Source: a virus
Lineage: Duplodnaviria; Caudoviricetes
Reading direction: 5' to 3' (one strand)
Virus record (IMG/VR): IMGVR_UViG_3300049137_000091
Location: 1 to 64,000 of that record
DNA length: 64,000 nucleotides
The notes under the pieces are model-generated. The model had not been told where the DNA came from, did no database searches, and saw only the letters and a program-made list of their open reading frames with translations. Below are positions 1 through 64,000 of this stretch, in pieces (within the stretch, counting starts at the first letter, position 1; every line of letters begins with the position of its first letter). The position numbers were made by a program, and so were the translations under genes.

Positions 1-47
1 CATGGTCTTCCTTCTTCCTTGGTCTGCCGGGCCGGTACCCCGTCCCG

Positions 48-65
48 ATGGATTAATTAAACCAT
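48..65 (-). promoter_or_regulatory. 18-bp AT-rich operator/-10 box (ATGGTTTAATTAATCCAT on minus strand)
   Basis: Matches consensus ATGRTTTAAYYAAWYCAT; TTGCGC lies 18 nt upstream of TTTAAT on the minus strand. Confidence 0.8.
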
Positions 66-96
66 CGATGGGGCCGGCCGCGCAACCTCGGACACC

Positions 97-132
97 GCGA
101 AGCCCCGACCCGGTGTGGGTCGGGGGCTTCGC
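97..132. terminator. GAAGCCCCG-family hairpin
   Basis: GCGAAGCCCC...GGGGCTTCGC inverted repeat just after the 144-374 stop. Confidence 0.6.
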
Positions 133-143
133 GGCCGGCGCGG

Positions 144-374
144 TCAGTAGTCGCCGAAGGTGCAGACCGGTCCGCACAGGTCGCGGTCGTGCGGGCCGCC
201 CGGGGCGAAGTGGGCGGCGATCTCACGGCTGGTCGGGTATCCCCCGGTCCGCTCCCGTTCGGTGCGCGGCCGGTTCCAGGTCACCGCCTCGGCGCCGTTC
301 GCCAGTTCGTCGCAGCGCGGACAACCCGCGACCTTGCGGCCGAAGTTCGGCCGGTGCGTGTGCTTCGTCGTCAC
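144..374 (-). CDS. Small Cys/His-rich hypothetical protein (76 aa)
   Basis: GTG start preceded by GAAGAAGGAA and ACCAAGGAA; CPRC and C-terminal CGPVC. Confidence 0.6.
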   Translation of the reverse strand: MTTKHTHRPNFGRKVAGCPRCDELANGAEAVTWNRPRTERERTGGYPTSREIAAHFAPGGPHDRDLCGPVCTFGDY

Positions 375-417
375 GGTTCCTTCTTCCCTCGGTTCCTTGG
401 TCGGTGTTCTTCTCGGG

Positions 418-798
418 TCAGCGGTGCACGACCGGCTTGGACAGGTCGCGGTGCACGACGTCGGCCGGGATGAGCCGGTCACGAAGGGCGTCGCGCACCG
501 CCTCGGCGACGGTGGCCGCCCGGTGCCGCCCGCCGGCGCAGCCGATGGCGAGGACGAACGGCTTGTCCCCGGCCGGGCCGTCCGTAAAGGCGGAGACGGC
601 GCGGGCCAGCGAGCGGACCAGGGCGGGAATGCCGGGCGTGCCGAGCACGGCGTCGCGCACGGCCGCGTCCCGGGCGGTCAGGTTCTTCAGCTCGGGGGAG
701 ACGTGCGGGTCCTTGAAGTGGTAGCGCAGGTCGGCGGTCAGGTGCGCCTCGGGCGGGTCGTCGTGCAGGAAGCCGAAGCTGACGATGGTCACGTTCAT
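418..798 (-). CDS. Stand-alone RapZ/YvcJ C-terminal-domain-like protein
   Basis: VSFGF..., D.R...DP and IGCAGGRHR motifs typical of the RapZ C-terminal domain; no P-loop domain. Confidence 0.75.
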   Translation of the reverse strand: MNVTIVSFGFLHDDPPEAHLTADLRYHFKDPHVSPELKNLTARDAAVRDAVLGTPGIPALVRSLARAVSAFTDGPAGDKPFVLAIGCAGGRHRAATVAEAVRDALRDRLIPADVVHRDLSKPVVHR

Positions 799-825
799 AG
801 GTTCCTCGTTCCGTGGTCGAGCACG

Positions 826-843
826 ATGAATTAACTAAACCAT
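826..843 (-). promoter_or_regulatory. 18-bp AT-rich operator/-10 box
   Basis: ATGGTTTAGTTAATTCAT on minus strand, TTGCGC 17 nt upstream, 28 nt before the 798 start. Confidence 0.8.
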
Positions 844-872
844 ACTAGGGATGACAGCGCAACCTCTGGACG

Positions 873-913
873 CGACGAAGCCCCGGCACCCTTCCGGGCC
901 CGGGGCTTCGTCG
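873..913. terminator. GAAGCCCCG-family hairpin
   Basis: CGACGAAGCCCCG...CGGGGCTTCGTCG after the 921 stop. Confidence 0.65.
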
Positions 914-920
914 TTGTCGC

Positions 921-1328
921 TCACCGCTTGCGGCGGTTGACCTTCGCCGCCGCCTTGGCCTTCGCCTCGTCGGCTCGGGCCTGCGCCTCCACCGAGGCCG
1001 TGAACTGCCGGATCACGAACAACGCGACCAGGCCGACCACGACGACCGCCAGCAGCACGGCCGCGACGATCGCTCCGGCGACGGCGAGCACCGCCACGCA
1101 GAGGGTGACGACGATGCAACCGAGCAGCAGGGTGAGCAGCCACGGCACCACCTTCTCCGCGACGGTCTTCTCGGTGGCCGCCGGCGCCGGGGCGGGGGCC
1201 GGCGCCGGGTAGTGGTGATGCACGTGCAGGTGGACCCCGTCCGGTCCGGCGACGGTGCCCGCCGACGGATTGGCCTTCAGGTACTCGACCATCTCGGCCG
1301 GGACCGGGGCGTGACGCCTTTCCAGCAT
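921..1328 (-). CDS. Membrane protein, Spd-like (spread protein candidate)
   Basis: Pro/Ala linker, long hydrophobic stretch, basic Ala/Lys tail; lies in the TraB cluster; start uncertain (1328 or 1352). Confidence 0.6.
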   Translation of the reverse strand: MLERRHAPVPAEMVEYLKANPSAGTVAGPDGVHLHVHHHYPAPAPAPAPAATEKTVAEKVVPWLLTLLLGCIVVTLCVAVLAVAGAIVAAVLLAVVVVGLVALFVIRQFTASVEAQARADEAKAKAAAKVNRRKR

Positions 1329-1433
1329 CCCTTCCATGGTTCCTTCTTCCATCGTCCGGCCCGCAGGCCGTCACCCCGAATATACCTCAATCATCAACGG
1401 TTGAACCGTCGTTGCAGGTCAGACGTTGGAACG

Positions 1434-1476
1434 CGACGAAACCCCGGGCCGTCGTGCGGCGCCGGGGCTTCGGTCG
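1434..1476. terminator. GAAGCCCCG-family hairpin
   Basis: CGACGAAACCCCG...CGGGGCTTCGGTCG after the 1490 stop. Confidence 0.55.
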
Positions 1477-1489
1477 GGACGGTGCGGGG

Positions 1490-1684
1490 TCAGACGCCCT
1501 GCGGGACCAGGCGCACCTGATGCTGGAACGTTCGCAGGGCGTCACCCCGGTTGCGGGTGGGCCCGGTGATGCGCGCACCCTGCCGCACCCGGTACCAGGT
1601 GCCCGGCGTGCCCTGGGTCCCGTGGTCGTCGGAGGCGACGTCCAGGGCAACTCCGGAACGGAGAATTTCCGTGGTCCAGTTCAT
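1490..1684 (-). CDS. Hypothetical protein (64 aa)
   Basis: GGAGGG SD, own AT-box upstream and hairpin downstream. Confidence 0.6.
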   Translation of the reverse strand: MNWTTEILRSGVALDVASDDHGTQGTPGTWYRVRQGARITGPTRNRGDALRTFQHQVRLVPQGV

Positions 1685-1721
1685 CAGGTTCCCTCCAGGG
1701 TTCAGGCGCCGGGTTCCCCGA

Positions 1722-1739
1722 CTGATTTAATTAAATCAT
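1722..1739 (-). promoter_or_regulatory. 18-bp AT-rich operator/-10 box
   Basis: ATGATTTAATTAAATCAG on minus strand, TTGCGC 17 nt upstream. Confidence 0.8.
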
Positions 1740-1768
1740 GTTCGGGTCGCCGGCGCAACTCCGTGGGG

Positions 1769-2158
1769 TCAGTACGTGAACGTGTAGGTCACGCCGTCGG
1801 CCGTCTTCGTCTTGGCCAGCTCGCGGTCGTCCACCCGGGCGTCCAGCCACCGGTAGAGCCACGGCCGGGACCGGCCCGTAGCCGTCATGATCTCCTTGAA
1901 GTCGGACGCGGTGACCTGCTTCACCCCCTTCCGCCGCAGGGCGACCAGGTGCTGGTAGGTCACGTCGTTCGCCTCCTCCGTGCTCATCTTGGACTCGGGG
2001 GCGGGCAGTTCGATCACGGTGGCGCCGCCGCGCACCCCGGCGAAGATGAACCCCAGCGCCTCCTCGGCGACCGCGAGTCCGCACCGCCCGCACAGCGGGA
2101 CGGTCTTCGTGTGGACCGCTGAGGCGCCGCAGCCTGCGCAGTTCATTTCCTTGGTCAT
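1769..2158 (-). CDS. Zn-finger plus winged-helix protein resembling the TraB C-terminal wHTH
   Basis: CAGC..CGRC N-terminus; TGRSRPWLYRWLD aligns with TGRPRGWVYDELE of the adjacent TraB. Confidence 0.7.
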   Translation of the reverse strand: MTKEMNCAGCGASAVHTKTVPLCGRCGLAVAEEALGFIFAGVRGGATVIELPAPESKMSTEEANDVTYQHLVALRRKGVKQVTASDFKEIMTATGRSRPWLYRWLDARVDDRELAKTKTADGVTYTFTY

Positions 2159-2405
2159 CTGTCAGCCTTCCTCGTGTCTGCGTTCACCGTCCGGCCGACC
2201 GGGCCGGGCGGAAGAGAGATCCAAGACCGGAGAGTTCCGGCCCTCGTCAGGGGCCCTGTCCGGGCCTGTAATCGACCGTGCCCCGAGACAGCCAGCGGCT
2301 GTCTGCGGACGCGTCAGAAGCGCCACCAGGCCCCGTCAGATACGCGTCAGGGCGGGCTCCCTGACATGGGATGCCCGCCCTGACCTGGCGCTAACCTCCT
2401 GGGGC

Positions 2406-4391
2406 TCACACGGCCGCAGCCTCCGCGAGGACGCTGCGGGCGATGCCGTACACGGCCGTCTGGTTGGGCGGGCTGAGCCGGTCCAGCACGTCCATTTCCA
2501 CCAGGCGCTCCAGCTCGTCGTACACCCAGCCGCGCGGGCGCCCGGTCAGGTCCGGCAGGTCGGCCACAGCGTCGAAGGTCATCTGCGTCTCGCCGCTGCT
2601 GGCCAGCACGTTGATGCGGTTCAGGATCTCCGCGCGGGCCTGGTCGTCGGTCATCCGGTCGAAGTTGACCGGCTCGCACAGGGTGATCGGCTCGGACACC
2701 CGGGGTGCGGCCAGCGGAGCTGCGGCGTCGAACTCCTCGCCGTCCACGTTCACGACGAACGGGTCCAACGGCTCTTGACCTGCGAAGTCCTGCTCCACCT
2801 CGTCCACCTCCGGGGCGGTCTCCTCGTCCACGACCCCGGCCGCCAGGATGCGGTAGGAGCCCTCGTCCAGCTCGGCCCAGTGCGGCCGGGTCGCCTCGAT
2901 CATCGCCGTCCGGTCGGCGCGCTTCACGCGCGGCGCCCGGCCGTCGATGGGCCACAGTTCCTTCGGCGTGCCGGTCAGCTCGGCGTACAGGCTGCCCGGC
3001 GCGTCGTTGGCCCACTTGGTCGGGTCGGCCCCGGCCTCCAGCGTGGGCGCCTCCAGCGCGTACTTGGCGTCCTGGTACTCCTTCTGCCCGTGGGCGAGGC
3101 TCTGGGCGAACTGACCTCGGGTTTTGCGGGAGATGTTGTCGTGCGGCATGGTCTGCATCGACGCGCAGAAGTGCACGCCGACGCTGCGCAGCTTGCGCAG
3201 CGCCTCGTCGGCCTCCTCGTCCACGTAGGGCAGGACGTCGGCGGCCTCCTCGATGTCCAGGAAGATGGCCGGGATGCCGTGCATGTCGTACAGCTCGGGC
3301 ACCCACTGCTTGTAGCCCTTGCCGCCGTCCGCCCTGGTCAGCTTGCCGAAGAGGCCGGCACGGTACTCCACGAGGGGCACCAGGTTCTTCACCAGGCGCT
3401 CCGTGGTGTCCCGGTCCTTGGCGGCCAGGCCCAGCACCTCCTCGATATCGCCGAAGCTCTGCTGGAACTTCGCCGGATCGCCGACGACGGGGACGACGTC
3501 GCGGCGCTCGCGCATCTGGAGGATCGCCATGCAGATCGTGTCCGTCTTGCCCGCTCCGGACATGCCCGTGCACTTCGTGTGGGCCAGCGGCCTGGGGTTT
3601 TCGTCGTCCTCGGACCCGACGATCCACCACTCCATGGGGCTCCCGTCCACGCGGTTGCCCAGCCAGATCGGGGCGTCCGCGATGGAAGCCCCCAGGTGAC
3701 GCGGACCCGTCCACACGGACGGCTTGACGTCCCCGGCCGGCCGCATGAACTGGACGTCAACCTGGGACTCGTCGCCCGGCACCTTCAGCACCTTGACCTG
3801 CGAGGCGTCCACGCCGGCGACGGCCGCGATCTGCTCCTGCGCCGCCTGCGCCTCCTTCGCCGTGGTCGGGGCGTCCAGGTGGACGCGGGCCGTCAGCGTG
3901 CTGTCCGTCTCCTTCACGGCGCCGACCTTGGCGTCCTTGAACGCCCTGATCTTCTCCATGAAGGAGCCGTCACCCTCCTTGACCTGCGACTTGTCCACGT
4001 CACGCACCCCGGACAGGGCGGCGTGCCGCAGGTTCCAGCCGATGGACAGCGCCATGCCGCCGAGGGCCCACGCCTTGACGACGTCGGCCTGCCACGGCTC
4101 CAGCGACGCGGCGATGATGACCCAGGTCAGCGCGGCCGTGACGAACCCGGTGGCCATGACGCGGGTTTCCTGGCGACGCACCGACCAGGTCTTCCACGTG
4201 ATGTAGCTCAGGTAGGCGGAGGCCGCTCCGAGCATGGCCATCCACAGCCCGTCGTCACCGGCGACGACGTGCACCACCAGGGCCACCGGCCAGGCAGCCA
4301 AGGTGAGCAGCCAGGGGAGAAAGTAGCTGGTCAGACGCTCGGGCATGTTGAAGATGCCGAGGAATCCGACGCGGGTCGTTGCCTTGCTCAT
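2406..4391 (-). CDS. traB: TraB-family FtsK/SpoIIIE-type DNA translocase (Streptomyces conjugation protein)
   Basis: N-terminal TM segments, Walker A GMSGAGKT, Walker B-like IFLDIEEA, MQT motif, C-terminal wHTH (GRPRGWVYDELERL). Confidence 0.8.
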   Translation of the reverse strand: MSKATTRVGFLGIFNMPERLTSYFLPWLLTLAAWPVALVVHVVAGDDGLWMAMLGAASAYLSYITWKTWSVRRQETRVMATGFVTAALTWVIIAASLEPWQADVVKAWALGGMALSIGWNLRHAALSGVRDVDKSQVKEGDGSFMEKIRAFKDAKVGAVKETDSTLTARVHLDAPTTAKEAQAAQEQIAAVAGVDASQVKVLKVPGDESQVDVQFMRPAGDVKPSVWTGPRHLGASIADAPIWLGNRVDGSPMEWWIVGSEDDENPRPLAHTKCTGMSGAGKTDTICMAILQMRERRDVVPVVGDPAKFQQSFGDIEEVLGLAAKDRDTTERLVKNLVPLVEYRAGLFGKLTRADGGKGYKQWVPELYDMHGIPAIFLDIEEAADVLPYVDEEADEALRKLRSVGVHFCASMQTMPHDNISRKTRGQFAQSLAHGQKEYQDAKYALEAPTLEAGADPTKWANDAPGSLYAELTGTPKELWPIDGRAPRVKRADRTAMIEATRPHWAELDEGSYRILAAGVVDEETAPEVDEVEQDFAGQEPLDPFVVNVDGEEFDAAAPLAAPRVSEPITLCEPVNFDRMTDDQARAEILNRINVLASSGETQMTFDAVADLPDLTGRPRGWVYDELERLVEMDVLDRLSPPNQTAVYGIARSVLAEAAAV

Positions 4392-4406
4392 GGCCTGTCA
4401 CCTCCC

Positions 4407-4982
4407 CTAGACGACGGTGAAGCCGCCGCGACGGCCCCCGGGTCGGTTGCTCTTGGTCCCGTCGTTCTCCAGCTCGTCCAGGAAGATCTCGAACCGGCGC
4501 CACGCCTTCACGGACTCGGCGGCGCCGGCGGCGCAGTTGTTGGCCAGCGCCGACAGGTTGCGGCCGATCATCCCGAGCGTGGCGGCCATCTTGGCGGCCT
4601 GCATGGGGTTGAGCCGGCCGGTGCTGGCCTGCCGGGCCTGCGCGCGGGCGGCAGCCTTGAGCTGGCCCTGGGCCATGTGCGCGGACACGGCCAGGTAGTT
4701 GAGCAGGGCGCGGTAGCCCTCGCAGAAGGCGTGCAGGTCGTCCTGGTTGGACAGCTCCATCGAGCCGATGGACTGGACGAGCTGGGAGAGGTTCTGGCCG
4801 CGCGTCCCGCCCGGCCGGTGGACGCGCTGGCTCTGACCTGCGGGCTTGCCGGTCGCGTACTGGTCGGGGTGCCCGTGGGCGTCCAGCCCCCGGCTGCGCA
4901 GCTCTTCCGCGCTGGCCCCCTTGACGCGGCCGGACGCGGTGGCGCTCTCGGGCGGGCCGAAGGGGTTCTTGGTCTCGTTCAT
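4407..4982 (-). CDS. TraA-like plasmid transfer protein
   Basis: Directly upstream of traB; LSNQDDLHAFCE and helical Ala-rich C-terminus resemble the TraA proteins of Streptomyces plasmids. Confidence 0.55.
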   Translation of the reverse strand: MNETKNPFGPPESATASGRVKGASAEELRSRGLDAHGHPDQYATGKPAGQSQRVHRPGGTRGQNLSQLVQSIGSMELSNQDDLHAFCEGYRALLNYLAVSAHMAQGQLKAAARAQARQASTGRLNPMQAAKMAATLGMIGRNLSALANNCAAGAAESVKAWRRFEIFLDELENDGTKSNRPGGRRGGFTVV

Positions 4983-5061
4983 TCCTGATTCCTCGTCTCT
5001 GGTCCGGGGTTCCTTCAGTCAAGCGACGTGGTCCCCGCCGGGATGATGCCCAGCGGGGACC

Positions 5062-5079
5062 ACGGTTTAACTTAATCAT
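5062..5079 (-). promoter_or_regulatory. 18-bp AT-rich operator box upstream of traA-traB
   Basis: ATGATTAAGTTAAACCGT on minus strand. Confidence 0.7.
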
Positions 5080-5094
5080 GTCACACTCAGCGGC

Positions 5095-6009
5095 CTACGA
5101 GAAGGCGCGGTTCACGGTCTTCCGCAGGGTGTCCGTGTTGACAGCCTCGTAGCCCGGCAGGGTCGGGACGATCGCCTTGATCTCGTCCTTGGTGTGCTGC
5201 ATGTCCCGCAGCCACCGGACGACGTCCGGCAGCTTCTTCTCCAGGACGTCCGCCGGGACATCCGGAGTTGTCCCGGCCCCGGAAGCGGAAGGCGCCGGCT
5301 TGGTGGTCTTCTTCAGCGAGACGTTGACCGTGGACCGCTTCGGGACATCTGCCGGGACAACGGCCTTGTCCCGGGCGGGACGCTTCGTCTCGGCGGCCGG
5401 GACAACCGGGGCCGGGACAACCGGCTGCGGGACATCGACGGCCGGGACAACCGGCTGCGGGACATCGACGGCCGGGACAACCAGGGCCGGGACAACCGGG
5501 GCCGGGACAACCGGGGCCGGGACATCGACGGCCGGCCCGTTGTCCCGGGACAGGCCGACGGTCGCCGGGGACATCGCGGCCTGACGCTTACGAACGCTGA
5601 TCAGCACCTGGTGCATGAGGGCGCCGAACGCGATCAGCGCGGCCGACGGCGGTACGGCGGCCACGATGTAGTCCAGGACCGGGGCCTTCTCGCCGACGCC
5701 GGCCACGTTCAGACCGATGGACCCGGCGGAGCCGACGATGGTCAGGCCGATACCCCACTTGTTGGACTGCCCGCGCAGACCTGACACGAACGTCAGCAGC
5801 TCGCCAGCGATGATGAACAGGTCCAACGTCGCAGGCCAGGCCCACGAACGGGCCGGTGACTCCTCCAGACCGTGCTCGCGGGCGACGTCAGCGAGGTGGG
5901 TGTAGGACAGCCAGAAGGCGATGGCGGTCAGGACGATGATGACGAAGCCGGCGGCCACCAGCGCGGTGAACGCCGCGCGCTCGGCCGGGTCGTCGTAGCT
6001 CTTGGACAT
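5095..6009 (-). CDS. DUF2637-like membrane protein with VPA repeat linker and short C-terminal helical domain
   Basis: AFWLSYTHL...AWPATLD and AAVPP motifs, four TM segments; ATG 6009 has SD and ACCAAGGAA. Confidence 0.75.
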   Translation of the reverse strand: MSKSYDDPAERAAFTALVAAGFVIIVLTAIAFWLSYTHLADVAREHGLEESPARSWAWPATLDLFIIAGELLTFVSGLRGQSNKWGIGLTIVGSAGSIGLNVAGVGEKAPVLDYIVAAVPPSAALIAFGALMHQVLISVRKRQAAMSPATVGLSRDNGPAVDVPAPVVPAPVVPALVVPAVDVPQPVVPAVDVPQPVVPAPVVPAAETKRPARDKAVVPADVPKRSTVNVSLKKTTKPAPSASGAGTTPDVPADVLEKKLPDVVRWLRDMQHTKDEIKAIVPTLPGYEAVNTDTLRKTVNRAFS

Positions 6010-6047
6010 GATCGATTCCTCGGTTCCTTGGTCGGTGCTTTCCTCGG

Positions 6048-6065
6048 TCGATTTACTTAAATCAT
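6048..6065 (-). promoter_or_regulatory. 18-bp AT-rich operator box
   Basis: ATGATTTAAGTAAATCGA on minus strand, upstream of the DUF2637 gene and abutting the array. Confidence 0.7.
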
Positions 6066-6320
6066 AGTACCCGGACATGTCCCGGGACAACCCCGCGCCG
6101 GGACACGCGTTGTCCCGGGACATCCGGCTGAGCGGGACAACGCGCCGGCGGGACATGTCCCGGGGCTATCCGCTGCGGGACACGGCTTGTCCCGGGACAA
6201 CAGGGCACCGGGACATCTCGGCAGCGGGACAGCCCGTGTCCCGGGACAACCTTCTGCGGGACACCGGACACGACGAAGCCCCGGGACACGATCTGTCCCG
6301 GGGCTGTTGTCCCGCCGCGC

Positions 6321-6569
6321 TCAGGTGTCCCGTTGTCCCGTTGTCCCGGGGACATCAAGCGGAATTGCCATCTCGCTGTAGTGGAAGCTGACGATCTCGA
6401 TGTCCCCCACCGGGACACCCTCATCCCGGGACAAGTCCCGGACGACGACCGCGCGCAGCCGTTCCTCGCTGCACGGGGCCGGGGACACCGCTGTCCCCTC
6501 CAGTGTCCGGGGCTGTCCCCGCAGGATCACTGACGCGCCATAGACGTATCCGTGCTGTGTCCCGGTCAC
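6321..6569 (-). CDS. Hypothetical protein (82 aa) overlapping the repeat array
   Basis: GTG start overlaps the TGA of the 6566-7009 ORF (GTGA coupling). Confidence 0.45.
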   Translation of the reverse strand: MTGTQHGYVYGASVILRGQPRTLEGTAVSPAPCSEERLRAVVVRDLSRDEGVPVGDIEIVSFHYSEMAIPLDVPGTTGQRDT

Positions 6570-7009
6570 CGCATGAGTCCGGGGTCCCCGGCGAACTGCC
6601 ACGCGGGGCGACCGTCCCGGGACGTCCGGGACAGAGCCCCGACGCTCGCCAGGAAGTTGAGGCGGTCGGACACCCACGACATCGGCAGGCCGATGTCCCG
6701 GGCGATGTCGGCGAAGTCGTCCAGGACGACGACGTCACGCCCGGACCGGGCCAGCGTGGCCAGCCTGCGCTCCATGGACCGGGGCAGGCCGTCGGCCCGG
6801 TGCTCCTGCGCTCGCGCCTCCTCATCCTCGGCACCGGCGTAGATCCCGTCCCAGGCGATCCTGCGCAGCTCGCCGGCGGCGAAGGCGAGCCGCGACTGCT
6901 CGTGCCGGGGCACGGACCGCAGGATCTCCCGGGCCCGTGCCGGGTCGTCGGCGAGCACGGCGCGCAGGGCGTCGGCCGCCGCCTCGGTGGTTGCGTCAGT
7001 GGTTTTCAT
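6566..7009 (-). CDS. Hypothetical protein, possible C-terminal winged helix
   Basis: GAGGAG SD; FADIARDIGLPMSWVSDRLNFL helix-turn-helix-like segment. Confidence 0.6.
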   Translation of the reverse strand: MKTTDATTEAAADALRAVLADDPARAREILRSVPRHEQSRLAFAAGELRRIAWDGIYAGAEDEEARAQEHRADGLPRSMERRLATLARSGRDVVVLDDFADIARDIGLPMSWVSDRLNFLASVGALSRTSRDGRPAWQFAGDPGLMR

Positions 7010-7034
7010 GATCTCCTCGGGTTGCTCGGTCGCG

Positions 7035-7667
7035 TCAGGCGGGCCGGCCGGCGGTGCGCGGCCCGTCCCGGTGCCAGATCCACGTGCGGGCGTCCAGGTG
7101 CTCGAAGACGGCCCCGGCGTCCAGCAAGCGGATCAGGTAGTCCTCGTCTTCGCCACGGTATCGGCGCCCGATCCCCTCCGTGTCCACCTCGTACCCGGCG
7201 CGGAATCCGCCGACGGCGCGCACGGCCGCCGTCCGCACCACGTGAGTCATCGGGATGAACGACGCGGCCCGGCGGATGTGCGCTGCCTGTTCCGGCCCGA
7301 ACCGAACGCCCCACGGGGAGCGCCAGACGCCTTGAACGGACACGGCGGTCGGGTCGGTGCCGCGCACCACCGGCGCCGGGTAGACCAGGTCGGGCCGCTC
7401 CGGCGATTGCTCCATCACGCGCATGCACGCGCGCAGGTGATTGGGCTTCAGCTCGTCGTCGTCGTCCAGCCAGGCGACGACGTCGGCGGTGACCCGGGCC
7501 AGCGCGCGGTTGCGGGCCTCCCAGGCGCCGGTGCGCAGGGAGTCGCGTTCCACGACGACCTGGTCCGGCTTGCGGGTCTGCGCGCGCACCGAGGCCAGCG
7601 CGCGGGCCAGTTCGGCCTCGCGGCCGGGGATGGTCGGTACGACGACGGCGACGCTCAGGCGGGGCAT
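7035..7667 (-). CDS. GT-A fold (family 2-like) glycosyltransferase
   Basis: VVVPT, ARNRAL, WLDDDD (DxD) and GEDEDY motifs. Confidence 0.85.
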   Translation of the reverse strand: MPRLSVAVVVPTIPGREAELARALASVRAQTRKPDQVVVERDSLRTGAWEARNRALARVTADVVAWLDDDDELKPNHLRACMRVMEQSPERPDLVYPAPVVRGTDPTAVSVQGVWRSPWGVRFGPEQAAHIRRAASFIPMTHVVRTAAVRAVGGFRAGYEVDTEGIGRRYRGEDEDYLIRLLDAGAVFEHLDARTWIWHRDGPRTAGRPA

Positions 7668-7978
7668 GCGGGCGTTTCCTCTCCGTCGGCGGGCGGGGTC
7701 CAGTGCATCGCGTCTCCGGGCCCGAACGGCACGGCGGGAACCAGGTCCGGCGGGGGCAGTCGCGCGGCCGTCTCCCGCAGCGTCCGGCGGGACGCGTCGA
7801 AGGCGAGAGCGAACTGGGCGACGGCTTCGTGCACTTCACGGAACGTGTCGGCTGCCCGCTGGAACATCTCGCCCACGGTGGCGAAGGCATCCCCGGAAAC
7901 CACGGAGCCCGCCTCACCGGGGCTCGGTGACGCGGGCTCGTCGCGTGGGCGGTCGCCGGCCGATGGCGGCCACGGCAT
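7655..7978 (-). CDS. Hypothetical protein
   Basis: ATGA-coupled to the 7978-8241 ORF. Confidence 0.45.
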   Translation of the reverse strand: MPWPPSAGDRPRDEPASPSPGEAGSVVSGDAFATVGEMFQRAADTFREVHEAVAQFALAFDASRRTLRETAARLPPPDLVPAVPFGPGDAMHWTPPADGEETPACPA

Positions 7979-8241
7979 CAGACCGCCCCCTTCACCGCGA
8001 CCCACAGCGTGTCCTTGTCGGCCTGCGAGGTCTCGGGGGAGACCTTGGTGGCCTTGCCGTCACGGCGCAGACGGTCCAGGGCGAGGTAAGCGCGGGACGT
8101 GTTGAGCCCCATCTCCTCGGCGATCTGGTTGCGGGTGAGGCCGTCCGGGTTGTCGCGCAGCATCTCCAGGATGCGGCGGTCCCGTTCGATCGTCTCGGCG
8201 GGGCGGGGGCGGCCCCGCCGTCGCTCGGCGGTCATGGTCAT
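7978..8241 (-). CDS. Small winged-helix DNA-binding protein
   Basis: GLTRNQIAEEMGLNTSRAYLALDRLRRDG. Confidence 0.7.
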   Translation of the reverse strand: MTMTAERRRGRPRPAETIERDRRILEMLRDNPDGLTRNQIAEEMGLNTSRAYLALDRLRRDGKATKVSPETSQADKDTLWVAVKGAV

Positions 8242-8272
8242 GAGTCCTTCCTCCGTGGTCGTGGGCGTGCCG

Positions 8273-8290
8273 ATGATTTATCTTAATCGG
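8273..8290 (-). promoter_or_regulatory. Degenerate AT-rich operator box
   Basis: ATGATTTATCTTAATCGG, 32 nt upstream of the 8241 start. Confidence 0.55.
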
Positions 8291-8307
8291 TATACCCGGG
8301 CCTGTCA

Positions 8308-8559
8308 TCACCCGAACCCCGGCGCGGCGAGCAGTCCGGACCGCCGGATCCAGGCGTGGGCGTCGCCCGGCGGCATCGGCCGGGCACCGGGGCGGAGCTG
8401 CGGGGCCGGAGGACCCCACAGCTCTACTTCCGTGGACGGAGCTGTGGGGTCCTCCAGCGCCCGCAGGTCGCGCAGGACGTTCTCGTAGGCGGCCAGCAGA
8501 GCGGTGTAGTTCCTGCTCAGCTCGTGCCGGCTCATCCGGGGTGCGGCGTGCTTGCCCAT
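8308..8559 (-). CDS. Hypothetical protein (83 aa)
   Basis: GAGGAG SD before MGKHAAP. Confidence 0.5.
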   Translation of the reverse strand: MGKHAAPRMSRHELSRNYTALLAAYENVLRDLRALEDPTAPSTEVELWGPPAPQLRPGARPMPPGDAHAWIRRSGLLAAPGFG

Positions 8560-8633
8560 CGGGTCCGTCTCCTCTCGGCTCCCTGCCGGCGCCGCACGGT
8601 AGCGGCAGGGACGGAAACGGCCGAACGCGCTGA

Positions 8634-9092
8634 TCAGTGCACGCGGCGGTTCTGCCAGGCGTCGCGCATGCCGGGGTCGAAGTCGCTGGCCTGGGCGGCG
8701 GCGCGGGAAGCCGGTGCGGTCAGGAAGACCTCGCCCCTGCGCCGGGTGGTCAGCTTCTCCATCACCTCGCCCGGGGTCACCAGCCACTCGAACTCCACGA
8801 AGTCGCGCTCGCCGGGAACAGCGGACGCGCCCCGGTTCACGACCAGGTAGCGGCCGTGGTCGGAGTTGTCGACGGCGAAGATGCGGATCTCCGTCCACCG
8901 GCAGGTCGAGCAGTGGGTGCCGCGCGGTGCGTACTCGCTGCCCGGGTGGTTCTGGTGCCGGGGGCGGTACGACGAGCCGAGCCCGAGCAGGGCGCCGGTC
9001 ACTTCGATGGTTTCACCGTGCTGGTCGGTGATGGTCCAGGTTCCTTCTCGCCCGACCTGTCCCATCGGGGGCAGGGGCGTGGTAGACGGCAT
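8634..9092 (-). CDS. Hypothetical protein with H..HCSTC motif
   Basis: GAGGAG SD; GC-rich third codon positions. Confidence 0.65.
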   Translation of the reverse strand: MPSTTPLPPMGQVGREGTWTITDQHGETIEVTGALLGLGSSYRPRHQNHPGSEYAPRGTHCSTCRWTEIRIFAVDNSDHGRYLVVNRGASAVPGERDFVEFEWLVTPGEVMEKLTTRRRGEVFLTAPASRAAAQASDFDPGMRDAWQNRRVH

Positions 9093-9300
9093 GGTCTCTC
9101 TCCTCAGTCCGTGGTCTCCCTCAGAGGGTACCCACGGCTGAGCAGCCTTCCTTCCTGGGGCTCCGGCCATTCTCGACGGCGTCGGGAGCCGGGCGCCGCC
9201 GACCGGGCGGGCGGCGGCGGGCAGGGCTGTGGCGTGGGGCATTCCGTGGTCTCCAGTCAAGAGCGTGCGTCAGCTTGGGGTTTCACCGTAGTGGGTACCA

Positions 9301-9318
9301 TTGATTTAACCAAATCAA
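9301..9318. promoter_or_regulatory. 18-bp AT-rich operator box between divergent genes
   Basis: TTGATTTAACCAAATCAA palindrome. Confidence 0.75.
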
Positions 9319-9344
9319 ACTTGCTGGGGTGAGGTGACCAAGGA

Positions 9345-9923
9345 ATGCGGATCATCGGTCTCGACCTGTCGATGTCGGCGACAGGCGTGTGCATGCCGGA
9401 CGGCTCGACGGTCGTCATCAAGCCGAAAGGCAAGGGCGATGCCCGGCTGCTGCCGGTGCACGAGCGGCTGTCCGCCGCGCTGCGCGTGGCCCGCCCCGAC
9501 CTGGCCGTGGTGGAGGACATCCGCGCGGGCCTGAAAGGCGACGCGGCCAGGATCATCCCGATGGTGCACGCCGCCGCGCTGCTCGCCCTGATGCAGGCCG
9601 GCGTCCCGTACGTCTACGTCAACGCCATGACACTGAAGGTCTACGCGACCGGCCGGGGCGGCGCCGACAAGGCCGCCATGATGCGCGCCGCACGAGAGCG
9701 GGCCGGCCGTGTGTTCCGCGACGACAACGAATGTGACGCCTGGTGGCTGCACGCGGCCGGACGCGCCGCCTACGGCTCGCTGGTCGTCTCCGTGCCCGAC
9801 AAGCAGGCGCAGGCCCTCCAGGGTGTCGCCTGGCCGGTTGTGAACGGGGCGCACCCGATGGTCGTCTCCATCCCGGCCCCGTCGTCCGGGCGGGGCGCCT
9901 CCCGCCGCCGCGCTGCGGCGTGA
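9345..9923 (+). CDS. RuvC-like Holliday junction resolvase
   Basis: IIGLDLSMSATG, AVVED, LKVYATGRG.ADK, DDNECDA acidic motifs. Confidence 0.8.
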   Translation: MRIIGLDLSMSATGVCMPDGSTVVIKPKGKGDARLLPVHERLSAALRVARPDLAVVEDIRAGLKGDAARIIPMVHAAALLALMQAGVPYVYVNAMTLKVYATGRGGADKAAMMRAARERAGRVFRDDNECDAWWLHAAGRAAYGSLVVSVPDKQAQALQGVAWPVVNGAHPMVVSIPAPSSGRGASRRRAAA

Positions 9924-9940
9924 CATGATGGCGCGCACGG

Positions 9941-9977
9941 CGAAGGCCCCGGGAATCTCTACTTCCCGGGGCCTTCG
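9941..9977. terminator. Hairpin between convergent genes
   Basis: CGAAGGCCCCGGGAA...TTCCCGGGGCCTTCG. Confidence 0.7.
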
Positions 9978-10022
9978 TCTTGCCGTGCAGGCTAGCCCGG
10001 ATTCACCGGACTACCGAATCGC

Positions 10023-10652
10023 TCAGCCCTGCGGGCCGAACGGGTTCGGGGCCGCCGCGCCGCCGCCCTGCGGGCCGAACGGGTTGGGCGCCTCGCCCTC
10101 GCTGGCCGCGAGGAACTGGCCGGCCTTCTTCGTGTTCTGCGCGGCCGGGGTGTACTGGGCGACGAAGGTGTGCGCGAACTTGCTGCCGCTCAGCTTGACG
10201 TCGGCGCCCCGGGCCACCTTCAGGTAGCCACCGATCTCCGGCGCGTCGACTCCGGCCTCCTTCATGGCCTTGCCGATCGCACCCGCCATGCGGCCCTTGA
10301 CGTACAGGACGCGCATGCCGTCGTCCTCCGGCAGCGCCTTCTCGATGTACTGGTTGGTCTCCCAGGTGACGCCCGTGGGCTCGCCCTGGAGTTCGATGAC
10401 GAGCTGGTCCACCGGCTTGGCCGTGGCCGGGAACTTCAGGTCGGACTGCTTGACCCGCTCCTTGCCCTCCCAGAACAGCAGCTCGCCGCTGTTCATGTCG
10501 GTCTGCTGCGCCATGCGGAAGGACTCGATGGTGCCCTCCACGACGAAGCCCGGCTTCGGGAACTTGGCGGCGACGGAGCCGCCGCCCCCGAGGAACTGGG
10601 CGGCGCGAACGGCCTCCACGGCGAACGGGTCGGTCATCGGTGCAGTGGTCAT
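10023..10652 (-). CDS. Putative ssDNA-binding/recombination protein
   Basis: Beta-rich core, flexible NPFG-repeat tail, position next to exonuclease and resolvase. Confidence 0.5.
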   Translation of the reverse strand: MTTAPMTDPFAVEAVRAAQFLGGGGSVAAKFPKPGFVVEGTIESFRMAQQTDMNSGELLFWEGKERVKQSDLKFPATAKPVDQLVIELQGEPTGVTWETNQYIEKALPEDDGMRVLYVKGRMAGAIGKAMKEAGVDAPEIGGYLKVARGADVKLSGSKFAHTFVAQYTPAAQNTKKAGQFLAASEGEAPNPFGPQGGGAAAPNPFGPQG

Positions 10653-10733
10653 CCTGTGTTCCTGTCTCGTGTGTCCTACGTGGTGTGTCCCGCCCCGGTC
10701 GGGGAGGGCTGGAGCCGGCGGTGCGTGGCTCCC

Positions 10734-10821
10734 GTGCGCGGCCGGGGTCTCGAACCCCGGGTCTCTTCGGACGGCCGGGCCGGGATGTCCGAAGGGCTCT
10801 GACCTGTTGAGCTACCGCGCG
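10734..10821 (-). ncRNA. tRNA-like RNA with aberrant anticodon arm
   Basis: GCGCGG/CCGCGC acceptor stem, U8-A9, D arm GCTC-AACAGGTCA-GAGC, T arm CCGGGG-TTCGAGA-CCCCGG; 8-bp stem plus 14-nt loop in place of the anticodon arm. Confidence 0.65.
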
Positions 10822-11046
10822 ACCAGCGGTTAACGTCCGCCGACAGACCCCGAGCCGGCCACCGCTGTAGGTCTTTCGCCCTTGGGCTACTTGCCGCACG
10901 GCTGGCGCGTCGTTGGGTCTTCTCAGGCCCCGGGGCCGGGGGAGCGGAACCCCGGGGCAGTCTCTGTGGAGTTGTGACGCTTTGTCACGAACTTCTGGAA
11001 CGCCCGGTGTTGCTGCGTTCCGTGTACTTATATGGTACCCCGGATC

Positions 11047-11064
11047 ATGGATTAGTTAAACCAT
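11047..11064 (-). promoter_or_regulatory. 18-bp AT-rich operator box upstream of the tRNA-like RNA
   Basis: ATGGTTTAACTAATCCAT on minus strand. Confidence 0.75.
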
Positions 11065-11078
11065 TTTCCGGGGTCCTT

Positions 11079-13868
11079 TCAGCCGCCGGGTTCGGCGAGT
11101 TGCCGCAGGCGGGACTGCATGAGACGCACCAGTTCGTCCAGCTCGGCGGGGGACGCCCCGGCCTTCGTCGCCTCGTCCCAGACGGCCGCCGCCTCGCCCT
11201 GCGTGGTGACGACGGCCGCCCGATCGCGCAGCGACGCCGGCCGCACCGTCGTGCGCGAGGTGACTCCGGTGTCCGGGTCGTAGTCGCCCACCATCGGCGC
11301 CGACCGCACGACGTCGGCCGCCGCCCGCTGCGGCGCGAACGTCTGCTGCTCCGACACGGCGACCGGGGCCGCCAGCTTGCGGTTGTTGCGCCAGGCACGC
11401 ACCCGCTCACACAGCACAGCCGCGTTCCAGCCCGACTCCAGGTCCAGACCCCACACGGCCGGCTCGATGCCATCGGTCTTCTCCACCGGCAGGTGGACGA
11501 TCACGCCGACGTCCGCACGGATCACCGCGTCCCCGACAGGCTTCGGGTCCCACGCCTCGGCGTCCCAGTCGTACCGGCCCACGGTGATCAGGCCCTGCGC
11601 GTAGACGGCGAGCTGAATCGCGATCTCGCCCCAGCCGTACGACAGGTCCCGGCCGGTCTTCTTGTCGCCGATCACGTACTCGCCCGGGTTCAGCGTGACC
11701 GGGCCCCGGCCGGTGTTGACCGTCAGCGGCTTGGTCACCTTGTAACAGTTGTCGCTGGTCCCGGCCACGCCGTACTGCTTGACGAGCGTCGTGAACTCGA
11801 TCAGGTTCGGGACCGGCTCCAGGCCGGTCGCCTCCAGCAGCGCGATGTAGGTCTCGACGTCGGCCCGCATGTCCGGCTGCACGCGCCCGAGCACGCTGCG
11901 CGGTCCGGCCGGCGTGTGCCAGGCCCGGTCCACCAGCTCGGTGAAGGAGTGCATCGCCGTACCCAGCTTGGCAGCGACCTTGTCACCGGCCGCGCTGGTC
12001 AGCGTCTCCGTCAGCTCGTCCAGCAGTTTCTTGTCGGCCCGCACGTGCTTGCCGTGCGCGCGGGAGACGACGTCGGGCCGCAGCGTGGCGCCCAGCAGCG
12101 TCATCCGCTTCTGCCACTGGGACAGCGCGTAGGTGTCGCTGATCGACTTGGCGAACGTGGTCGCCCGGGTCCACCCCTTCTCCTTGCCGGTGTCCGGGTG
12201 CGGCAGCAGGTAGCGGCCCCACTTGTCGCGCTTGGCCTCCTTCTCGCCGTGCGCACCGGACCCGGCGGCGAGGAAGGCCGCCGCCGCGTCGGCCGGGTTC
12301 TGCTGCGGCTGTGTGGGCACCGACGGACGGCCGCCACCCAGGAAGGCCGCCGCCGCTGCGCTCTGGTCAGTCACCGCAGCACTCCTGCCGTTCGTAGCCG
12401 CCCTGCCCGTCGGCGCGGATGATGTCACCGAACTCGATTCCGGCGAAACAGCCGGAGCATTCGCCGTCGTAGCTGGCCTCGAACCAGGGGCCGGGGCCGT
12501 CGTCGCCGGGGCCGCCGGCGAGGAAGTCAGCCGCTGCTGCGGCGTCGTCACGGTGCTGCACTGGGTCTCCTGTTCCTTGGTCTGCGGAGCGGGGACCCGC
12601 TCCACGATCTCTCCGAGGTTGGCGAGGTCGCCGGTCACCCCGTCGTACGGGCCGCCGACCACGACGGCGTGGATGACGCCGTTGGTCTCGCCGGTGACGC
12701 GCATGGTGGCGCCGCCCCGGACGAAGTGATCCCCGGTCTCCAGGTGTCCGAGCAGTGTCGGACCGATACCGCGCGCCGCCATGGCGTCCAGCACGGTGCC
12801 CGTGCCCTCCGACTCGGCGGCGAGCAGCCCGGCCAGCGGCGACGGCACCGGGACGGCCGGGACAATCGGGTCGCGGGTGCCGCACAGCACGCACTCGTTG
12901 ACGTCGCGGCCGTCCTCGTCGGTGCCCGCGTAGGCCACGCCGACCGGGTGCGTGCACGGCGTCCCGCAGGCAACGCACACGGCCCGGCCGTCCTCGACAC
13001 CGAAGGTCGCGTCGTCGTGATGACAGAGGCGCCCGCCCTCGGTCATGCCGGGCGGGATCTTGTTGGCGGTCGTCCGGCGGTCGCACTCCTCGCACGCGGT
13101 GACTCCGTGCGGGACGTCCGTGCCGCAGCCGGGGCAGCGGTGGTCGTCGGTGTCGCACTTGACGCAGTCGGAGTCGCGCCCGTTGGCGGCCTGCCGCATC
13201 ACTGAGCAGTCCGGCGAGTCGCACGTCTCCTCTGGGCCCTCGTGCACCCACTTGGTGCCGGACGGGTCGGTGTACTCGTGGTGCTCGGACGCGGCCGGCT
13301 TCGCGTCGATCAACTCGCGGAGCTGGTCGGCCTCCGACTTGACCTCGCCGCACACGATGCACGCGGTGGCGCCGTACTGGTCGGTGTCGTACTCGGGGTG
13401 CGAACAGGGCTCCGTCTTCGGCGCCGGGATGACCGGCTTGTCCGCGCCCCGGAAGGCGTGGCAGTCGTGGCAGGCGCCGATCTCGCGGTGTTCGCAGTCG
13501 AAGGCGATGGTGGCCACGCGGCCGTCGGTCGTGCCGATCTGGTCTGGGTACTCGCCGAGCGGGAAGTCGGACCCGCCGGGGCAGGGCCGGGGCACCGCCT
13601 CCGGCGTCAGGTGGCTGCGGGCCCGGCCGTTGGCGGTGAGCACGACGGGGTGACGGCAGACGCGGCACTGGTGGCCGTCGGCTCCAGTACCCGTCGGCCG
13701 GCCGGTCTCGCCGGCAGGCGGCATGCCGATGCCCTTGCACTTGCGGGAGTCCGGGCCGGACTGGTGGTCGGGGTTGTCGGTCAGGTGGTGGCGCATCCCG
13801 CCGGACGCGGTGAGCGTGCACGTCTTGCCGCAGACAGGGCAGGGCAGCTTGTCCTTGGTCTCGGTCAT
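11079..13868 (-). CDS. PD-(D/E)XK (Cas4/RecB-like) exonuclease; long ORF with Cys/His-rich N-terminus, probable internal start at 12374
   Basis: RDKWGRY, GTAMH, GVAGTSD, IGDKKTG, IQLAVYA motifs; many CxxC pairs in the N-terminal half. Confidence 0.75.
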   Translation of the reverse strand: MTETKDKLPCPVCGKTCTLTASGGMRHHLTDNPDHQSGPDSRKCKGIGMPPAGETGRPTGTGADGHQCRVCRHPVVLTANGRARSHLTPEAVPRPCPGGSDFPLGEYPDQIGTTDGRVATIAFDCEHREIGACHDCHAFRGADKPVIPAPKTEPCSHPEYDTDQYGATACIVCGEVKSEADQLRELIDAKPAASEHHEYTDPSGTKWVHEGPEETCDSPDCSVMRQAANGRDSDCVKCDTDDHRCPGCGTDVPHGVTACEECDRRTTANKIPPGMTEGGRLCHHDDATFGVEDGRAVCVACGTPCTHPVGVAYAGTDEDGRDVNECVLCGTRDPIVPAVPVPSPLAGLLAAESEGTGTVLDAMAARGIGPTLLGHLETGDHFVRGGATMRVTGETNGVIHAVVVGGPYDGVTGDLANLGEIVERVPAPQTKEQETQCSTVTTPQQRLTSSPAAPATTAPAPGSRPATTANAPAVSPESSSVTSSAPTGRAATNGRSAAVTDQSAAAAAFLGGGRPSVPTQPQQNPADAAAAFLAAGSGAHGEKEAKRDKWGRYLLPHPDTGKEKGWTRATTFAKSISDTYALSQWQKRMTLLGATLRPDVVSRAHGKHVRADKKLLDELTETLTSAAGDKVAAKLGTAMHSFTELVDRAWHTPAGPRSVLGRVQPDMRADVETYIALLEATGLEPVPNLIEFTTLVKQYGVAGTSDNCYKVTKPLTVNTGRGPVTLNPGEYVIGDKKTGRDLSYGWGEIAIQLAVYAQGLITVGRYDWDAEAWDPKPVGDAVIRADVGVIVHLPVEKTDGIEPAVWGLDLESGWNAAVLCERVRAWRNNRKLAAPVAVSEQQTFAPQRAAADVVRSAPMVGDYDPDTGVTSRTTVRPASLRDRAAVVTTQGEAAAVWDEATKAGASPAELDELVRLMQSRLRQLAEPGG
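12367..12561 (-). CDS. Nested out-of-frame 64-aa Cys-containing protein
   Basis: GTG with GGAG SD and ACCAAGGAA; high GC3 where the long frame uses rare codons; WFEASYDGECSGC...ECC. Confidence 0.7.
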   Translation of the reverse strand: MQHRDDAAAAADFLAGGPGDDGPGPWFEASYDGECSGCFAGIEFGDIIRADGQGGYERQECCGD

Positions 13869-13949
13869 CCGAGTACCTTCCTCGTTTCCTTGGTCATGGC
13901 CTAACGGCCTGGTGGGGAGGGGTTCTTCGCCCCTCCCCGGGTTCCTTGG

Positions 13950-14408
13950 TCAGCGTCCGTACGTCCGGAACGGGTTCTCGGGCTCCGGCGCCGGGGTACG
14001 TCGCGTCTGGTGCTGGAGGACGCGCACCATCGCGTCCCGCACCGCCGGGTCCATGTGCCGCAGGGCGTCGCGGACGTCGGGGTCCAGCGCGTCCATGTCG
14101 GCGGCCGGGAGACGGGACGCCTTGCGCACCAGGGCCTCGCCGGGCTCCGGCTCGGGGTCTCCGCAGACGATGCAGAAGGACCCGCTGTGCCCGGTGCCGT
14201 CGTCAGCCCACCGGTAGTCGTGCTCGTGCCGGTTGCGGTCGGCGTCGGCCGCCTCGTAGGCACCCTGGTAGGCGTGGCTGTTGAAGTAACCCATCGCCCG
14301 GTACACGTCGGGGTCGTCGTCGTCGCTGCGGTACGCCATGTCGTACAGGGTCGTGAACGCCAGGCTGATCTCCTCGCGGATGATCCGTCGGATGTCGTCT
14401 TCGTCCAT
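13950..14408 (-). CDS. Hypothetical acidic protein with H..C..C motif
   Basis: ACCACGGAA plus AT-box upstream. Confidence 0.6.
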   Translation of the reverse strand: MDEDDIRRIIREEISLAFTTLYDMAYRSDDDDPDVYRAMGYFNSHAYQGAYEAADADRNRHEHDYRWADDGTGHSGSFCIVCGDPEPEPGEALVRKASRLPAADMDALDPDVRDALRHMDPAVRDAMVRVLQHQTRRTPAPEPENPFRTYGR

Positions 14409-14445
14409 CGTTCCGTGGTCCTTCCGTCGCGGGGCACACGGCCCC

Positions 14446-14463
14446 ATGGATTAATTAAACCAT
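14446..14463 (-). promoter_or_regulatory. 18-bp AT-rich operator box
   Basis: Identical to the 48-65 copy. Confidence 0.8.
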
Positions 14464-14474
14464 ACTCGGGCGAG

Positions 14475-17123
14475 CTACGCCACGAAACGGTCCAGCTTCC
14501 GTGACGCGGTGACGACCGCGAACAGGTCGGACGCCTCACCCATGCGGATGCCGTCCGGCGTCTGCACGCCTGCGTAGGCGAGCAGCCCGAGCAGCTTCGG
14601 CGTGGCCGGCTTGCGCCTCCAGGCGGCCGTCTTCGTCATGTTCAGCGTGCTGCGGTCCTGCGCTTCCGACTCCGCCCAGGCCATCGCCATGCCCAGGTCC
14701 AGCCCGGTGTGCAGCTTTTCCCAGTTGCCCCGGGGCGGGGCGTGGACCACCGACCACTTCTCCGGCTCCTCGTCCGGCCACAGCGCGATCTCGCCGCTGT
14801 CACCGATCGGGATGAACTGGACGCCGCCTGGGGTGCGCAGCCACGAGTACGCGGCCGACCCGGTGAACAGGTCGATTTCCCGGTGCGTCAGCTCGAACGC
14901 AGGCGAGCCGGCCGGGACCTTGCGGCCCGCCTCCTCCGCCTCGCGCACGACGGCTTCGGCCAGCGTCTCGCCGTCCTTCACCTGCCGCACGGCGGCGCCC
15001 GGGTCCAGGTCGATGAGCGTGCACAGCGACCCGCCGGTGCCGCCCAGGATGAGCACCGAGGCGTCCTTCTTCCCGGTCGCCGGCGACGGCCGCAGCACCC
15101 GGCCCACCATCTGGATGAAGAGGGGCTGCGACTTGGTGGGCCGCGCGATGACCGCGCAGTCGGCGAACGGGAAGTCGGCGCCCTCGGTGAGCACCATGCA
15201 GTTGACCAGCGTGCGCACGGAGCCCTCGCGGAACCTGCGGTAGATGTCCAGCCTCTCCTCGCGGGGCGTCCCGCCATGCACGTAGGCCGCGCTCGGCAGG
15301 GCCGCCGCCGTCTCCCGCGCCACCTCGACGGTCGGCGTGAAGACGATCGGCGACCGCCGGTCGGCCGCGTGTTCCTCCAGCACCTTGGCGATGATCTGCG
15401 GGCCGCCTGACTCCATCAGCGCGCGTCCGAGGTCTTTCGCCTGGTAGTCGCCTGCCGTCCGCTTGACGTCGGCCAGGTTCAGGGTGTCCACGTCGATGAT
15501 CCGGGAGCTGACGTCCACCAGGTAGCCACGGGCCATCGCCCACAGCGGGGACCGGGTGTAAACCGCGTCCTCCCAGACACCGCCGAGACCCTGACCGTCG
15601 CCCCGGGCCAGCGTCGCCGTCACCCCGATCGCGCGGGTGCCCGGCATGCCGGAGAAGCACCCGAGCCCGGCCAGGATGTTGCGGTAGGACACGGCCGCCG
15701 CGTGGTGGCACTCGTCCACGATGACCAAGCCGACCGGCCCGTACTTCTCCTGCGAGTCGGCGAGCTGCTGGAAGCGCTTCTCCCGGGCCAGGGTCTGAAC
15801 GGAGCAGACCATGACGTCGGCGTGCACATCGTTGTCCCCGGCCTTGACCTTGCCTGCCGACAGGGCGGGTTCGGTCTGCCGCAGCTTGGCCAGCGTCTGG
15901 TCGGCGAGTTCGTCACGGTGCACGAGGACGACGACGCGCGTCCCCTCCGTCTCGACGTGCTCCACGGCCATGCGGGAGAAGACGACCGTGTTGTGCGTGA
16001 CGATGTGGTGTCGTGTCACCTGATACAGACTGTCCGGGGCCGCCACGCTGATGCAGCGGATCTCCTGGTCCTCTACGCGCTCCACGCCCACAACCGCGCG
16101 CCGGGGTTCGAGCGTCCGGCGCGGGCCGCCGGGGCGGTTCTTGCGCGGCGTGGAGAACGCGGGGGTGTCCGACGGCATGAGGATGTTGACCACGATGTTC
16201 TGGTACGCCTTGCCGTTGGACGGCTGCACCCGGTCGTAGGCCGACACGCTGGCGGTACCTCCCAGGGAGCACACCAGCTCCCGCACGTCCTCCGCCAGAC
16301 GCAGCGACGTCGTGTGGTAGCAGACCGCCCGGCGTTCGGCCCGGCTGGACCCGTCGTTGTCCATGAGGCCGTGCAGCAGGGCGACACGCTGCCGAGTCCC
16401 CGCCTCCAGGTACCGGCGCGGGATGAACTTGTCCGCGCTGTTGACGCACAGGCCCATCGCACGGACGTGTCGCTGCACGCCACGGACGATGAACCGGGGG
16501 CACCACTTCGTCTCGTCTACGGAGACCCGCGTCACCTCGTGCTCCGCCTGAACGCGTTCGGCCACGTGCTCGTCGGGCGTCGTCAGGACGGGGCTCGTGT
16601 GTGACAGGTAGCCGTTGGCGATCAGGGCGCCCAGAGTGTACGGGCCAACAGGGAGTTCCACGTCGGCGGTGACCGTGCCGGACATCGGGATGGACCACCG
16701 GTTGTTCCGGCCGTGCTTCAGCCCGAGGCCCGCGATGTCCGCCGTGGAGAGCGTCCGGACCTCCCCGGCCGTGCGCCGGTGCGCGTAGTCCCGGGCGGTC
16801 CACAGGTGGTCGGCGTCCGTGACGACGGACGACCCGTCCCCGAACGTGACCCGGTACGCGGGTAGCACGCCCCGGTCGTAGACTCCGGTGATCTCGGTGG
16901 GCCGGCCGTTGCTGCCGAAGACGAGGTCCCCGGCCTGGAGGTCGCCCCACTTGCGCAGGCCCTGCGGGGTGGGGATCTCGGTGTCCAGCGGGTGGCCTTT
17001 GCCCATGCCGGTGGCCAGCACGATGGCCGGCCGCTGCATGCCCTCTTTCCACGCGGTGTGCACGGCGTCGATCGCCTCGCGCTGATAGGGCCGCAGCGTG
17101 ATGTGCTCCTGCGCCGGGCTCAT
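14475..17123 (-). CDS. SF2 DEAD/DEAH-type helicase interrupted by an intein
   Basis: LRPYQ, ATGMGK|T, DECHH, TATLARGD, LTEGAD, QMVGR motifs. Confidence 0.9.
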   Translation of the reverse strand: MSPAQEHITLRPYQREAIDAVHTAWKEGMQRPAIVLATGMGKGHPLDTEIPTPQGLRKWGDLQAGDLVFGSNGRPTEITGVYDRGVLPAYRVTFGDGSSVVTDADHLWTARDYAHRRTAGEVRTLSTADIAGLGLKHGRNNRWSIPMSGTVTADVELPVGPYTLGALIANGYLSHTSPVLTTPDEHVAERVQAEHEVTRVSVDETKWCPRFIVRGVQRHVRAMGLCVNSADKFIPRRYLEAGTRQRVALLHGLMDNDGSSRAERRAVCYHTTSLRLAEDVRELVCSLGGTASVSAYDRVQPSNGKAYQNIVVNILMPSDTPAFSTPRKNRPGGPRRTLEPRRAVVGVERVEDQEIRCISVAAPDSLYQVTRHHIVTHNTVVFSRMAVEHVETEGTRVVVLVHRDELADQTLAKLRQTEPALSAGKVKAGDNDVHADVMVCSVQTLAREKRFQQLADSQEKYGPVGLVIVDECHHAAAVSYRNILAGLGCFSGMPGTRAIGVTATLARGDGQGLGGVWEDAVYTRSPLWAMARGYLVDVSSRIIDVDTLNLADVKRTAGDYQAKDLGRALMESGGPQIIAKVLEEHAADRRSPIVFTPTVEVARETAAALPSAAYVHGGTPREERLDIYRRFREGSVRTLVNCMVLTEGADFPFADCAVIARPTKSQPLFIQMVGRVLRPSPATGKKDASVLILGGTGGSLCTLIDLDPGAAVRQVKDGETLAEAVVREAEEAGRKVPAGSPAFELTHREIDLFTGSAAYSWLRTPGGVQFIPIGDSGEIALWPDEEPEKWSVVHAPPRGNWEKLHTGLDLGMAMAWAESEAQDRSTLNMTKTAAWRRKPATPKLLGLLAYAGVQTPDGIRMGEASDLFAVVTASRKLDRFVA
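15990..16997 (-). mobile_element. Class-3-type intein (336 aa) with LAGLIDADG homing endonuclease
   Basis: Starts with Gly after GMGK, ends THN before Thr; W in block B (DHLW), C in block F (IRCISV), T in block G; LGALIANG and LHGLMDNDG motifs. Confidence 0.85.
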
Positions 17124-17707
17124 CGGTCTTCCCCCTTCCCCGCGTCGGCGTCAGCCCACCGGAGGTAGTCGCGCAGGCCGTCGTGCTCGATCCGGTCGCG
17201 GCCGACGATGTCCGCCGCCCGGCGCACCAGCGCCTCGTCGTACACCAGGCCGTCCCAGTCGTTCGGTCCGTACCCGGTGTACGCCAGCAGCTCGCAGCCC
17301 TCATCCAGCAGCGCGGCCATGGCTCGCAGGACGAAGTCGGCGACGTCGCGGGACATGGACAGGTCGGGCTTGAACGGGTTGGGGCCCAGCGCCGGGGCCG
17401 GCGCGGGCGGCTCGGCGGGGCCGTCCAGTTCGGCGTCCACGCCGCGCCGCCAGGCGTCGTACACCGACCGGGGCAGCTCGGGCGCCCGCACACCGGGCGG
17501 AACCGGTACGCCCCGGTACGTCTGGCCGTGCATGTACTCCACGTAGCCCCGGGCGGCGGCCACGGTCATCACCGAGCCGACCGAGACGCCCCGGCCGGTC
17601 ATCGCCCGCGCGGTCGCCTCGGCGTCCTCGCGGGTCTGCGGGTCGGTGAGCGCGTCGCGCCCTTCGTCGTCGCGGTACAGCACCTGGTACTGCTCGGTGT
17701 CGCTCAT
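17120..17707 (-). CDS. Hypothetical protein
   Basis: Start/stop overlaps with neighbours; GGAGGG SD. Confidence 0.6.
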   Translation of the reverse strand: MSDTEQYQVLYRDDEGRDALTDPQTREDAEATARAMTGRGVSVGSVMTVAAARGYVEYMHGQTYRGVPVPPGVRAPELPRSVYDAWRRGVDAELDGPAEPPAPAPALGPNPFKPDLSMSRDVADFVLRAMAALLDEGCELLAYTGYGPNDWDGLVYDEALVRRAADIVGRDRIEHDGLRDYLRWADADAGKGEDR

Positions 17708-18135
17708 CGATCGGTCCCTCCGTGCACGTCTTCTTCGCGCACGTAGCGCGCGTCCTCGTCCTGGCCGGGGCTGCACGTCTCCAGCTCCGGACCGTCCTTC
17801 ACCGGGTCGCCGTGCTCCGGGCAGTCCGGGTGCGCGTAGGCGATGACCCTGTCCCCGCCGTACTCGGGCATCCCAAGGTCGGCCGGGGTCAGGCAGATCC
17901 CGTTGCACTCGGCTTCGGCGGACGGGGTCCAGCGCATGGCGTCCATGGACGTGAAGTGCGGGTCGGCCGTCTCACCGCACGCCTCTGACGCACGACGGCA
18001 GTCGGGAAAGGCAGGGGACAGGTGGTAGCGGACCTGTTCCTCTCCGGGGAGGGAGAGGGGGCCGATCCAGTCGTGTCCCCTGGCGGGTTCAATGGGTTGT
18101 CCGCAGTGCGCGCACTCGGCTTCGGCGGCGCTCAT
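17704..18135 (-). CDS. Cys/His-rich hypothetical protein
   Basis: ATGA coupling; CAHC, HPDCPEH. Confidence 0.55.
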   Translation of the reverse strand: MSAAEAECAHCGQPIEPARGHDWIGPLSLPGEEQVRYHLSPAFPDCRRASEACGETADPHFTSMDAMRWTPSAEAECNGICLTPADLGMPEYGGDRVIAYAHPDCPEHGDPVKDGPELETCSPGQDEDARYVREEDVHGGTDR

Positions 18136-18428
18136 GCGGCCGACTCCAAACCCCAAGCCGTGCGGGCCGGGTAGTGCGCGATCTCGACGTGGCGGCCGTG
18201 CGCGGTGATCAGGTGCTCCCACAGGTCGGCGAAGTGCTCGCCGTCGTCGGGGCCGCCGGTGGGGAAGGTCTGCGGGCAGTACGTGCAGCGGGCGAGGCCG
18301 GCGCTGCGGTAGGCGGCGTCACGCAGGCCGTACAGCACGGCCTCCTGCGTCACCGCCTCGAACGGCGCTGCGATGTCGGAGCCGAAGATGTTGAGCGCGT
18401 CGGCGTAGGCGAGTTCTTCCTTGGTCAT
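18132..18428 (-). CDS. Hypothetical protein with C2H2-like motif
   Basis: CTYC...H...H; GGAGG SD. Confidence 0.6.
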   Translation of the reverse strand: MTKEELAYADALNIFGSDIAAPFEAVTQEAVLYGLRDAAYRSAGLARCTYCPQTFPTGGPDDGEHFADLWEHLITAHGRHVEIAHYPARTAWGLESAA

Positions 18429-18588
18429 GGCCGGAGCCTCCCAGATTTGCGGGCAACGGCCGAACGCGCCGGTGCCCGGGGTTCCTTGGTCTATGGTCTA
18501 AGCTCTATCCACCATCTACCCGGTGGGTAAGGGTGGGTAAACGAGGGTATCATTGTCACAACCCACTGACGACCCGTAAGGAGGGGTG

Positions 18589-18786
18589 ATGGACGGCTAT
18601 CTGACGGTGAACGAGGCCGCCAAGAAGGCCCGCGTGACACCTAAAACCGTCTACCGCTGGCTGGACGACGGCAAGCTGGTCAAGTACAGGGACGGCCTGG
18701 ACCGCGTGATGGTGAACGAAGCCGAACTGGACGAGCGTCTGACGGTGCGCCCGGTCCCGGCCGGCGCCGGCGGGGACGGCTCATGA
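18589..18786 (+). CDS. Excisionase/AlpA-like small HTH protein
   Basis: YLTVNEAAKKARVTPKTVYRWLDDGKL. Confidence 0.8.
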   Translation: MDGYLTVNEAAKKARVTPKTVYRWLDDGKLVKYRDGLDRVMVNEAELDERLTVRPVPAGAGGDGS

Positions 18787-19268
18787 GTCCGGGACCGATC
18801 GTCCAGGCGATCCCGACGAGGATCTACGGCTGTACGTTCCGGTCCCGCACCGAGGCCAAATGGGCGGTGTTCTTCACGCACGCCGGGATCCCCTGGGAGT
18901 TCGAACCGGAGGGTTTCAGCATCGACGGGCGCGGCTACCTCCCCGACTTCCGTATCCGGCCCCACAAGGGCGCTGACCTGGTGTGGATGGAGATAAAGCC
19001 TCCCACCGATACATTCGACGACCCGCGCTGGCAGGGGCTGGTGCAGGGCACGTCGATGATGCTGTTCACGGTCCGTGGGCAGCACCGCCAGGGTGACGTG
19101 TGCGGGCGGGACCACACCGTCCGTGTGTGGCACCCGGACGGCACGGTCGCCGACGTGCACCGCATGTGGACCGGCCCCGAGTACAGCGCGGCATGGGACG
19201 CCGCCAGCTCGTACCGGTTCGACAGCCGGGGCCGGGCGCCAGCACGGAAGGGGTACCGAGCGCGATGA
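18783..19268 (+). CDS. Putative PD-(D/E)XK nuclease-fold protein
   Basis: FRSRTEAKWAVFF, YLPDF, WMEIKP. Confidence 0.65.
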   Translation: MSPGPIVQAIPTRIYGCTFRSRTEAKWAVFFTHAGIPWEFEPEGFSIDGRGYLPDFRIRPHKGADLVWMEIKPPTDTFDDPRWQGLVQGTSMMLFTVRGQHRQGDVCGRDHTVRVWHPDGTVADVHRMWTGPEYSAAWDAASSYRFDSRGRAPARKGYRAR

Positions 19269-19317
19269 CTCAGCACCAGACCACGGAACGCACCATGACC
19301 AAGGAAGCAGGAACGAA

Positions 19318-22300
19318 ATGACCACCTTCGCGGAGCCGGGGGCGCCCAACGGCGCCCCCGCACTCGACCCCGTCCACGTCGCCGAACTGGCCTCCAGCGT
19401 CATCTCCGACGAGGTGCGCGACGCCCGGGGCTACCGGACCCTGTACGGCACCCCCGAGGACCGCGCCCTGCTGCGCGAGGAGTCCATCCCCGTCTGGGCG
19501 TGGCGCGAGGACACCGCGTTCCCCGGCCTGCTCATCCCGACGTATCGGGTGACCGGCGAGCGGATCGGCGCCCAGTTCAAGCCGGGCGTCCCGCAGGCCA
19601 ACGGCGAGAAGACCGTGAAGTACGCAACCCAGGTCGGCCGGAAGCCGCGCCTGGACGTCCCGCCGCCGGTGGCCGACTCGGTGCGCGCCGGCGTGGCCCC
19701 GCTGTGGATCACGGAAGGCGTGAAGAAGGCCGACTCTCTGGCGTCCAAGGGGCTCGCCTGTGTCGCGCTGTCCGGCGTCTACAACTGGCGCAACCGGCTG
19801 GGCACGCTGGGCGACTGGGAGGACATCCCGCTCAAAGACCGCACGATCGTCATCTGCTTCGACTCCGACGCCCGGCACAACCCGATGGTGCTGCGGGCCA
19901 TGCAGCGCCTGGGGGCGTGGCTGGAGTCGAAGCGGGTCGCCGACATCCGGTACCTGATCGTTCCGGAGAAGGTCGGGGACGTCGAGGTCAAGGGGGTGGA
20001 CGACTACTTCCTGGCCGGCGGGACGCTGGAGGGTCTGCGCGACGCAGCCACCACGGAGATGCCCTCCGACAACACGCGGGACGCGGCCTTCAGCGACGCC
20101 GTGCTCGCCGACACGGTGTGCCTGGAGCGGCTGGAAGGCTCGTACAAGTGGGCCTCCGGCATCGGCTGGCGGCGCTGGAACGGCAAGTTCTGGGAGGACG
20201 CCACCGACACCACCGTGCTGGAGGAGATCCGGCGCTGGGCTCTGGAAGGCTTCCAGCGGGTGCTCGACAAGCAGCGCGAGTCGCCCGGCAAGGATCTGCG
20301 CGCCGAGATGGACGGCTGGCGCAGCGTGCTGGCCGCGTCCAAGCTGGGCAACCTGCTGAAGCTGGCCAAGGGCGTCTTGGAGGCGGCGGCGTCCGACTTC
20401 GACCACGACCCGGATGCGCTCAACTGCCAGAACGGCATCCTCAACCTGCGCACCGGCGTGCTGGAACCGCACGACCCGGACCGGCTGATGACGAAAATCT
20501 GTGGCGCCGACTACATCCCGGGCGCCAAGCACCCCGACTGGGACCGGGCGCTGGAGGCCGTCCCGGAGGACGTGCGGGTCTGGTTCCAGCTCCGCATGGG
20601 GCAGGCGATCTCCGGTCACATCCCGCCGGACGACTTGATCCTGTTGCTCCAGGGCGGCGGGTCCAACGGCAAGTCCACCGTCATGGACGCCATCTCCCGC
20701 GCGGCCGGCGAGGCCAACGGCTACCACACCGTGGTCGCCCACCGGGCCCTGCTCGGCAACGCCTCGGACAATCACCCCACCGAGATGATGGACTTCATGG
20801 GCGCCCGCCTCGCGGTGCTGGAGGAGACGCCGGAGGCCAAGCGGCTGGACGTCAACCGGGCGAAGCAGCTCGCCGGCACCAAGTTCATCAAGGCCCGCCG
20901 GATGCGGCAGGACCCGGTCACCTTCGCGACCAGCCACACCCTGGTGATCAACACCAACAACCGGCCGCTGGTGGACGAAACCGATCACGGCACCTGGCGC
21001 CGGCTCGCCCTGCTGTGCTTCCCGTTCACCTTCCGCAAGCCGGGGGAGCCGTGCACGGGACCCAACGACAAGCCGGGTGACGCCACGCTGCGGCAGCGCC
21101 TGGCGACCGACGAGACGGTCCCGGCCGCCGTGCTGGCGTGGCTCGTGGAGGGCGCCAAGGCGTGGTACGCGGCCGGGCAGATCATGCCGCCGCCCCCGAA
21201 GCGGGTGGAGGACGACACGCTGGAGTGGCGCCGCGAGTCCGACCTGGTGCTGTCCTTCATCGGCGACTGCCTCACCTTCGACTGGAACTCTCACGTCACC
21301 ACGAAGGAACTGCACCAGGTCTTCAACAAGTACCTGGAGGAAAAGGGCCACCGGGAGTGGACGGACCGGACGCTCAAATCCCGATTCGGAGGCCACGACG
21401 AGTGCACGCGGAACGGCGTGCAGTGGAAGAAGATCAGGAAGCGCAACGGCCGTTCCACACTCGGCGGACACGAGCCCACGGGCGTCAACTACTACGCGTG
21501 GCTCGGTGTTCGCTTCCAGGACCCGAACGAAGAAGACCAGGTCAGTGGAGGTAGTACCGACGGTGTACCGCCTGTACCGTCTACTCCCTATAACCGTGAA
21601 ATTGACTCCCGTATAGGGGTATACGGAGGAGACGGTACAGGCGGTACAGGCCCGGTACGCACCCCCGGGGCGAACCCGTTCGCGGACGCCGCAGGGGCCG
21701 AAGCGGAAGCCGATCACACCCCCGTCCGCGCGGCCATCCCCGCCCCGTCCCCGGCGCCCGACGACACCCCCGCGCCCCGCCGTGGCGGCGTCGTCGGCTT
21801 CGACCTGGAAGGTCACAGCGCCAAGAGGCTGTTCACCCACACCGACATCGGCGGCGACCCCTACGTCCGTCTGTCCGGCTGGGTGGAGGCCGACGGCACC
21901 GAGGTGATCGCCAACAGCCCCGAGGAGCTGATCCGCCGGCTGGAGGAGGCCGACGAGATCAGCGGCCACAACATCCTCGGCTTCGACCTGCTGGCGCTCG
22001 CCCGCCACCACGGCGCCGACTACGACGCCCTGGCCGCCAAGGCGCTCGACACCTTCCGGTGGGTGCAGGTCATCGACCCGCCCGGCGCCGCCCACCAGAA
22101 GCCGTGGAGCGAAAAGGGCTACTACGGGCTGGACAAGGCCGCGCAGCGTCACGGCATCAACGGCAAGACCGCCGACCTCAAGGCGATGGCCTACCAGTAC
22201 GGGCCCGAGGAGCTGCACGGGAAGAAGCTGACCAAGGACGAGCGCGAAGAGGAGGGCTTCGGCCGCATCCCGGTCAACGAGCTGAAGGTGTACTTCTCCG

Positions 22301-23667
22301 GCGACCTCCAGGCCACCCGTGGACTGAGGGCCGCTCTCGGCACCCCGTCCGACTACGTGCGCCGCGAGATGCGCGTGGCGCACATTCAGCACCGGCCCAC
22401 CCTGACCGGGTGGAAGGTGGACGTGGACGAGCTGAACCGGCTCGCCAGCGAGGAGGCCGAGAAGAAGCGGGCCTCCCTGGAGTGGCTGCACGAGAACTGC
22501 GGCGTCCCGCTGACCAAGTCGGTCGGCAAGGGCCGGGGCAAGAACCGCGTCTTCACCGACGAACCGGTCAAGTCCCCGCTGGCCACCACCGAGGGCCGTG
22601 AAGCCATCATCCGGGCGCTGGCCGACCGGGGCGTGATGCACTACCCGAAGACCGAGTCCGGGATGATCGCGCTCAACAAGGACGCCATGGGCGAGACCAG
22701 TTACATGATGGGCAAGGGGGCGAACGCCAAGACTTTCGGCGCCATGCTCAACCCGAACACCCTGCGTCTGTTCGCCGAGCGCGGCGCCGACGTGGACGCG
22801 CTGCGTGAGATGTGCGGTCACATCGTCACCGTCACCTCCTCGGTGGCCAAGTACGCGGAGATCCAGAAGCACCTGGTGGGCGACCGGGTGCACCCGGAGG
22901 TCGGCGACGTGCAGGGCTCCGGCCGGTGGGCCTACGTCCGCCCGTCCGTCACCAACCTGGGCAAGCGGGGCGGCAAGCACGTCCAGCGCGCCCCGTTCAT
23001 CGCCGACGACGGCGAGCTGCTGATCGCCTTCGACCTGGACCAGGTGGACATGCGGGCCATCGCGGGCCACTGCCAGGACCCGGCGTACATGGCGCTGTTC
23101 CAGCCGGGCCGCGACGCGCACAGCGAGGTCGCCGATGCGGTGTTCGGTCGGCACGACGGCGAGTGGCGTGACAACGCGAAGAAGATCGGTCACGGCTGGA
23201 ACTACGGCATGTCCGTCAAGGGCATCGCCAACGGCGGCGTCGCCCTGGAGCTGGCGCAGAAGTTCGACGACCGGATGAACGAGCAGTTCCCCGGCCTGTG
23301 CGCCTGGCGTCAGGAGGTCCGGGACCGGGCCAAGGCCGGGCAGCTCCTCGACAACGGCTTCGGCCGGCTCATGCGGGCCGACAAGGACCGTGCGTGGACG
23401 CAGGCCCCGGCGCTGATGGGTCAGGGCGGCGCCCGGGACATCATGTGCACGGCCCTTCTGCGCCTGGTGGACATGCTGCCGGAGGCTCTGGGCTGGCTGC
23501 GCGTCGTCGTGCACGACGAGATCGTCCTGTCCGTCCCCGAGCACATGGTGGACGGCGTCACGGAGATGATCGTCAACGAGGCGTTCAACTTCGAGTTCAA
23601 GGGCGTGCCGATCACGGCGGGCGCGTCCAAGGCGGCCCGCACGTGGGCGGGTTGCTACGAGAAGTGA
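19318..23667 (+). CDS. Fused Toprim (DUF3854-like) primase / D5-type SF3 helicase / family A DNA polymerase (1449 aa)
   Basis: ITEGVKKAD and CFDSD; D5_N (NGILNL); GGGSNGKST; exo FDLE and GHNILGFDL; PolA motifs DLDQVDMR, RDNAKKIGHGWNYG, VHDEIV; one uninterrupted frame. Confidence 0.9.
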   Translation: MTTFAEPGAPNGAPALDPVHVAELASSVISDEVRDARGYRTLYGTPEDRALLREESIPVWAWREDTAFPGLLIPTYRVTGERIGAQFKPGVPQANGEKTVKYATQVGRKPRLDVPPPVADSVRAGVAPLWITEGVKKADSLASKGLACVALSGVYNWRNRLGTLGDWEDIPLKDRTIVICFDSDARHNPMVLRAMQRLGAWLESKRVADIRYLIVPEKVGDVEVKGVDDYFLAGGTLEGLRDAATTEMPSDNTRDAAFSDAVLADTVCLERLEGSYKWASGIGWRRWNGKFWEDATDTTVLEEIRRWALEGFQRVLDKQRESPGKDLRAEMDGWRSVLAASKLGNLLKLAKGVLEAAASDFDHDPDALNCQNGILNLRTGVLEPHDPDRLMTKICGADYIPGAKHPDWDRALEAVPEDVRVWFQLRMGQAISGHIPPDDLILLLQGGGSNGKSTVMDAISRAAGEANGYHTVVAHRALLGNASDNHPTEMMDFMGARLAVLEETPEAKRLDVNRAKQLAGTKFIKARRMRQDPVTFATSHTLVINTNNRPLVDETDHGTWRRLALLCFPFTFRKPGEPCTGPNDKPGDATLRQRLATDETVPAAVLAWLVEGAKAWYAAGQIMPPPPKRVEDDTLEWRRESDLVLSFIGDCLTFDWNSHVTTKELHQVFNKYLEEKGHREWTDRTLKSRFGGHDECTRNGVQWKKIRKRNGRSTLGGHEPTGVNYYAWLGVRFQDPNEEDQVSGGSTDGVPPVPSTPYNREIDSRIGVYGGDGTGGTGPVRTPGANPFADAAGAEAEADHTPVRAAIPAPSPAPDDTPAPRRGGVVGFDLEGHSAKRLFTHTDIGGDPYVRLSGWVEADGTEVIANSPEELIRRLEEADEISGHNILGFDLLALARHHGADYDALAAKALDTFRWVQVIDPPGAAHQKPWSEKGYYGLDKAAQRHGINGKTADLKAMAYQYGPEELHGKKLTKDEREEEGFGRIPVNELKVYFSGDLQATRGLRAALGTPSDYVRREMRVAHIQHRPTLTGWKVDVDELNRLASEEAEKKRASLEWLHENCGVPLTKSVGKGRGKNRVFTDEPVKSPLATTEGREAIIRALADRGVMHYPKTESGMIALNKDAMGETSYMMGKGANAKTFGAMLNPNTLRLFAERGADVDALREMCGHIVTVTSSVAKYAEIQKHLVGDRVHPEVGDVQGSGRWAYVRPSVTNLGKRGGKHVQRAPFIADDGELLIAFDLDQVDMRAIAGHCQDPAYMALFQPGRDAHSEVADAVFGRHDGEWRDNAKKIGHGWNYGMSVKGIANGGVALELAQKFDDRMNEQFPGLCAWRQEVRDRAKAGQLLDNGFGRLMRADKDRAWTQAPALMGQGGARDIMCTALLRLVDMLPEALGWLRVVVHDEIVLSVPEHMVDGVTEMIVNEAFNFEFKGVPITAGASKAARTWAGCYEK
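21553..21660. other. Origin-like element inside the replicase gene
   Basis: Inward-facing GTACC/GGTAC repeats around an AT-richer core; near-copy at 63821-63927. Confidence 0.6.
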
Positions 23668-23727
23668 TCCGCTGCCGGGGCGGGGCCGCCGTGGCCCCGC
23701 CCCGGCCGACCAAGGAAGGACAGACGG

Positions 23728-24162
23728 ATGACCGATCTGACACAGGCCCGCGAGGCGGCCAGACAGCACCCCGCCCCGGAGCCGGGCAGCCTGGCCGCGC
23801 ACCTGCACGACGCGCTCGCCGAGGTGGACCGGCTGACCGCCCGTCTCGCCGCCTACGGCAGCCCGGTGGGCGGCGGGATCGCCCCGCCGAAGGTGGACCT
23901 GACGTTGGAGCGGCAGCGGGCGGACCGGGCCGCGCTGGAGAAGGGGTTCACCGACCAGGAGTGGGCGGTGGGCCGCATCCTGTGCCCGGAGGGCTTCGCG
24001 TGCACCTCCCACCCGCTGGCCGTGTTCGTCCCGCTGAAGACGGGCCGGGTGCCGCTGCACCGCCACGAGCGGTTCGGCCACGCCTGCCCCGGGTCACACC
24101 AGAAGCCGTCCACGCCGCCGCTGAGGCTTCGGCCGGCCGACGGCCGGGAGGCGCAGCGATGA
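23728..24162 (+). CDS. Hypothetical protein with Cys/His motifs
   Basis: ACCAAGGAAGG upstream; CPEG..C..H...H...C. Confidence 0.6.
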   Translation: MTDLTQAREAARQHPAPEPGSLAAHLHDALAEVDRLTARLAAYGSPVGGGIAPPKVDLTLERQRADRAALEKGFTDQEWAVGRILCPEGFACTSHPLAVFVPLKTGRVPLHRHERFGHACPGSHQKPSTPPLRLRPADGREAQR

Positions 24163-24362
24163 GTGACACCGTGATCGCTCCCGAGCTGTGCCCGGTGTGC
24201 GGCCGGATGGCGTGGCTAGTCCGGCTGATGTCCGGGCTGCACTACGGGCATGGCCGGGGCGAGTGCTTCGGCCGGAGGTTCGTCCCGCTGGACGAGGCGG
24301 AAGGGGTGCGCCGCATCCGGGAGGACGGCGGGGAGCGGCTGCGTCTGGCCGCGCACCCGTAG
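24159..24362 (+). CDS. Small hypothetical protein (CPVC)
   Basis: ATGA coupling to previous ORF. Confidence 0.5.
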   Translation: MSDTVIAPELCPVCGRMAWLVRLMSGLHYGHGRGECFGRRFVPLDEAEGVRRIREDGGERLRLAAHP

Positions 24363-24385
24363 GTGTTGCCCCGGGCACACGAAGC

Positions 24386-24403
24386 ATGGTTTAATCAAAT
24401 CAT
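24386..24403 (+). promoter_or_regulatory. 18-bp AT-rich operator/-10 box
   Basis: ATGGTTTAATCAAATCAT; TTGCCC 18 nt upstream of TTTAAT. Confidence 0.8.
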
Positions 24404-24426
24404 CGTGACCAAGGAAGCGAGGAAAC

Positions 24427-24813
24427 ATGCCCTACTGGAGTGACACGTTCGCGGCTAGTCCGCACACGAAGGCCCACCCCAACGGTGTGGTGACGCACGG
24501 CGCGCTGGAGCCGGTACTGACCGTTCTGGAGTTCGGCGGGTTCCCTCTCCGGGACCTCTTCCTGATCGGCTTCAACGACTCGTGCGGCTCCATCTGGGTC
24601 GAGACCGAGTCGCGTGCCGAGAACGTCGCGGCGGCGCTGGAGCCGGCTTACGCCTGTCGGGCCAAGCCGCACAGCCACGGCGGGGTGACGGTGGCCTGGG
24701 AGGTCACCTTCGACCGCCGGGAGCTGGACGGGACGGTGCCGAGCCACTTCGTCACCGACGTGACGATGGAGGACGGGACGGTCGTCATCAAGGACGGCCG
24801 CTGGGTCCGCTGA
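24427..24813 (+). CDS. Hypothetical protein
   Basis: Box, ACCAAGGAA and GAGGAA upstream. Confidence 0.65.
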   Translation: MPYWSDTFAASPHTKAHPNGVVTHGALEPVLTVLEFGGFPLRDLFLIGFNDSCGSIWVETESRAENVAAALEPAYACRAKPHSHGGVTVAWEVTFDRRELDGTVPSHFVTDVTMEDGTVVIKDGRWVR

Positions 24814-24858
24814 CCGACTGATCTGCACGACCAAGGAACCCAGGAAGCGAGGAACGTC

Positions 24859-25209
24859 ATGAAGAGGCGCCACAGGTGCATCCCCGGCGGACGGCCGGTC
24901 AGGGACGGCATGGACTGGCCCGCGTTCGCCCAGCCCGGCCAGGTCGTCCGCGTGGACGGTGAGGACCACTGGGGCCGCATCGTCACGCTGCACGGCTGCT
25001 GCGGGACGGCCGACGTCGAGTTCGCCGGCGCCGGCGACCGCGAGCCGGGTACCGACCTGTTCACCGCCGACCAGCTCGTCAGCGTCTTCGCCCGCCGCGA
25101 GAACGCCGTCCCGCGCGGCTACCCGCTGCCCGGCCACGCCCGGCGCGGCGCCGTTCGCCCCGTACGTCCCGCCGGATCCGGCCGCGTCCCGGCCGGCGCC
25201 CGGCTCTGA
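24859..25209 (+). CDS. Hypothetical protein
   Basis: ACCAAGGAA and GAGGAA upstream. Confidence 0.45.
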   Translation: MKRRHRCIPGGRPVRDGMDWPAFAQPGQVVRVDGEDHWGRIVTLHGCCGTADVEFAGAGDREPGTDLFTADQLVSVFARRENAVPRGYPLPGHARRGAVRPVRPAGSGRVPAGARL

Positions 25210-25290
25210 CCCGCACCACCGTGACCGGGCCGTTCGGCGATTCGCCGGCGGCCCGGTTCACTGACCGACTAAGGAAGAGGGGACCCAACC

Positions 25291-25506
25291 GTGAGCGTTC
25301 AGCAGCAGATCGCGGACAGCTTCAACCGCTCGCACCCGGTGGGCACGCCGGTGCGGTACTGGACCGGGACCCGGGAGGGCGACGGCGAGACCGGCGCCAC
25401 CCGTAGCGCGGCCACCGTCCTGGGAGGGCACACCGCCGTCGTCTGGGTGACCGGGCACGGCGCGTGCATCGCGCTGACCCACGTCCAGCCGGAGGCGGAC
25501 CGGTGA
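25291..25506 (+). CDS. Small hypothetical protein
   Basis: GAGGGG SD; FNRSHPVGTPVRYW. Confidence 0.6.
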   Translation: MSVQQQIADSFNRSHPVGTPVRYWTGTREGDGETGATRSAATVLGGHTAVVWVTGHGACIALTHVQPEADR

Positions 25507-26063
25507 GCACCGGACTGCCCGAGGGTTTCGCCGTCTACCTGGCCGCCCAGGACGCCATGCACGCCCGGGACGTGGACGACGTCCTCGCCGCGCTCACCGA
25601 GCGGGAGCGCGATGTCGTCCGGCAGACGGCCGCGCTCGGCTTCGAGGCCGGGCTGCGCCACCCGGCCGGCGCCGACCACCCGAAGGACGGCGCGGTCGTG
25701 CGCGACGTGATCGGCGACCGCGTTCCCACCGTCGGCATCCTGGAGCAGCGGCTCGGCCGTGAGGCGGCCGTCATGGGCTACGTGCAGGGCCGCCGGTACC
25801 CGGACGCCTCCGCCTGGGACGCCGACACAGTGCTGCGCCTGGTCGTCGATGCCGTCCTCGCCCACCGGGACAACTTCCCCATCCTCTCCGGGGTCCGGCC
25901 GTGCGGCGAGTGCGGCCACCCGCAGTACGCGCACCGGGACGGCGAAGACGACGCCCTTGGAGTGTGCCTCCTGTGCAGCGGCGAGAAGTCGAACCGGGTC
26001 CTCCACGACTACCGCCGGGCCGCCCGCCCGGCACCGACCACGGAAGCGAGGAACGCACGATGA
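25503..26063 (+). CDS. Hypothetical protein with internal repeat and CGECGH motif
   Basis: GTGA coupling; LTEREQ-like and AAxGF/AAVMGY repeat. Confidence 0.6.
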   Translation: MSTGLPEGFAVYLAAQDAMHARDVDDVLAALTERERDVVRQTAALGFEAGLRHPAGADHPKDGAVVRDVIGDRVPTVGILEQRLGREAAVMGYVQGRRYPDASAWDADTVLRLVVDAVLAHRDNFPILSGVRPCGECGHPQYAHRDGEDDALGVCLLCSGEKSNRVLHDYRRAARPAPTTEARNAR

Positions 26064-26356
26064 GCAGCCACGGATACACCTGGAATGACGTCCGGTCGGT
26101 GCCCGTCGGGGACCTGGCCGTCGGCGACGTCTTCGTCCAGCCCGGCGCGGGGGTCGCGTACTACGTCGCCGACGACGGACGAGTGCGGGGCGCGGGCCTC
26201 GCGGTCGCCATGGAGCTGGACGGCACCGCGTGGACGGTGACCGCCCGCGACGGCAGCCTGATCACTATGCGCAGCGGCGACGGCCGGGAAATTAGCGAGG
26301 TGGCCCCCACGTCCGCGCGGGTGCTGCGCGTCAAACGGACGGAGGCGGGCCGATGA
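26060..26356 (+). CDS. Hypothetical protein
   Basis: ATGA coupling. Confidence 0.55.
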   Translation: MSSHGYTWNDVRSVPVGDLAVGDVFVQPGAGVAYYVADDGRVRGAGLAVAMELDGTAWTVTARDGSLITMRSGDGREISEVAPTSARVLRVKRTEAGR

Positions 26357-26685
26357 GCGACGAGGACGAGAAGGTCCCCGAGCGGCGCACCGTGCTGGTC
26401 GTGGACGTCACCTGGAACGGCGCCGACACCGGCCGGGGCAGCCTGGAGCACTACTACGACGACGCCGAACTGCCCAGCGTCGCCGGCGGCTGGATCACCG
26501 ATGCGTTCTACGACCGGGACGACGGACCCGCCCCGACCGTGTCAGCCCTGTCCCCGGCGGAGCTGGCCATGCTGCGCTTCGCGCTCCGCGAGGCGTACGA
26601 CATCACCCTGACCCGGGACGGGTTCACTGACGAGGAGACAGCCGCGCTCGACTCGCTGCGCGCCCGGTTCGGGGAGGGGCCGTGA
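26353..26685 (+). CDS. Hypothetical acidic protein
   Basis: ATGA coupling, GGAGG SD. Confidence 0.6.
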   Translation: MSDEDEKVPERRTVLVVDVTWNGADTGRGSLEHYYDDAELPSVAGGWITDAFYDRDDGPAPTVSALSPAELAMLRFALREAYDITLTRDGFTDEETAALDSLRARFGEGP

Positions 26686-26909
26686 CCGCCCTGTTCGCCG
26701 ACGGCACCGCGCGGTGCCCGCTGTGTCTTCGCACGCACCGGATCACCAAGGCGGGCCGGCTGTTTCGGCATGCCGACCTGGAGGGCTTGGTCACCGAGCA
26801 CCCGTCGAGCCGGTGCCGGGCGTCCGGCTTGACGCTCGCCGACGCCGACGACATGGCACGGCGGGAACTCGACGGACTGGAGGCGCTGCGCGCACGGGCT
26901 CACCCCTGA
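26682..26909 (+). CDS. Small Zn-finger-like protein
   Basis: CPLC...H...C; GTGA coupling. Confidence 0.55.
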   Translation: MTALFADGTARCPLCLRTHRITKAGRLFRHADLEGLVTEHPSSRCRASGLTLADADDMARRELDGLEALRARAHP

Positions 26910-26973
26910 CCGGAATGATCATGATGCGATCCGGTCTTAACATCGCCGCACCCGAGACATGGAGGGTGCGGCG

Positions 26974-28581
26974 ATGCCCGTTCACGCCGGGACCATGGCG
27001 GTCCCCCTGGAAGACCTCACCCCGTTCCCCGGCAACGCACGCCGGGGCAACGTGGACCTGATCCTCGACTCGCTGCGGACCAACGGGCAGTACAAGCCGC
27101 TGGTGGTGCGGCGCCAGGGCGACACCATGACCGTGCTGACCGGCAACCACACGCTTCTCGCGATGCTGCGGCACGAGGAGAACGACCGGGACGGCTGCCC
27201 CGACTGGGAGCTGGCCAACAACCGCCCGTGCCAGCTCTGCGTGGACGTGGAGGCCGACGACCCGGCCGCCCTGTCCCACGTCATCGAGTGCGACGACGCC
27301 ACCGCCGCCAGGATCAACCTGGTGGACAACCGGGCGGCCGACGTCGGCACCTACGACGAGGAGGCCCTGGCCGCCATCGTCGCCTCCCTGGACGGCGATC
27401 TGGTCGGCACCGGGTTCGGCATCAGCGAGGCCGAGATGTTCGAAGCAGGTCTGCTGGACTCGCCGACGGCGGCGGACGACGTCGCCAGCGAGCAGGGAGC
27501 GGAGTCGGCCGGCGATGAGGTCCCGGAGGCCCGCCCGTCCCTGGCCGACCGGTTTCTGATCCCGCCGTTCGACGTCCTCGACGCTCGCTCCGGCTGGTGG
27601 CGCACCCGCAAGCGACAGTGGCTCTCCCTGGGCTTCCGATCTGAGGTCGGCCGGGACACCGGCCTGACCTACAACACCGAGCGGGCCGACCCGAACTTCT
27701 ACGCGAAGAAGAACAAGGTGGAGGCGGAGCTGGGCCGGACGTTGACGGCGGCCGAGTTCAAGCGGGACTACTACGTGCGGCCGACCGAGGGGCCTGCGAC
27801 CGGGACGTCCATATTCGACCCGGTGCTCTGCGAACTGGCCTACCGGTGGTTTTCCGCTCCCGACGCCACGGTGCTGGACCCGTTCGCCGGCGGGTCGGTG
27901 CGCGGCCTGGTCGCAGGCATTCTGGGGCGCCGCTACCTCGGCAACGACCTGTCGATGGACCAGGTGACTTCCAACCGTGAGCAGGGCGAGGCGTTCGTCA
28001 AGCGCGGACTGCTGACCGACGACGGCCGCCCGGCGCCGGTGTGGTCGGTCGGGGACTCGTCGGCGTGGGTTCAGACGCTGGAGCCGGAGAGCGCGGACCT
28101 GGTCTTTACCTGTCCGCCGTACTACGGCCTGGAGGTCTACTCCGACGATCCGTCGGACTTGTCCACGATGGGTTACGACGCCTTCGACAAGGTCTACGCC
28201 GAGATCATCGCCGGGGCGGCCCGTGCCCTGCGTCCGGACCGGTTCGCCGTGTTCGTCGTCGGTGATGCCCGGGACGGCAAGGGCCGGCTGCACGACCTGC
28301 GTGGGTCCACGATCCGGGCTGCTGAGGAAGCTGGCCTCACCTACGCCTCCGGCGCCGTCCTAATCACGTCTGTCGGGTCGGCCTCGATCTCAGCAGGACG
28401 TGCGTTCACGAGGACTCGGGTCCTGACGGCCGTGCACCAGGACGTCCTGGTCTTCGCCAAGGGCAACCGGTCGAAGGCGGCGCAGGCGTGCGGGGACGTC
28501 GAGGTACACCTGCCGGACGACGTCGCGGCGGTGCTGGACGAGCCGGCCGCCGACGGCTTGCAGCTCTCCGACCGGCCCTGA
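26974..28581 (+). CDS. ParB/Srx-like N-terminal domain fused to amino (N6A/N4C) DNA methyltransferase
   Basis: PFPGNARRG and LTGNH; VLDPFAGG motif I and FTCPPYY motif IV. Confidence 0.85.
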   Translation: MPVHAGTMAVPLEDLTPFPGNARRGNVDLILDSLRTNGQYKPLVVRRQGDTMTVLTGNHTLLAMLRHEENDRDGCPDWELANNRPCQLCVDVEADDPAALSHVIECDDATAARINLVDNRAADVGTYDEEALAAIVASLDGDLVGTGFGISEAEMFEAGLLDSPTAADDVASEQGAESAGDEVPEARPSLADRFLIPPFDVLDARSGWWRTRKRQWLSLGFRSEVGRDTGLTYNTERADPNFYAKKNKVEAELGRTLTAAEFKRDYYVRPTEGPATGTSIFDPVLCELAYRWFSAPDATVLDPFAGGSVRGLVAGILGRRYLGNDLSMDQVTSNREQGEAFVKRGLLTDDGRPAPVWSVGDSSAWVQTLEPESADLVFTCPPYYGLEVYSDDPSDLSTMGYDAFDKVYAEIIAGAARALRPDRFAVFVVGDARDGKGRLHDLRGSTIRAAEEAGLTYASGAVLITSVGSASISAGRAFTRTRVLTAVHQDVLVFAKGNRSKAAQACGDVEVHLPDDVAAVLDEPAADGLQLSDRP

Positions 28582-28595
28582 TTTAATCAATTCAT
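28578..28595 (+). promoter_or_regulatory. 18-bp AT-rich operator box
   Basis: CTGATTTAATCAATTCAT overlapping the MTase stop. Confidence 0.75.
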
Positions 28596-28625
28596 CCGGA
28601 CGGACCGGAGGGAACAAGGAAGGCA

Positions 28626-28886
28626 GTGATCATGGGACGTGCACGAGACCTGACGATGGGCACCAAGCGCCGCAGCACCATCGCCACCCATCCCGACTTC
28701 ACCGCGCTGCGCCGCATGACCCGCGCCGCCAGCCCCGACCCGGTCTCGATGCGCGCGATTCTGGACCGCGTCGGCGCCCGTCCCGAGCGGATGCGCTTCA
28801 AGGAGGGCGCCATCTACATCGAGGCGTGCCAGCGCTACCGCGAGATCAGCGGCGAGGACTACGGGCCAAGGCTCGGCGTCCTTTGA
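28626..28886 (+). CDS. Hypothetical protein
   Basis: Box and AAGGAAGG upstream. Confidence 0.55.
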   Translation: MIMGRARDLTMGTKRRSTIATHPDFTALRRMTRAASPDPVSMRAILDRVGARPERMRFKEGAIYIEACQRYREISGEDYGPRLGVL

Positions 28887-28918
28887 CCGGCCGTTAATCG
28901 TTAGGGAGGCTAAGGAGC

Positions 28919-29560
28919 ATGCCGAAGGGTGACCCGCCCAGCCATCAGCCCAGCCACCGCGCGGCCGTCGCCCGGCGCCGGGCCAAGGCGATCGAGCTGA
29001 AGAACCGGGGCCTGTCCTGGCAGCAGGTCGCCGATCAGATGGCGGCCGAAGGGCACTACCTGGACGGCGACGGGAACCCGTCGGCCGCCGCCGCGTGCGT
29101 GGACGTCTCCCGCGCGCTCAAACAGGCCAACCGCGAGCTGTCGATGGGGCTGGAGGAGTACCGCGAGGCGGCCCGCATGCGGCTGGACGGCCTGCGCCGG
29201 CAGGTGCACGCCGTGCTGGCCCGGCCGCACTACGTGCTCTACAAGGGCGAGATCGTCCACGGCCCGGACGGCAACCCGCTGCGCGACGACGGGGTGGTGC
29301 TCGCCTGCATCGACCGCCTTCAGCGCATCGAGGAGCGCCAGGCGAAGATCGACGGTACGGACGCCAGCGAAAAGCTGACGGTCGCGCTGGAACGCCGGGT
29401 GGAGGACGAGACGACCGTGGTCGTGGAAGCCATCCTGGCCGGTTTCAACGCGCTGCCCGAGCTGACACCGGACGTGCGCCAGCGGGCCCTGGAAGCGGCC
29501 GGCGCGCACCTGCGCACCATCGAAGGCGAGGTCGTGTCGGAGACGACGGACGAGGGCTGA
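28919..29560 (+). CDS. HTH protein, probable terminase small subunit
   Basis: RRAKAIELKNRGLSWQQVADQ HTH; RLDGL; IEERQAKIDGTD pattern seen in actinophage TerS-like proteins. Confidence 0.55.
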   Translation: MPKGDPPSHQPSHRAAVARRRAKAIELKNRGLSWQQVADQMAAEGHYLDGDGNPSAAAACVDVSRALKQANRELSMGLEEYREAARMRLDGLRRQVHAVLARPHYVLYKGEIVHGPDGNPLRDDGVVLACIDRLQRIEERQAKIDGTDASEKLTVALERRVEDETTVVVEAILAGFNALPELTPDVRQRALEAAGAHLRTIEGEVVSETTDEG

Positions 29561-29639
29561 CCTGCTCGTTCAGTGATTCCGCGCATCGTCGCTACGCTCC
29601 CGCCACCGATCACAGACCACGGAACGGAAGCGGTTCGTC

Positions 29640-30722
29640 ATGCGCGTTTGCCTCACCGGGGCGTCGGGGTTCGTCGGCTCCCACGTCCTGCGCCACCTGC
29701 TCGCCGTCACCGGCTGGGACATCGTCTGCCCGGTGTCGTTCCGTCACCGGGGCGTCCCGGCCCGGATCACGTCGGCGGCCGACGGGATCCCGGACATGTG
29801 GGCCCGGACCGAGATCGTTTACTGGGACATGCGGGCGCCGGCCGACCCGGTGACGCTGGCCGCCCTGGACGGCTGCGAGGTGTTCCTGAACATCGCCGCC
29901 GAATCCCACGTGGACCGGTCCATCGCCGACCCGACGACGTTCGTGCAGAACAACGTGGCCATCATGCTCAACGCGCTGGACGCGGCCCGCCAGGTCGGCC
30001 CCCGGCTGTTCCTCCAGATGTCCACCGACGAGGTCTACGGCCCGGCCGCGCCCGGCGTCGCCCACCGTGAGTGGGACCCGGTCGTCCCGTCCAATCCGTA
30101 CTCGGCGTCCAAGGCGGCGCAAGAGGCGGTCGCCGTCGCCTACTGGCGGACCTACGCGGTGCCTGTTGTCATCACCAACACCATGAACATCATCGGGGAG
30201 ATGCAACACCCCGAGAAATTCCTGCCCATGGTGATCCGCAACCTGCGTGACGGCCGCCCCGTCCCGGTGCACACCGACACCGACGGCACCCCGGGCAGCC
30301 GGCACTACCTACACGCACGCAACCTGGCCGACGCCTGGCTGCACCTGATCCGCCGCTACACCGGTGGGACGGAGACGGTGCGCACCCTGGGCGGCGCCGC
30401 GTACCGCATCGAGCCCGGCCCGCCCATGTACTCGGGCGGCGCCCCGCGCCCGGCCCGGTTCCACATCGCCGGCGAGGAGGAGACCGACAACCGGTCCCTG
30501 GTGCACATGGTCGGCAAGGTGATGGGGCTGGACGCCGGCGAGGTGGACGCCCTGATCAAGCCGGTCAGCTTCCACGCCACCCGGCCCGGCCACGACCTGC
30601 GCTACGCCCTGAACGCCGACGCGATCGCGCGCACCGGGTGGACGGCGCCGCTGCCGCTGCGTGCCTCGCTGGAATCCACCGTGCGCTGGAGCCTGGACCA
30701 CCCGCAGTGGCTGGACCTGTGA
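29640..30722 (+). CDS. rmlB: dTDP-glucose 4,6-dehydratase (RmlB-like)
   Basis: TGASGFVG, AAESHVDRSI, STDEVYG, PSNPYSASKA, HPEKFLP, RPGHDLRYA. Confidence 0.85.
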   Translation: MRVCLTGASGFVGSHVLRHLLAVTGWDIVCPVSFRHRGVPARITSAADGIPDMWARTEIVYWDMRAPADPVTLAALDGCEVFLNIAAESHVDRSIADPTTFVQNNVAIMLNALDAARQVGPRLFLQMSTDEVYGPAAPGVAHREWDPVVPSNPYSASKAAQEAVAVAYWRTYAVPVVITNTMNIIGEMQHPEKFLPMVIRNLRDGRPVPVHTDTDGTPGSRHYLHARNLADAWLHLIRRYTGGTETVRTLGGAAYRIEPGPPMYSGGAPRPARFHIAGEEETDNRSLVHMVGKVMGLDAGEVDALIKPVSFHATRPGHDLRYALNADAIARTGWTAPLPLRASLESTVRWSLDHPQWLDL

Positions 30723-31006
30723 TGCGCGACCACGAGACCGAGCGCCTGTTGTGGGAGGTCCGCCGGGCCGTCGTCGCCGCCCGGCTCAACGGGGTGAGCG
30801 CCAAGGCGTGCATCTTCGACGCGACCGTGGCGGCCGTGGATTCGAGCGTCAGAGTCTTCCCCAGCGAGGAGGCCCGCAGGGCCGCCGTCAGAGCCTGCCG
30901 GGCCGTGGATGCCCCGGAGCCGGTGCCTGACCCGGCGCCCCGGCCGCAGCCGGTTCGGGGCCTGCGCCGATGGTTTAGCAAAACCAGCCTTCGGGGATTT
31001 AACTAA
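30722..31006 (+). CDS. Hypothetical protein
   Basis: Start overlaps the rmlB stop. Confidence 0.45.
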   Translation: MRDHETERLLWEVRRAVVAARLNGVSAKACIFDATVAAVDSSVRVFPSEEARRAAVRACRAVDAPEPVPDPAPRPQPVRGLRRWFSKTSLRGFN

Positions 31007-31011
31007 ATGAG
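30970..31011 (+). promoter_or_regulatory. Tandem pair of degenerate AT-rich operator boxes
   Basis: ATGGTTTAGCAAAACCAG (30970-30987) and GGGATTTAACTAAATGAG (30994-31011), about 100 nt upstream of the triple-LuxR gene. Confidence 0.55.
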
Positions 31012-31110
31012 AGTGTCCCGGCTCCCGGCGGCTGAACCCCGGGGACCCGGAGACCGAGGCCCGGGGCGGGGACGACGCCCCGGGCCTCACCCAATCATGG
31101 AGGTGATCTC

Positions 31111-33165
<2,055 letters not shown>

Positions 33166-33308
33166 CCCCACAGACAGCCGCGCGAGCCGGCGTCACGGAC
33201 CGGAGCGGGGACCGCCTTGCCCCGCAGCTCGCCGCACGACGGCCTGCCCCTCCTCGCTCGGGGGCGGGCCGTCGGCGTGTCGAAAATTTTCCACGCGTTC
33301 GGGTTGCT

Positions 33309-33334
33309 AACTATGCATCGCGTGATGCATAGTT
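33309..33334. promoter_or_regulatory. Perfect 11-bp inverted repeat, operator-like
   Basis: AACTATGCATC-GCGT-GATGCATAGTT, 49 nt upstream of the 33383 start. Confidence 0.6.
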
Positions 33335-33382
33335 GTTCTGACACAGGGTCAACTCGACCCGACAGACACCGTGGGGGACCGC

Positions 33383-33814
33383 ATGGCCATCAGCAGCAGG
33401 GAAGCGAAGAAGATCCACGACGCGGCCGTGGCGGCCGGGATCGATGACCGGACCTTGCAGAACTGGACGGAGGAGGCGGGCGGCTACCGATTCGCCATCT
33501 CCGACCACACCGGGGCCATCAAGGCGGCGGCGGCCGACGCGGTGCGCGCCCGTATCCGGCGCCACGTCGAGGAGCGGGAGCGGGCGGTGCTCACCGAGGC
33601 CGCACAGGCCGCCGGAATCGCCCCGCCGCCCGCGCCGGGCACGCCCATGGCCACGCCGCGACAGGTCGACTACATCATGTCCCTGCTGGACCGGCGCGAG
33701 CGCAACGGCGACGGCGGTGGATTCATGTACGGCCCGACCGACCGCGCGGGTGTCGAGCGGATGACCCGGGCCGAGGCGTCGCTCTACATCACGTCGTTGA
33801 AGGAGGAGTACTGA
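33383..33814 (+). CDS. Hypothetical protein
   Basis: ATPRQVDYI...MTRAEASLYI motif common in phage proteins. Confidence 0.65.
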   Translation: MAISSREAKKIHDAAVAAGIDDRTLQNWTEEAGGYRFAISDHTGAIKAAAADAVRARIRRHVEERERAVLTEAAQAAGIAPPPAPGTPMATPRQVDYIMSLLDRRERNGDGGGFMYGPTDRAGVERMTRAEASLYITSLKEEY

Positions 33815-34317
33815 TGAGCTGGGTGTACGGAAACCAGGTGTTCGGGGTGCTCACCCCGGACGACCGGCCGGCGGTCAAGGCCGTCCTCGACCACGCCGGG
33901 ATCACCGGCGTGGACGTCTCGTTCTCCCGGTCCGGCAACGCGTTCTTCCTCCTGGACCCGCCGGCCCCGCAGGGCAACGGCACGGTTGAACGGCCCGAGG
34001 TGCACCAGCGCGTCGTGGACGCGTTCACGGCCGCCGGGTGGACGGTCCATGGTGGACTGGACCTGGTGGCTCCGCCCGCCCCGGCCGACGGCACCCCGCC
34101 GCGCGAACTGTGGACGGTGCAGGACGTCGCCGACTTCCTCGGGGTGACCCGGGACAGCGCACGCGGTCAGCTCTCCAGGTGGGGCGTGAAGGCCGCTTAC
34201 CACTACCGGGAAGGCAACCTGCTCGCCTCCCTGTTCCGCTCCGACGAGGTACGCGCCGCCCACGCCGCGCGGCCCGGCCGGGGCAAGGGCGGCGGTCGGC
34301 CGCGCAAGGCAGCGTGA
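33814..34317 (+). CDS. Protein with C-terminal AlpA/MerR-like HTH
   Basis: LWTVQDVADFLGVTRDSARGQLSRWGV; RPGRG tail. Confidence 0.65.
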   Translation: MSWVYGNQVFGVLTPDDRPAVKAVLDHAGITGVDVSFSRSGNAFFLLDPPAPQGNGTVERPEVHQRVVDAFTAAGWTVHGGLDLVAPPAPADGTPPRELWTVQDVADFLGVTRDSARGQLSRWGVKAAYHYREGNLLASLFRSDEVRAAHAARPGRGKGGGRPRKAA

Positions 34318-34322
34318 ACGGG

Positions 34323-34559
34323 ATGAGCAAACGCACCGGGCCCAGCCTGTGGGAGCAGGTCGCCCGCGAGGCGGCTGGGCCAGACAACCAGCCGTGCTCC
34401 GACTGGCAGCCCAACCCCAAGCTGCCCCGACACTGCGCCGGGTGCGGGTGGGGCCACGACGTCCACCACCGGGACCACGCCGCCAGGGAGATCGAAGACG
34501 CCCTGTCCGGACTCGCGGACGAGACCGTTGCACGTCTCCTGTACGGAGACGACCGGTGA
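34323..34559 (+). CDS. Small Cys/His-rich protein
   Basis: C...HCAGCGWGH. Confidence 0.5.
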   Translation: MSKRTGPSLWEQVAREAAGPDNQPCSDWQPNPKLPRHCAGCGWGHDVHHRDHAAREIEDALSGLADETVARLLYGDDR

Positions 34560-34642
34560 GCGAGGAAAAGGCCGGCAAGCCGCTCCTCGCCTGACCTGCT
34601 CCGGAAAGCGATCCGCCGTTCGGCCCGCACAATAGGTCCATC

Positions 34643-36016
34643 ATGAGGGTGGACCCGAGGTTGCGAAGCCGGGCGGCGGACGCGCTGCTCATGCACGCAC
34701 GCACGCTGACGGAGCCGCGCTGGACCCCGCTGCCCCACCAGGTCCCGCCGGAAGGCAACTGGTACGGGTGGCTGCTGATGGCCGGCCGTGGCGCCGGCAA
34801 GACGGACGCTTGCGCCCGCTACATCCACGAGCACGTGATGGGCCCGCCGTGCATCCCCGGGCCCGTGCCCCACTGGATCGGCATTGTCGCCCCCACCCTC
34901 GGCGACGCGGCGACGTCCTGCTACGCCGGCCCGTCCGGGCTCCGGGTGCACAGCCCGGAGGCGAAGATGACGACCGCGCAGGGCGGCACGGTCATCCGCT
35001 GGCCCAACGGGTCCGAAGCCAAGATATTTGGGGCACATTCACCCGAAGATGTTGAAAGGCTCCGATCTGGGGGCAATCGTTGCGCCGTATGGATGGAGGA
35101 ATTGGCCGCCTGGCGGCACCTGGACGACACCTGGGACCAGATCCGTTTCGGCCTGCGCGCCGGGCCCCGCCCGCACTGGGTCGCCTCCACCACGCCCAAG
35201 CCCCGCGCGCTGATCAAGAAACTCATGTCGGGCGGCGTGGCCAACGTCGCCGTCACCCGGGCCACCACCTACGACAACCCGCACCTGCCCGCCGACATCC
35301 GCGAGGCGCTGGAAGACGCCTACGGCGGGACGCAGATCGGCCGCCAGGAGCTGTACGCCGAGGTCATCGACCAGGACGAGAACGCGCTGTGGACGCGGTC
35401 CATGCTGGACGCCGGCCGCATCCGCCCGGTGGACCTGCCGTCCCTGGCGAAGAAGACCGTGGGCGTGGACCCGTCCGGCGGCCGGGGCGAACAGGGGATC
35501 GTCGTCGTCGGCAAGGCGCTTCAGGAGCACATCCGCAACGTCAACGGCCGGGACGTCGCCCGCAACCTCGCGCACGGCTACGTTCTCGCCGACCGGACCT
35601 GCCACCTTTCCCCGGACGGCTGGGGGCGCCGCGCGGTGCAGGCGGCCGTGGACCACGAGGCGGACGACATCTGCGTGGAGGTCAACTTCGGCGGGGAAAT
35701 GGCCGTCAACACGATCCGCGCGGCGGCCGACGCGATGGGCGTCAGCATCCCCATCAAGATCGTGCGGGCCACGCGCGGGAAGAAGGTGCGCGCCGAGCCC
35801 GTATCGGCGCTGACCGAGCAGGGCCGGTGGCACATGGCCGGCGCCTTCGAGGAGCTGGAAGATCAGCTTTGCACCTGGTACGAGGATCTGGACTGGTCGC
35901 CGGACCGACTGGACGCGATGGTCTGGCCGGCGTGGCACCAGCGCATCGTGAAGGCGACGATGACCGGCACGACCACGTCCGGCGGCATGTCCACGGTGAG
36001 CCGGTCCATCGGTTGA
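34643..36016 (+). CDS. terL: Terminase large subunit
   Basis: MAGRGAGKT, WMEELA, STTPK, GRQELYAE, GVDPS, SPDRLDA. Confidence 0.9.
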   Translation: MRVDPRLRSRAADALLMHARTLTEPRWTPLPHQVPPEGNWYGWLLMAGRGAGKTDACARYIHEHVMGPPCIPGPVPHWIGIVAPTLGDAATSCYAGPSGLRVHSPEAKMTTAQGGTVIRWPNGSEAKIFGAHSPEDVERLRSGGNRCAVWMEELAAWRHLDDTWDQIRFGLRAGPRPHWVASTTPKPRALIKKLMSGGVANVAVTRATTYDNPHLPADIREALEDAYGGTQIGRQELYAEVIDQDENALWTRSMLDAGRIRPVDLPSLAKKTVGVDPSGGRGEQGIVVVGKALQEHIRNVNGRDVARNLAHGYVLADRTCHLSPDGWGRRAVQAAVDHEADDICVEVNFGGEMAVNTIRAAADAMGVSIPIKIVRATRGKKVRAEPVSALTEQGRWHMAGAFEELEDQLCTWYEDLDWSPDRLDAMVWPAWHQRIVKATMTGTTTSGGMSTVSRSIG

Positions 36017-36047
36017 CGCAGCCCGGGTTGCGCGGTCACCCTGGCCT

Positions 36048-36065
36048 ATGATTTAATAAATTCAT
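36048..36065 (+). promoter_or_regulatory. 18-bp AT-rich operator/-10 box
   Basis: ATGATTTAATAAATTCAT; TTGCGC 18 nt upstream of TTTAAT. Confidence 0.8.
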
Positions 36066-36091
36066 CAGCAGGACGACCGAGGAGAATCCCC

Positions 36092-36277
36092 ATGGCTGGC
36101 GCCTACTGCAAGTTCTGTGGCCACCGCTGCTTCGTCTACCGCGTGATCCCCGACGGCCCGCAGGAGGGCTGGGCCGGACATCTCGCCACGTGTGCGCAGG
36201 GCATGGCCCACGACCGAGCCCAGACCGGCCACGACCACACGACGGCCGCCAACCCGGCCGAGCACGCCACCCGCTGA
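36092..36277 (+). CDS. Small Cys/His-rich protein
   Basis: CKFCGHRC...HLATC; GAGGAG SD. Confidence 0.6.
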   Translation: MAGAYCKFCGHRCFVYRVIPDGPQEGWAGHLATCAQGMAHDRAQTGHDHTTAANPAEHATR

Positions 36278-36309
36278 CCGCACCACCGACCACGGAAGAA
36301 GGAACCCAC

Positions 36310-36492
36310 ATGCCGATGATCAGGGTCCGGGACATCAAGCCCGGCGACGTGGCCGTGTTCTGCGGGCACTACCACGAGACGGTGCTGCGGACGGAGCCGG
36401 GCGACGACGGCTACACGCACCTCTGGACGGAGGAGTCCGGCGACGACTACTACCTGCTGCGTCCTCACGACTCCCTGCCCGTCGTCCTCTGA
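36310..36492 (+). CDS. Small hypothetical protein
   Basis: ACCACGGAAGAAGGAA upstream. Confidence 0.55.
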   Translation: MPMIRVRDIKPGDVAVFCGHYHETVLRTEPGDDGYTHLWTEESGDDYYLLRPHDSLPVVL

Positions 36493-36538
36493 CCCCGATA
36501 GCCTGACTCGCACCACCGACCAAGGAAGGCAGACCCGA

Positions 36539-36838
36539 ATGAACGACGAACGCAAGGCACTGGAGAACGCGCTCCACCAGGCCATGCCGGGGTACCTCGC
36601 CCGCACGATGGACCCGCTGATCGACGAGTTGGTGGACGCAGTCCGCCGGGACCAGGCGGCGCGGGACGCCGACGTGCTGCGGCGGATGTCCCTCCGCAGC
36701 CCGGACGTCGCCCCGCCCCGGGGCGGGACCACCAGCCGCATCGTCTACGCGGGCGCGGCCGACCTGATCGACCCGGCCGGCGAGGGCTGGGGCCTCAACC
36801 TGCCGGACCACCTGAAGGACGACCAGCCCGCCGGCTGA
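36539..36838 (+). CDS. Hypothetical protein
   Basis: ACCAAGGAAGG upstream. Confidence 0.55.
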   Translation: MNDERKALENALHQAMPGYLARTMDPLIDELVDAVRRDQAARDADVLRRMSLRSPDVAPPRGGTTSRIVYAGAADLIDPAGEGWGLNLPDHLKDDQPAG

Positions 36839-36850
36839 CCCCGCACACGA

Positions 36851-36887
36851 CCGAAGCCCCGGAGACGGCTACGTCCCGGGGCTTCGG
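36851..36887. terminator. GAAGCCCCG-family hairpin
   Basis: CCGAAGCCCCGG...CCGGGGCTTCGG. Confidence 0.6.
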
Positions 36888-36933
36888 CGCGTTACGGTAC
36901 GCCCGAACGACCACGGAACAGAAGGAGACGACC

Positions 36934-37878
36934 ATGGAAGCCACGCTCGCAATCGCGGACATCGCCGCAGGCATCGAGGACGAATGGTGCTGGACCCCCG
37001 GCCTGGGCTGGCTGCGCTGGGACGGCGCGGTCTGGTGCCCGACCCGGGACCGCGACGCGCTGCGCGACCGCATCAACCGGGACCTGGCCGCGCAGGGACA
37101 CCGCCCGCTGACCATCGCACAACTCCGCGCGGAGACGGCCGCACTCCAGGAACACCTGCGCGTGGACGCGGACACGCTGGGCGCGTTCCCCGGACTGCTC
37201 AACGCGCGCAACGGAATTGTGGACCTGCGCACCGGCGAACTCCGGCCGCACGACCCGAACCGACGGATGACCCGGATCACCGGTGTGGACTACGACCCCG
37301 ACGCGACCTCCCCCGCGTGGGACCGGGTGCTCGCCGCCATCCCGGAGGCCGAGAGGGACAGGCTCCGAGTCCGTCTCGCCTGGGCGGTCGCCTGTGAACC
37401 CCTGGACTCAGTCGCCCTCGTCCACGGGCGCGGGCCGTGCGGGAAGACCACGTTCATGCGTGCCGTGTGCGACACACTCGGCAGCTACGCCTTCACAACC
37501 GGGGGCGGGCTGGACAACCTGCGGACTCCGGCCGAGCGCGTCGCCCTGATGGGCGCCCGCGTGCTCGTGATGGAGGACGTCGCTCCGAAGGACATGGCCA
37601 ACGTGAAGCTGATGGCCGTCCAGGACCGACTCACCGTGCGCCAGCCGCAGGAAGACACGGCGCAGGCCCCGCGCACGCACAGCGTGTTCGCCGTGACCGC
37701 ACACCGCCCGGCCGACCTGGCCGTGGACGAGGGGACCGAGCGTCACCTCCACCCCGTGGAGTTCCCGGCCCTTCCCAGTCCGGACCCGGCCGTCGGACGC
37801 GGCATGCGGGACGAGGGGGCGCTGCGGGCCGTGCTGCGCTGGATCGTGGACGGCGCCGTGCGCTACGCGGCGGCCTGA
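36934..37878 (+). CDS. Stand-alone D5_N plus SF3 helicase paralog without primase
   Basis: GWLRWDG, LLNARNGIVDLRTGELRPHDP, GRGPCGKTT; collinear with the replicase helicase part. Confidence 0.75.
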   Translation: MEATLAIADIAAGIEDEWCWTPGLGWLRWDGAVWCPTRDRDALRDRINRDLAAQGHRPLTIAQLRAETAALQEHLRVDADTLGAFPGLLNARNGIVDLRTGELRPHDPNRRMTRITGVDYDPDATSPAWDRVLAAIPEAERDRLRVRLAWAVACEPLDSVALVHGRGPCGKTTFMRAVCDTLGSYAFTTGGGLDNLRTPAERVALMGARVLVMEDVAPKDMANVKLMAVQDRLTVRQPQEDTAQAPRTHSVFAVTAHRPADLAVDEGTERHLHPVEFPALPSPDPAVGRGMRDEGALRAVLRWIVDGAVRYAAA

Positions 37879-37992
37879 CCCGCGCACGACCCCGAAGCCT
37901 CGTCGGCCTGGAGCCGGCGGGGCTTCGTGCTGCCCGTTCGGCGATTCGCCGCATCCGCCCTACCCTGCCCGGGTCGATCCGGGAGGTTCCCC

Positions 37993-38355
37993 ATGGGCAA
38001 GGTCTTCGGCCGCGAACCGGCCGTCATCATGGGCGCGTTCAGTGCCCTCATCCAGTGCGTGGCCGCGTTCGGCTTCCAGGTGTCGCCGGAGGTGCAGGCG
38101 ATCGTCACCGCCGTGGTGGCCGCCGCGCTCGGCCTGGTCGTCGCCGTGCGGGTGCACGACGGCCTGTTCCCCGCCGTGCTCGGTCTCGTGCAGGCGGGCA
38201 CCGCGCTGGTCGCCTACTTCTGGCTGCACTGGGACGCCGAGACGCAGGCGCAGTGGCTCGCGGCCGTCGCCGTGATCCTCGGACTGTGGACGCGGGAGAA
38301 GGTCACCGCGCCGGTCCCGGCCACCGTCTCGCCGGCGGGCAAGCTGCTCGCCTGA
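37993..38355 (+). CDS. Holin-like membrane protein
   Basis: FGREPA start, four hydrophobic segments, REKVTAPV end. Confidence 0.7.
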   Translation: MGKVFGREPAVIMGAFSALIQCVAAFGFQVSPEVQAIVTAVVAAALGLVVAVRVHDGLFPAVLGLVQAGTALVAYFWLHWDAETQAQWLAAVAVILGLWTREKVTAPVPATVSPAGKLLA

Positions 38356-38475
38356 GCCCGGAACGTCCCGGCCCGGCCGCGCGTCCCACCCGGTGACGGG
38401 GCGCCCGGCCGCGTGGCCACCTCCACCCCGCCCGCGCAACACGGGCGCCCCGCCGTCTCACCCGGAGCTGCTGCC

Positions 38476-38901
38476 GTGCCCGTCTGGCTTCTCATCACCT
38501 GCATGATCCTCGCCTCGTACCGTGCCGCCCGGCTCGCGACGAAGGACACCTTCCCGCCCGTGCTGTGGCTGCGCGACCGTCTGTCCGGCGGCTGGCGCCC
38601 CCTCACCGAACCGGAGATGGAGGTGGAGGGCAGCATCCCGGACGGTGACGAACTCCTCAGCCATCCCAAGCTGGGCTCGATCACGAGTATCGACGGCACG
38701 CCGCACCGTTACGTGCGCAGGGTCAAGTGGTCGCCGTACTGGCTGGCCGAACTCATCTCGTGCCCGTGGTGCGTGTCCGGGTGGCTGTCCGCCGCCCTCA
38801 CGGCCGGGGTTGCCCTCACGGTCGGCGTCCCGGCGCCGGTGCTGGTGTGGGGCGCCGTGTGGGCGGGCTCCGCGCTGCTGGCCTCGCGGGAGTGGGCGTA
38901 G
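38476..38901 (+). CDS. DUF1360-like membrane protein
   Basis: YRAARLATKD.FP...LRDR and LISCPWCVSGW. Confidence 0.75.
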   Translation: MPVWLLITCMILASYRAARLATKDTFPPVLWLRDRLSGGWRPLTEPEMEVEGSIPDGDELLSHPKLGSITSIDGTPHRYVRRVKWSPYWLAELISCPWCVSGWLSAALTAGVALTVGVPAPVLVWGAVWAGSALLASREWA

Positions 38902-38947
38902 GCCCGTTTCGCCCCGTGCTGTCGGTCGGCGCCGCTACGCTCAGCCC

Positions 38948-39475
38948 ATGAACAAGGAATCTTCGAGCCCGGCCGGCACCCGGTGGGTGGAGGACGCGTC
39001 CCTGCCCGCCCCCGACGGACATGTCTGGGCCCGTCCCGTGCCGGACGACTGCCCGAATTGCCCGTGCCACACCGCACGGGTCTGCCAGGGATTTGACTGG
39101 CACCGGGCCGAACGGCCGACACTCCCGGACGGCGAACCGTACACCGACCCGTGCCCGTGCGAGCAGGCCGCCCCGGCACCGGAGCAGCGGCAGGTCACGC
39201 TCACCATCGACGACGAGACCCGCACGGTGGCCGCCCTCTTCCACCACCACGGCTTGATGCGCGGCCGTCTTCAGACCGTCGGGTTTCCCTTCTGCGGGCA
39301 GACGACGGACGGCGCTCTCGTCGCCCGCTGCGGCATGGTCCTGAGCCCGGCCACCGACACCACTCCTGTGGAGATGCGCGCCCTGGACGATCAGGGACAG
39401 GCGTGGGTGCTGTCCTTTCAGGCGTCCGTCGCGGCCCGGCCGGCCCGTATCACCGGCTGGTGGGACCGGAATTGA
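38948..39475 (+). CDS. Cys-rich hypothetical protein
   Basis: CPNCPCH...C...CPC. Confidence 0.55.
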   Translation: MNKESSSPAGTRWVEDASLPAPDGHVWARPVPDDCPNCPCHTARVCQGFDWHRAERPTLPDGEPYTDPCPCEQAAPAPEQRQVTLTIDDETRTVAALFHHHGLMRGRLQTVGFPFCGQTTDGALVARCGMVLSPATDTTPVEMRALDDQGQAWVLSFQASVAARPARITGWWDRN

Positions 39476-39584
39476 CAGGAGATGCCGACTCTGGGACTGA
39501 CCGGGCAGGAGGTCGTCCCCGGCACCCTGTACGACGAAGGGCCGGTTCCCCGTGGGAGCCGGCCCTTCGTCATGTCGTTGTGGA

Positions 39585-40256
39585 TCACGCCGCCCTCGCC
39601 CTCATTGACGGGTGTCCGGCCGCCGCCGTGACCAGGCCGTGGCCCACCGACCGCAGGATGTCGGCGTAGTGCTCCCCGACGCCCAGGTCTGCGGACTTGA
39701 ACCCGTCGGCGTCTTCGTTCAGCGACGCCAGGTCGTCCAGGGTGCAGTGAGCTGCGGCCATCGCGTGCGCGTCGGCCGCGCGGACCTGAAGGTCGTACTG
39801 CGGGAGGTCTTCGGTCTCCAGGCGTGCGGCGGCCAGCACGGACAGGACTGCGGCGATCAGGTCCCCGTGCCGCGCCCCGAGCGTCACCAGCACGTCCCGC
39901 CCCAGGCCGGGGAGATCCCCGTCGATCACCTTGCGGGCGAGTTCTGCGGTTGTCCGGGTGTGCGCGGCGGCGGCCTCCCCGAGCGCTACCGCTGCGGCCG
40001 GCAGGCTGACCGTGCCGAGGGTGTCCCGCAGGCCGTGCCAGCCGCAGACGACGCCGGCCAGGGCGAAGGCGGTGGCCGGGCCGGGCTCGTCCAGGTCCCC
40101 GAGCGGCGGCAGTGCGACGACGAACCCGCCGCTGCTGACGTCTCCGGCGTCCCGCAATGCGTCCTCGACCCTCTCCAGCCAGTCCGCGTGTCCGGGGGTC
40201 AGATCGGGCAGGGTCTCGACCACGGGGGCCAGCCACGTAAGGGCGCGGTGTTCCAT
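39585..40256 (-). CDS. Hypothetical protein
   Basis: ACCGAGGAA upstream; converges on the 39533-39571 hairpin. Confidence 0.6.
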   Translation of the reverse strand: MEHRALTWLAPVVETLPDLTPGHADWLERVEDALRDAGDVSSGGFVVALPPLGDLDEPGPATAFALAGVVCGWHGLRDTLGTVSLPAAAVALGEAAAAHTRTTAELARKVIDGDLPGLGRDVLVTLGARHGDLIAAVLSVLAAARLETEDLPQYDLQVRAADAHAMAAAHCTLDDLASLNEDADGFKSADLGVGEHYADILRSVGHGLVTAAAGHPSMRARAA

Positions 40257-40544
40257 GATTCCTCGGTCTCCTCGGGTGTTGGTTCCGCCGGGGCCGGTAA
40301 GGCGGCATCTTCGACGGTCAAGCAGCGGCGCCGGGCCGGCGTCAGCGCCGCCCCGGACAGGATGATCAGTCGGTACCCGGCGCGCAGCCGTTCACGGGAT
40401 TCGAGATACAACCTTGTCCCCTATATACGCGTCCGCGCGAGGGCCGTTGGGCACTGGACGCTACCGCACACAGTCTCGGCGTGTCTGCGCCACCCCGGAA
40501 GGCGCGCATGGCAGGCGCACGGGGCACCCGGCGCGCATGGCTGT

Positions 40545-40678
40545 TGTTCATCAAACGGGCGGTTGTCGGTGCCAGACGAACGCCGGCGGTCCGTCGGCGA
40601 CCCGCCGGGGCCGCTTGTCCATCTGACCGTTCATCAACCTGATAGCGTTCACCTGCGATCCGAGGCGTTTGCTGAACA
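40545..40678. promoter_or_regulatory. Candidate res site upstream of resolvase
   Basis: TGTTCATCAAACG (40545), CGTTCATCAACC (40628) and inverted CGTTTGCTGAACA (40666). Confidence 0.45.
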
Positions 40679-40693
40679 TGGAGGCAGGAACCT

Positions 40694-41311
40694 ATGCCGC
40701 TTATCGGGCTGGTCCGCGTTTCTACGGACAAACAGAACACCCAGCGACAACACGATGCGCTCGGGCCAATCTGCCTGAAGGTATTCGAGGAAAAGATCAG
40801 CGGCAAGCTGAAGGTGGAAGACCGGCCCGGCCTGTCGGCCGCGCTCGACTACCTGCGCGACGGCGACATGCTCTGCGTGCACGAAGTGGACCGGCTCGGA
40901 CGCAACCTGCTGGAAGGGCTGATCGTCCTCAACGAGCTCTTCGAGCGCGGCGTCCCGGTCAAGGTGCTGGAGGGCATTGCCGCCGGCGAGCACCGCGAGC
41001 GGTCGCTGATCCTCGACCTGGCGCTGGCGCTGGCGGAGGACCGGCGCCGGGACATCGTGCGCAAGACCCGCAGCGGCCTGGACGCGGCGCGCAAGCGCGG
41101 CCGGGTCGGCGGCCGGCGCCCGGTCATGTCGGAGGCCCTGGTGGTGCAGGCGATTGCCCTGCGGGCCGCCGGGATGACGCTGCGGCAGATCCGGCCGCAC
41201 CTGGTCTACAAGACGGCAAGCGGTCAGTCCCGGAACCCGTCGCTGGGCGCCATCTCCCAGGCGCTCCAGGCGTACGACGCCGCCGCGCAGGAGCTGGCGG
41301 AGGCGCGCTGA
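40694..41311 (+). CDS. Small serine recombinase (resolvase/invertase)
   Basis: RVSTDKQ, RPGL, VDRLGRN, GRVGGRRP; 205 aa with no large-integrase domains. Confidence 0.9.
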   Translation: MPLIGLVRVSTDKQNTQRQHDALGPICLKVFEEKISGKLKVEDRPGLSAALDYLRDGDMLCVHEVDRLGRNLLEGLIVLNELFERGVPVKVLEGIAAGEHRERSLILDLALALAEDRRRDIVRKTRSGLDAARKRGRVGGRRPVMSEALVVQAIALRAAGMTLRQIRPHLVYKTASGQSRNPSLGAISQALQAYDAAAQELAEAR

Positions 41312-41338
41312 CCGGGGGTTGCGTGGTCCGGCCCTCCC

Positions 41339-41356
41339 ATGGTTTAATTAATTCAT
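41339..41356 (+). promoter_or_regulatory. 18-bp AT-rich operator/-10 box
   Basis: ATGGTTTAATTAATTCAT; TTGCGT 18 nt upstream of TTTAAT. Confidence 0.8.
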
Positions 41357-41402
41357 CGGGACGGGGCACCGGCCCGGCAGACCAAGGAATGGGGAACCGA
41401 TC

Positions 41403-41669
41403 ATGACCGAGACCTTCCGCGTGACCATCGAGCGCCGGCACCCGAAGGGCGCCGTCATCGCCACCGGGACCAGCGTCGTCCAGGCGGTCGACAAGGACGA
41501 GGCCGCCCGCGTCGCGGTCGCCAAAATCGTCGAGACGATGAAGGCGAGGAACGCCAAGCTCCACGCCTCCCGCGTCGCCGCCGGCACCACCTGGTCGGCC
41601 GCCTCCGAGGACCCGAAGGACTACGTGGTCAAGGGCGTCCGCCGCGCCGCCAAGCGCCGGACGGCCTGA
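41403..41669 (+). CDS. Basic hypothetical protein
   Basis: Box and ACCAAGGAA upstream. Confidence 0.6.
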   Translation: MTETFRVTIERRHPKGAVIATGTSVVQAVDKDEAARVAVAKIVETMKARNAKLHASRVAAGTTWSAASEDPKDYVVKGVRRAAKRRTA

Positions 41670-41741
41670 CCCACGCAGACCCCCGCCCGGGGCCGGCCGG
41701 CCCCGGGCTTCGGACCTACCGACCAAGGAAAGAAGGAAGAC

Positions 41742-42164
41742 GTGCCCCGACAGATGACGGCCACCGAGCGCGCGGCCCGAGACGCGATGAAGCCTTACGT
41801 CCGTGCCCACCTGATCAGTCAGGCCACCGTCAACAGGACGATCCGCGACGGCCTCGCGCTGGTGGAGCGCACGGTACATGCCGAGTACACCGCTGACCAG
41901 ACCTTCTACTACGCGGGGAAGATCGCAGCCGCGCGGGAGGCGTACGACGCGCAGGACAACCCGGTCGTCCGCATGATCCTGGGCGGCAAGCTGATGGCGG
42001 CCGAGATGTTCGCTGCCGTCTACGCCGTGGTGCGAGCCGAGCGCGGCGACACCGACCTGCCAATGGAGCAGGCCGTGGAGGCGATGACCGCCGTCCGCGA
42101 CACCGTGCGGGAGATGCACGAGGAGACCGCAGCCCCTGCGCCGCCGGCGGCCGTTGCCGCCTGA
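41742..42164 (+). CDS. Hypothetical protein
   Basis: ACCAAGGAA and GAAGGAAG upstream. Confidence 0.6.
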   Translation: MPRQMTATERAARDAMKPYVRAHLISQATVNRTIRDGLALVERTVHAEYTADQTFYYAGKIAAAREAYDAQDNPVVRMILGGKLMAAEMFAAVYAVVRAERGDTDLPMEQAVEAMTAVRDTVREMHEETAAPAPPAAVAA

Positions 42165-42165
42165 C

Positions 42166-42220
42166 CCCGAACGCGACGAAGCCCCGGACCGCGATGGTCC
42201 GGGGCTTCGTCGCGTTCGGG
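42166..42220. terminator. Perfect 25-bp inverted repeat, bidirectional terminator candidate
   Basis: CCCGAACGCGACGAAGCCCCGGACC-GCGAT-reverse complement, between convergent stops. Confidence 0.8.
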
Positions 42221-42222
42221 GT

Positions 42223-42597
42223 CTACGCCCAGAGCGCCGGGTCGGTGGGGCCGAAGGCGTCGGCGTACAGCCGGTGCAGCTCGCCGCCGGGCGCCCACTC
42301 GTCCCGGCCGAGGATGAGCAGGTGCCCGGTGCGGTGGGCGACCCGGGACAGCTCCGGCATCTGCGCGAACAGCAGCATGCCGCCCAGCTCAACGGCGGCC
42401 GGCGCGGGCAGGGCGGCAGCGGTCTCGCCGCGCTGCTCGGCGAGCGCCGCGCGGATGGCGAACACCCGGACGGCGTCGGCCATGGCGCCGGCGACGATGG
42501 GCATGTCCGGATCGGACAGCCACGCGTCGTGGATCTCCCAGGCGAGTACGGCGGCCGACTCGGCGGTGCTGCTGCTGGTCCGGGTGCTGCTGATCAT
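42223..42597 (-). CDS. Hypothetical protein divergent from the XRE regulator
   Basis: GGAGG SD before MISS. Confidence 0.55.
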   Translation of the reverse strand: MISSTRTSSSTAESAAVLAWEIHDAWLSDPDMPIVAGAMADAVRVFAIRAALAEQRGETAAALPAPAAVELGGMLLFAQMPELSRVAHRTGHLLILGRDEWAPGGELHRLYADAFGPTDPALWA

Positions 42598-42711
42598 CGG
42601 GCCCTCCACAGGTCGTCTGAGACCAGACTGCCCGTCAGGCGGCGTCATAGGGGCGTCATTCGTAGGCGTCATTCCGGTGTCATTCTGTCGCCGGGCGGGT
42701 ACGCCAGTGAC

Positions 42712-43446
42712 ATGACCGCCACCACACCGAATCTCGCCCTGCGCGCCGTGCGCGAGGGCATGCTGCTTTCCCAGGAGGAGCTGGCCCGCCGGCTCCAGAA
42801 AGCCGGGGCCCCGACCGCGTCCAAGCGCCTCGTGCAGCGCTGGGAGGCCGGGGACATCGCCTGCCCGCAGGCCGCGCACCTGCGCGTACTGGAGCAGGTC
42901 ACCCGGCGTTCCGCCGCCGAACTCGGCTTCCGCGTCTCCGGGACGGAGGAGGACCGCCCGGCCGGGGACGGGAAGCACGCTGTCGTCCGCCCGGCCGGGG
43001 CCGCGCCCACCGTCGCCGACAGCCTGTCCGGCGTCTGGCTGTCCCGCTACGAGTACCCGTCGTCCGGCCGGGGCGGGACGTTCGTCGGCCTGCACTACGT
43101 CGTCCTGCTCCAGCACGGGTCCCGGCTGACCGTGCAGTCCCTGCCGGACGCGTCGTCCAACCCGCACTCGCCACTGTCCATGGATCTGACCCTGGACGGC
43201 ACCGTGGCCACCGGCACTTGGACCGAGCAGACGGCGAAGGACGGCTACTACAAGGGCGCCCGCTACCACGGCGCCATCCAGATGATGCTGGATCCGACCG
43301 GCCGCCGGTTCGCCGGGCAGTGGGTCGGCTTCGGCAAGGACTTCTCGATGAACACAGGCCCGTGGACGCTGAGCTACCGCACCGCCAACCGGTCCCGGCA
43401 GTCCCTCGCGCATTTCCACCGCGCGCCCGAGCCGGACGAGGTGTGA
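42712..43446 (+). CDS. XRE-family HTH regulator with C-terminal beta-rich domain
   Basis: LRAVREGMLLSQEELA...VQRWEAG; LSGVW..Y...GTW...YHGAIQ. Confidence 0.8.
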   Translation: MTATTPNLALRAVREGMLLSQEELARRLQKAGAPTASKRLVQRWEAGDIACPQAAHLRVLEQVTRRSAAELGFRVSGTEEDRPAGDGKHAVVRPAGAAPTVADSLSGVWLSRYEYPSSGRGGTFVGLHYVVLLQHGSRLTVQSLPDASSNPHSPLSMDLTLDGTVATGTWTEQTAKDGYYKGARYHGAIQMMLDPTGRRFAGQWVGFGKDFSMNTGPWTLSYRTANRSRQSLAHFHRAPEPDEV

Positions 43447-43532
43447 CCGAGAGCCGAGGAACAGGTATGTCGGATCGTGCGCTAAATCGTCCAGCGGCCA
43501 TAGCCGGTGCGGGAGACGATCGTTGACCAAGC

Positions 43533-43856
43533 ATGACCAGCACACAAGATGAACCGACGTACGAGTTCCGGATGTACGGTATCGAGGGCCCTCCTGCGGC
43601 AATGTGGCCGGCGCGTAGGGCAGGAATGGACGCCCTGGGAGCCATCGAGGGTTACCGGGAAAGCGGCGATGAGCTGGGCGCACTCGGTCTGTGGTTCTGG
43701 CTTCGGAATCAGGCAGAGATGCGTCTGATGATGAGTATTGGCCGCCAACTGGGGGTTGGCACGTCTTGGTCGCAGATTGCCCAAACCCTCGGAATGGACG
43801 AGTCGGAAGCCCGGGAACGCTGGGGCGACATCAGTTCGGTCCCCACCAACCCGTAG
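43533..43856 (+). CDS. Small protein with C-terminal HTH, visibly lower GC
   Basis: SWSQIAQTLGMDESEARERWG. Confidence 0.55.
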   Translation: MTSTQDEPTYEFRMYGIEGPPAAMWPARRAGMDALGAIEGYRESGDELGALGLWFWLRNQAEMRLMMSIGRQLGVGTSWSQIAQTLGMDESEARERWGDISSVPTNP

Positions 43857-43946
43857 CCGCAGTTCCCGTCAACCCGATGCCCCGGACCGTCCCCGGTTCG
43901 GGGCATCGTCGTGTCCGTTGTCGGTGGCCGCCGCTACGGTCGGCCC

Positions 43947-44210
43947 ATGAGCGAATCCACCCGCCGGCCGGCCCAGCCCGGCGAGCTGTGCACGTGCGGT
44001 CGTCCGGCCGTCGTCGTCTACACCGGAGGATCGTTCCCCGACGTCGGGGACTGCGGGATCGAGGGGGCGGCGTTCCGCCCGGTGCTGCCGTGCCCGTGGT
44101 GCCGCATAGACGCCGCGCACGTCACCGGCTGGGGCGACCCGGCCAAGTGCCCCAGCTACAGGCTGCGGGCGCCGGAGCAGCCGGGGGTTGCGCAGGCCGG
44201 TGAACGATGA
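43947..44210 (+). CDS. Cys-rich hypothetical protein
   Basis: PGELCTCGRPA...CPWC...CP.Y. Confidence 0.55.
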   Translation: MSESTRRPAQPGELCTCGRPAVVVYTGGSFPDVGDCGIEGAAFRPVLPCPWCRIDAAHVTGWGDPAKCPSYRLRAPEQPGVAQAGER

Positions 44211-44224
44211 TTTAATCAATTCAT
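44207..44224 (+). promoter_or_regulatory. 18-bp AT-rich operator/-10 box
   Basis: ATGATTTAATCAATTCAT; TTGCGC 17 nt upstream of TTTAAT. Confidence 0.8.
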
Positions 44225-44251
44225 TGCAGCCGACCAAGGAACGAGGGCCTG

Positions 44252-44737
44252 ATGAGCCGCTTCGAGTTCGGACAGCGCTACCGCGACGCCGACGGGGACA
44301 CATACATCGTGGCTGAAATCCTCGGCACCGGCCGCCACGCCCGTCTGCTGGGGGACTTCGACATCCTCGCTCACCCGGGCGCCTTCGAGCTGGACCTGGT
44401 TACGACCGAGCATCTGCGCGACCTGGTCCGTGTCGGGGACGACCCTCAGATGACGGAAATCTTGCGTGCCCGCATGGCGGACGAGACGGACCGGGCGAAG
44501 GCGTGGGGCAAGGTGCCGTCCAACGAGGTCCGGACCGTCTACAACGCAGCTCACGACGCGCGGATGAGCGAGCGGGACGTCTGCGCCGGGCGGGATGCAG
44601 ACGGCATGCTCGCCGGCATCCGCGACCGCGCGCTGCGGAAGATCGCCAATATCGTCGGTGACGTGGACGACGCTGCCGTCATCACCGGGTTCCCCCGGGA
44701 GGACATCGAGCGGGCCGTCACCCGGGCAGCGTCCTGA
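44252..44737 (+). CDS. Hypothetical protein
   Basis: Box and ACCAAGGAA upstream. Confidence 0.6.
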   Translation: MSRFEFGQRYRDADGDTYIVAEILGTGRHARLLGDFDILAHPGAFELDLVTTEHLRDLVRVGDDPQMTEILRARMADETDRAKAWGKVPSNEVRTVYNAAHDARMSERDVCAGRDADGMLAGIRDRALRKIANIVGDVDDAAVITGFPREDIERAVTRAAS

Positions 44738-45140
44738 CCCGGCGCCGGCCGGAGGGGTGGGACTCCGTGGCCACGGAGCCTGGCTGATCCACCCGTCCGG
44801 CCGGCGCCGTCCACCGCAGCGATGTGCCGCCGCCCCATCCGGGCCCTGCAACACCCGGCACGCCCCCGTCACGTGCGGAGGCGCGTTCATGTGTACCGCG
44901 CATCTGTCGTCGGACCAACCGGGCCCGGAACGAGTAGGTGCGAACGGCGTTCCCCTGTACGGTTCCCCCGCACGCGATCTCCTCGGGTTGTGGGCAGCGA
45001 GAGGTGCGGTCCCGCCCGGCGGCTGGCGGGGCCGCACCTTTGTGTCTGCACCTGTCCGTCAGGGGCGTTCCTCGTCAAAGCGGTCAATCGGGAGATCGCG
45101 GCTACCATGCCGCCCCGACGATCCGACCCGGGGAGGCCGC

Positions 45141-46994
45141 ATGCCGTGGTACGACGCGTTCCGGGGCCGAACGCCCCGGCCGCCCGAGACCGCAACGACC
45201 TTCGGACCTGCGCCGGTGCCCGAGGCGCTGACGGCCGCCGCGTCCGAACCGCGCGGCCCCGAGACCAAGTTCTTGCGCCGCACCGAGTCCTGGCAGGAGG
45301 AGGTGTGGCGGTACCACGAGACGCTGGGCGAGTTCAACTACGGCGTGTGGTGGCTGGCCAACATGCTCTCCCGGGTCCGGCTGCGGGCGGCCCGGCTCAC
45401 CCCCGACTCCGACGAGCCGGAGATCGTGCGCACCGGCACGGCCGCCGAGCTGATGATGCGCCTCGGTGGCGGTGTCGCCGGTCAGGCTCAGCTCATGCGC
45501 CGGCTGACCGTGCAGCTCTCCCTGCCCGGCGAGGGCTACCTGGTGGGGGAGACGGAGGGGAAGACCGAGCGCTGGCAGGTGCGGTCGGTGGACGAGATCC
45601 GCGTCCAGTCGAACCGCTACGAGGTGATGGACGAAGAGAGCGTCACCACCGGGCAGGAATGGCGCCCCCTTGCCGCCGACCACCTTGTGGTCCGCGTCTG
45701 GCGCCCGCACGATCGCTTCTACCACCTGGCCGACTCGCCGGCCCGGTCCGCCCGCGAGGTGATGCGCGAGCTGGAGTTGGTCAACCGGAAGATCACGTCC
45801 GAGTATCTGTCGCGTCTGGCCAGTGCGGGCATGGTCGCAATCCCGGACGAGATCAGCTTCCCGGTGCGCGAGGAGTTTGCCGACGAGCCCAACCCGTTCA
45901 TGGCCGAGTGGATCGAGATTGCCGCGACGGCGATCCAGAACCCGGGCACCGCGTCGGCCGTCGTGCCGATCCCGCTGGTGGGCCCGGCCGAGGCCATCGA
46001 TAAGATCCGCATGATCGACTTCACGCTGAAGACGGATGAGAAGACGATCGAGAAGCGGGACAGCGCAATCAAGCGCCTGGCCACCAAGCTCGACATGCCC
46101 GCCGAGGTGCTGCTGGGCATGGGTGACGTCAACCACTGGGGGCAGTGGCAGCTCGAAGAGTCCGGGCTGAAAACGCACATCGCGCCGGTGGCCGAGCTGA
46201 TCTGCGACGCCCTGACGCGCGGCTACCTCCAGCCCCGGCTGGAAGCCTCCGGCGAGGACCCGGACGCGTGGGTCGTCTGGTACGACATGTCCGAGCTGGC
46301 GCTGCGCCCGGACCGTTCCGGCAACGCCGTCCTGGCCTACGACCGCATGGAGTTGAGCAGCGAGTCCTTCCGCCGGGAGATGGGCTTCAACGAGTCCGAC
46401 GCACCCACCGACGACGAGCTGCGCAACCTCGCGCTGAAGACCATCATCCGCACGCTGCCGTCCGGCGCCGCGTCCGCGCTGTCCCAGCTCATCGGGGAGG
46501 ACGTCCCGCAGATCGTGCCGGTGTCCCCGCAGGACCCGGGCACCGCCGAGGCCGTGCAGCAGGGCGACACCCCGCCGCCGGCCGGGCAGACGCCGGAAGG
46601 CGACGCCCCGGCCGGGCCGTCCCCGGCGCCGGACAGCGGGGCACGGCCCACCTCGCAGGAGTCCGGGCCGCCCGGCGAGGCGGCGGCCGACCGGGCCCGC
46701 CGCGTCGTCGCGCAGGCCCGCACACAGCACATGATCCGGTTCTCGGCTGCTGGCAGGTGGGAGCTGCTGCACCCCGGCGTCTGCGAGGAGCACGAGTACT
46801 CCTGCCCGTACACGCATGCCGTCGCCACGGCGGCGCCGTCGGTCCGGCCGGGCACATCCGGAACGTACCTGTGCCACCTGGACCCGTACGGCCGTCTGAT
46901 GCTGGACGGCCGCAGCCCCTACGCCGACACGTCCACGATGATCACCACGTCTCTGCTGCCGGGGGTGAGCGGCCGTGGCACCGACACCGTCTGA
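45141..46994 (+). CDS. Portal protein with C-terminal Pro-rich and Cys/His extension
   Basis: GGAGG SD; QLSLPGEGYL, VRVWRPH, LDMPAEVLLG, NHW.QW; first gene of the head module. Confidence 0.8.
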   Translation: MPWYDAFRGRTPRPPETATTFGPAPVPEALTAAASEPRGPETKFLRRTESWQEEVWRYHETLGEFNYGVWWLANMLSRVRLRAARLTPDSDEPEIVRTGTAAELMMRLGGGVAGQAQLMRRLTVQLSLPGEGYLVGETEGKTERWQVRSVDEIRVQSNRYEVMDEESVTTGQEWRPLAADHLVVRVWRPHDRFYHLADSPARSAREVMRELELVNRKITSEYLSRLASAGMVAIPDEISFPVREEFADEPNPFMAEWIEIAATAIQNPGTASAVVPIPLVGPAEAIDKIRMIDFTLKTDEKTIEKRDSAIKRLATKLDMPAEVLLGMGDVNHWGQWQLEESGLKTHIAPVAELICDALTRGYLQPRLEASGEDPDAWVVWYDMSELALRPDRSGNAVLAYDRMELSSESFRREMGFNESDAPTDDELRNLALKTIIRTLPSGAASALSQLIGEDVPQIVPVSPQDPGTAEAVQQGDTPPPAGQTPEGDAPAGPSPAPDSGARPTSQESGPPGEAAADRARRVVAQARTQHMIRFSAAGRWELLHPGVCEEHEYSCPYTHAVATAAPSVRPGTSGTYLCHLDPYGRLMLDGRSPYADTSTMITTSLLPGVSGRGTDTV

Positions 46995-49074
46995 GGTCCC
47001 GGTCAACGAGGGCGGGGACCTGCTGCGCCGCACGCTGCCTGACGGCGTCCGGCCAGTCGTCCACCGCTGCGGCCGGGCCGCGCTGACCGCCGACGCCGAC
47101 GGCTCGCACACGCAGGGCGGCATGATCGCGCTGATGCCGACGCCCGAAGACGCCGAGCGCCTGGCCATCCCCGGCGGCGAGCCCGCGTCTGAGCTGCACC
47201 TGACGCTCGCCTACCTCGGTAGCGACATGTCGATTTTCAGCGAGGAAGACCGGGCCGCTCTGGTGGAAGGGGTCCGCAGGGAGACCCGTTACCTGTCGTC
47301 CATCACTGCGAAGGTCTTCGGCGCCGCGCTGTGGAACGGCGACGGCGACGAGCCCGCGTGGGTGTGGTCGGTCGGAGACCTTCCCGACGGAGGCTCGCTG
47401 GAGGCCGCGCATGAGGCCGCCGAGGAAGCGGTCTGGGTAGCCGAGATTCCCGCTCCGCCGCAGCACACCCCGTGGGCCGCTCACGTCTGTGCGGCGTACA
47501 GCGACGACCCGGCGCTGCTGGGTGAGCTGAACGCACGACTGGGCGAGGTCACCTTCGACCGGGTGCGCGTCTCCTTCGGCGACGACGACACCGACATTCC
47601 GCTGACCGGCGAGGCGGTGACGGCCGCCGGGCCGCTACGGCGCGAGCCGACCACCCTGGAGGCGGCCAGCCGGTGCGACTTCACGACCGTGCACCGGGAG
47701 TGGGAGGACGCGACCGCGCGGGCGACCGGCGCACTGCGCACCATCACCGCCGGCTGGCGCCTGGCCCTGCGCGGGCAGATCGTGCGCAGTCTCACCGACG
47801 ACGACCCGACCGACGTCCCCGACTTGTCCGTGGACACCCTGGAGGCGGCCACGACGCTGCTGTCCTTCATGGAGGAGTACGCCGTCGCGGCCGGACGGAC
47901 GATGGAAGAAGAGGCCCGGCGCCAGGGTGTCAGCGTGCCGCCGTGGACCGTCCCGGACGGCGATGATGACGCGCTGACGGCCGCGCTGACGGGCCGCCGG
48001 CTGCTGGAGTCGGTGTCGCGCATCGTCTCCGACCTGGCCGCGTCCACGCTGGTGCAGGCCGCCAAGCGCGCGCTGGTCCGGCGCCTGCGCACCGATGCAG
48101 CCCCGGCCACCGTAGCCACGGAGGTGGACCGTGAGCTGGACCGCATGGACGACACCGCCGTACAGGCGGCGGTCGGCCAGGCGATGACCGCCGCGCAGAA
48201 CGCTGGGCGCCTGGCCGTGATGGAGGCCGCCGAGCCGGCCCGGTCGTACGTGGCCAGCGAGATCCTGGACGGCCGCACCTGCGAACCGTGCAAGGCCATC
48301 GACGGACGCACCTTCACCACCCTGGCGAACGCGGTCGCCGAGTACCCGGTGATGGGTTTCAAGGACTGCACCGGCGCCCGGTACGGCAACGCGTGCCGGG
48401 GCTTCATCGTCGCCGTGTGGCAGGAGGTCCGCGAGGACGCGGCCACCACGGCGAGCGCGCACCGCCACTACCTGCACGGCACACCGGGCCGCCCCTCGTA
48501 CCGCAAGTACCACCCCAAGAGCGGCGCGGCACAGGCAGGGCGGAAGACCCAGCACAGGAACGGCGGATGGCTTGGCAGTAACCGGTTCACCGAGCGGGAG
48601 CACGACATGGCGCTGGGGAGCTACACGAGCCGTGGCTACAAGACCATCAACGAGTGCCTGCGCACGGACTGCCAGGGGTCCGAGGACGAAGTCGCGCAGA
48701 CCCGCGAACGCATCAGCACACTCTCGGACCTGGTCAACATCCAGGACCCGACCACCGAGGAGATGCGCACGTACAGGGGGGTGAGGGGCATCCGTCTTGA
48801 TCTTGCCGAGGGTGACGAGTTCCATGACCGGGGCTTCGTCTCCACCACCCGCGACGAGAACTTCGCGAAAGGCTGGATATCCGGCTGGGGGACCATTGTC
48901 CGCATCAAGGTCCCCAAGGGCTCGCAAGTCCTGGACGTCACGGCGCTGGGCGGCCCGGGTTCCGAGAGGGAGGTCATCCTTCCGCCGGGCAGCAAGTTCC
49001 GCGTGACCCGCGCCCAAGTGCCGGACAGCCCGATGGAAGCCGTCGTTCTGGACGTGGAGTTGATCAATGGCTAA
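46975..49074 (+). CDS. 2H-phosphoesterase / MuF-like minor head / ADP-ribosyltransferase fusion
   Basis: HLTLAYLG and HVC; SEILDGRTCEPC...CRG; YKTINECLR, TYRG, FVSTT, EREVIL. Confidence 0.75.
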   Translation: MAPTPSEVPVNEGGDLLRRTLPDGVRPVVHRCGRAALTADADGSHTQGGMIALMPTPEDAERLAIPGGEPASELHLTLAYLGSDMSIFSEEDRAALVEGVRRETRYLSSITAKVFGAALWNGDGDEPAWVWSVGDLPDGGSLEAAHEAAEEAVWVAEIPAPPQHTPWAAHVCAAYSDDPALLGELNARLGEVTFDRVRVSFGDDDTDIPLTGEAVTAAGPLRREPTTLEAASRCDFTTVHREWEDATARATGALRTITAGWRLALRGQIVRSLTDDDPTDVPDLSVDTLEAATTLLSFMEEYAVAAGRTMEEEARRQGVSVPPWTVPDGDDDALTAALTGRRLLESVSRIVSDLAASTLVQAAKRALVRRLRTDAAPATVATEVDRELDRMDDTAVQAAVGQAMTAAQNAGRLAVMEAAEPARSYVASEILDGRTCEPCKAIDGRTFTTLANAVAEYPVMGFKDCTGARYGNACRGFIVAVWQEVREDAATTASAHRHYLHGTPGRPSYRKYHPKSGAAQAGRKTQHRNGGWLGSNRFTEREHDMALGSYTSRGYKTINECLRTDCQGSEDEVAQTRERISTLSDLVNIQDPTTEEMRTYRGVRGIRLDLAEGDEFHDRGFVSTTRDENFAKGWISGWGTIVRIKVPKGSQVLDVTALGGPGSEREVILPPGSKFRVTRAQVPDSPMEAVVLDVELING

Positions 49075-50716
49075 CCGGATCGAAGACCGGGCGGGCGACT
49101 GGACCATGGACGTCCTTGTCGTGGACAAGCGCGCCCACAACGTCACCGCCGCCATCGACGGGCGGGCGAGCGGCACCACCAACCCGGCCGCATTGGACGC
49201 GGCGGAAGGAGAGCAGGCCATGACGACCGAAGCGACCGAGGCGCTGGGCAAGGGCGAGCCGAATCCGGGCACGCCGAAGGACAAGCGGCTGAAGGAGAAC
49301 CGGAAGGAGGACGAACAGGGCTGCCCGCCCGGAATGGTCTGGGACGGGGACGCCGGCGAGTGCGTCAAGGAGGTGCCCGGCGAGCAGGCGGCCCGCGCCG
49401 AGACGCTGGCGCAGGGCGCGCGGGCCGACGCCGACGAGGTGACCGGTCCGGCCCCATCCGAGATCGGCGGAGAGCAGACGGCTCCGTGGCGGGGCCCGCT
49501 CACCGTGGAAGGCGTTGAGACCGGCGACGGCCGCGAGTTCTCCCCCGAGTCGCTGACGTGGGCCGACCTGCCGCTGCCGCTGCGCTGGAACAAGGAGGAC
49601 TCCCACGGCGGCGAGCCCCGGACGATCGCGGTCAACGTCGGCCGCATCGACCGCATCTGGCGCGACGAGGGCGGCCTGGTGATGGGCGAGGGCGTGCTCG
49701 ACCTGTCCACCGACGACGGCCGCACTGTGCACGGCAAGATCAAGGGCCAGTTCTTGCGGGGCGTGTCCGTGGACGTCGACTCCATCAAGGACGCCGACAT
49801 GGAGCTGGTCTGGCCGGACGACCCGGACGCCGACGGCGAAGGCTCTGCGTTCGACATGCTGTTCGCCTCTCCGGAGAAGGTCGTCTTCCACAAGGGCCGC
49901 ATCCGTGCGGCCACGCTGGTGGACATCCCCGCTTTCGCCGAGGCGTACATTGCGCTGTTGGACGAGGCGGGTGCGGTCGTCGCCGGCGGCACTCCGGCCG
50001 GGACGATGGCGCTGCGCCAGACGGTTACGGCGCGGTCGGTGTCGTCGGTGGAGGCGCCGGTGCGCCCGCCGGCCGCGTGGTTCGCCGACCCGAAGCTGTC
50101 CGTGCCGACCGGGATCACGGTCACGCCGGAGGGGCGGGTGTACGGACACGCCGCGCTGTGGGGGACCTGCCACATCGGGCAGGCCGGGGTGTGCGTCACC
50201 CCGCCGCGCGAGGACGCGCACCCGTACTTCATGACCGGCAACGTCTGGACGGAGACCGGCGACTCGGTGTCCGTCGGCCAGATCACCGTCGGCACCGGGC
50301 ACGCCCCGCTCAACTACTCCCACCGGGCGGCGGCCGAGCACTACGACAACACCGGCGCCGCCGTGGCGGACGTCGCCGTCGGCAACGACGAGCACGGCAT
50401 CTGGGTGGCCGGATCGATCCGGCCCTACACCGCCGAATCCCGCATCCGGGAGCTGCGCGCGGCCGGGCAGGTGTCCGGCGACTGGCGACGCATCGGCGGC
50501 CAGCTCCGGCTGGTCGGTCTGCTCGCCGTCAACGTGCCCGGGTTCCCGGTGCCGAAGCTGCGCACGGGCCTGGCGCACGGGCAGCAGTACGCGCTGGTAG
50601 CGGCCGGTATCCCGCCGCTCACCGAGTCTGTGGACGAGGCCGAGCTGGACCAGTGGGCCTACCGCCGGGTGCTGGCCTCCCTGTCCCGCAAGGTCCACGA
50701 CACCGAAGGGAGGTGA
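49067..50716 (+). CDS. Capsid maturation protease/scaffold-like protein
   Basis: Position between MuF and capsid; EGVETGDGR, RGVSVD, AGQVSGDWR; alternative start near 49220. Confidence 0.6.
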   Translation: MANRIEDRAGDWTMDVLVVDKRAHNVTAAIDGRASGTTNPAALDAAEGEQAMTTEATEALGKGEPNPGTPKDKRLKENRKEDEQGCPPGMVWDGDAGECVKEVPGEQAARAETLAQGARADADEVTGPAPSEIGGEQTAPWRGPLTVEGVETGDGREFSPESLTWADLPLPLRWNKEDSHGGEPRTIAVNVGRIDRIWRDEGGLVMGEGVLDLSTDDGRTVHGKIKGQFLRGVSVDVDSIKDADMELVWPDDPDADGEGSAFDMLFASPEKVVFHKGRIRAATLVDIPAFAEAYIALLDEAGAVVAGGTPAGTMALRQTVTARSVSSVEAPVRPPAAWFADPKLSVPTGITVTPEGRVYGHAALWGTCHIGQAGVCVTPPREDAHPYFMTGNVWTETGDSVSVGQITVGTGHAPLNYSHRAAAEHYDNTGAAVADVAVGNDEHGIWVAGSIRPYTAESRIRELRAAGQVSGDWRRIGGQLRLVGLLAVNVPGFPVPKLRTGLAHGQQYALVAAGIPPLTESVDEAELDQWAYRRVLASLSRKVHDTEGR

Positions 50717-50721
50717 CCCCC

Positions 50722-50832
50722 ATGTTCCGCCGCACCCAGTTCACCCGTCTCGACGGACAACGGTTCCGCTGCTCCTGGTGGCAGTTCGGCAGCAGGATCT
50801 TCCGGTACCGCGAATACCTCGAAGGGAGGTGA
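50722..50832 (+). CDS. 36-aa basic/aromatic small protein
   Basis: GGGAGG SD; flanked by 16-bp direct repeats. Confidence 0.45.
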   Translation: MFRRTQFTRLDGQRFRCSWWQFGSRIFRYREYLEGR

Positions 50833-50837
50833 CCCGT

Positions 50838-50933
50838 ATGCGTCTCGTGATCGATTTGGGCTGCGGCTGCGGCAAGCCGTACGCGCCGCCGCCCCCGCCG
50901 CCCCCGCCGCCGATCGGCGGACCGGCGGCCTGA
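50838..50933 (+). CDS. 31-aa GCGCGK/poly-Pro peptide
   Basis: GGGAGG SD; MRLVIDLGCGCGKPYAPPPPPPPPPIGGPAA. Confidence 0.45.
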   Translation: MRLVIDLGCGCGKPYAPPPPPPPPPIGGPAA

Positions 50934-51042
50934 ACTGGGACAACGGGCGGATCGTCAAGGGTCGTTCGACTTTTTGGCGATCCGCCCGTTTGCGCTTACT
51001 CTGCGCGCCGTCCTGATCAGACCATTTCCCGGGAGGTCCGCA

Positions 51043-52827
51043 GTGCCGGAGCCCGAGCTGTTCACCGCACCCGACGACCTCTCGCTGGTCCCTGAGGGCG
51101 AGCTGGCCGAACTGGAGGCGGGCGCGGTCGCCGAATTCGACCGCATCGCCAGTCTGTCCGAGCTGACGCCGGAGCACATCGCCTACTCTCAGCGGCTCAC
51201 CGGCGACCTGGACCGCATCCGCGCCGAGCTGCGCGTGCGCGCCGTCCGGGCGCAGGAGCAGGCCACCACCGCGCAGGCCGAGCGCGCCCGCCAGATGTCG
51301 CTGCTGCGCCAGTCGGTGCACGGCGGTGAGACCGCCACGACCGGGGAGGGCGAGGGCGGCACGCCCGCTCCGGTCGTGGCCGGCGGGGTCAACCTGACCG
51401 CGCTCACCGAGGCCACGGCCAAGGGAGTCGTCGCCGCCCTGTACGGCGACCAGGCGCCGCAGGACGTGCAGCGCCGCGTCGCCTCGCTGTCGCAGGTGCG
51501 CGAGCGCGCCCCGCAGCCGAAGATCCCGTCCGCCACCAACGCGGTCACCGCGTCCGTGGACATCCCGGGCGTGGCCGCCGGGCAGACCCTGCCCACCATG
51601 GAGGCGCTGAGCGAGGCGTTCCGCGCCAAGGCCAAGGCCGTGCCGACCACGCACTATGGCAGCCAGGGCGCCCCGCGCCACCTGGTCGCCTCGGTGCGCA
51701 ACCGGTTCGACCACACCGTGGACGACCGCACGTCGGCGTCCACCGTGGAGGAGCTGTGGCACTCGATGACGCAGGAGGGCGGCAAGGCCGACGCCCTGCT
51801 CGCCGGCGGCGGCTGGTGCGCGCCGTCGCAGACCACGTACGACTTCTTCAACATCGCCGACGCCCCGGTGGGTCTCATCGACCTGCCTACCGTCGGCGTC
51901 TCGCGGGGCGGCATCCGCTACCCGGTCAGCCCGTCGATCGGCGAGGTGTTCTTCACCGATGCCGGCTCCAACCCGGCCACCGGGTTCGGCGGGTTCGCGG
52001 CGGCGTTCTCCAACGCCTCCGACCCGTGGCTGTGGACCGAGGCCGACGACATCGCCACCGTCACCGGCTCGGTCAACAAGCCGACCCTGCGGGTGCCGTG
52101 CCCGACCTTCGCCGAGGAGCGGCTGGAGGCGTACGGCATCTCGCTCACGGCGGGCAACCTGACCGACGACGCCTACCCGGAGTCCACGCAGAACTTCATC
52201 CAGCTTCTGCGGGCCGCGTACGCGCACGTCATCAACGCCCGGCTGATCAGCCTCATGGTGGCCCGGTCCACCAGCGCGATCACCTTCGGCGGCAACGTCC
52301 CGGCCACGCAGACGCTGCTGGACGGCGCCGAGCTGGCCGCCATCGACTACCGCGCCAAGTACGGCATGCGCGAGGACGCGGTGCTGGAGATCATCTTCCC
52401 GCGCTGGGTGCTCGCCGTCATCCGGGCCGACCTGGCCTGGAGGACGTCGGTGGAGCGCGAGAGCGTCAGCGATGCGCAGATCACCGCGTGGTTCACCGAC
52501 CGGGGCCTGCGTCCGCAGTTCGTCTCCGACTGGCAGGTGCGCGGCGCCAACCAGTTCGGCCGCCAGTCCGCGAACCTCACCGCGTGGCCGACGTCGGCCG
52601 ACTTCCTGCTCTACGCGGCCGGCACCTTCCTGCACGGCAACGGCCTCCAGCTCGACCTGGGCGTCACCCGCGACAGCCAGCTCAACGCCGAGAACGACCA
52701 CAGCGCGCTGTGGGCGGAGGAGGCGCACCTGGTCGCCAAGGTCGGCCACGAGTCCCGGCTGTACCGGGCGTCCTTCCAGGTCAACGGTGCGGGCACGGCG
52801 GGCATCGCTCACGCCGCGCAGATTTGA
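51043..52827 (+). CDS. Major capsid protein with N-terminal scaffold-like region
   Basis: GGGAGG SD before GTG; GGWCAPSQTTYDF, RGGIRYP, C..F.E.RL. Confidence 0.8.
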   Translation: MPEPELFTAPDDLSLVPEGELAELEAGAVAEFDRIASLSELTPEHIAYSQRLTGDLDRIRAELRVRAVRAQEQATTAQAERARQMSLLRQSVHGGETATTGEGEGGTPAPVVAGGVNLTALTEATAKGVVAALYGDQAPQDVQRRVASLSQVRERAPQPKIPSATNAVTASVDIPGVAAGQTLPTMEALSEAFRAKAKAVPTTHYGSQGAPRHLVASVRNRFDHTVDDRTSASTVEELWHSMTQEGGKADALLAGGGWCAPSQTTYDFFNIADAPVGLIDLPTVGVSRGGIRYPVSPSIGEVFFTDAGSNPATGFGGFAAAFSNASDPWLWTEADDIATVTGSVNKPTLRVPCPTFAEERLEAYGISLTAGNLTDDAYPESTQNFIQLLRAAYAHVINARLISLMVARSTSAITFGGNVPATQTLLDGAELAAIDYRAKYGMREDAVLEIIFPRWVLAVIRADLAWRTSVERESVSDAQITAWFTDRGLRPQFVSDWQVRGANQFGRQSANLTAWPTSADFLLYAAGTFLHGNGLQLDLGVTRDSQLNAENDHSALWAEEAHLVAKVGHESRLYRASFQVNGAGTAGIAHAAQI

Positions 52828-52863
52828 CGGACGACCCGGGACGAGTGAGGGGAGCGTGACGGC

Positions 52864-53742
52864 ATGACGGGACTTCGCGTCCTGACCGACGGCCCTGTGT
52901 TCGAAGCGCTCCCTGACCCGCTGTGGGAGGCCGCGCAGCACCCGCAGCCGCCCGGCCCGCACTGGCAGCAGGGCATCACCTGGACGGAGTGGTGCGGCGG
53001 CGGGGAGACCACCTACGACGAGTGCCTGGCGTTCACCGGTTCGGGCGCCCCGCCCGCGCCGGGCGCGCTGGCCGAGACCGGCGACGCGTGCACGGTGCGG
53101 GGCGCGACCGCGTTCACTGTGTACGCCGGGTACACGGCGTCCCTGATCGGGTCCGACGGCGAAGATCAGGCCGAGGTGGCGCTGGCGCGGTCGGAGGCGT
53201 ACCAGACGTCCCGGGCGTTCTGGACCGGCACGGCCGGCGGGCAGCAGGTCGTGTGGCCGCACCTGGCCGCCGGCGCCGCCCTGGACGATCCGCACGGGGC
53301 GACCTTGCAGACCGAACCGGAAACGGTGCTCGCCTCCCCGGCCGACCCGGCCGTGGCCTTCGGCGCGGTTGAAGCCCGGCTGGCGGCCGTCTACGGCGGA
53401 CGCGGCGTCATCCACGTCCCGCCCGCCCTGCTGCCGGTGCTGATGGACCGCACGCTGGCCACCCCTGGCGATGACGGCGTGCTCCGGTCCCCGGCCGGGC
53501 ACCGTGTCGTCGCCGCGCCCGGGTACACCGGGTCCGGGCCGGACGGCGCCGCGCCGGCGGCCGGAACGTTCTGGATCTACGCGACCGGGGCCATGTTCTC
53601 CTACCGGTCGGACGTGTTCGTTCGGGACATGCCCGGCACGTTCGACCGCGCCACCAACACGGTCCGCAAGCTGGCGTCGCGCACCTACCTGTTCGCGTGG
53701 GAGTGCACCCACCTGGCAGCCCAAATCAACGTACCCGCGTGA
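52864..53742 (+). CDS. Second capsid-associated protein (pentamer/minor capsid candidate)
   Basis: Follows MCP; HWQQGITW...C, FTVYA, GVIH, IYATG, ASRTY. Confidence 0.5.
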   Translation: MTGLRVLTDGPVFEALPDPLWEAAQHPQPPGPHWQQGITWTEWCGGGETTYDECLAFTGSGAPPAPGALAETGDACTVRGATAFTVYAGYTASLIGSDGEDQAEVALARSEAYQTSRAFWTGTAGGQQVVWPHLAAGAALDDPHGATLQTEPETVLASPADPAVAFGAVEARLAAVYGGRGVIHVPPALLPVLMDRTLATPGDDGVLRSPAGHRVVAAPGYTGSGPDGAAPAAGTFWIYATGAMFSYRSDVFVRDMPGTFDRATNTVRKLASRTYLFAWECTHLAAQINVPA

Positions 53743-53755
53743 GGGGTGAAGATCA

Positions 53756-54436
53756 GTGGTAGCGACAGTCATGTCTACGGCGACCCCGATCAAGGGGACG
53801 GTCTTCCGCATTGTGCGGCTGGACGCCTGCGGCAACCCGGTGACCGGCACCGGGTCCCTCTCCATCGTGTCCAAGGGCTTCGTCTCGGTGCAGATGGAGC
53901 CCCAGTACGAGGACGGCGAGGAGTTCTTCGAGCGCACCGCCGACGGCACCCCGTGCGTCAACCAGATGGACGACCCCATCCTCAAGAGGATGCAGCTCAC
54001 CATCGAATTCTGCGAAATCAACACGACCGGCGTGGCCTACTTGGCGTCCGCCCGTGAGCTGACCGTCAACGGCGCCGGGGTGACCGGCACCGGCTTCGCC
54101 TTCGCCGAGGGTTCGCCCACCAACCGCTACTCGCTGGAGGTCTGGCAGCGGGTGGCCGGCTCGGGCGCGTGCGACCCGTCCGGCGCGCAGCGCTACATCT
54201 ACAACGCGTGGCCCAACGTCGGCGCCTCGCAGGTCGGCTCGTACAACATCGAGAACGGCCGCTCCACCCTGTCCATCGTCTCGAACACGGCGGCGCCGTC
54301 GGTCGCCGGCTGGGGCAGCGGTCCGGGCGGTACGTCGTGGCTGCCGGCCGGGGAGACGGTGCAGGACGGCGAGCACTGGCTGTGGAACATCACCACGACG
54401 GCCCCGCCGGTGCCGCAGGCCGGCGCACTGACGTGA
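53756..54436 (+). CDS. Major tail protein
   Basis: RLDACGNP, YEDGEE, PCVN, LEVWQ motifs; position in module. Confidence 0.65.
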   Translation: MVATVMSTATPIKGTVFRIVRLDACGNPVTGTGSLSIVSKGFVSVQMEPQYEDGEEFFERTADGTPCVNQMDDPILKRMQLTIEFCEINTTGVAYLASARELTVNGAGVTGTGFAFAEGSPTNRYSLEVWQRVAGSGACDPSGAQRYIYNAWPNVGASQVGSYNIENGRSTLSIVSNTAAPSVAGWGSGPGGTSWLPAGETVQDGEHWLWNITTTAPPVPQAGALT

Positions 54437-54735
54437 CGGTGCTGCTCGGCGGCGAGCGGCGGTGGTCCTGCCCCAACTGCTCGCACCGGGACCTGACCTT
54501 CGCAGGCGAGGTCAACCGGTTCCACCGGTGCCCCGGCCTGCGGGGTCTGCTCGCGCCCCTCGTGCTCGACGGCACCGACTGCACGGTGCGGGCCGTCGAG
54601 CGCGGGGACTACGTCGCAGGCGAGCGGGTCCGCACGGACGCCGCCGGCCGCCCGGTGATGGCGGTGGAGGTGGAACGCGACGACGGGACGGACGTCGTCG
54701 TGTTCGCCCCGACCGCGAGCGTTCGAAGGAGCTGA
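54433..54735 (+). CDS. Hypothetical Zn-ribbon protein
   Basis: GTGA coupling; CPNC...HRCPG. Confidence 0.6.
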   Translation: MTVLLGGERRWSCPNCSHRDLTFAGEVNRFHRCPGLRGLLAPLVLDGTDCTVRAVERGDYVAGERVRTDAAGRPVMAVEVERDDGTDVVVFAPTASVRRS

Positions 54736-54739
54736 CCTG

Positions 54740-55222
54740 ATGGCGTGGACGTCGTCCCGGGTGTTCCGGGAATGGGTGGCCGGCCCGATGATGCAAGCGG
54801 CCGGCACGGGCTACACCGGGCTCGACTCGGACACGGTCAAGGCGGCCCTGTTCAACAACACCGTGTCGCCCGACGCCGACGCGGCCGTGACCGCCACCGG
54901 CTACGGCACAGGCACCTGGACGACCGCGCGGGAAGTCTCCAGCGGCACCGGGTGGCCGGTGGGAGGCCGGGCACTGACCGGCAAGACGGTATCCGGACCG
55001 GAGCCGGGCGTGATGGCGTTCGGGGCCGCCAACCTGGCCGCCACCGGCACCGTCACCCTGTCCAGCGTCTACGGCGCGCTGGTCTACGACGACTCGGTCA
55101 CCGGCGGCACCGTCGCCGACCAGGGCGTGGCCTACCTCTACTTCGGCGGTGCCGTGTCGGTGACGTCCGGCACGTTCACCGTCGTCTGGAACGGCGACGG
55201 CATCATGCGGTTCACGGTCTGA
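54740..55222 (+). CDS. Virion structural protein (beta-rich)
   Basis: KAALF, EVSSGTGW..GG, FGG.VS..SGTF.V.W. Confidence 0.55.
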   Translation: MAWTSSRVFREWVAGPMMQAAGTGYTGLDSDTVKAALFNNTVSPDADAAVTATGYGTGTWTTAREVSSGTGWPVGGRALTGKTVSGPEPGVMAFGAANLAATGTVTLSSVYGALVYDDSVTGGTVADQGVAYLYFGGAVSVTSGTFTVVWNGDGIMRFTV

Positions 55223-55235
55223 CGCGGGAGGCACG

Positions 55236-55985
55236 ATGGCGGACTTCGGGCCGTGCGAGGACTGGCCGGTGCAGTGGGTGTGCGACACGGCGACGTACTC
55301 ACCGGAGGTCACCGGCTATGCGGTGAGCGCCGCCACCCGCATCCTGTGGTCGCTGTCCGGCCGCCGTTTCGGTCTGTGCACTTCCACACTTCGCCCGGTC
55401 ACGTCCGGCGAGACGTGGGACCCGGGCCGGTTCTGGTCCTGGGACGGCACCTGGCGGGCGACGACACCCCCGTACGGGTTCTGGGTGCTGCCGTGCACGG
55501 CGGCCCCGGAGATCCGCCTTCCCGCGCCCGTGGACCGGATCACCGAGGTCCGGGTGGACGGTGCCGTACTCGATCCGGGTGCCTACCGGCTGGACAACCA
55601 CCGCATCCTCGTCCGCACCGACGGCGGCGCCTGGCCGCGCGTTCAGAACCTCCTCCGGCCCGACAGCGAGCCGGGCACGTGGTCGGTGACGGCCGCCTAC
55701 GGCGAGGACGTGCCCGACTCCGGCCGGCTGGCCATGGGCGAGCTGTCCTGCGAGATCGTCAAGGCGTCCACCGGCGTGGACTGCCGGCTGCCCCCGGGCG
55801 TGACCCAGCTTGTCCGCCAGGGCGTCACTATCCAGTACCCGGACGTCGGGCAGCTCTTGAAGGAGGGCCGCACCGGCCTGTACCTGGTGGACCTGTTTCT
55901 GGCGTCCGAGAATCCGCACGGTCTGGCCCGGCGTGCCCGGGTCTACAACGTGGACGTGCCGTTGCCGAGGAGGACCGACGGATGA
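55236..55985 (+). CDS. Head-to-tail adaptor
   Basis: ATRILWSLSGRRFG.C; CRLP; RQGV; TGL..VD. Confidence 0.65.
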   Translation: MADFGPCEDWPVQWVCDTATYSPEVTGYAVSAATRILWSLSGRRFGLCTSTLRPVTSGETWDPGRFWSWDGTWRATTPPYGFWVLPCTAAPEIRLPAPVDRITEVRVDGAVLDPGAYRLDNHRILVRTDGGAWPRVQNLLRPDSEPGTWSVTAAYGEDVPDSGRLAMGELSCEIVKASTGVDCRLPPGVTQLVRQGVTIQYPDVGQLLKEGRTGLYLVDLFLASENPHGLARRARVYNVDVPLPRRTDG

Positions 55986-56479
55986 TCTCCGGACCCGCGA
56001 GGTGGTGGACGGTCGGCAAGTACATCGAGCAGGCCGCGTACGACGCGCTCAGCAGCAAGCCGGGCCGGCGCGGCCTGGTGCCCGGCGAGGTGGCCTGGGA
56101 CTCCTGCGACGGCGGCGGCACGCTGGCCGTCTCGGTGCGCCGCGTCTACGTCTCCGACGTCTTCCCCGACGAGGCCGACAACGTCACCGGCCGCTGCACG
56201 TCGCCGTACGAGGTGTGCGAGGCGGTCGTGTCCGTCATCCGGTGCGCGCCGCAGCCGGACGGGACGTCGATGGCCCCGGCCTCCGACGACCTGGAGGCGG
56301 CGGCCGGGCTGATGCTCCAGGACATCGCCGAGGTGATGGGCGCCCTCATGGTGCTGACGTGCCACCTGCACGACGCCGGCGAGATATCCGACTACCTGGT
56401 GTCGCCGGCGGAGGCGCAGGGGCCGGAGGGCGGCTGCGTCGGCTTCAACCTGACCGTCCGCGTCGCCCTGGTGCGCTGA
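55982..56479 (+). CDS. Tail terminator/completion candidate
   Basis: ATGA coupling; AWDSC; GPEGGCVG. Confidence 0.55.
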   Translation: MISGPARWWTVGKYIEQAAYDALSSKPGRRGLVPGEVAWDSCDGGGTLAVSVRRVYVSDVFPDEADNVTGRCTSPYEVCEAVVSVIRCAPQPDGTSMAPASDDLEAAAGLMLQDIAEVMGALMVLTCHLHDAGEISDYLVSPAEAQGPEGGCVGFNLTVRVALVR

Positions 56480-56482
56480 GCC

Positions 56483-56848
56483 GTGCCCGCCGCGCGCATC
56501 GAGATCCGCCGGGCCGGGGTCAACGGTCTGCTGCTGGATCCGGACTCCCCGGTGATGCGGGACCTGATCAAGCGGGCCCGCCGGGTGCAGCGCAACGCCC
56601 GGCGCATGGCCCCCGGCAGCATGGGCCGCAAGGTGAACGCGGTCATCGTCGGCCGGCACGTCCGTGTCGAGTCCACGCACCCCGCCACCCTGTACGTGAT
56701 CAAGGGGACCCGGCCGCACCGGATCCTGCCCCGCAACCGCACCGTGCTGAAGTTCAACGTCAAAGGCCGCACCGTGTTCGCCCGCGCGGTCAACCACCCC
56801 GGCACGAAGAAGAACGACTTCCTGACCAAAGCCCTGCGGATGGGCTGA
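56483..56848 (+). CDS. HK97 gp10-like neck/tail-completion protein
   Basis: Basic; YV.KGTRPH.I...V.HPGT...FL. Confidence 0.65.
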   Translation: MPAARIEIRRAGVNGLLLDPDSPVMRDLIKRARRVQRNARRMAPGSMGRKVNAVIVGRHVRVESTHPATLYVIKGTRPHRILPRNRTVLKFNVKGRTVFARAVNHPGTKKNDFLTKALRMG

Positions 56849-56908
56849 GCCCCGGCCCCTGACCCTGACCGGAACGATCATGGTGGGGTCTGGGCGCATC
56901 ATGCCCCC

Positions 56909-57340
56909 ATGACGGAGATCAGGGACTTCACGAAGAAGCGGAAGCCGATCATCTTCCGGGAGGGCGACGACGTCTTCCATGCCGCCCCGGGCCTCCCGGC
57001 GCAGGTGATGCTGGAGTTCGCCACCCGCTTCCAGGGCATGTCGATCGAGGCGACGGTGGATCAGCAACTGGAGGCGTTCACCTCCGTGCTGGAGATCGCA
57101 CTTCTGCCCGAGTCGTACAAGCGGTTCGCCGAGCGCATGGCCGACCGCGAGAACCCCATCGAGATCGACCAGATCGAAGAGATCATCACCTGGCTGATGG
57201 AGCAGTACGGGCTCCGCCCTACCGCACTGCCCTCCGTCTCCTCGGATGGGCAACCCGCCCCGGAACCTGGCACTACCTCGACGGCCAGTACGCCGGACGT
57301 GGTGTCGATCTCGGCAGCCTCCCCGCAGACCGCTTCCTGA
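56909..57340 (+). CDS. Tail assembly chaperone (G form)
   Basis: Directly upstream of tape measure; WLMEQYGLRPT. Confidence 0.75.
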   Translation: MTEIRDFTKKRKPIIFREGDDVFHAAPGLPAQVMLEFATRFQGMSIEATVDQQLEAFTSVLEIALLPESYKRFAERMADRENPIEIDQIEEIITWLMEQYGLRPTALPSVSSDGQPAPEPGTTSTASTPDVVSISAASPQTAS

Positions 57341-57564
57341 ACCTCGTCTACTTCGAGATGTGCCAGCGGACGCAGGACGGCGAGCGCGAGCCGGAAGGCT
57401 CCGCGCAGGCACGTCTCGACAACGACCTGGACGTGTCGCGCTGGCTGCTGCCCGGACAGGCGGCGCCGAAGCCGGTCGAGACGGATCCAGGGGCCCCGTG
57501 GTGGTGGCACGGGGACGAAGACGCCTCGCAGGCGTTCCTCGCAGCGCAAGGGGTGAGTCTGTAG
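57219..57564 (+). CDS. Tail assembly chaperone -1 frame extension (GT form, partial)
   Basis: -1 frame reads PYRTALRLLGWA...GVDLGSLPADRFLNLVYFEM through to 57564. Confidence 0.65.
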
Positions 57565-60500
57565 ATGGCGCGCGGCATTCTCATCGGCACGGGCTTCGTC
57601 CGGATCGACGCCGACACCTCGCCGGCGTCCAAGGCTCTTCAGGGCCTCGGAGCCATCGGCGGGAACCTGCTCACCACGGCGATGATCCCCGCGACGCAAG
57701 CCATCACTTCGGCGGCGGCGGCCGGGGCCGCGTCAGTCACGGCGTCGTTCGCCGCCGCCGGTGCTGCTGTGGGCGCGTTCGGCGCGGCCGTCGTGCCCCA
57801 GTTCAAGATGATCGCCGAGGCGAACGAGAAACAACAGGCGGCACAGGAGGCGCAGACCAAGGCCGACGTCTCGCAGAAGATCGCCAAGGACGCCGCCCGG
57901 GAAGCCGGCGTCGAATACGGCCAGGCCATCAAGATCACGGCCGACATGTCGGAGTCCGCGCGGGAGAAGGCCGAGGACTACAACAAGGCGTTGCAGGCGT
58001 CGGAGACGGCGACCAAGGCAGCCGACAAGTCCCAGGCGCTCTACAACGAGAAGCTGAAGGCGATGACCCCCGCCACGCGGGAGACGTCGCAGGCGTACCA
58101 GAAGCTGAAGGGCGCTGTGGACGACTGGTCGGCGTCCCTGTCCGCCACCACCATGCCGATCTTCACCCGGGCGCTGAACGGCATGCGCGAAGCCCTCCCC
58201 AAGCTGACGCCCTTCGTACGGACCGCGTCCACGGAGATCCAGCGGTTCGTCACGTCGCTGGGGGAGGGCCAGGCCGGTGCGACCTTCCGCGCCTTCGGGG
58301 CCAACCTCCAGACCAACGCCGGTGGCGCCCTGCGGTCCTTCCTCGACGTCGCCCGCAACCTCGCCGTCGGCATCACCGGCATCCTCAACGCCTTCATGCC
58401 GATGTCCGCCCAGATGTCCGGCGGGCTGGTAGACCTGACCGCGCGGTTCGCCGATTTCGGCGCCGGGCTCTCCGGCAGCCAGGGCCTCACCGACTTCATG
58501 GCCGGTATCGAGCAGCACGGGCCGGCCGTGGTGCAGCTCTTGTCCAGCATCGCCTCGGTGGTCGGGGACGTGGTCGCGGCGGCCGGGCCCCTGGGAGGGA
58601 TCAGCCTTCAGATCCTCAGCGCGTTCGCCGCGATCGTCGATGCCATCCCCACGCCCGTCCTTCAGGCCCTCGTCCCGGCGATCATCGCGGTCAACATAGG
58701 GCTGAAGGCGTGGGCCGTCTACCAGGGCGTGGCCGCCGGGGCGACGTGGGCTTTCACCACGGCGGTCACGACGCAGTCCGGCGCCGTGTACGCCAGCCGG
58801 GCCGCGCTGGTGGCCGCGCGGGTACAGCTCATAGCCACGGCCGTCGCGCAGCGGGCCTCGGCGGCGGCGACCGGGGTGGCGACGGCGGCCCAGTGGCTGT
58901 GGAACGCCGCGATGAGTGCCAACCCGATCGGGCTGGTCATCGCGGGCATCGCCCTGCTGGTGGGGGCGTTCGTCCTCGCCTACAAGAAGTCGGAGACGTT
59001 CCGCAACATCGTCCAGGGCGCCCTCGATGCGATACGGGTCGCGGCGCAGGCCGTCGTGTCCGGGGTGATGACCGCGTGGAACTGGCTGTCCGGGGGACTG
59101 ACCGCCACCTGGGACGCGATCTTCAACAACGTGATCGCGCCGATCCGCGACTTCTTCACCGTCACTATCCCCGGCTGGGCCACCTTCCTGGCCACCCGGA
59201 TGATCGCCGGCTGGACGATGGTGTGGAACGGGATCAAGGTCGTCTGGGACCTGCTCTTCAACTCGGTGATCGCGCCGATCCGCGACTTCTTCACCGTCAC
59301 CATCCCGACGTGGACGGCCTCGCTGGCCACCCGGATGATCGCCGGCTGGACGATGGTGTGGAACGGGATCAAGTCCGTCTGGGACATGATCTTCAACAAC
59401 GTGATCGCCCCGATCCGCGACTTCTTCACCGTCACCATCCCCGGCTGGGCCGGCCGTCTGGTCGAGTTCGTGGTCACGCACTGGAACGTCCTGCGTGCCC
59501 GTCTGCTGGGTGTGTGGCGCATGCTGATGATCAACGTGATCATCCCGATCCGGACCTTCTTCACCGTCACCATCCCCGGCTGGGCGGCCACGGTGAAGGA
59601 CAAGGTGGTCGGCGCCTTCGAGAAGCTGAAGAACGGGATCAAGACCGTCTGGGACTGGATCCGGACCCGGATCTTCAACCCGGTCCGCGACTTCTTCACC
59701 AAGACCATCCCCGGCTGGGCCGGGACCATGAAGGACAAGGTGGTCGGCTTCTTCGAGAAGCTGCGCGACGGCGTCGGCACCATGATGGACAAGGTCCGGT
59801 CGAAGGCGAAGACGCCGATCAACTGGGTGCTGGAGAACGTCTGGAACAAGGGCATCGTCAGCGTCTGGGGGAAGATCGCCGGCTGGATCGGCATTGGCAA
59901 CGCGCTGAAGAAGGTCAAGCTGCTGGCAGCCGGCGGCACCGTCGGCAATGAACCCTTCGGGGTCTTCAACCGGCCCACCGCGATCGTCGGGGAGGGCCGG
60001 ACGTCCCGCCCTGAGTACGTCATCCCGACCGACCCGAAATACGGGGTCCGCGCCCGCTCCCTGTGGGCGGCGGCCGGGCAGCAGCTCGGCATGCCGCAGA
60101 TGATGGAGTCCGGCGGGATCATCGGCACCATCGGCGGCTGGCTGGGCGGCGCTGCCGACACGGTCGGGAACTTCGGCAAGGCAGCCGTCAACTTCCTGTC
60201 CGACCCGCTCGGGTCGGCGAAGAAGATGTTCGACGGGGTGCTGGGCAGGCTGAAGGAGGCCGGTACCAGCACCTGGGCCAAGGCCATCGCCGAGCTGCCC
60301 CGCAAGGCCGTGGACGGCCTTCTCAAAGCCGTGAAGAAGATCGGTTCGTCCGCGCTGTCCGCGATCGGCCTCGGCCCGTCCGGCGGGTCCGGTGTGCAGC
60401 GCTGGCGCCCCGTCGTCCAGCAGGTGCTGAAGATGGTCGGGCAGCCGCAGGCGTACACCGACATCACGTTGCGCCGGATGAACCAGGAGTCCGGCGGCAA

Positions 60501-60999
60501 CCCGACCGTAGTCAACAAGTGGGACTCCAACTGGCACGCCGGGTACCCGTCGGTCGGCCTCATGCAGGTGATCAGGCCGACGTTCCAGTCCCACGCGGGC
60601 CGGATGCGCAACGTGGGCCCGTTCCTCTACGGCGTGTCCACCAATCCGGCGGCCAACATCTACGCCTCCATGCGCTACGCCCTGTCGCGCTACGGCTCCC
60701 TGCCCCGGGCCTACAACCGGGCCGGCGGCTACGCCCTGGGCACCGCCGGGTCCTCGCCCGGCTGGCACTGGGTGGGCGAGCACGGCGCCGAGCTGATGAA
60801 GCTTCCCGCCGGCGTGCAGGTGCGCAGCCACGCGCAGTCAGTGCGTCAGGAGCGGGCCGCGTCCGGCCCGGTCACCCTCGTCATCCAGAACCACGGGATC
60901 ATCGCCTCCCGGCGGGAGGCCGAGGACTGGCTGGTGTCCTCGCTGGAGGAGCTGGCGCGGAAGAACCGGCTGCCCCGCTCCCTGAAGGGTGGCCGCTGA
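57565..60999 (+). CDS. Tape measure protein with C-terminal lytic transglycosylase
   Basis: 1144 aa Ala-rich, NPIG motif, Trp/Phe repeats; QESGGNP, SVGLMQV, NIYASMRY. Confidence 0.9.
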   Translation: MARGILIGTGFVRIDADTSPASKALQGLGAIGGNLLTTAMIPATQAITSAAAAGAASVTASFAAAGAAVGAFGAAVVPQFKMIAEANEKQQAAQEAQTKADVSQKIAKDAAREAGVEYGQAIKITADMSESAREKAEDYNKALQASETATKAADKSQALYNEKLKAMTPATRETSQAYQKLKGAVDDWSASLSATTMPIFTRALNGMREALPKLTPFVRTASTEIQRFVTSLGEGQAGATFRAFGANLQTNAGGALRSFLDVARNLAVGITGILNAFMPMSAQMSGGLVDLTARFADFGAGLSGSQGLTDFMAGIEQHGPAVVQLLSSIASVVGDVVAAAGPLGGISLQILSAFAAIVDAIPTPVLQALVPAIIAVNIGLKAWAVYQGVAAGATWAFTTAVTTQSGAVYASRAALVAARVQLIATAVAQRASAAATGVATAAQWLWNAAMSANPIGLVIAGIALLVGAFVLAYKKSETFRNIVQGALDAIRVAAQAVVSGVMTAWNWLSGGLTATWDAIFNNVIAPIRDFFTVTIPGWATFLATRMIAGWTMVWNGIKVVWDLLFNSVIAPIRDFFTVTIPTWTASLATRMIAGWTMVWNGIKSVWDMIFNNVIAPIRDFFTVTIPGWAGRLVEFVVTHWNVLRARLLGVWRMLMINVIIPIRTFFTVTIPGWAATVKDKVVGAFEKLKNGIKTVWDWIRTRIFNPVRDFFTKTIPGWAGTMKDKVVGFFEKLRDGVGTMMDKVRSKAKTPINWVLENVWNKGIVSVWGKIAGWIGIGNALKKVKLLAAGGTVGNEPFGVFNRPTAIVGEGRTSRPEYVIPTDPKYGVRARSLWAAAGQQLGMPQMMESGGIIGTIGGWLGGAADTVGNFGKAAVNFLSDPLGSAKKMFDGVLGRLKEAGTSTWAKAIAELPRKAVDGLLKAVKKIGSSALSAIGLGPSGGSGVQRWRPVVQQVLKMVGQPQAYTDITLRRMNQESGGNPTVVNKWDSNWHAGYPSVGLMQVIRPTFQSHAGRMRNVGPFLYGVSTNPAANIYASMRYALSRYGSLPRAYNRAGGYALGTAGSSPGWHWVGEHGAELMKLPAGVQVRSHAQSVRQERAASGPVTLVIQNHGIIASRREAEDWLVSSLEELARKNRLPRSLKGGR
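59100..59780 (+). repeat. Five tandem 135-bp (45-aa) repeats in tape measure
   Basis: PIRDFFTVTIP-type unit at 59140, 59275, 59410, 59545, 59680. Confidence 0.85.
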
Positions 61000-63374
61000 T
61001 GCCCGTCGCGTTCCGGTCGGCCGGTGCCCGGCTGCGGAAGGAAGTCCTGACCGGCTCCGAACAGGTCGCCCTGCCCGCCGGCCACGCCGCCGGCGACCTG
61101 CTGATGCTGGTCGTCATCACCGACGACAACACCGGCGTGACCGCCACCCCGGCCGGGTGGACGACGCTGCTGCGCGCCTTCGGCGGGACCAGCCGGGAAT
61201 CGCCGTACTACGGCGGCCCGCACGTCTTCGTCTTCTCGCGCATCTCCCCGGGCACGGGCAGCACGGTGCCGGTGTCCTTCTCGACAGCGGCCTGGCCGTC
61301 CGGCTCCCCGTACGTGCTGGCGTGGACGGTGGCGTACACCGGCGTTGACCCGGCCGCGCCGATCGGCCAGTTCGGCCTCTCCGGGATTCCCGGCTTGCGC
61401 CCGCCCGAGCACGCGCACCCGGTCGTCTCGACGACGCGTACCGGCTCCTGGCTGGTGTCCCTGCGGGCCATCGGCGCCCCGACGCAGGCGACATTCACCG
61501 ACTCGGTGGCCGGCGACGCCGAACGCGTGGACGAGTGGGGCGGGATGAACCAGGCCCCGTCGGCGGCCTGGTTCGACTCGGCGGGCGCTGTGCTGCCGGT
61601 GGGCGCGCAGACGCAGCGGACCACCACGGCCAGCCGCACGGCGGCGTACGGGTCGGTGGCAATCTCGTTCGTGATCCAGCCGCCCGACCAGGTGCCGTCG
61701 GCGACCGCGCAGGCCCAGACCGCCGCCGTGTCCGCCCTCGCCCTCGGGGCCGCCCCGCAGACCAGCGAGCACGGCTGGGACATCTGCGGCGCCGACGGCC
61801 TGCCCGACTACCGGTTCACCATCGGGTGGGGCGACGGCGCGGGCGACGACGTCACCGGCAGCATCATTTCCGAGATCGCCACCCGGTACGGCCGCGACCA
61901 GGCCCGCCAGTTCGCGCCGGCCACCGTCGGTACGGCCGCGTTCACGCTGGACAACTCGACCCGCCGCTACAGCCCGGAGAACGACGCGTCGCCGCTGTAC
62001 GGCACGCTGGACCCGGCCCGGACCATGACCGCCGACGTCACCTTCAACGGGGCCGTCCACGCGCTGTTCACCGGACGCATCGACGACTTCGACGTGAAAA
62101 CGGAGTTCGGGGAGAGGTCGGCGTCCTTCAGCTTCCTGGACGGGCTGGCCAGCCTGCAAGGCGTCCGCCTGTCCACGCCGGTGCTGGCGGCCCGGCGCAC
62201 CGGGGAGCTGCTGCACACCATCCTGGACGGGGCCGGGTGGACCGGACCCCGCCGCATCGACCCGGGCGCCACGGTGGTGCGGTACTGGTGGGAGGAGGGC
62301 ACCGACGCGCTGACCGCCGTCAACAACCTGGTGCGCAGCGAGGGCCCGCCGGCGGTCGCGTACGTCGCGCCCGACGGGGCGTTCGTCTTCCACGACCGGC
62401 ACCACCGGATGCTGTCGCAGGAGTCGCTGACGGCACAGGCCGTCTTCCACGCGGGCCGTCTCGGGGACTGCACGCCGGACGGGGTGCCGGAGGGCGCGCT
62501 GAGCCTGGCCCGGCCGTTCACCTACGCGCACGGCTGGCGAGACATCGTCAACACGGTGAACTTCGACGTCGGGGTCCGGTGGCCCAGCGCCACGCTGGAG
62601 CAGGTGTGGAGCGACGAGACGTCGTACCTGCTGGAGGCGGGGCAGTCGGTGCAGATCCTGGCGACGTCGTCCGACCCGTTCGTGGAGGCCCAGCCCCCGG
62701 TGCCCGGCACGGATTTCACCGTGACGTCCCCGGCGCCGGGAGCGACGGTCACCGTGCTGCTCGACCGCGACTCGGGGGCCTCGGCGCGGCTCACCCTGAC
62801 CGCCGTCGGCGGGCCGGTCACCGTCACCGGGCTCCAGCTCCGCGCCCGGTCCCTGGCGGTGCGCCGCACGGTGCGGGTGGCCATGACGGATCCGGGCTCG
62901 ATCGGCCAGTTCGGCGAGAAGGCTTACCCGGAGGAGGTGCCGTGGGCGAGCGTGGAGGACGCCCAGGCCATCGCGGGCCGGGTGCTTCTGCACTACGCGC
63001 AGCGCCGGCCGACCGTGCAGATCCGGGTGGTCTCCTCCGATCCGGCGCACTTCGTGCAGGTGCTGCGCCGCACCGTCGGCGACCGCGTCCGCATCGTCAA
63101 CGCAGAGATGGGGCTGGACGCGGACTTCTTCGTGGAGTCCGTGGACCACACCGTCCAGCGGTTGTCGCGGCCGGGCCGTCCGCCGGTGCACTCGGTGGTG
63201 CTCGGCTGCGAGAAGGATCTGGTGGGCAACTCGAACCCGTTCACTTTCGACAAGCGCGGCGCCGGCTTCGACCAGGGCGTGTTCGGCCTGGTGGAGCAGG
63301 AGGACCCGGCGACGGTGTTCGTCTTCGACCACCCGGAACAGGGCCGCTTCGACACGGGGCGGTTCGGGACATGA
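60999..63374 (+). CDS. Minor tail protein (distal tail/hub-like)
   Basis: Start overlaps TMP stop; GRDQAR, FTLDNSTRRYSPEN, LFTGRIDD. Confidence 0.7.
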   Translation: MPVAFRSAGARLRKEVLTGSEQVALPAGHAAGDLLMLVVITDDNTGVTATPAGWTTLLRAFGGTSRESPYYGGPHVFVFSRISPGTGSTVPVSFSTAAWPSGSPYVLAWTVAYTGVDPAAPIGQFGLSGIPGLRPPEHAHPVVSTTRTGSWLVSLRAIGAPTQATFTDSVAGDAERVDEWGGMNQAPSAAWFDSAGAVLPVGAQTQRTTTASRTAAYGSVAISFVIQPPDQVPSATAQAQTAAVSALALGAAPQTSEHGWDICGADGLPDYRFTIGWGDGAGDDVTGSIISEIATRYGRDQARQFAPATVGTAAFTLDNSTRRYSPENDASPLYGTLDPARTMTADVTFNGAVHALFTGRIDDFDVKTEFGERSASFSFLDGLASLQGVRLSTPVLAARRTGELLHTILDGAGWTGPRRIDPGATVVRYWWEEGTDALTAVNNLVRSEGPPAVAYVAPDGAFVFHDRHHRMLSQESLTAQAVFHAGRLGDCTPDGVPEGALSLARPFTYAHGWRDIVNTVNFDVGVRWPSATLEQVWSDETSYLLEAGQSVQILATSSDPFVEAQPPVPGTDFTVTSPAPGATVTVLLDRDSGASARLTLTAVGGPVTVTGLQLRARSLAVRRTVRVAMTDPGSIGQFGEKAYPEEVPWASVEDAQAIAGRVLLHYAQRRPTVQIRVVSSDPAHFVQVLRRTVGDRVRIVNAEMGLDADFFVESVDHTVQRLSRPGRPPVHSVVLGCEKDLVGNSNPFTFDKRGAGFDQGVFGLVEQEDPATVFVFDHPEQGRFDTGRFGT

Positions 63375-63385
63375 GAGGGGACGCG

Positions 63386-63736
63386 ATGGAGCAGTTGATG
63401 GCCCCGGCGCGGGCGTACGTCTACGGCGGGGACTGGGTGGCGGACTGCCCGCAGCACATGTGCGGCAACGTCGAATTCCTGTACCGGCCGTCCCGCATGG
63501 GCGGGCCCCGGGACGTGCCGGTCGGGTTCTTCCAGTGCTCGCACTGCGGGGCGCAGGCGGAGGTGTCCTGGCCGGACAACCGCCACGACCTGCTGGCCGA
63601 GCTGCTGCGCCGGCCGGTGCCGAGCACGCGGAACTGGTACCCCACCGACCACCCGGTGGCGGTCAAATTCGGACTGCCGCACGGCCAGTCGGTGGGGGAG
63701 CTGCGGGAGGAGGCGGAGGCCCATGGCGTGACGTGA
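63386..63736 (+). CDS. Cys-rich hypothetical tail-region protein
   Basis: GAGGGG SD; WVADCP..C...CSHC...RNW. Confidence 0.65.
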   Translation: MEQLMAPARAYVYGGDWVADCPQHMCGNVEFLYRPSRMGGPRDVPVGFFQCSHCGAQAEVSWPDNRHDLLAELLRRPVPSTRNWYPTDHPVAVKFGLPHGQSVGELREEAEAHGVT

Positions 63737-63820
63737 TCCGGGCCCGCGCGGCCTCGAAGACCCGCGAAAGTCGTTAACCACACTAAGGGTTAACCCCGAA
63801 AACGTGCAGGTCGGTGCCCC

Positions 63821-63927
63821 CGTACCGCCTCTGTACCGTCTGTACCGTCATTGACCTATGACGAAAAAATCCCTTACGTATAGGGGTTATACGGAGCACA
63901 CGGTACAGGCGGTACAGCGGCGGTACG
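63821..63927. other. Second copy of the origin-like element, intergenic
   Basis: Shares CGTATAGGGGT(T)ATACGGAG.A.ACGGTACAGGCGGTACAG and upstream CTGTACCGTC with 21553-21660. Confidence 0.6.
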
Positions 63928-63975
63928 CGGCCTCGGACGCTCCGACCGGACCCCGCTGGAGGTGGCCGAAAACCA

Positions 63976-64000
63976 ATGGCTTGGACCGCACCTATGACCG
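63976..64000 (+). CDS. Start of next tail gene (truncated by window edge)
   Basis: GGAGGTGG SD, MAWTAPMT. Confidence 0.5.

Follow-up and report, generated by a model that had tools for sequence, protein, structure and literature searches.

Could a replication origin lie inside the coding sequence of a replicase and be translated as part of the protein? This question is raised by a gene in the 64,000-nucleotide window analysed here (positions 1 to 64,000 of the IMG/VR record IMGVR_UViG_3300049137_000091), whose carrier is a tailed Streptomyces phage-plasmid of about 89 kb (89,468-bp genome). The gene encodes primase, helicase and polymerase domains, and the DNA between its helicase and polymerase halves is the subject of the question.

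The replicase is encoded in a single frame

The replicase gene starts with the ATG at 19318 and stops at 23667 on the + strand, and its 1449-aa frame is unbroken. The frame is also open from a GTG at 19075, and the alignments of homologues begin at residue 1 of the ATG form. The GC3 of the ORF is 0.93, i.e., it has a coding composition. When only matches above the curated cut-offs were considered, Pfam placed DUF3854/Toprim at aa 127-235, D5_N at aa 278-413, DUF5906 (the SF3 P-loop) at aa 444-562, Pox_D5 at aa 639-714 and DNA_pol_A at aa 1188-1437. The match to PHROG 17 (DNA polymerase) spans aa 822-1448 and thus includes the exonuclease half. The resulting order is DnaG-type primase core, D5_N, SF3 helicase, P4-type winged-helix origin-binding domain, linker, 3'-5' exonuclease and family A polymerase (Table 1). 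An earlier note on this DNA had placed three domain sets in one 1449-aa frame and had proposed a check with domain HMMs; the ORF, the PHROG match and the Pfam matches to primase, SF3 helicase and DNA_pol_A bear it out.

Table 1. Features of the replicase gene and of the second repeat element in the window.
Feature	Coordinates	Strand	Evidence
Whole replicase ORF, 1449 aa (primase, helicase, origin-binding domain, linker, exonuclease, PolA)	19318..23667	+	Pfam, PHROG 17, full-length homologues
DnaG-type primase catalytic core, aa 1-250	19318..20070	+	Pfam DUF3854, AlphaFold model, Foldseek
D5_N domain, aa 278-413	20149..20556	+	Pfam PF08706, E 1.4e-20
SF3 helicase ATPase core	20647..21180	+	Pfam DUF5906, PDB match to ASFV C962R
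Winged-helix domain of phage P4 origin-binding type, aa ~641-735	21238..21522	+	Pfam Pox_D5, model, VIA-align
Origin-like palindromic element in linker codons, aa 746-781	21553..21660	.	Repeat positions, GC3, related loci
Acidic Pro-Phe motif NPFAD in linker, 3' of the element	21673..21687	+	Linker alignment
3'-5' proofreading exonuclease domain	21793..22557	+	Alignment to E. coli PolA; PHROG 17 from aa 822
Family A polymerase domain	22558..23664	+	Pfam, alignments to Taq and E. coli PolA
Second copy of the palindromic iteron element	63821..63927	.	Alignment to first copy, 82% mean column identity

Full-length homologues show 46-78% identity, and deep fused clades 38-42%. The Pfam set is shared by 112 homologue cluster representatives of 1380-1540 aa, and both halves lie in one stop-free frame in 43 of the 48 loci that hold both. 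The fusion is therefore kept in homologues, another point that the earlier note had marked for checking. Could the long ORF nevertheless be an assembly or sequencing artefact that merges two neighbouring genes? Many cultured Streptomyces phages have primase and polymerase as adjoining separate genes, and a few split relatives with separate helicase and polA genes do exist. However, the same frame occurs in more than 100 independent assemblies (NCBI, JGI, ENA and Logan) and is kept in the finished plasmid pS1D4-14.2, which leaves the chance of an artefact close to nil.

The initiator part resembles that of phage P4

The primase domain is predicted to have the RNA-polymerase-domain fold of DnaG-type (Toprim) primases. 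Its AlphaFold model (pLDDT 88.6) was matched by Foldseek, over ~250-265 alignment columns, to the E. coli DnaG core 1DDE (E 6e-7), T4 gp61, the T7 gp4 primase and Twinkle. The Toprim Glu lies in WITEGVKKAD (aa 130-139) and the DxD in CFDSDA (aa 180-185), and E133, D182 and D184 are invariant among 37 sequences. Neither the sequence nor the model contains a Cys/His cluster, i.e., a zinc-binding domain, N-terminal to the core, and residues 1-11 are disordered in the model.

The helicase domain carries Walker A (GGGSNGKST, aa 446-454), Walker B (LAVLEE, aa 498-503) and motif C (LVINTNN, aa 542-548), and aa 360-673 match the ASFV C962R primase-helicase in a PDB sequence search (E 7e-17). With D5_N, DUF5906, Pox_D5 and all three motifs, its sequence fits the SF3 D5/P4-alpha group.

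The C-terminal winged helix of the initiator part, whose basic wing reads KKIRKRNGR, is a putative P4-alpha-type origin-binding domain. Its sequence profile gave nothing significant against the PDB. With the model (pLDDT 91.9), VIA-align found the RFX DNA-binding domain (Z 10.1), the P4 origin-binding domain 1KA8 (Z 7.7, rmsd 2.5, 78 aligned) and the C-terminus of ASFV PrimPol (Z 6.2).

The polymerase half belongs to a wider clade

In the exonuclease domain, the motifs Exo I (GFDLEG), Exo II (HNILGFD) and Exo III (YFSGD) are found, and D829/E831, D890 and Y992/D996 align to D355/E357, D424 and Y497/D501 of E. coli PolA. The motif set is intact and the exonuclease is predicted to be active. The polymerase domain (PF00476, E 1.5e-28) contains motif A DLDQVDMR (aa 1239-1246, 23032-23055), motif B RDNAKKIGHGWNYG (aa 1284-1297, 23167-23208; His codon 23191-23193) and motif C VVVHDEIV (aa 1396-1403, 23503-23526). 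Conserved are the E. coli residues D705, R754, K758, Y766, Q849, H881, D882 and E883; among them, the catalytic D705 corresponds to D1239, and R754, K758 and Y766 align to R1284, K1288 and Y1296. HMMER alignment to Taq and MAFFT alignment to E. coli PolA agree that H1292 aligns to Taq F667/E. coli F762, and both place D1244 at the steric gate, Taq E615/E. coli E710. Therefore, the motif A and the His at the Phe762 position reported by the earlier note are both confirmed. The usual residues of the sugar pocket (Phe, Tyr or Leu at 762, Glu at 710) are thus replaced by His1292 and Asp1244; this departure concerns a variable position and does not exclude family A membership.

Does this His set the protein apart as a self-sufficient single-chain replisome with unusual selectivity for ddNTPs or modified dNTPs, as the earlier note proposed? 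One chain does contain intact motifs for primase, helicase, exonuclease and polymerase, and the two residues that lie on either side of the incoming sugar are both altered by His762 and Asp710. Besides, the residues retained at 762 in PolA surveys were limited to F, L and Y, so that the His762 clade was left unstudied. However, His762 is invariant in ~120 unfused PolA, always paired with Asp at 710, and the cultured phages phiSAJS1, Frankenweenie and phiAsp2 carry both residues. Consequently, the pair is not tied to the fusion: by alignment it is a trait of the whole actinophage PolA clade, unfused members included, and represents a remodelled sugar pocket common to that clade. For example, phiSAJS1 gp56 and Frankenweenie gp74 of Streptomyces phages share the His762/Asp710 clade and the active exonuclease motifs, with a primase-helicase gene just upstream of PolA in the same orientation, but the genes are separate and show ~30-39% identity to the replicase. 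Nor is the replicase a complete replisome, because the phage-plasmid adds a DnaN-type beta clamp, an SF2 helicase and a Cas4/RecB-like exonuclease, each encoded separately; SSB, ligase and a primer-removal enzyme were not identified on it. Self-sufficiency was thus overstated, and we regard the proposal as quite unlikely.

The architecture itself was described in 2016, when Pas55 of the Actinoplanes phage phiAsp2 was named as a fusion of SF3 helicase, DnaG primase and PolA (Kazlauskas, Krupovic and Venclovas, 2016; PMC4889955). The present replicase is a member of this Pas55-type family, whose proteins join a P4-alpha-like initiator to a proofreading family A polymerase. In Pas55, a single ORF of 1415 aa contains the domains in the same order, along with the Toprim motif, His762 and Asp710 (KAIGHGWNYG, DLSQVDMR); its polymerase half is only 38% identical and its primase half 26%, and phiAsp2 is a 58.6-kb phage whereas the replicase is carried by a ~90-kb phage-plasmid. 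From the earlier interpretation, the single frame and the kept fusion therefore stand and self-sufficiency does not; the fusion is not new, and His762 does not mark it. What appears to be new, and apparently undescribed before, is the DNA of the helicase-polymerase linker as a conserved origin-like repeat element.

The linker DNA contains a conserved palindromic element

In the linker element, three (T)GTACCG repeats are followed by an AT-richer core of ~50 bp and then by three inverted CGGTAC(A) repeats. The core contains the hairpin CCGTATA-GGGG-TATACGG; with ~50% GC versus 70% for the genome, it is AT-rich in relative terms only. The arms are perfect inverted repeats, spacers included. The GC3 of the element is 0.42 compared with 0.93 for the ORF, and the codons GTA, ATA and CCT occur in the replicase gene only within it. 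Where the linker then reads NPFAD, most relatives read DPFA, with a nearly invariant Pro-Phe pair, and the helicase genes of split relatives end in acidic-aromatic tails. The origin-like nature of the linker DNA is absent from the earlier note.

Related loci were searched for two direct 5-mers 9 bp apart, followed after ~70 bp by two inverted copies 9 bp apart. Of 49 loci, 39 have this pattern within the linker and seven others have it 130-250 bp upstream of the gene, a placement seen in one clade; the remainder of the ~415 kb scanned of the same loci did not contain the pattern. Of the split relatives, L057 and L072 have the element in the intergenic space between helicase and polA, and L041 and L043 have it in the helicase tail. 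The apparent stand-alone polymerase of a close relative (P0126) was rejected, its contig being broken inside the element. The iteron word is lineage-specific (TGTACC, GGTACC, GTTACG, ATTACAC, GTTCCG, GGTGGTCC, TAGAC and others), and the linker peptide varies with it (VPxVP...GTxGT, VTxVT, GYxSY, ITxIT), while the layout and the GTTAAC/TATAAC core boxes are constant. In all 32 fused loci, the GC3 of the element codons is below that of the rest of the ORF (mean 0.42 vs. 0.89). Taken together, these patterns indicate that the linker DNA is constrained at the DNA level as a conserved palindromic iteron element.

Judged by its sequence, the combination of clustered repeats, an AT-richer region and the link to an initiator gene corresponds to the layout of an iteron-type origin, and the P4-type origin-binding fold directly before the linker was also counted for this reading. 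We lean slightly towards the view that the element is a translated replication origin. Against it counts that neither the Pas55 gene of phiAsp2 nor its surroundings showed a palindromic iteron element. The wing residues track the iteron word, e.g., the ATTACAC lineages have xV(Y/F)(S/N)P despite different Pol subclades; since the winged-helix domain is encoded right beside the element, this apparent co-variation could be simple co-inheritance.

The second copy of the element is 42.3 kb away from the first, i.e., 0.47 of the 89,468-bp genome, and sits in the tail-gene block, in a 780-bp gap without a strongly coding ORF. All five complete 92-98-kb relatives have the element exactly twice, at a spacing of 0.47-0.53 genome lengths, and a second copy is also present in all three complete 42-43-kb relatives. 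Gene directions diverge at ~19 kb, beside the linker copy, and converge at ~69.5 kb; GC skew gave no origin signal. The second copy may be a second origin, an enhancer like P4 crr, or a terminus.

Could the element act instead at the RNA level, as a stable mRNA hairpin that slows ribosomes or draws RNase III, thereby setting the helicase:polymerase ratio or giving separate products? The predicted RNA fold (-67.7 kcal/mol, z -5.9, 19-bp perfect stem) is compatible with this, and split relatives show that separate products are viable. The left and right arms also co-vary between lineages, which a cruciform or an mRNA hairpin would explain equally because the arms are perfect inverted repeats. 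However, the 9-bp direct repeat of each arm, kept in all lineages, is not required for a hairpin, which also leaves the conserved unpaired GTTAAC boxes and the central core unaccounted for. In addition, one clade has the element upstream of the gene, and the second copy lies in untranslated DNA amid tail genes. Such a role is very improbable in our estimation.

Alternatively, the element may serve another protein or function, its position in the linker being a tolerated accident. The candidates for this unlikely reading are a partition centromere for the ParB-like protein, the operator of an HTH regulator and a recombination site. The plasmid-prophage N15 has scattered centromere sites, which two dispersed inverted-repeat sites recall, and the phage-plasmid encodes a ParB-methyltransferase fusion (26941-28581) and a serine recombinase (40676-41311); an operator would suit the seven loci with the element just 5' of the gene. 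However, the ParB-like gene is ~5 kb distant, and every lineage has the element inside, right after or right before the primase-helicase gene. The AT-richer core and inverted iteron pairs beside an SF3 initiator with a P4-type domain form a classic origin layout. We therefore doubt that the element belongs to another system.

Comparison with known replication systems

P4 gp-alpha likewise consists of a DnaG-type primase, an SF3 helicase and a C-terminal winged-helix origin-binding domain. P4 uses the cis sites ori and crr, bound by gp-alpha, and thus also has two separated iteron sites. However, gp-alpha lacks a polymerase and uses that of the host, ori lies outside the alpha coding sequence, and the iteron words and palindromic 2+2 layout are not alike. 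In phage lambda, the origin (iterons plus an AT-rich stretch) is inside gene O, in the part coding for an interdomain linker, which the present layout resembles; but O is an initiator only, without helicase, primase or polymerase, whereas the present element separates a helicase half from a polymerase half and is repeated half a genome away.

SV40 large T antigen and papillomavirus E1 are SF3 initiators that act on inverted pairs of short repeats flanking an easily melted region, where they form a head-to-head double hexamer, as proposed here for the replicase. They differ in that their origin-binding fold is an inactivated nuclease and not a winged helix, they carry no fused primase or polymerase, and the viruses are eukaryotic. 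PREX of the Plasmodium apicoplast (5DKU in the PDB, a weak sequence match) also combines Toprim primase, hexameric helicase, 3'-5' exonuclease and family A polymerase in one chain. Nevertheless, its helicase is of SF4 (Twinkle/T7 gp4 type), whereas that of the replicase is SF3 (D5_N, DUF5906, Pox_D5) and not DnaB-like; its PolA belongs to an Aquificae-like cluster with Phe at 762, and it has no origin-binding domain.

Proposed mechanism and implications

The best explanation of the whole is a Pas55-type replicase with an origin-coded linker, to which we assign a probability of roughly 0.58; origin function and binding are what we infer. The winged-helix domain would bind the inverted pairs of 9-bp-spaced iterons, and two SF3 hexamers would load head to head on the AT-richer core and melt it. 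Primers would be made by the DnaG-like domain and elongated by the tethered polymerase, probably aided by the phage-plasmid's own beta clamp. The ancestral origin may have been located between helicase and polymerase genes, as in some present relatives, and may later have been read through, so that its present translation product is a flexible Gly/Pro/Thr/Val linker.

More broadly, the chances seem even that actinomycete phages and phage-plasmids of a widespread family have absorbed their origin into the replicase gene and translate it as the helicase-polymerase linker. With its origin inside its own gene, the replicase would bind and melt the DNA that codes for its own hinge, and since the linker peptide follows the iteron word, the peptide would be a by-product of origin specificity. 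If this is true, the untranslated copy half a genome away would give a two-site system like the ori/crr of P4.

The fused replicase

The fused replicase is encoded by an uninterrupted ORF of 1449 aa with an ATG start, whose GC3 of 0.93 is a coding-type composition. The same frame stays open upstream as far as a GTG at 19075, and the alignments of homologues begin at residue 1 of the ATG form. Five Pfam domains, all above their curated cut-offs, were recovered in it, together with a polymerase match to PHROG 17; because the latter reaches back to aa 822, the 3'-5' exonuclease half is also present. The earlier note had read a primase, an SF3 helicase and a family A polymerase in this one frame, with DLDQVDMR as motif A and His at the position of F762 in E. 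coli PolA, and both statements were borne out by the intact ORF, its domains and two alignments (HMMER to Taq, and MAFFT to E. coli PolA from MG1655). His1292 falls on F667/F762 and Asp1244 on the steric-gate Glu (E615/E710), while the remaining catalytic and exonuclease residues are retained.

Almost all of the predicted structure of aa 1-270 (pLDDT 88.6) can be matched to the RNA-polymerase domain of DnaG, and likewise to T4 gp61, Twinkle and the primase of T7 gp4. Such matches to DnaG-type folds identify the N-terminus, as modelled, as a DnaG-type primase core, and no zinc-binding domain was found in this N-terminal primase part. The middle part belongs to the D5/P4-alpha group of SF3 helicases and has the Walker A, Walker B and C motifs. 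A winged helix lies at the end of the predicted structure of aa 590-735 (pLDDT 91.9); in fold it comes closest to the DNA-binding domain of RFX (Z 10.1) and the P4 alpha origin-binding domain (1KA8, Z 7.7). The likeness to the P4 domain was recovered by fold comparison only, and the sequence profile of the winged-helix region has no significant match in the PDB. Primase core, SF3 helicase and P4-like winged helix together make the first 735 residues an initiator-primase-helicase of the P4-alpha kind.

Features of the fused replicase, the palindromic element and the accompanying genes (window positions unless stated otherwise)
Feature	Position	Strand	Remark
Fused replicase ORF	19318-23667	+	
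DUF3854/Toprim	aa 127-235		Pfam, above curated cut-off
D5_N	aa 278-413		Pfam, above curated cut-off
DUF5906	aa 444-562		Pfam, above curated cut-off
Pox_D5	aa 639-714		Pfam, above curated cut-off
DNA_pol_A	aa 1188-1437		Pfam, above curated cut-off
Motif A	aa 1239-1246		reads DLDQVDMR
Motif B	aa 1284-1297		reads RDNAKKIGHGWNYG
Palindromic element, linker copy	21553-21660		in linker codons of the fused ORF
Acidic Pro-Phe motif	21673-21687		in the linker, after the element
Palindromic element, distal copy	63821-63927		in a 780-bp gap among tail genes
SF2 (ResIII/Helicase_C) helicase	14475-17123	-	LAGLIDADG_3 domain at aa 246-298
ParB-like N-terminal domain fused to N6/N4 DNA methyltransferase	26941-28581	+	PHROGs 723 and 498
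NAD-dependent sugar epimerase/dehydratase	29577-30722	+	
Serine recombinase	40676-41311	+	Resolvase N-terminal domain, E 5.6e-28
Glycosyltransferase	genome 68043-69125	+	
DnaN-type sliding clamp	genome 72411-74081, outside the window (L094:12411-14081)	-	three beta-clamp domains

Conservation of the fusion

Homologues keep the fusion. The same Pfam set is found in 112 cluster representatives (1380-1540 aa, 46-78% identity), and of 48 loci with both halves, taken from IMG/VR, genomes and plasmids, 43 have them in one stop-free frame and five are split; the polymerase-domain tree requires at least four changes between the two states. Pas55 of the Actinoplanes phage phiAsp2 has been cited as a fusion of SF3 helicase, DnaG primase and PolA (Kazlauskas et al. 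2016, PMC4889955). According to our check, this protein of 1415 aa has the same domain order and the same His762/Asp710 as the replicase described here. The fusion architecture is not new, and the present replicase is a further member of a known fusion family. For many cultured Streptomyces phages, the primase-helicase and polymerase genes are neighbouring yet separate.

Some homologues are longer by about 360 aa, namely the proteins P0037, P0065 and P0099 (1806-1816 aa) and the stop-free frame of 1910 codons at the locus L018. P0037 and P0065 match PF14528 (LAGLIDADG) and lack the DUF5906 match, and their sequences suggest an intein within the helicase P-loop region.

A palindromic element in the linker

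Two features deserve follow-up: the linker, which is translated and origin-like and has a distal partner copy, and the His762/Asp710 signature. Residues 746-781, between helicase and polymerase, are encoded by a palindromic element with three (T)GTACCG repeats in the left arm, a core of about 50 bp (50% GC) containing CCGTATA-GGGG-TATACGG, and three CGGTAC(A) repeats in inverted orientation in the right arm. These 36 codons form the lowest-GC3 stretch of the gene (0.42 versus 0.93 for the ORF), and include GTA (four times), ATA and CCT, codons that are absent from the rest of the gene. The element is likewise lower in GC3 than the rest of the ORF in 32/32 fused loci. The gap that hosts the distal copy extends from 63737 to the end of the window and on to genome position 64515, and has no strongly coding ORF.

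We searched 49 related loci for two direct 5-mers 9 bp apart, followed about 70 bp on by two inverted copies 9 bp apart. Of these loci, 39 have the pattern in the linker and seven have it upstream of the gene at a distance of 130-250 bp; it does not recur elsewhere in the same loci (about 415 kb). It was not found at the Pas55 locus of phiAsp2, relaxed settings included. The repeat word varies by lineage, but layout and core boxes (GTTAAC/TATAAC) are constant. Consequently, the linker peptides are periodic in a lineage-specific manner (VPxVP...GTxGT, VTxVT, GYxSY and ITxIT). In the split relatives, the element lies in the intergenic gap between helicase and polymerase (L057, L072), in a long helicase tail overlapping the polymerase start (L041, L043), or upstream of the primase-helicase gene (L055). 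Each of the five complete 92-98-kb relatives has exactly two copies, spaced by 0.47-0.53 genome lengths, and two copies occur in all three complete 42-43-kb relatives, spaced by 0.37-0.40 genome lengths.

In several lineages (L024, L027, L038, L048 and other loci), the iteron arms are bracketed by inverted CAAGATC...GATCTTG words containing GATC, which stretch the dyad symmetry to about 115 bp.

It should be noted that P0126, seemingly a stand-alone polymerase of a close relative, reflects an assembly break and not a split gene, as its contig stops within the linker. The last 40 bases of this Streptomyces contig (L009, NZ_JBIRHK010000028.1, 92,184 bp) lie within the palindromic element, just beyond the left iterons, and NCBI therefore annotates a separate 'DNA polymerase' at the opposite contig end. 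The long inverted repeat is apparently a point at which assemblies break.

The element as a putative origin

The best reading of the palindromic element is a putative origin, or one of two cis sites like P4 ori/crr. It could instead serve partition or regulation via another protein; however, that it is always linked to the primase-helicase gene speaks against a centromere. The predicted mRNA hairpin of -67.7 kcal/mol would suit an element that tunes or separates the helicase and polymerase halves, but three points speak against a purely RNA role: each arm contains direct repeats, the second copy is untranslated, and in one clade the element lies upstream of the gene. A protelomerase target site was also considered, since one contig stops in the element and the closest finished record, the 98.8-kb plasmid pS1D4-14.2 of Streptomyces sp. 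S1D4-14 (same fused gene, 75% identity), is given as 'linear'. This was rejected, because the centre of the element is an imperfect palindrome and relatives assemble with direct terminal repeats; no protelomerase-like gene was present among the ORFs scanned.

If the element is an origin, the adjacent winged-helix domain would recognise it, and the inverted iteron pairs around a meltable core would load two SF3 hexamers head-to-head, as at the SV40 and papillomavirus origins. Synthesis would be started by the primase and the tethered proofreading polymerase, possibly with the phage-plasmid's own clamp. The translated linker may derive from a once-intergenic origin that was read through, as the living intermediates suggest, and ori-lambda, within gene O of lambda, offers a parallel.

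Several observations are compatible with the origin reading, although they do not prove it. Residues in the wing of the winged helix vary in step with the iteron word, which, given that domain and element lie side by side, is only suggestive. After the element, here and in relatives, the otherwise variable linker keeps an acidic Pro-Phe motif, and the helicase genes of split relatives end in acidic-aromatic tails (DDEDPFK, DDDDFWEL). The motif may serve to dock the polymerase or another partner; motif and tails would recall the T7 gp4 tail, which docks on its polymerase. In addition, gene orientation diverges beside the linker copy, and the point of convergence, at about 69.5 kb, lies past the distal copy at 63.9 kb. 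Along the 89-kb genome, the cumulative GC skew gives no signal for an origin or terminus, and the AT skew merely reflects gene orientation.

The His762/Asp710 polymerases

His762 and Asp710 are found together in all fused homologues with readable motifs, in about 120 unfused PolA (40-75% identity), and in phiSAJS1 gp56, Frankenweenie gp74 and Pas55, whereas in gp44 of mycobacteriophage L5 these positions hold Phe and Glu, as is usual. The exact GHGWNYG motif occurs on at least 108 IMG/VR contigs. Shared with unfused PolA, the pair is not linked to the fusion. It marks a sizeable actinophage PolA clade that seems to be undescribed so far. Virioplankton PolA studies retained just F, L or Y at 762, the 2023 PolA reclassification does not discuss a His variant there, and the clade is not described in Nasko 2018, Keown 2022 or Czernecki 2023; a full-text literature search for His762 found nothing on polymerases. 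A DpoZ-like (2-aminoadenine) polymerase was rejected, as DpoZ is not among the PDB sequence matches and the described DpoZ clusters differ in motif B.

Other genes of the phage-plasmid

The virus record to which the window belongs (89,468 bp) carries terminase, portal, major head protein, tape measure and endolysin genes, and further replication genes for an SF2 helicase, a Cas4/RecB-like exonuclease and a three-domain DnaN-type clamp. Since the latter three are encoded separately, the fused protein alone is not a complete replisome, and the self-sufficient replicase proposed in the earlier note was not upheld. The clamp, which is seldom met alongside a family A polymerase, has an N-terminal extension of about 170 aa. 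The SF2 helicase probably contains an intein; its N-terminal part matches PHROG 'terminase' and 'primase' families, and matches of this kind are frequent for intein-bearing proteins. Genes similar to the epimerase/dehydratase and glycosyltransferase also occur on pS1D4-14.2. They could modify the cell wall or DNA, and a tie to the odd polymerase pocket is speculation.

Implications

The polymerases that combine His762 with a steric-gate Asp would constitute a large PolA clade overlooked by surveys limited to F, L and Y, and a new natural variant at the most studied selectivity position of family A polymerases. If the origin reading is true, the linker would be a clear natural case of a cis-acting DNA element dictating a protein linker, with the intermediates still alive (origin between genes, in the helicase tail, and in the full fusion), so that origin-initiator co-evolution and gene fusion would become directly testable. 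The compact initiator-primase-helicase-polymerase and its 110-bp cognate origin would then be a candidate for a minimal module of replication, to be used in Streptomyces vectors or in vitro.
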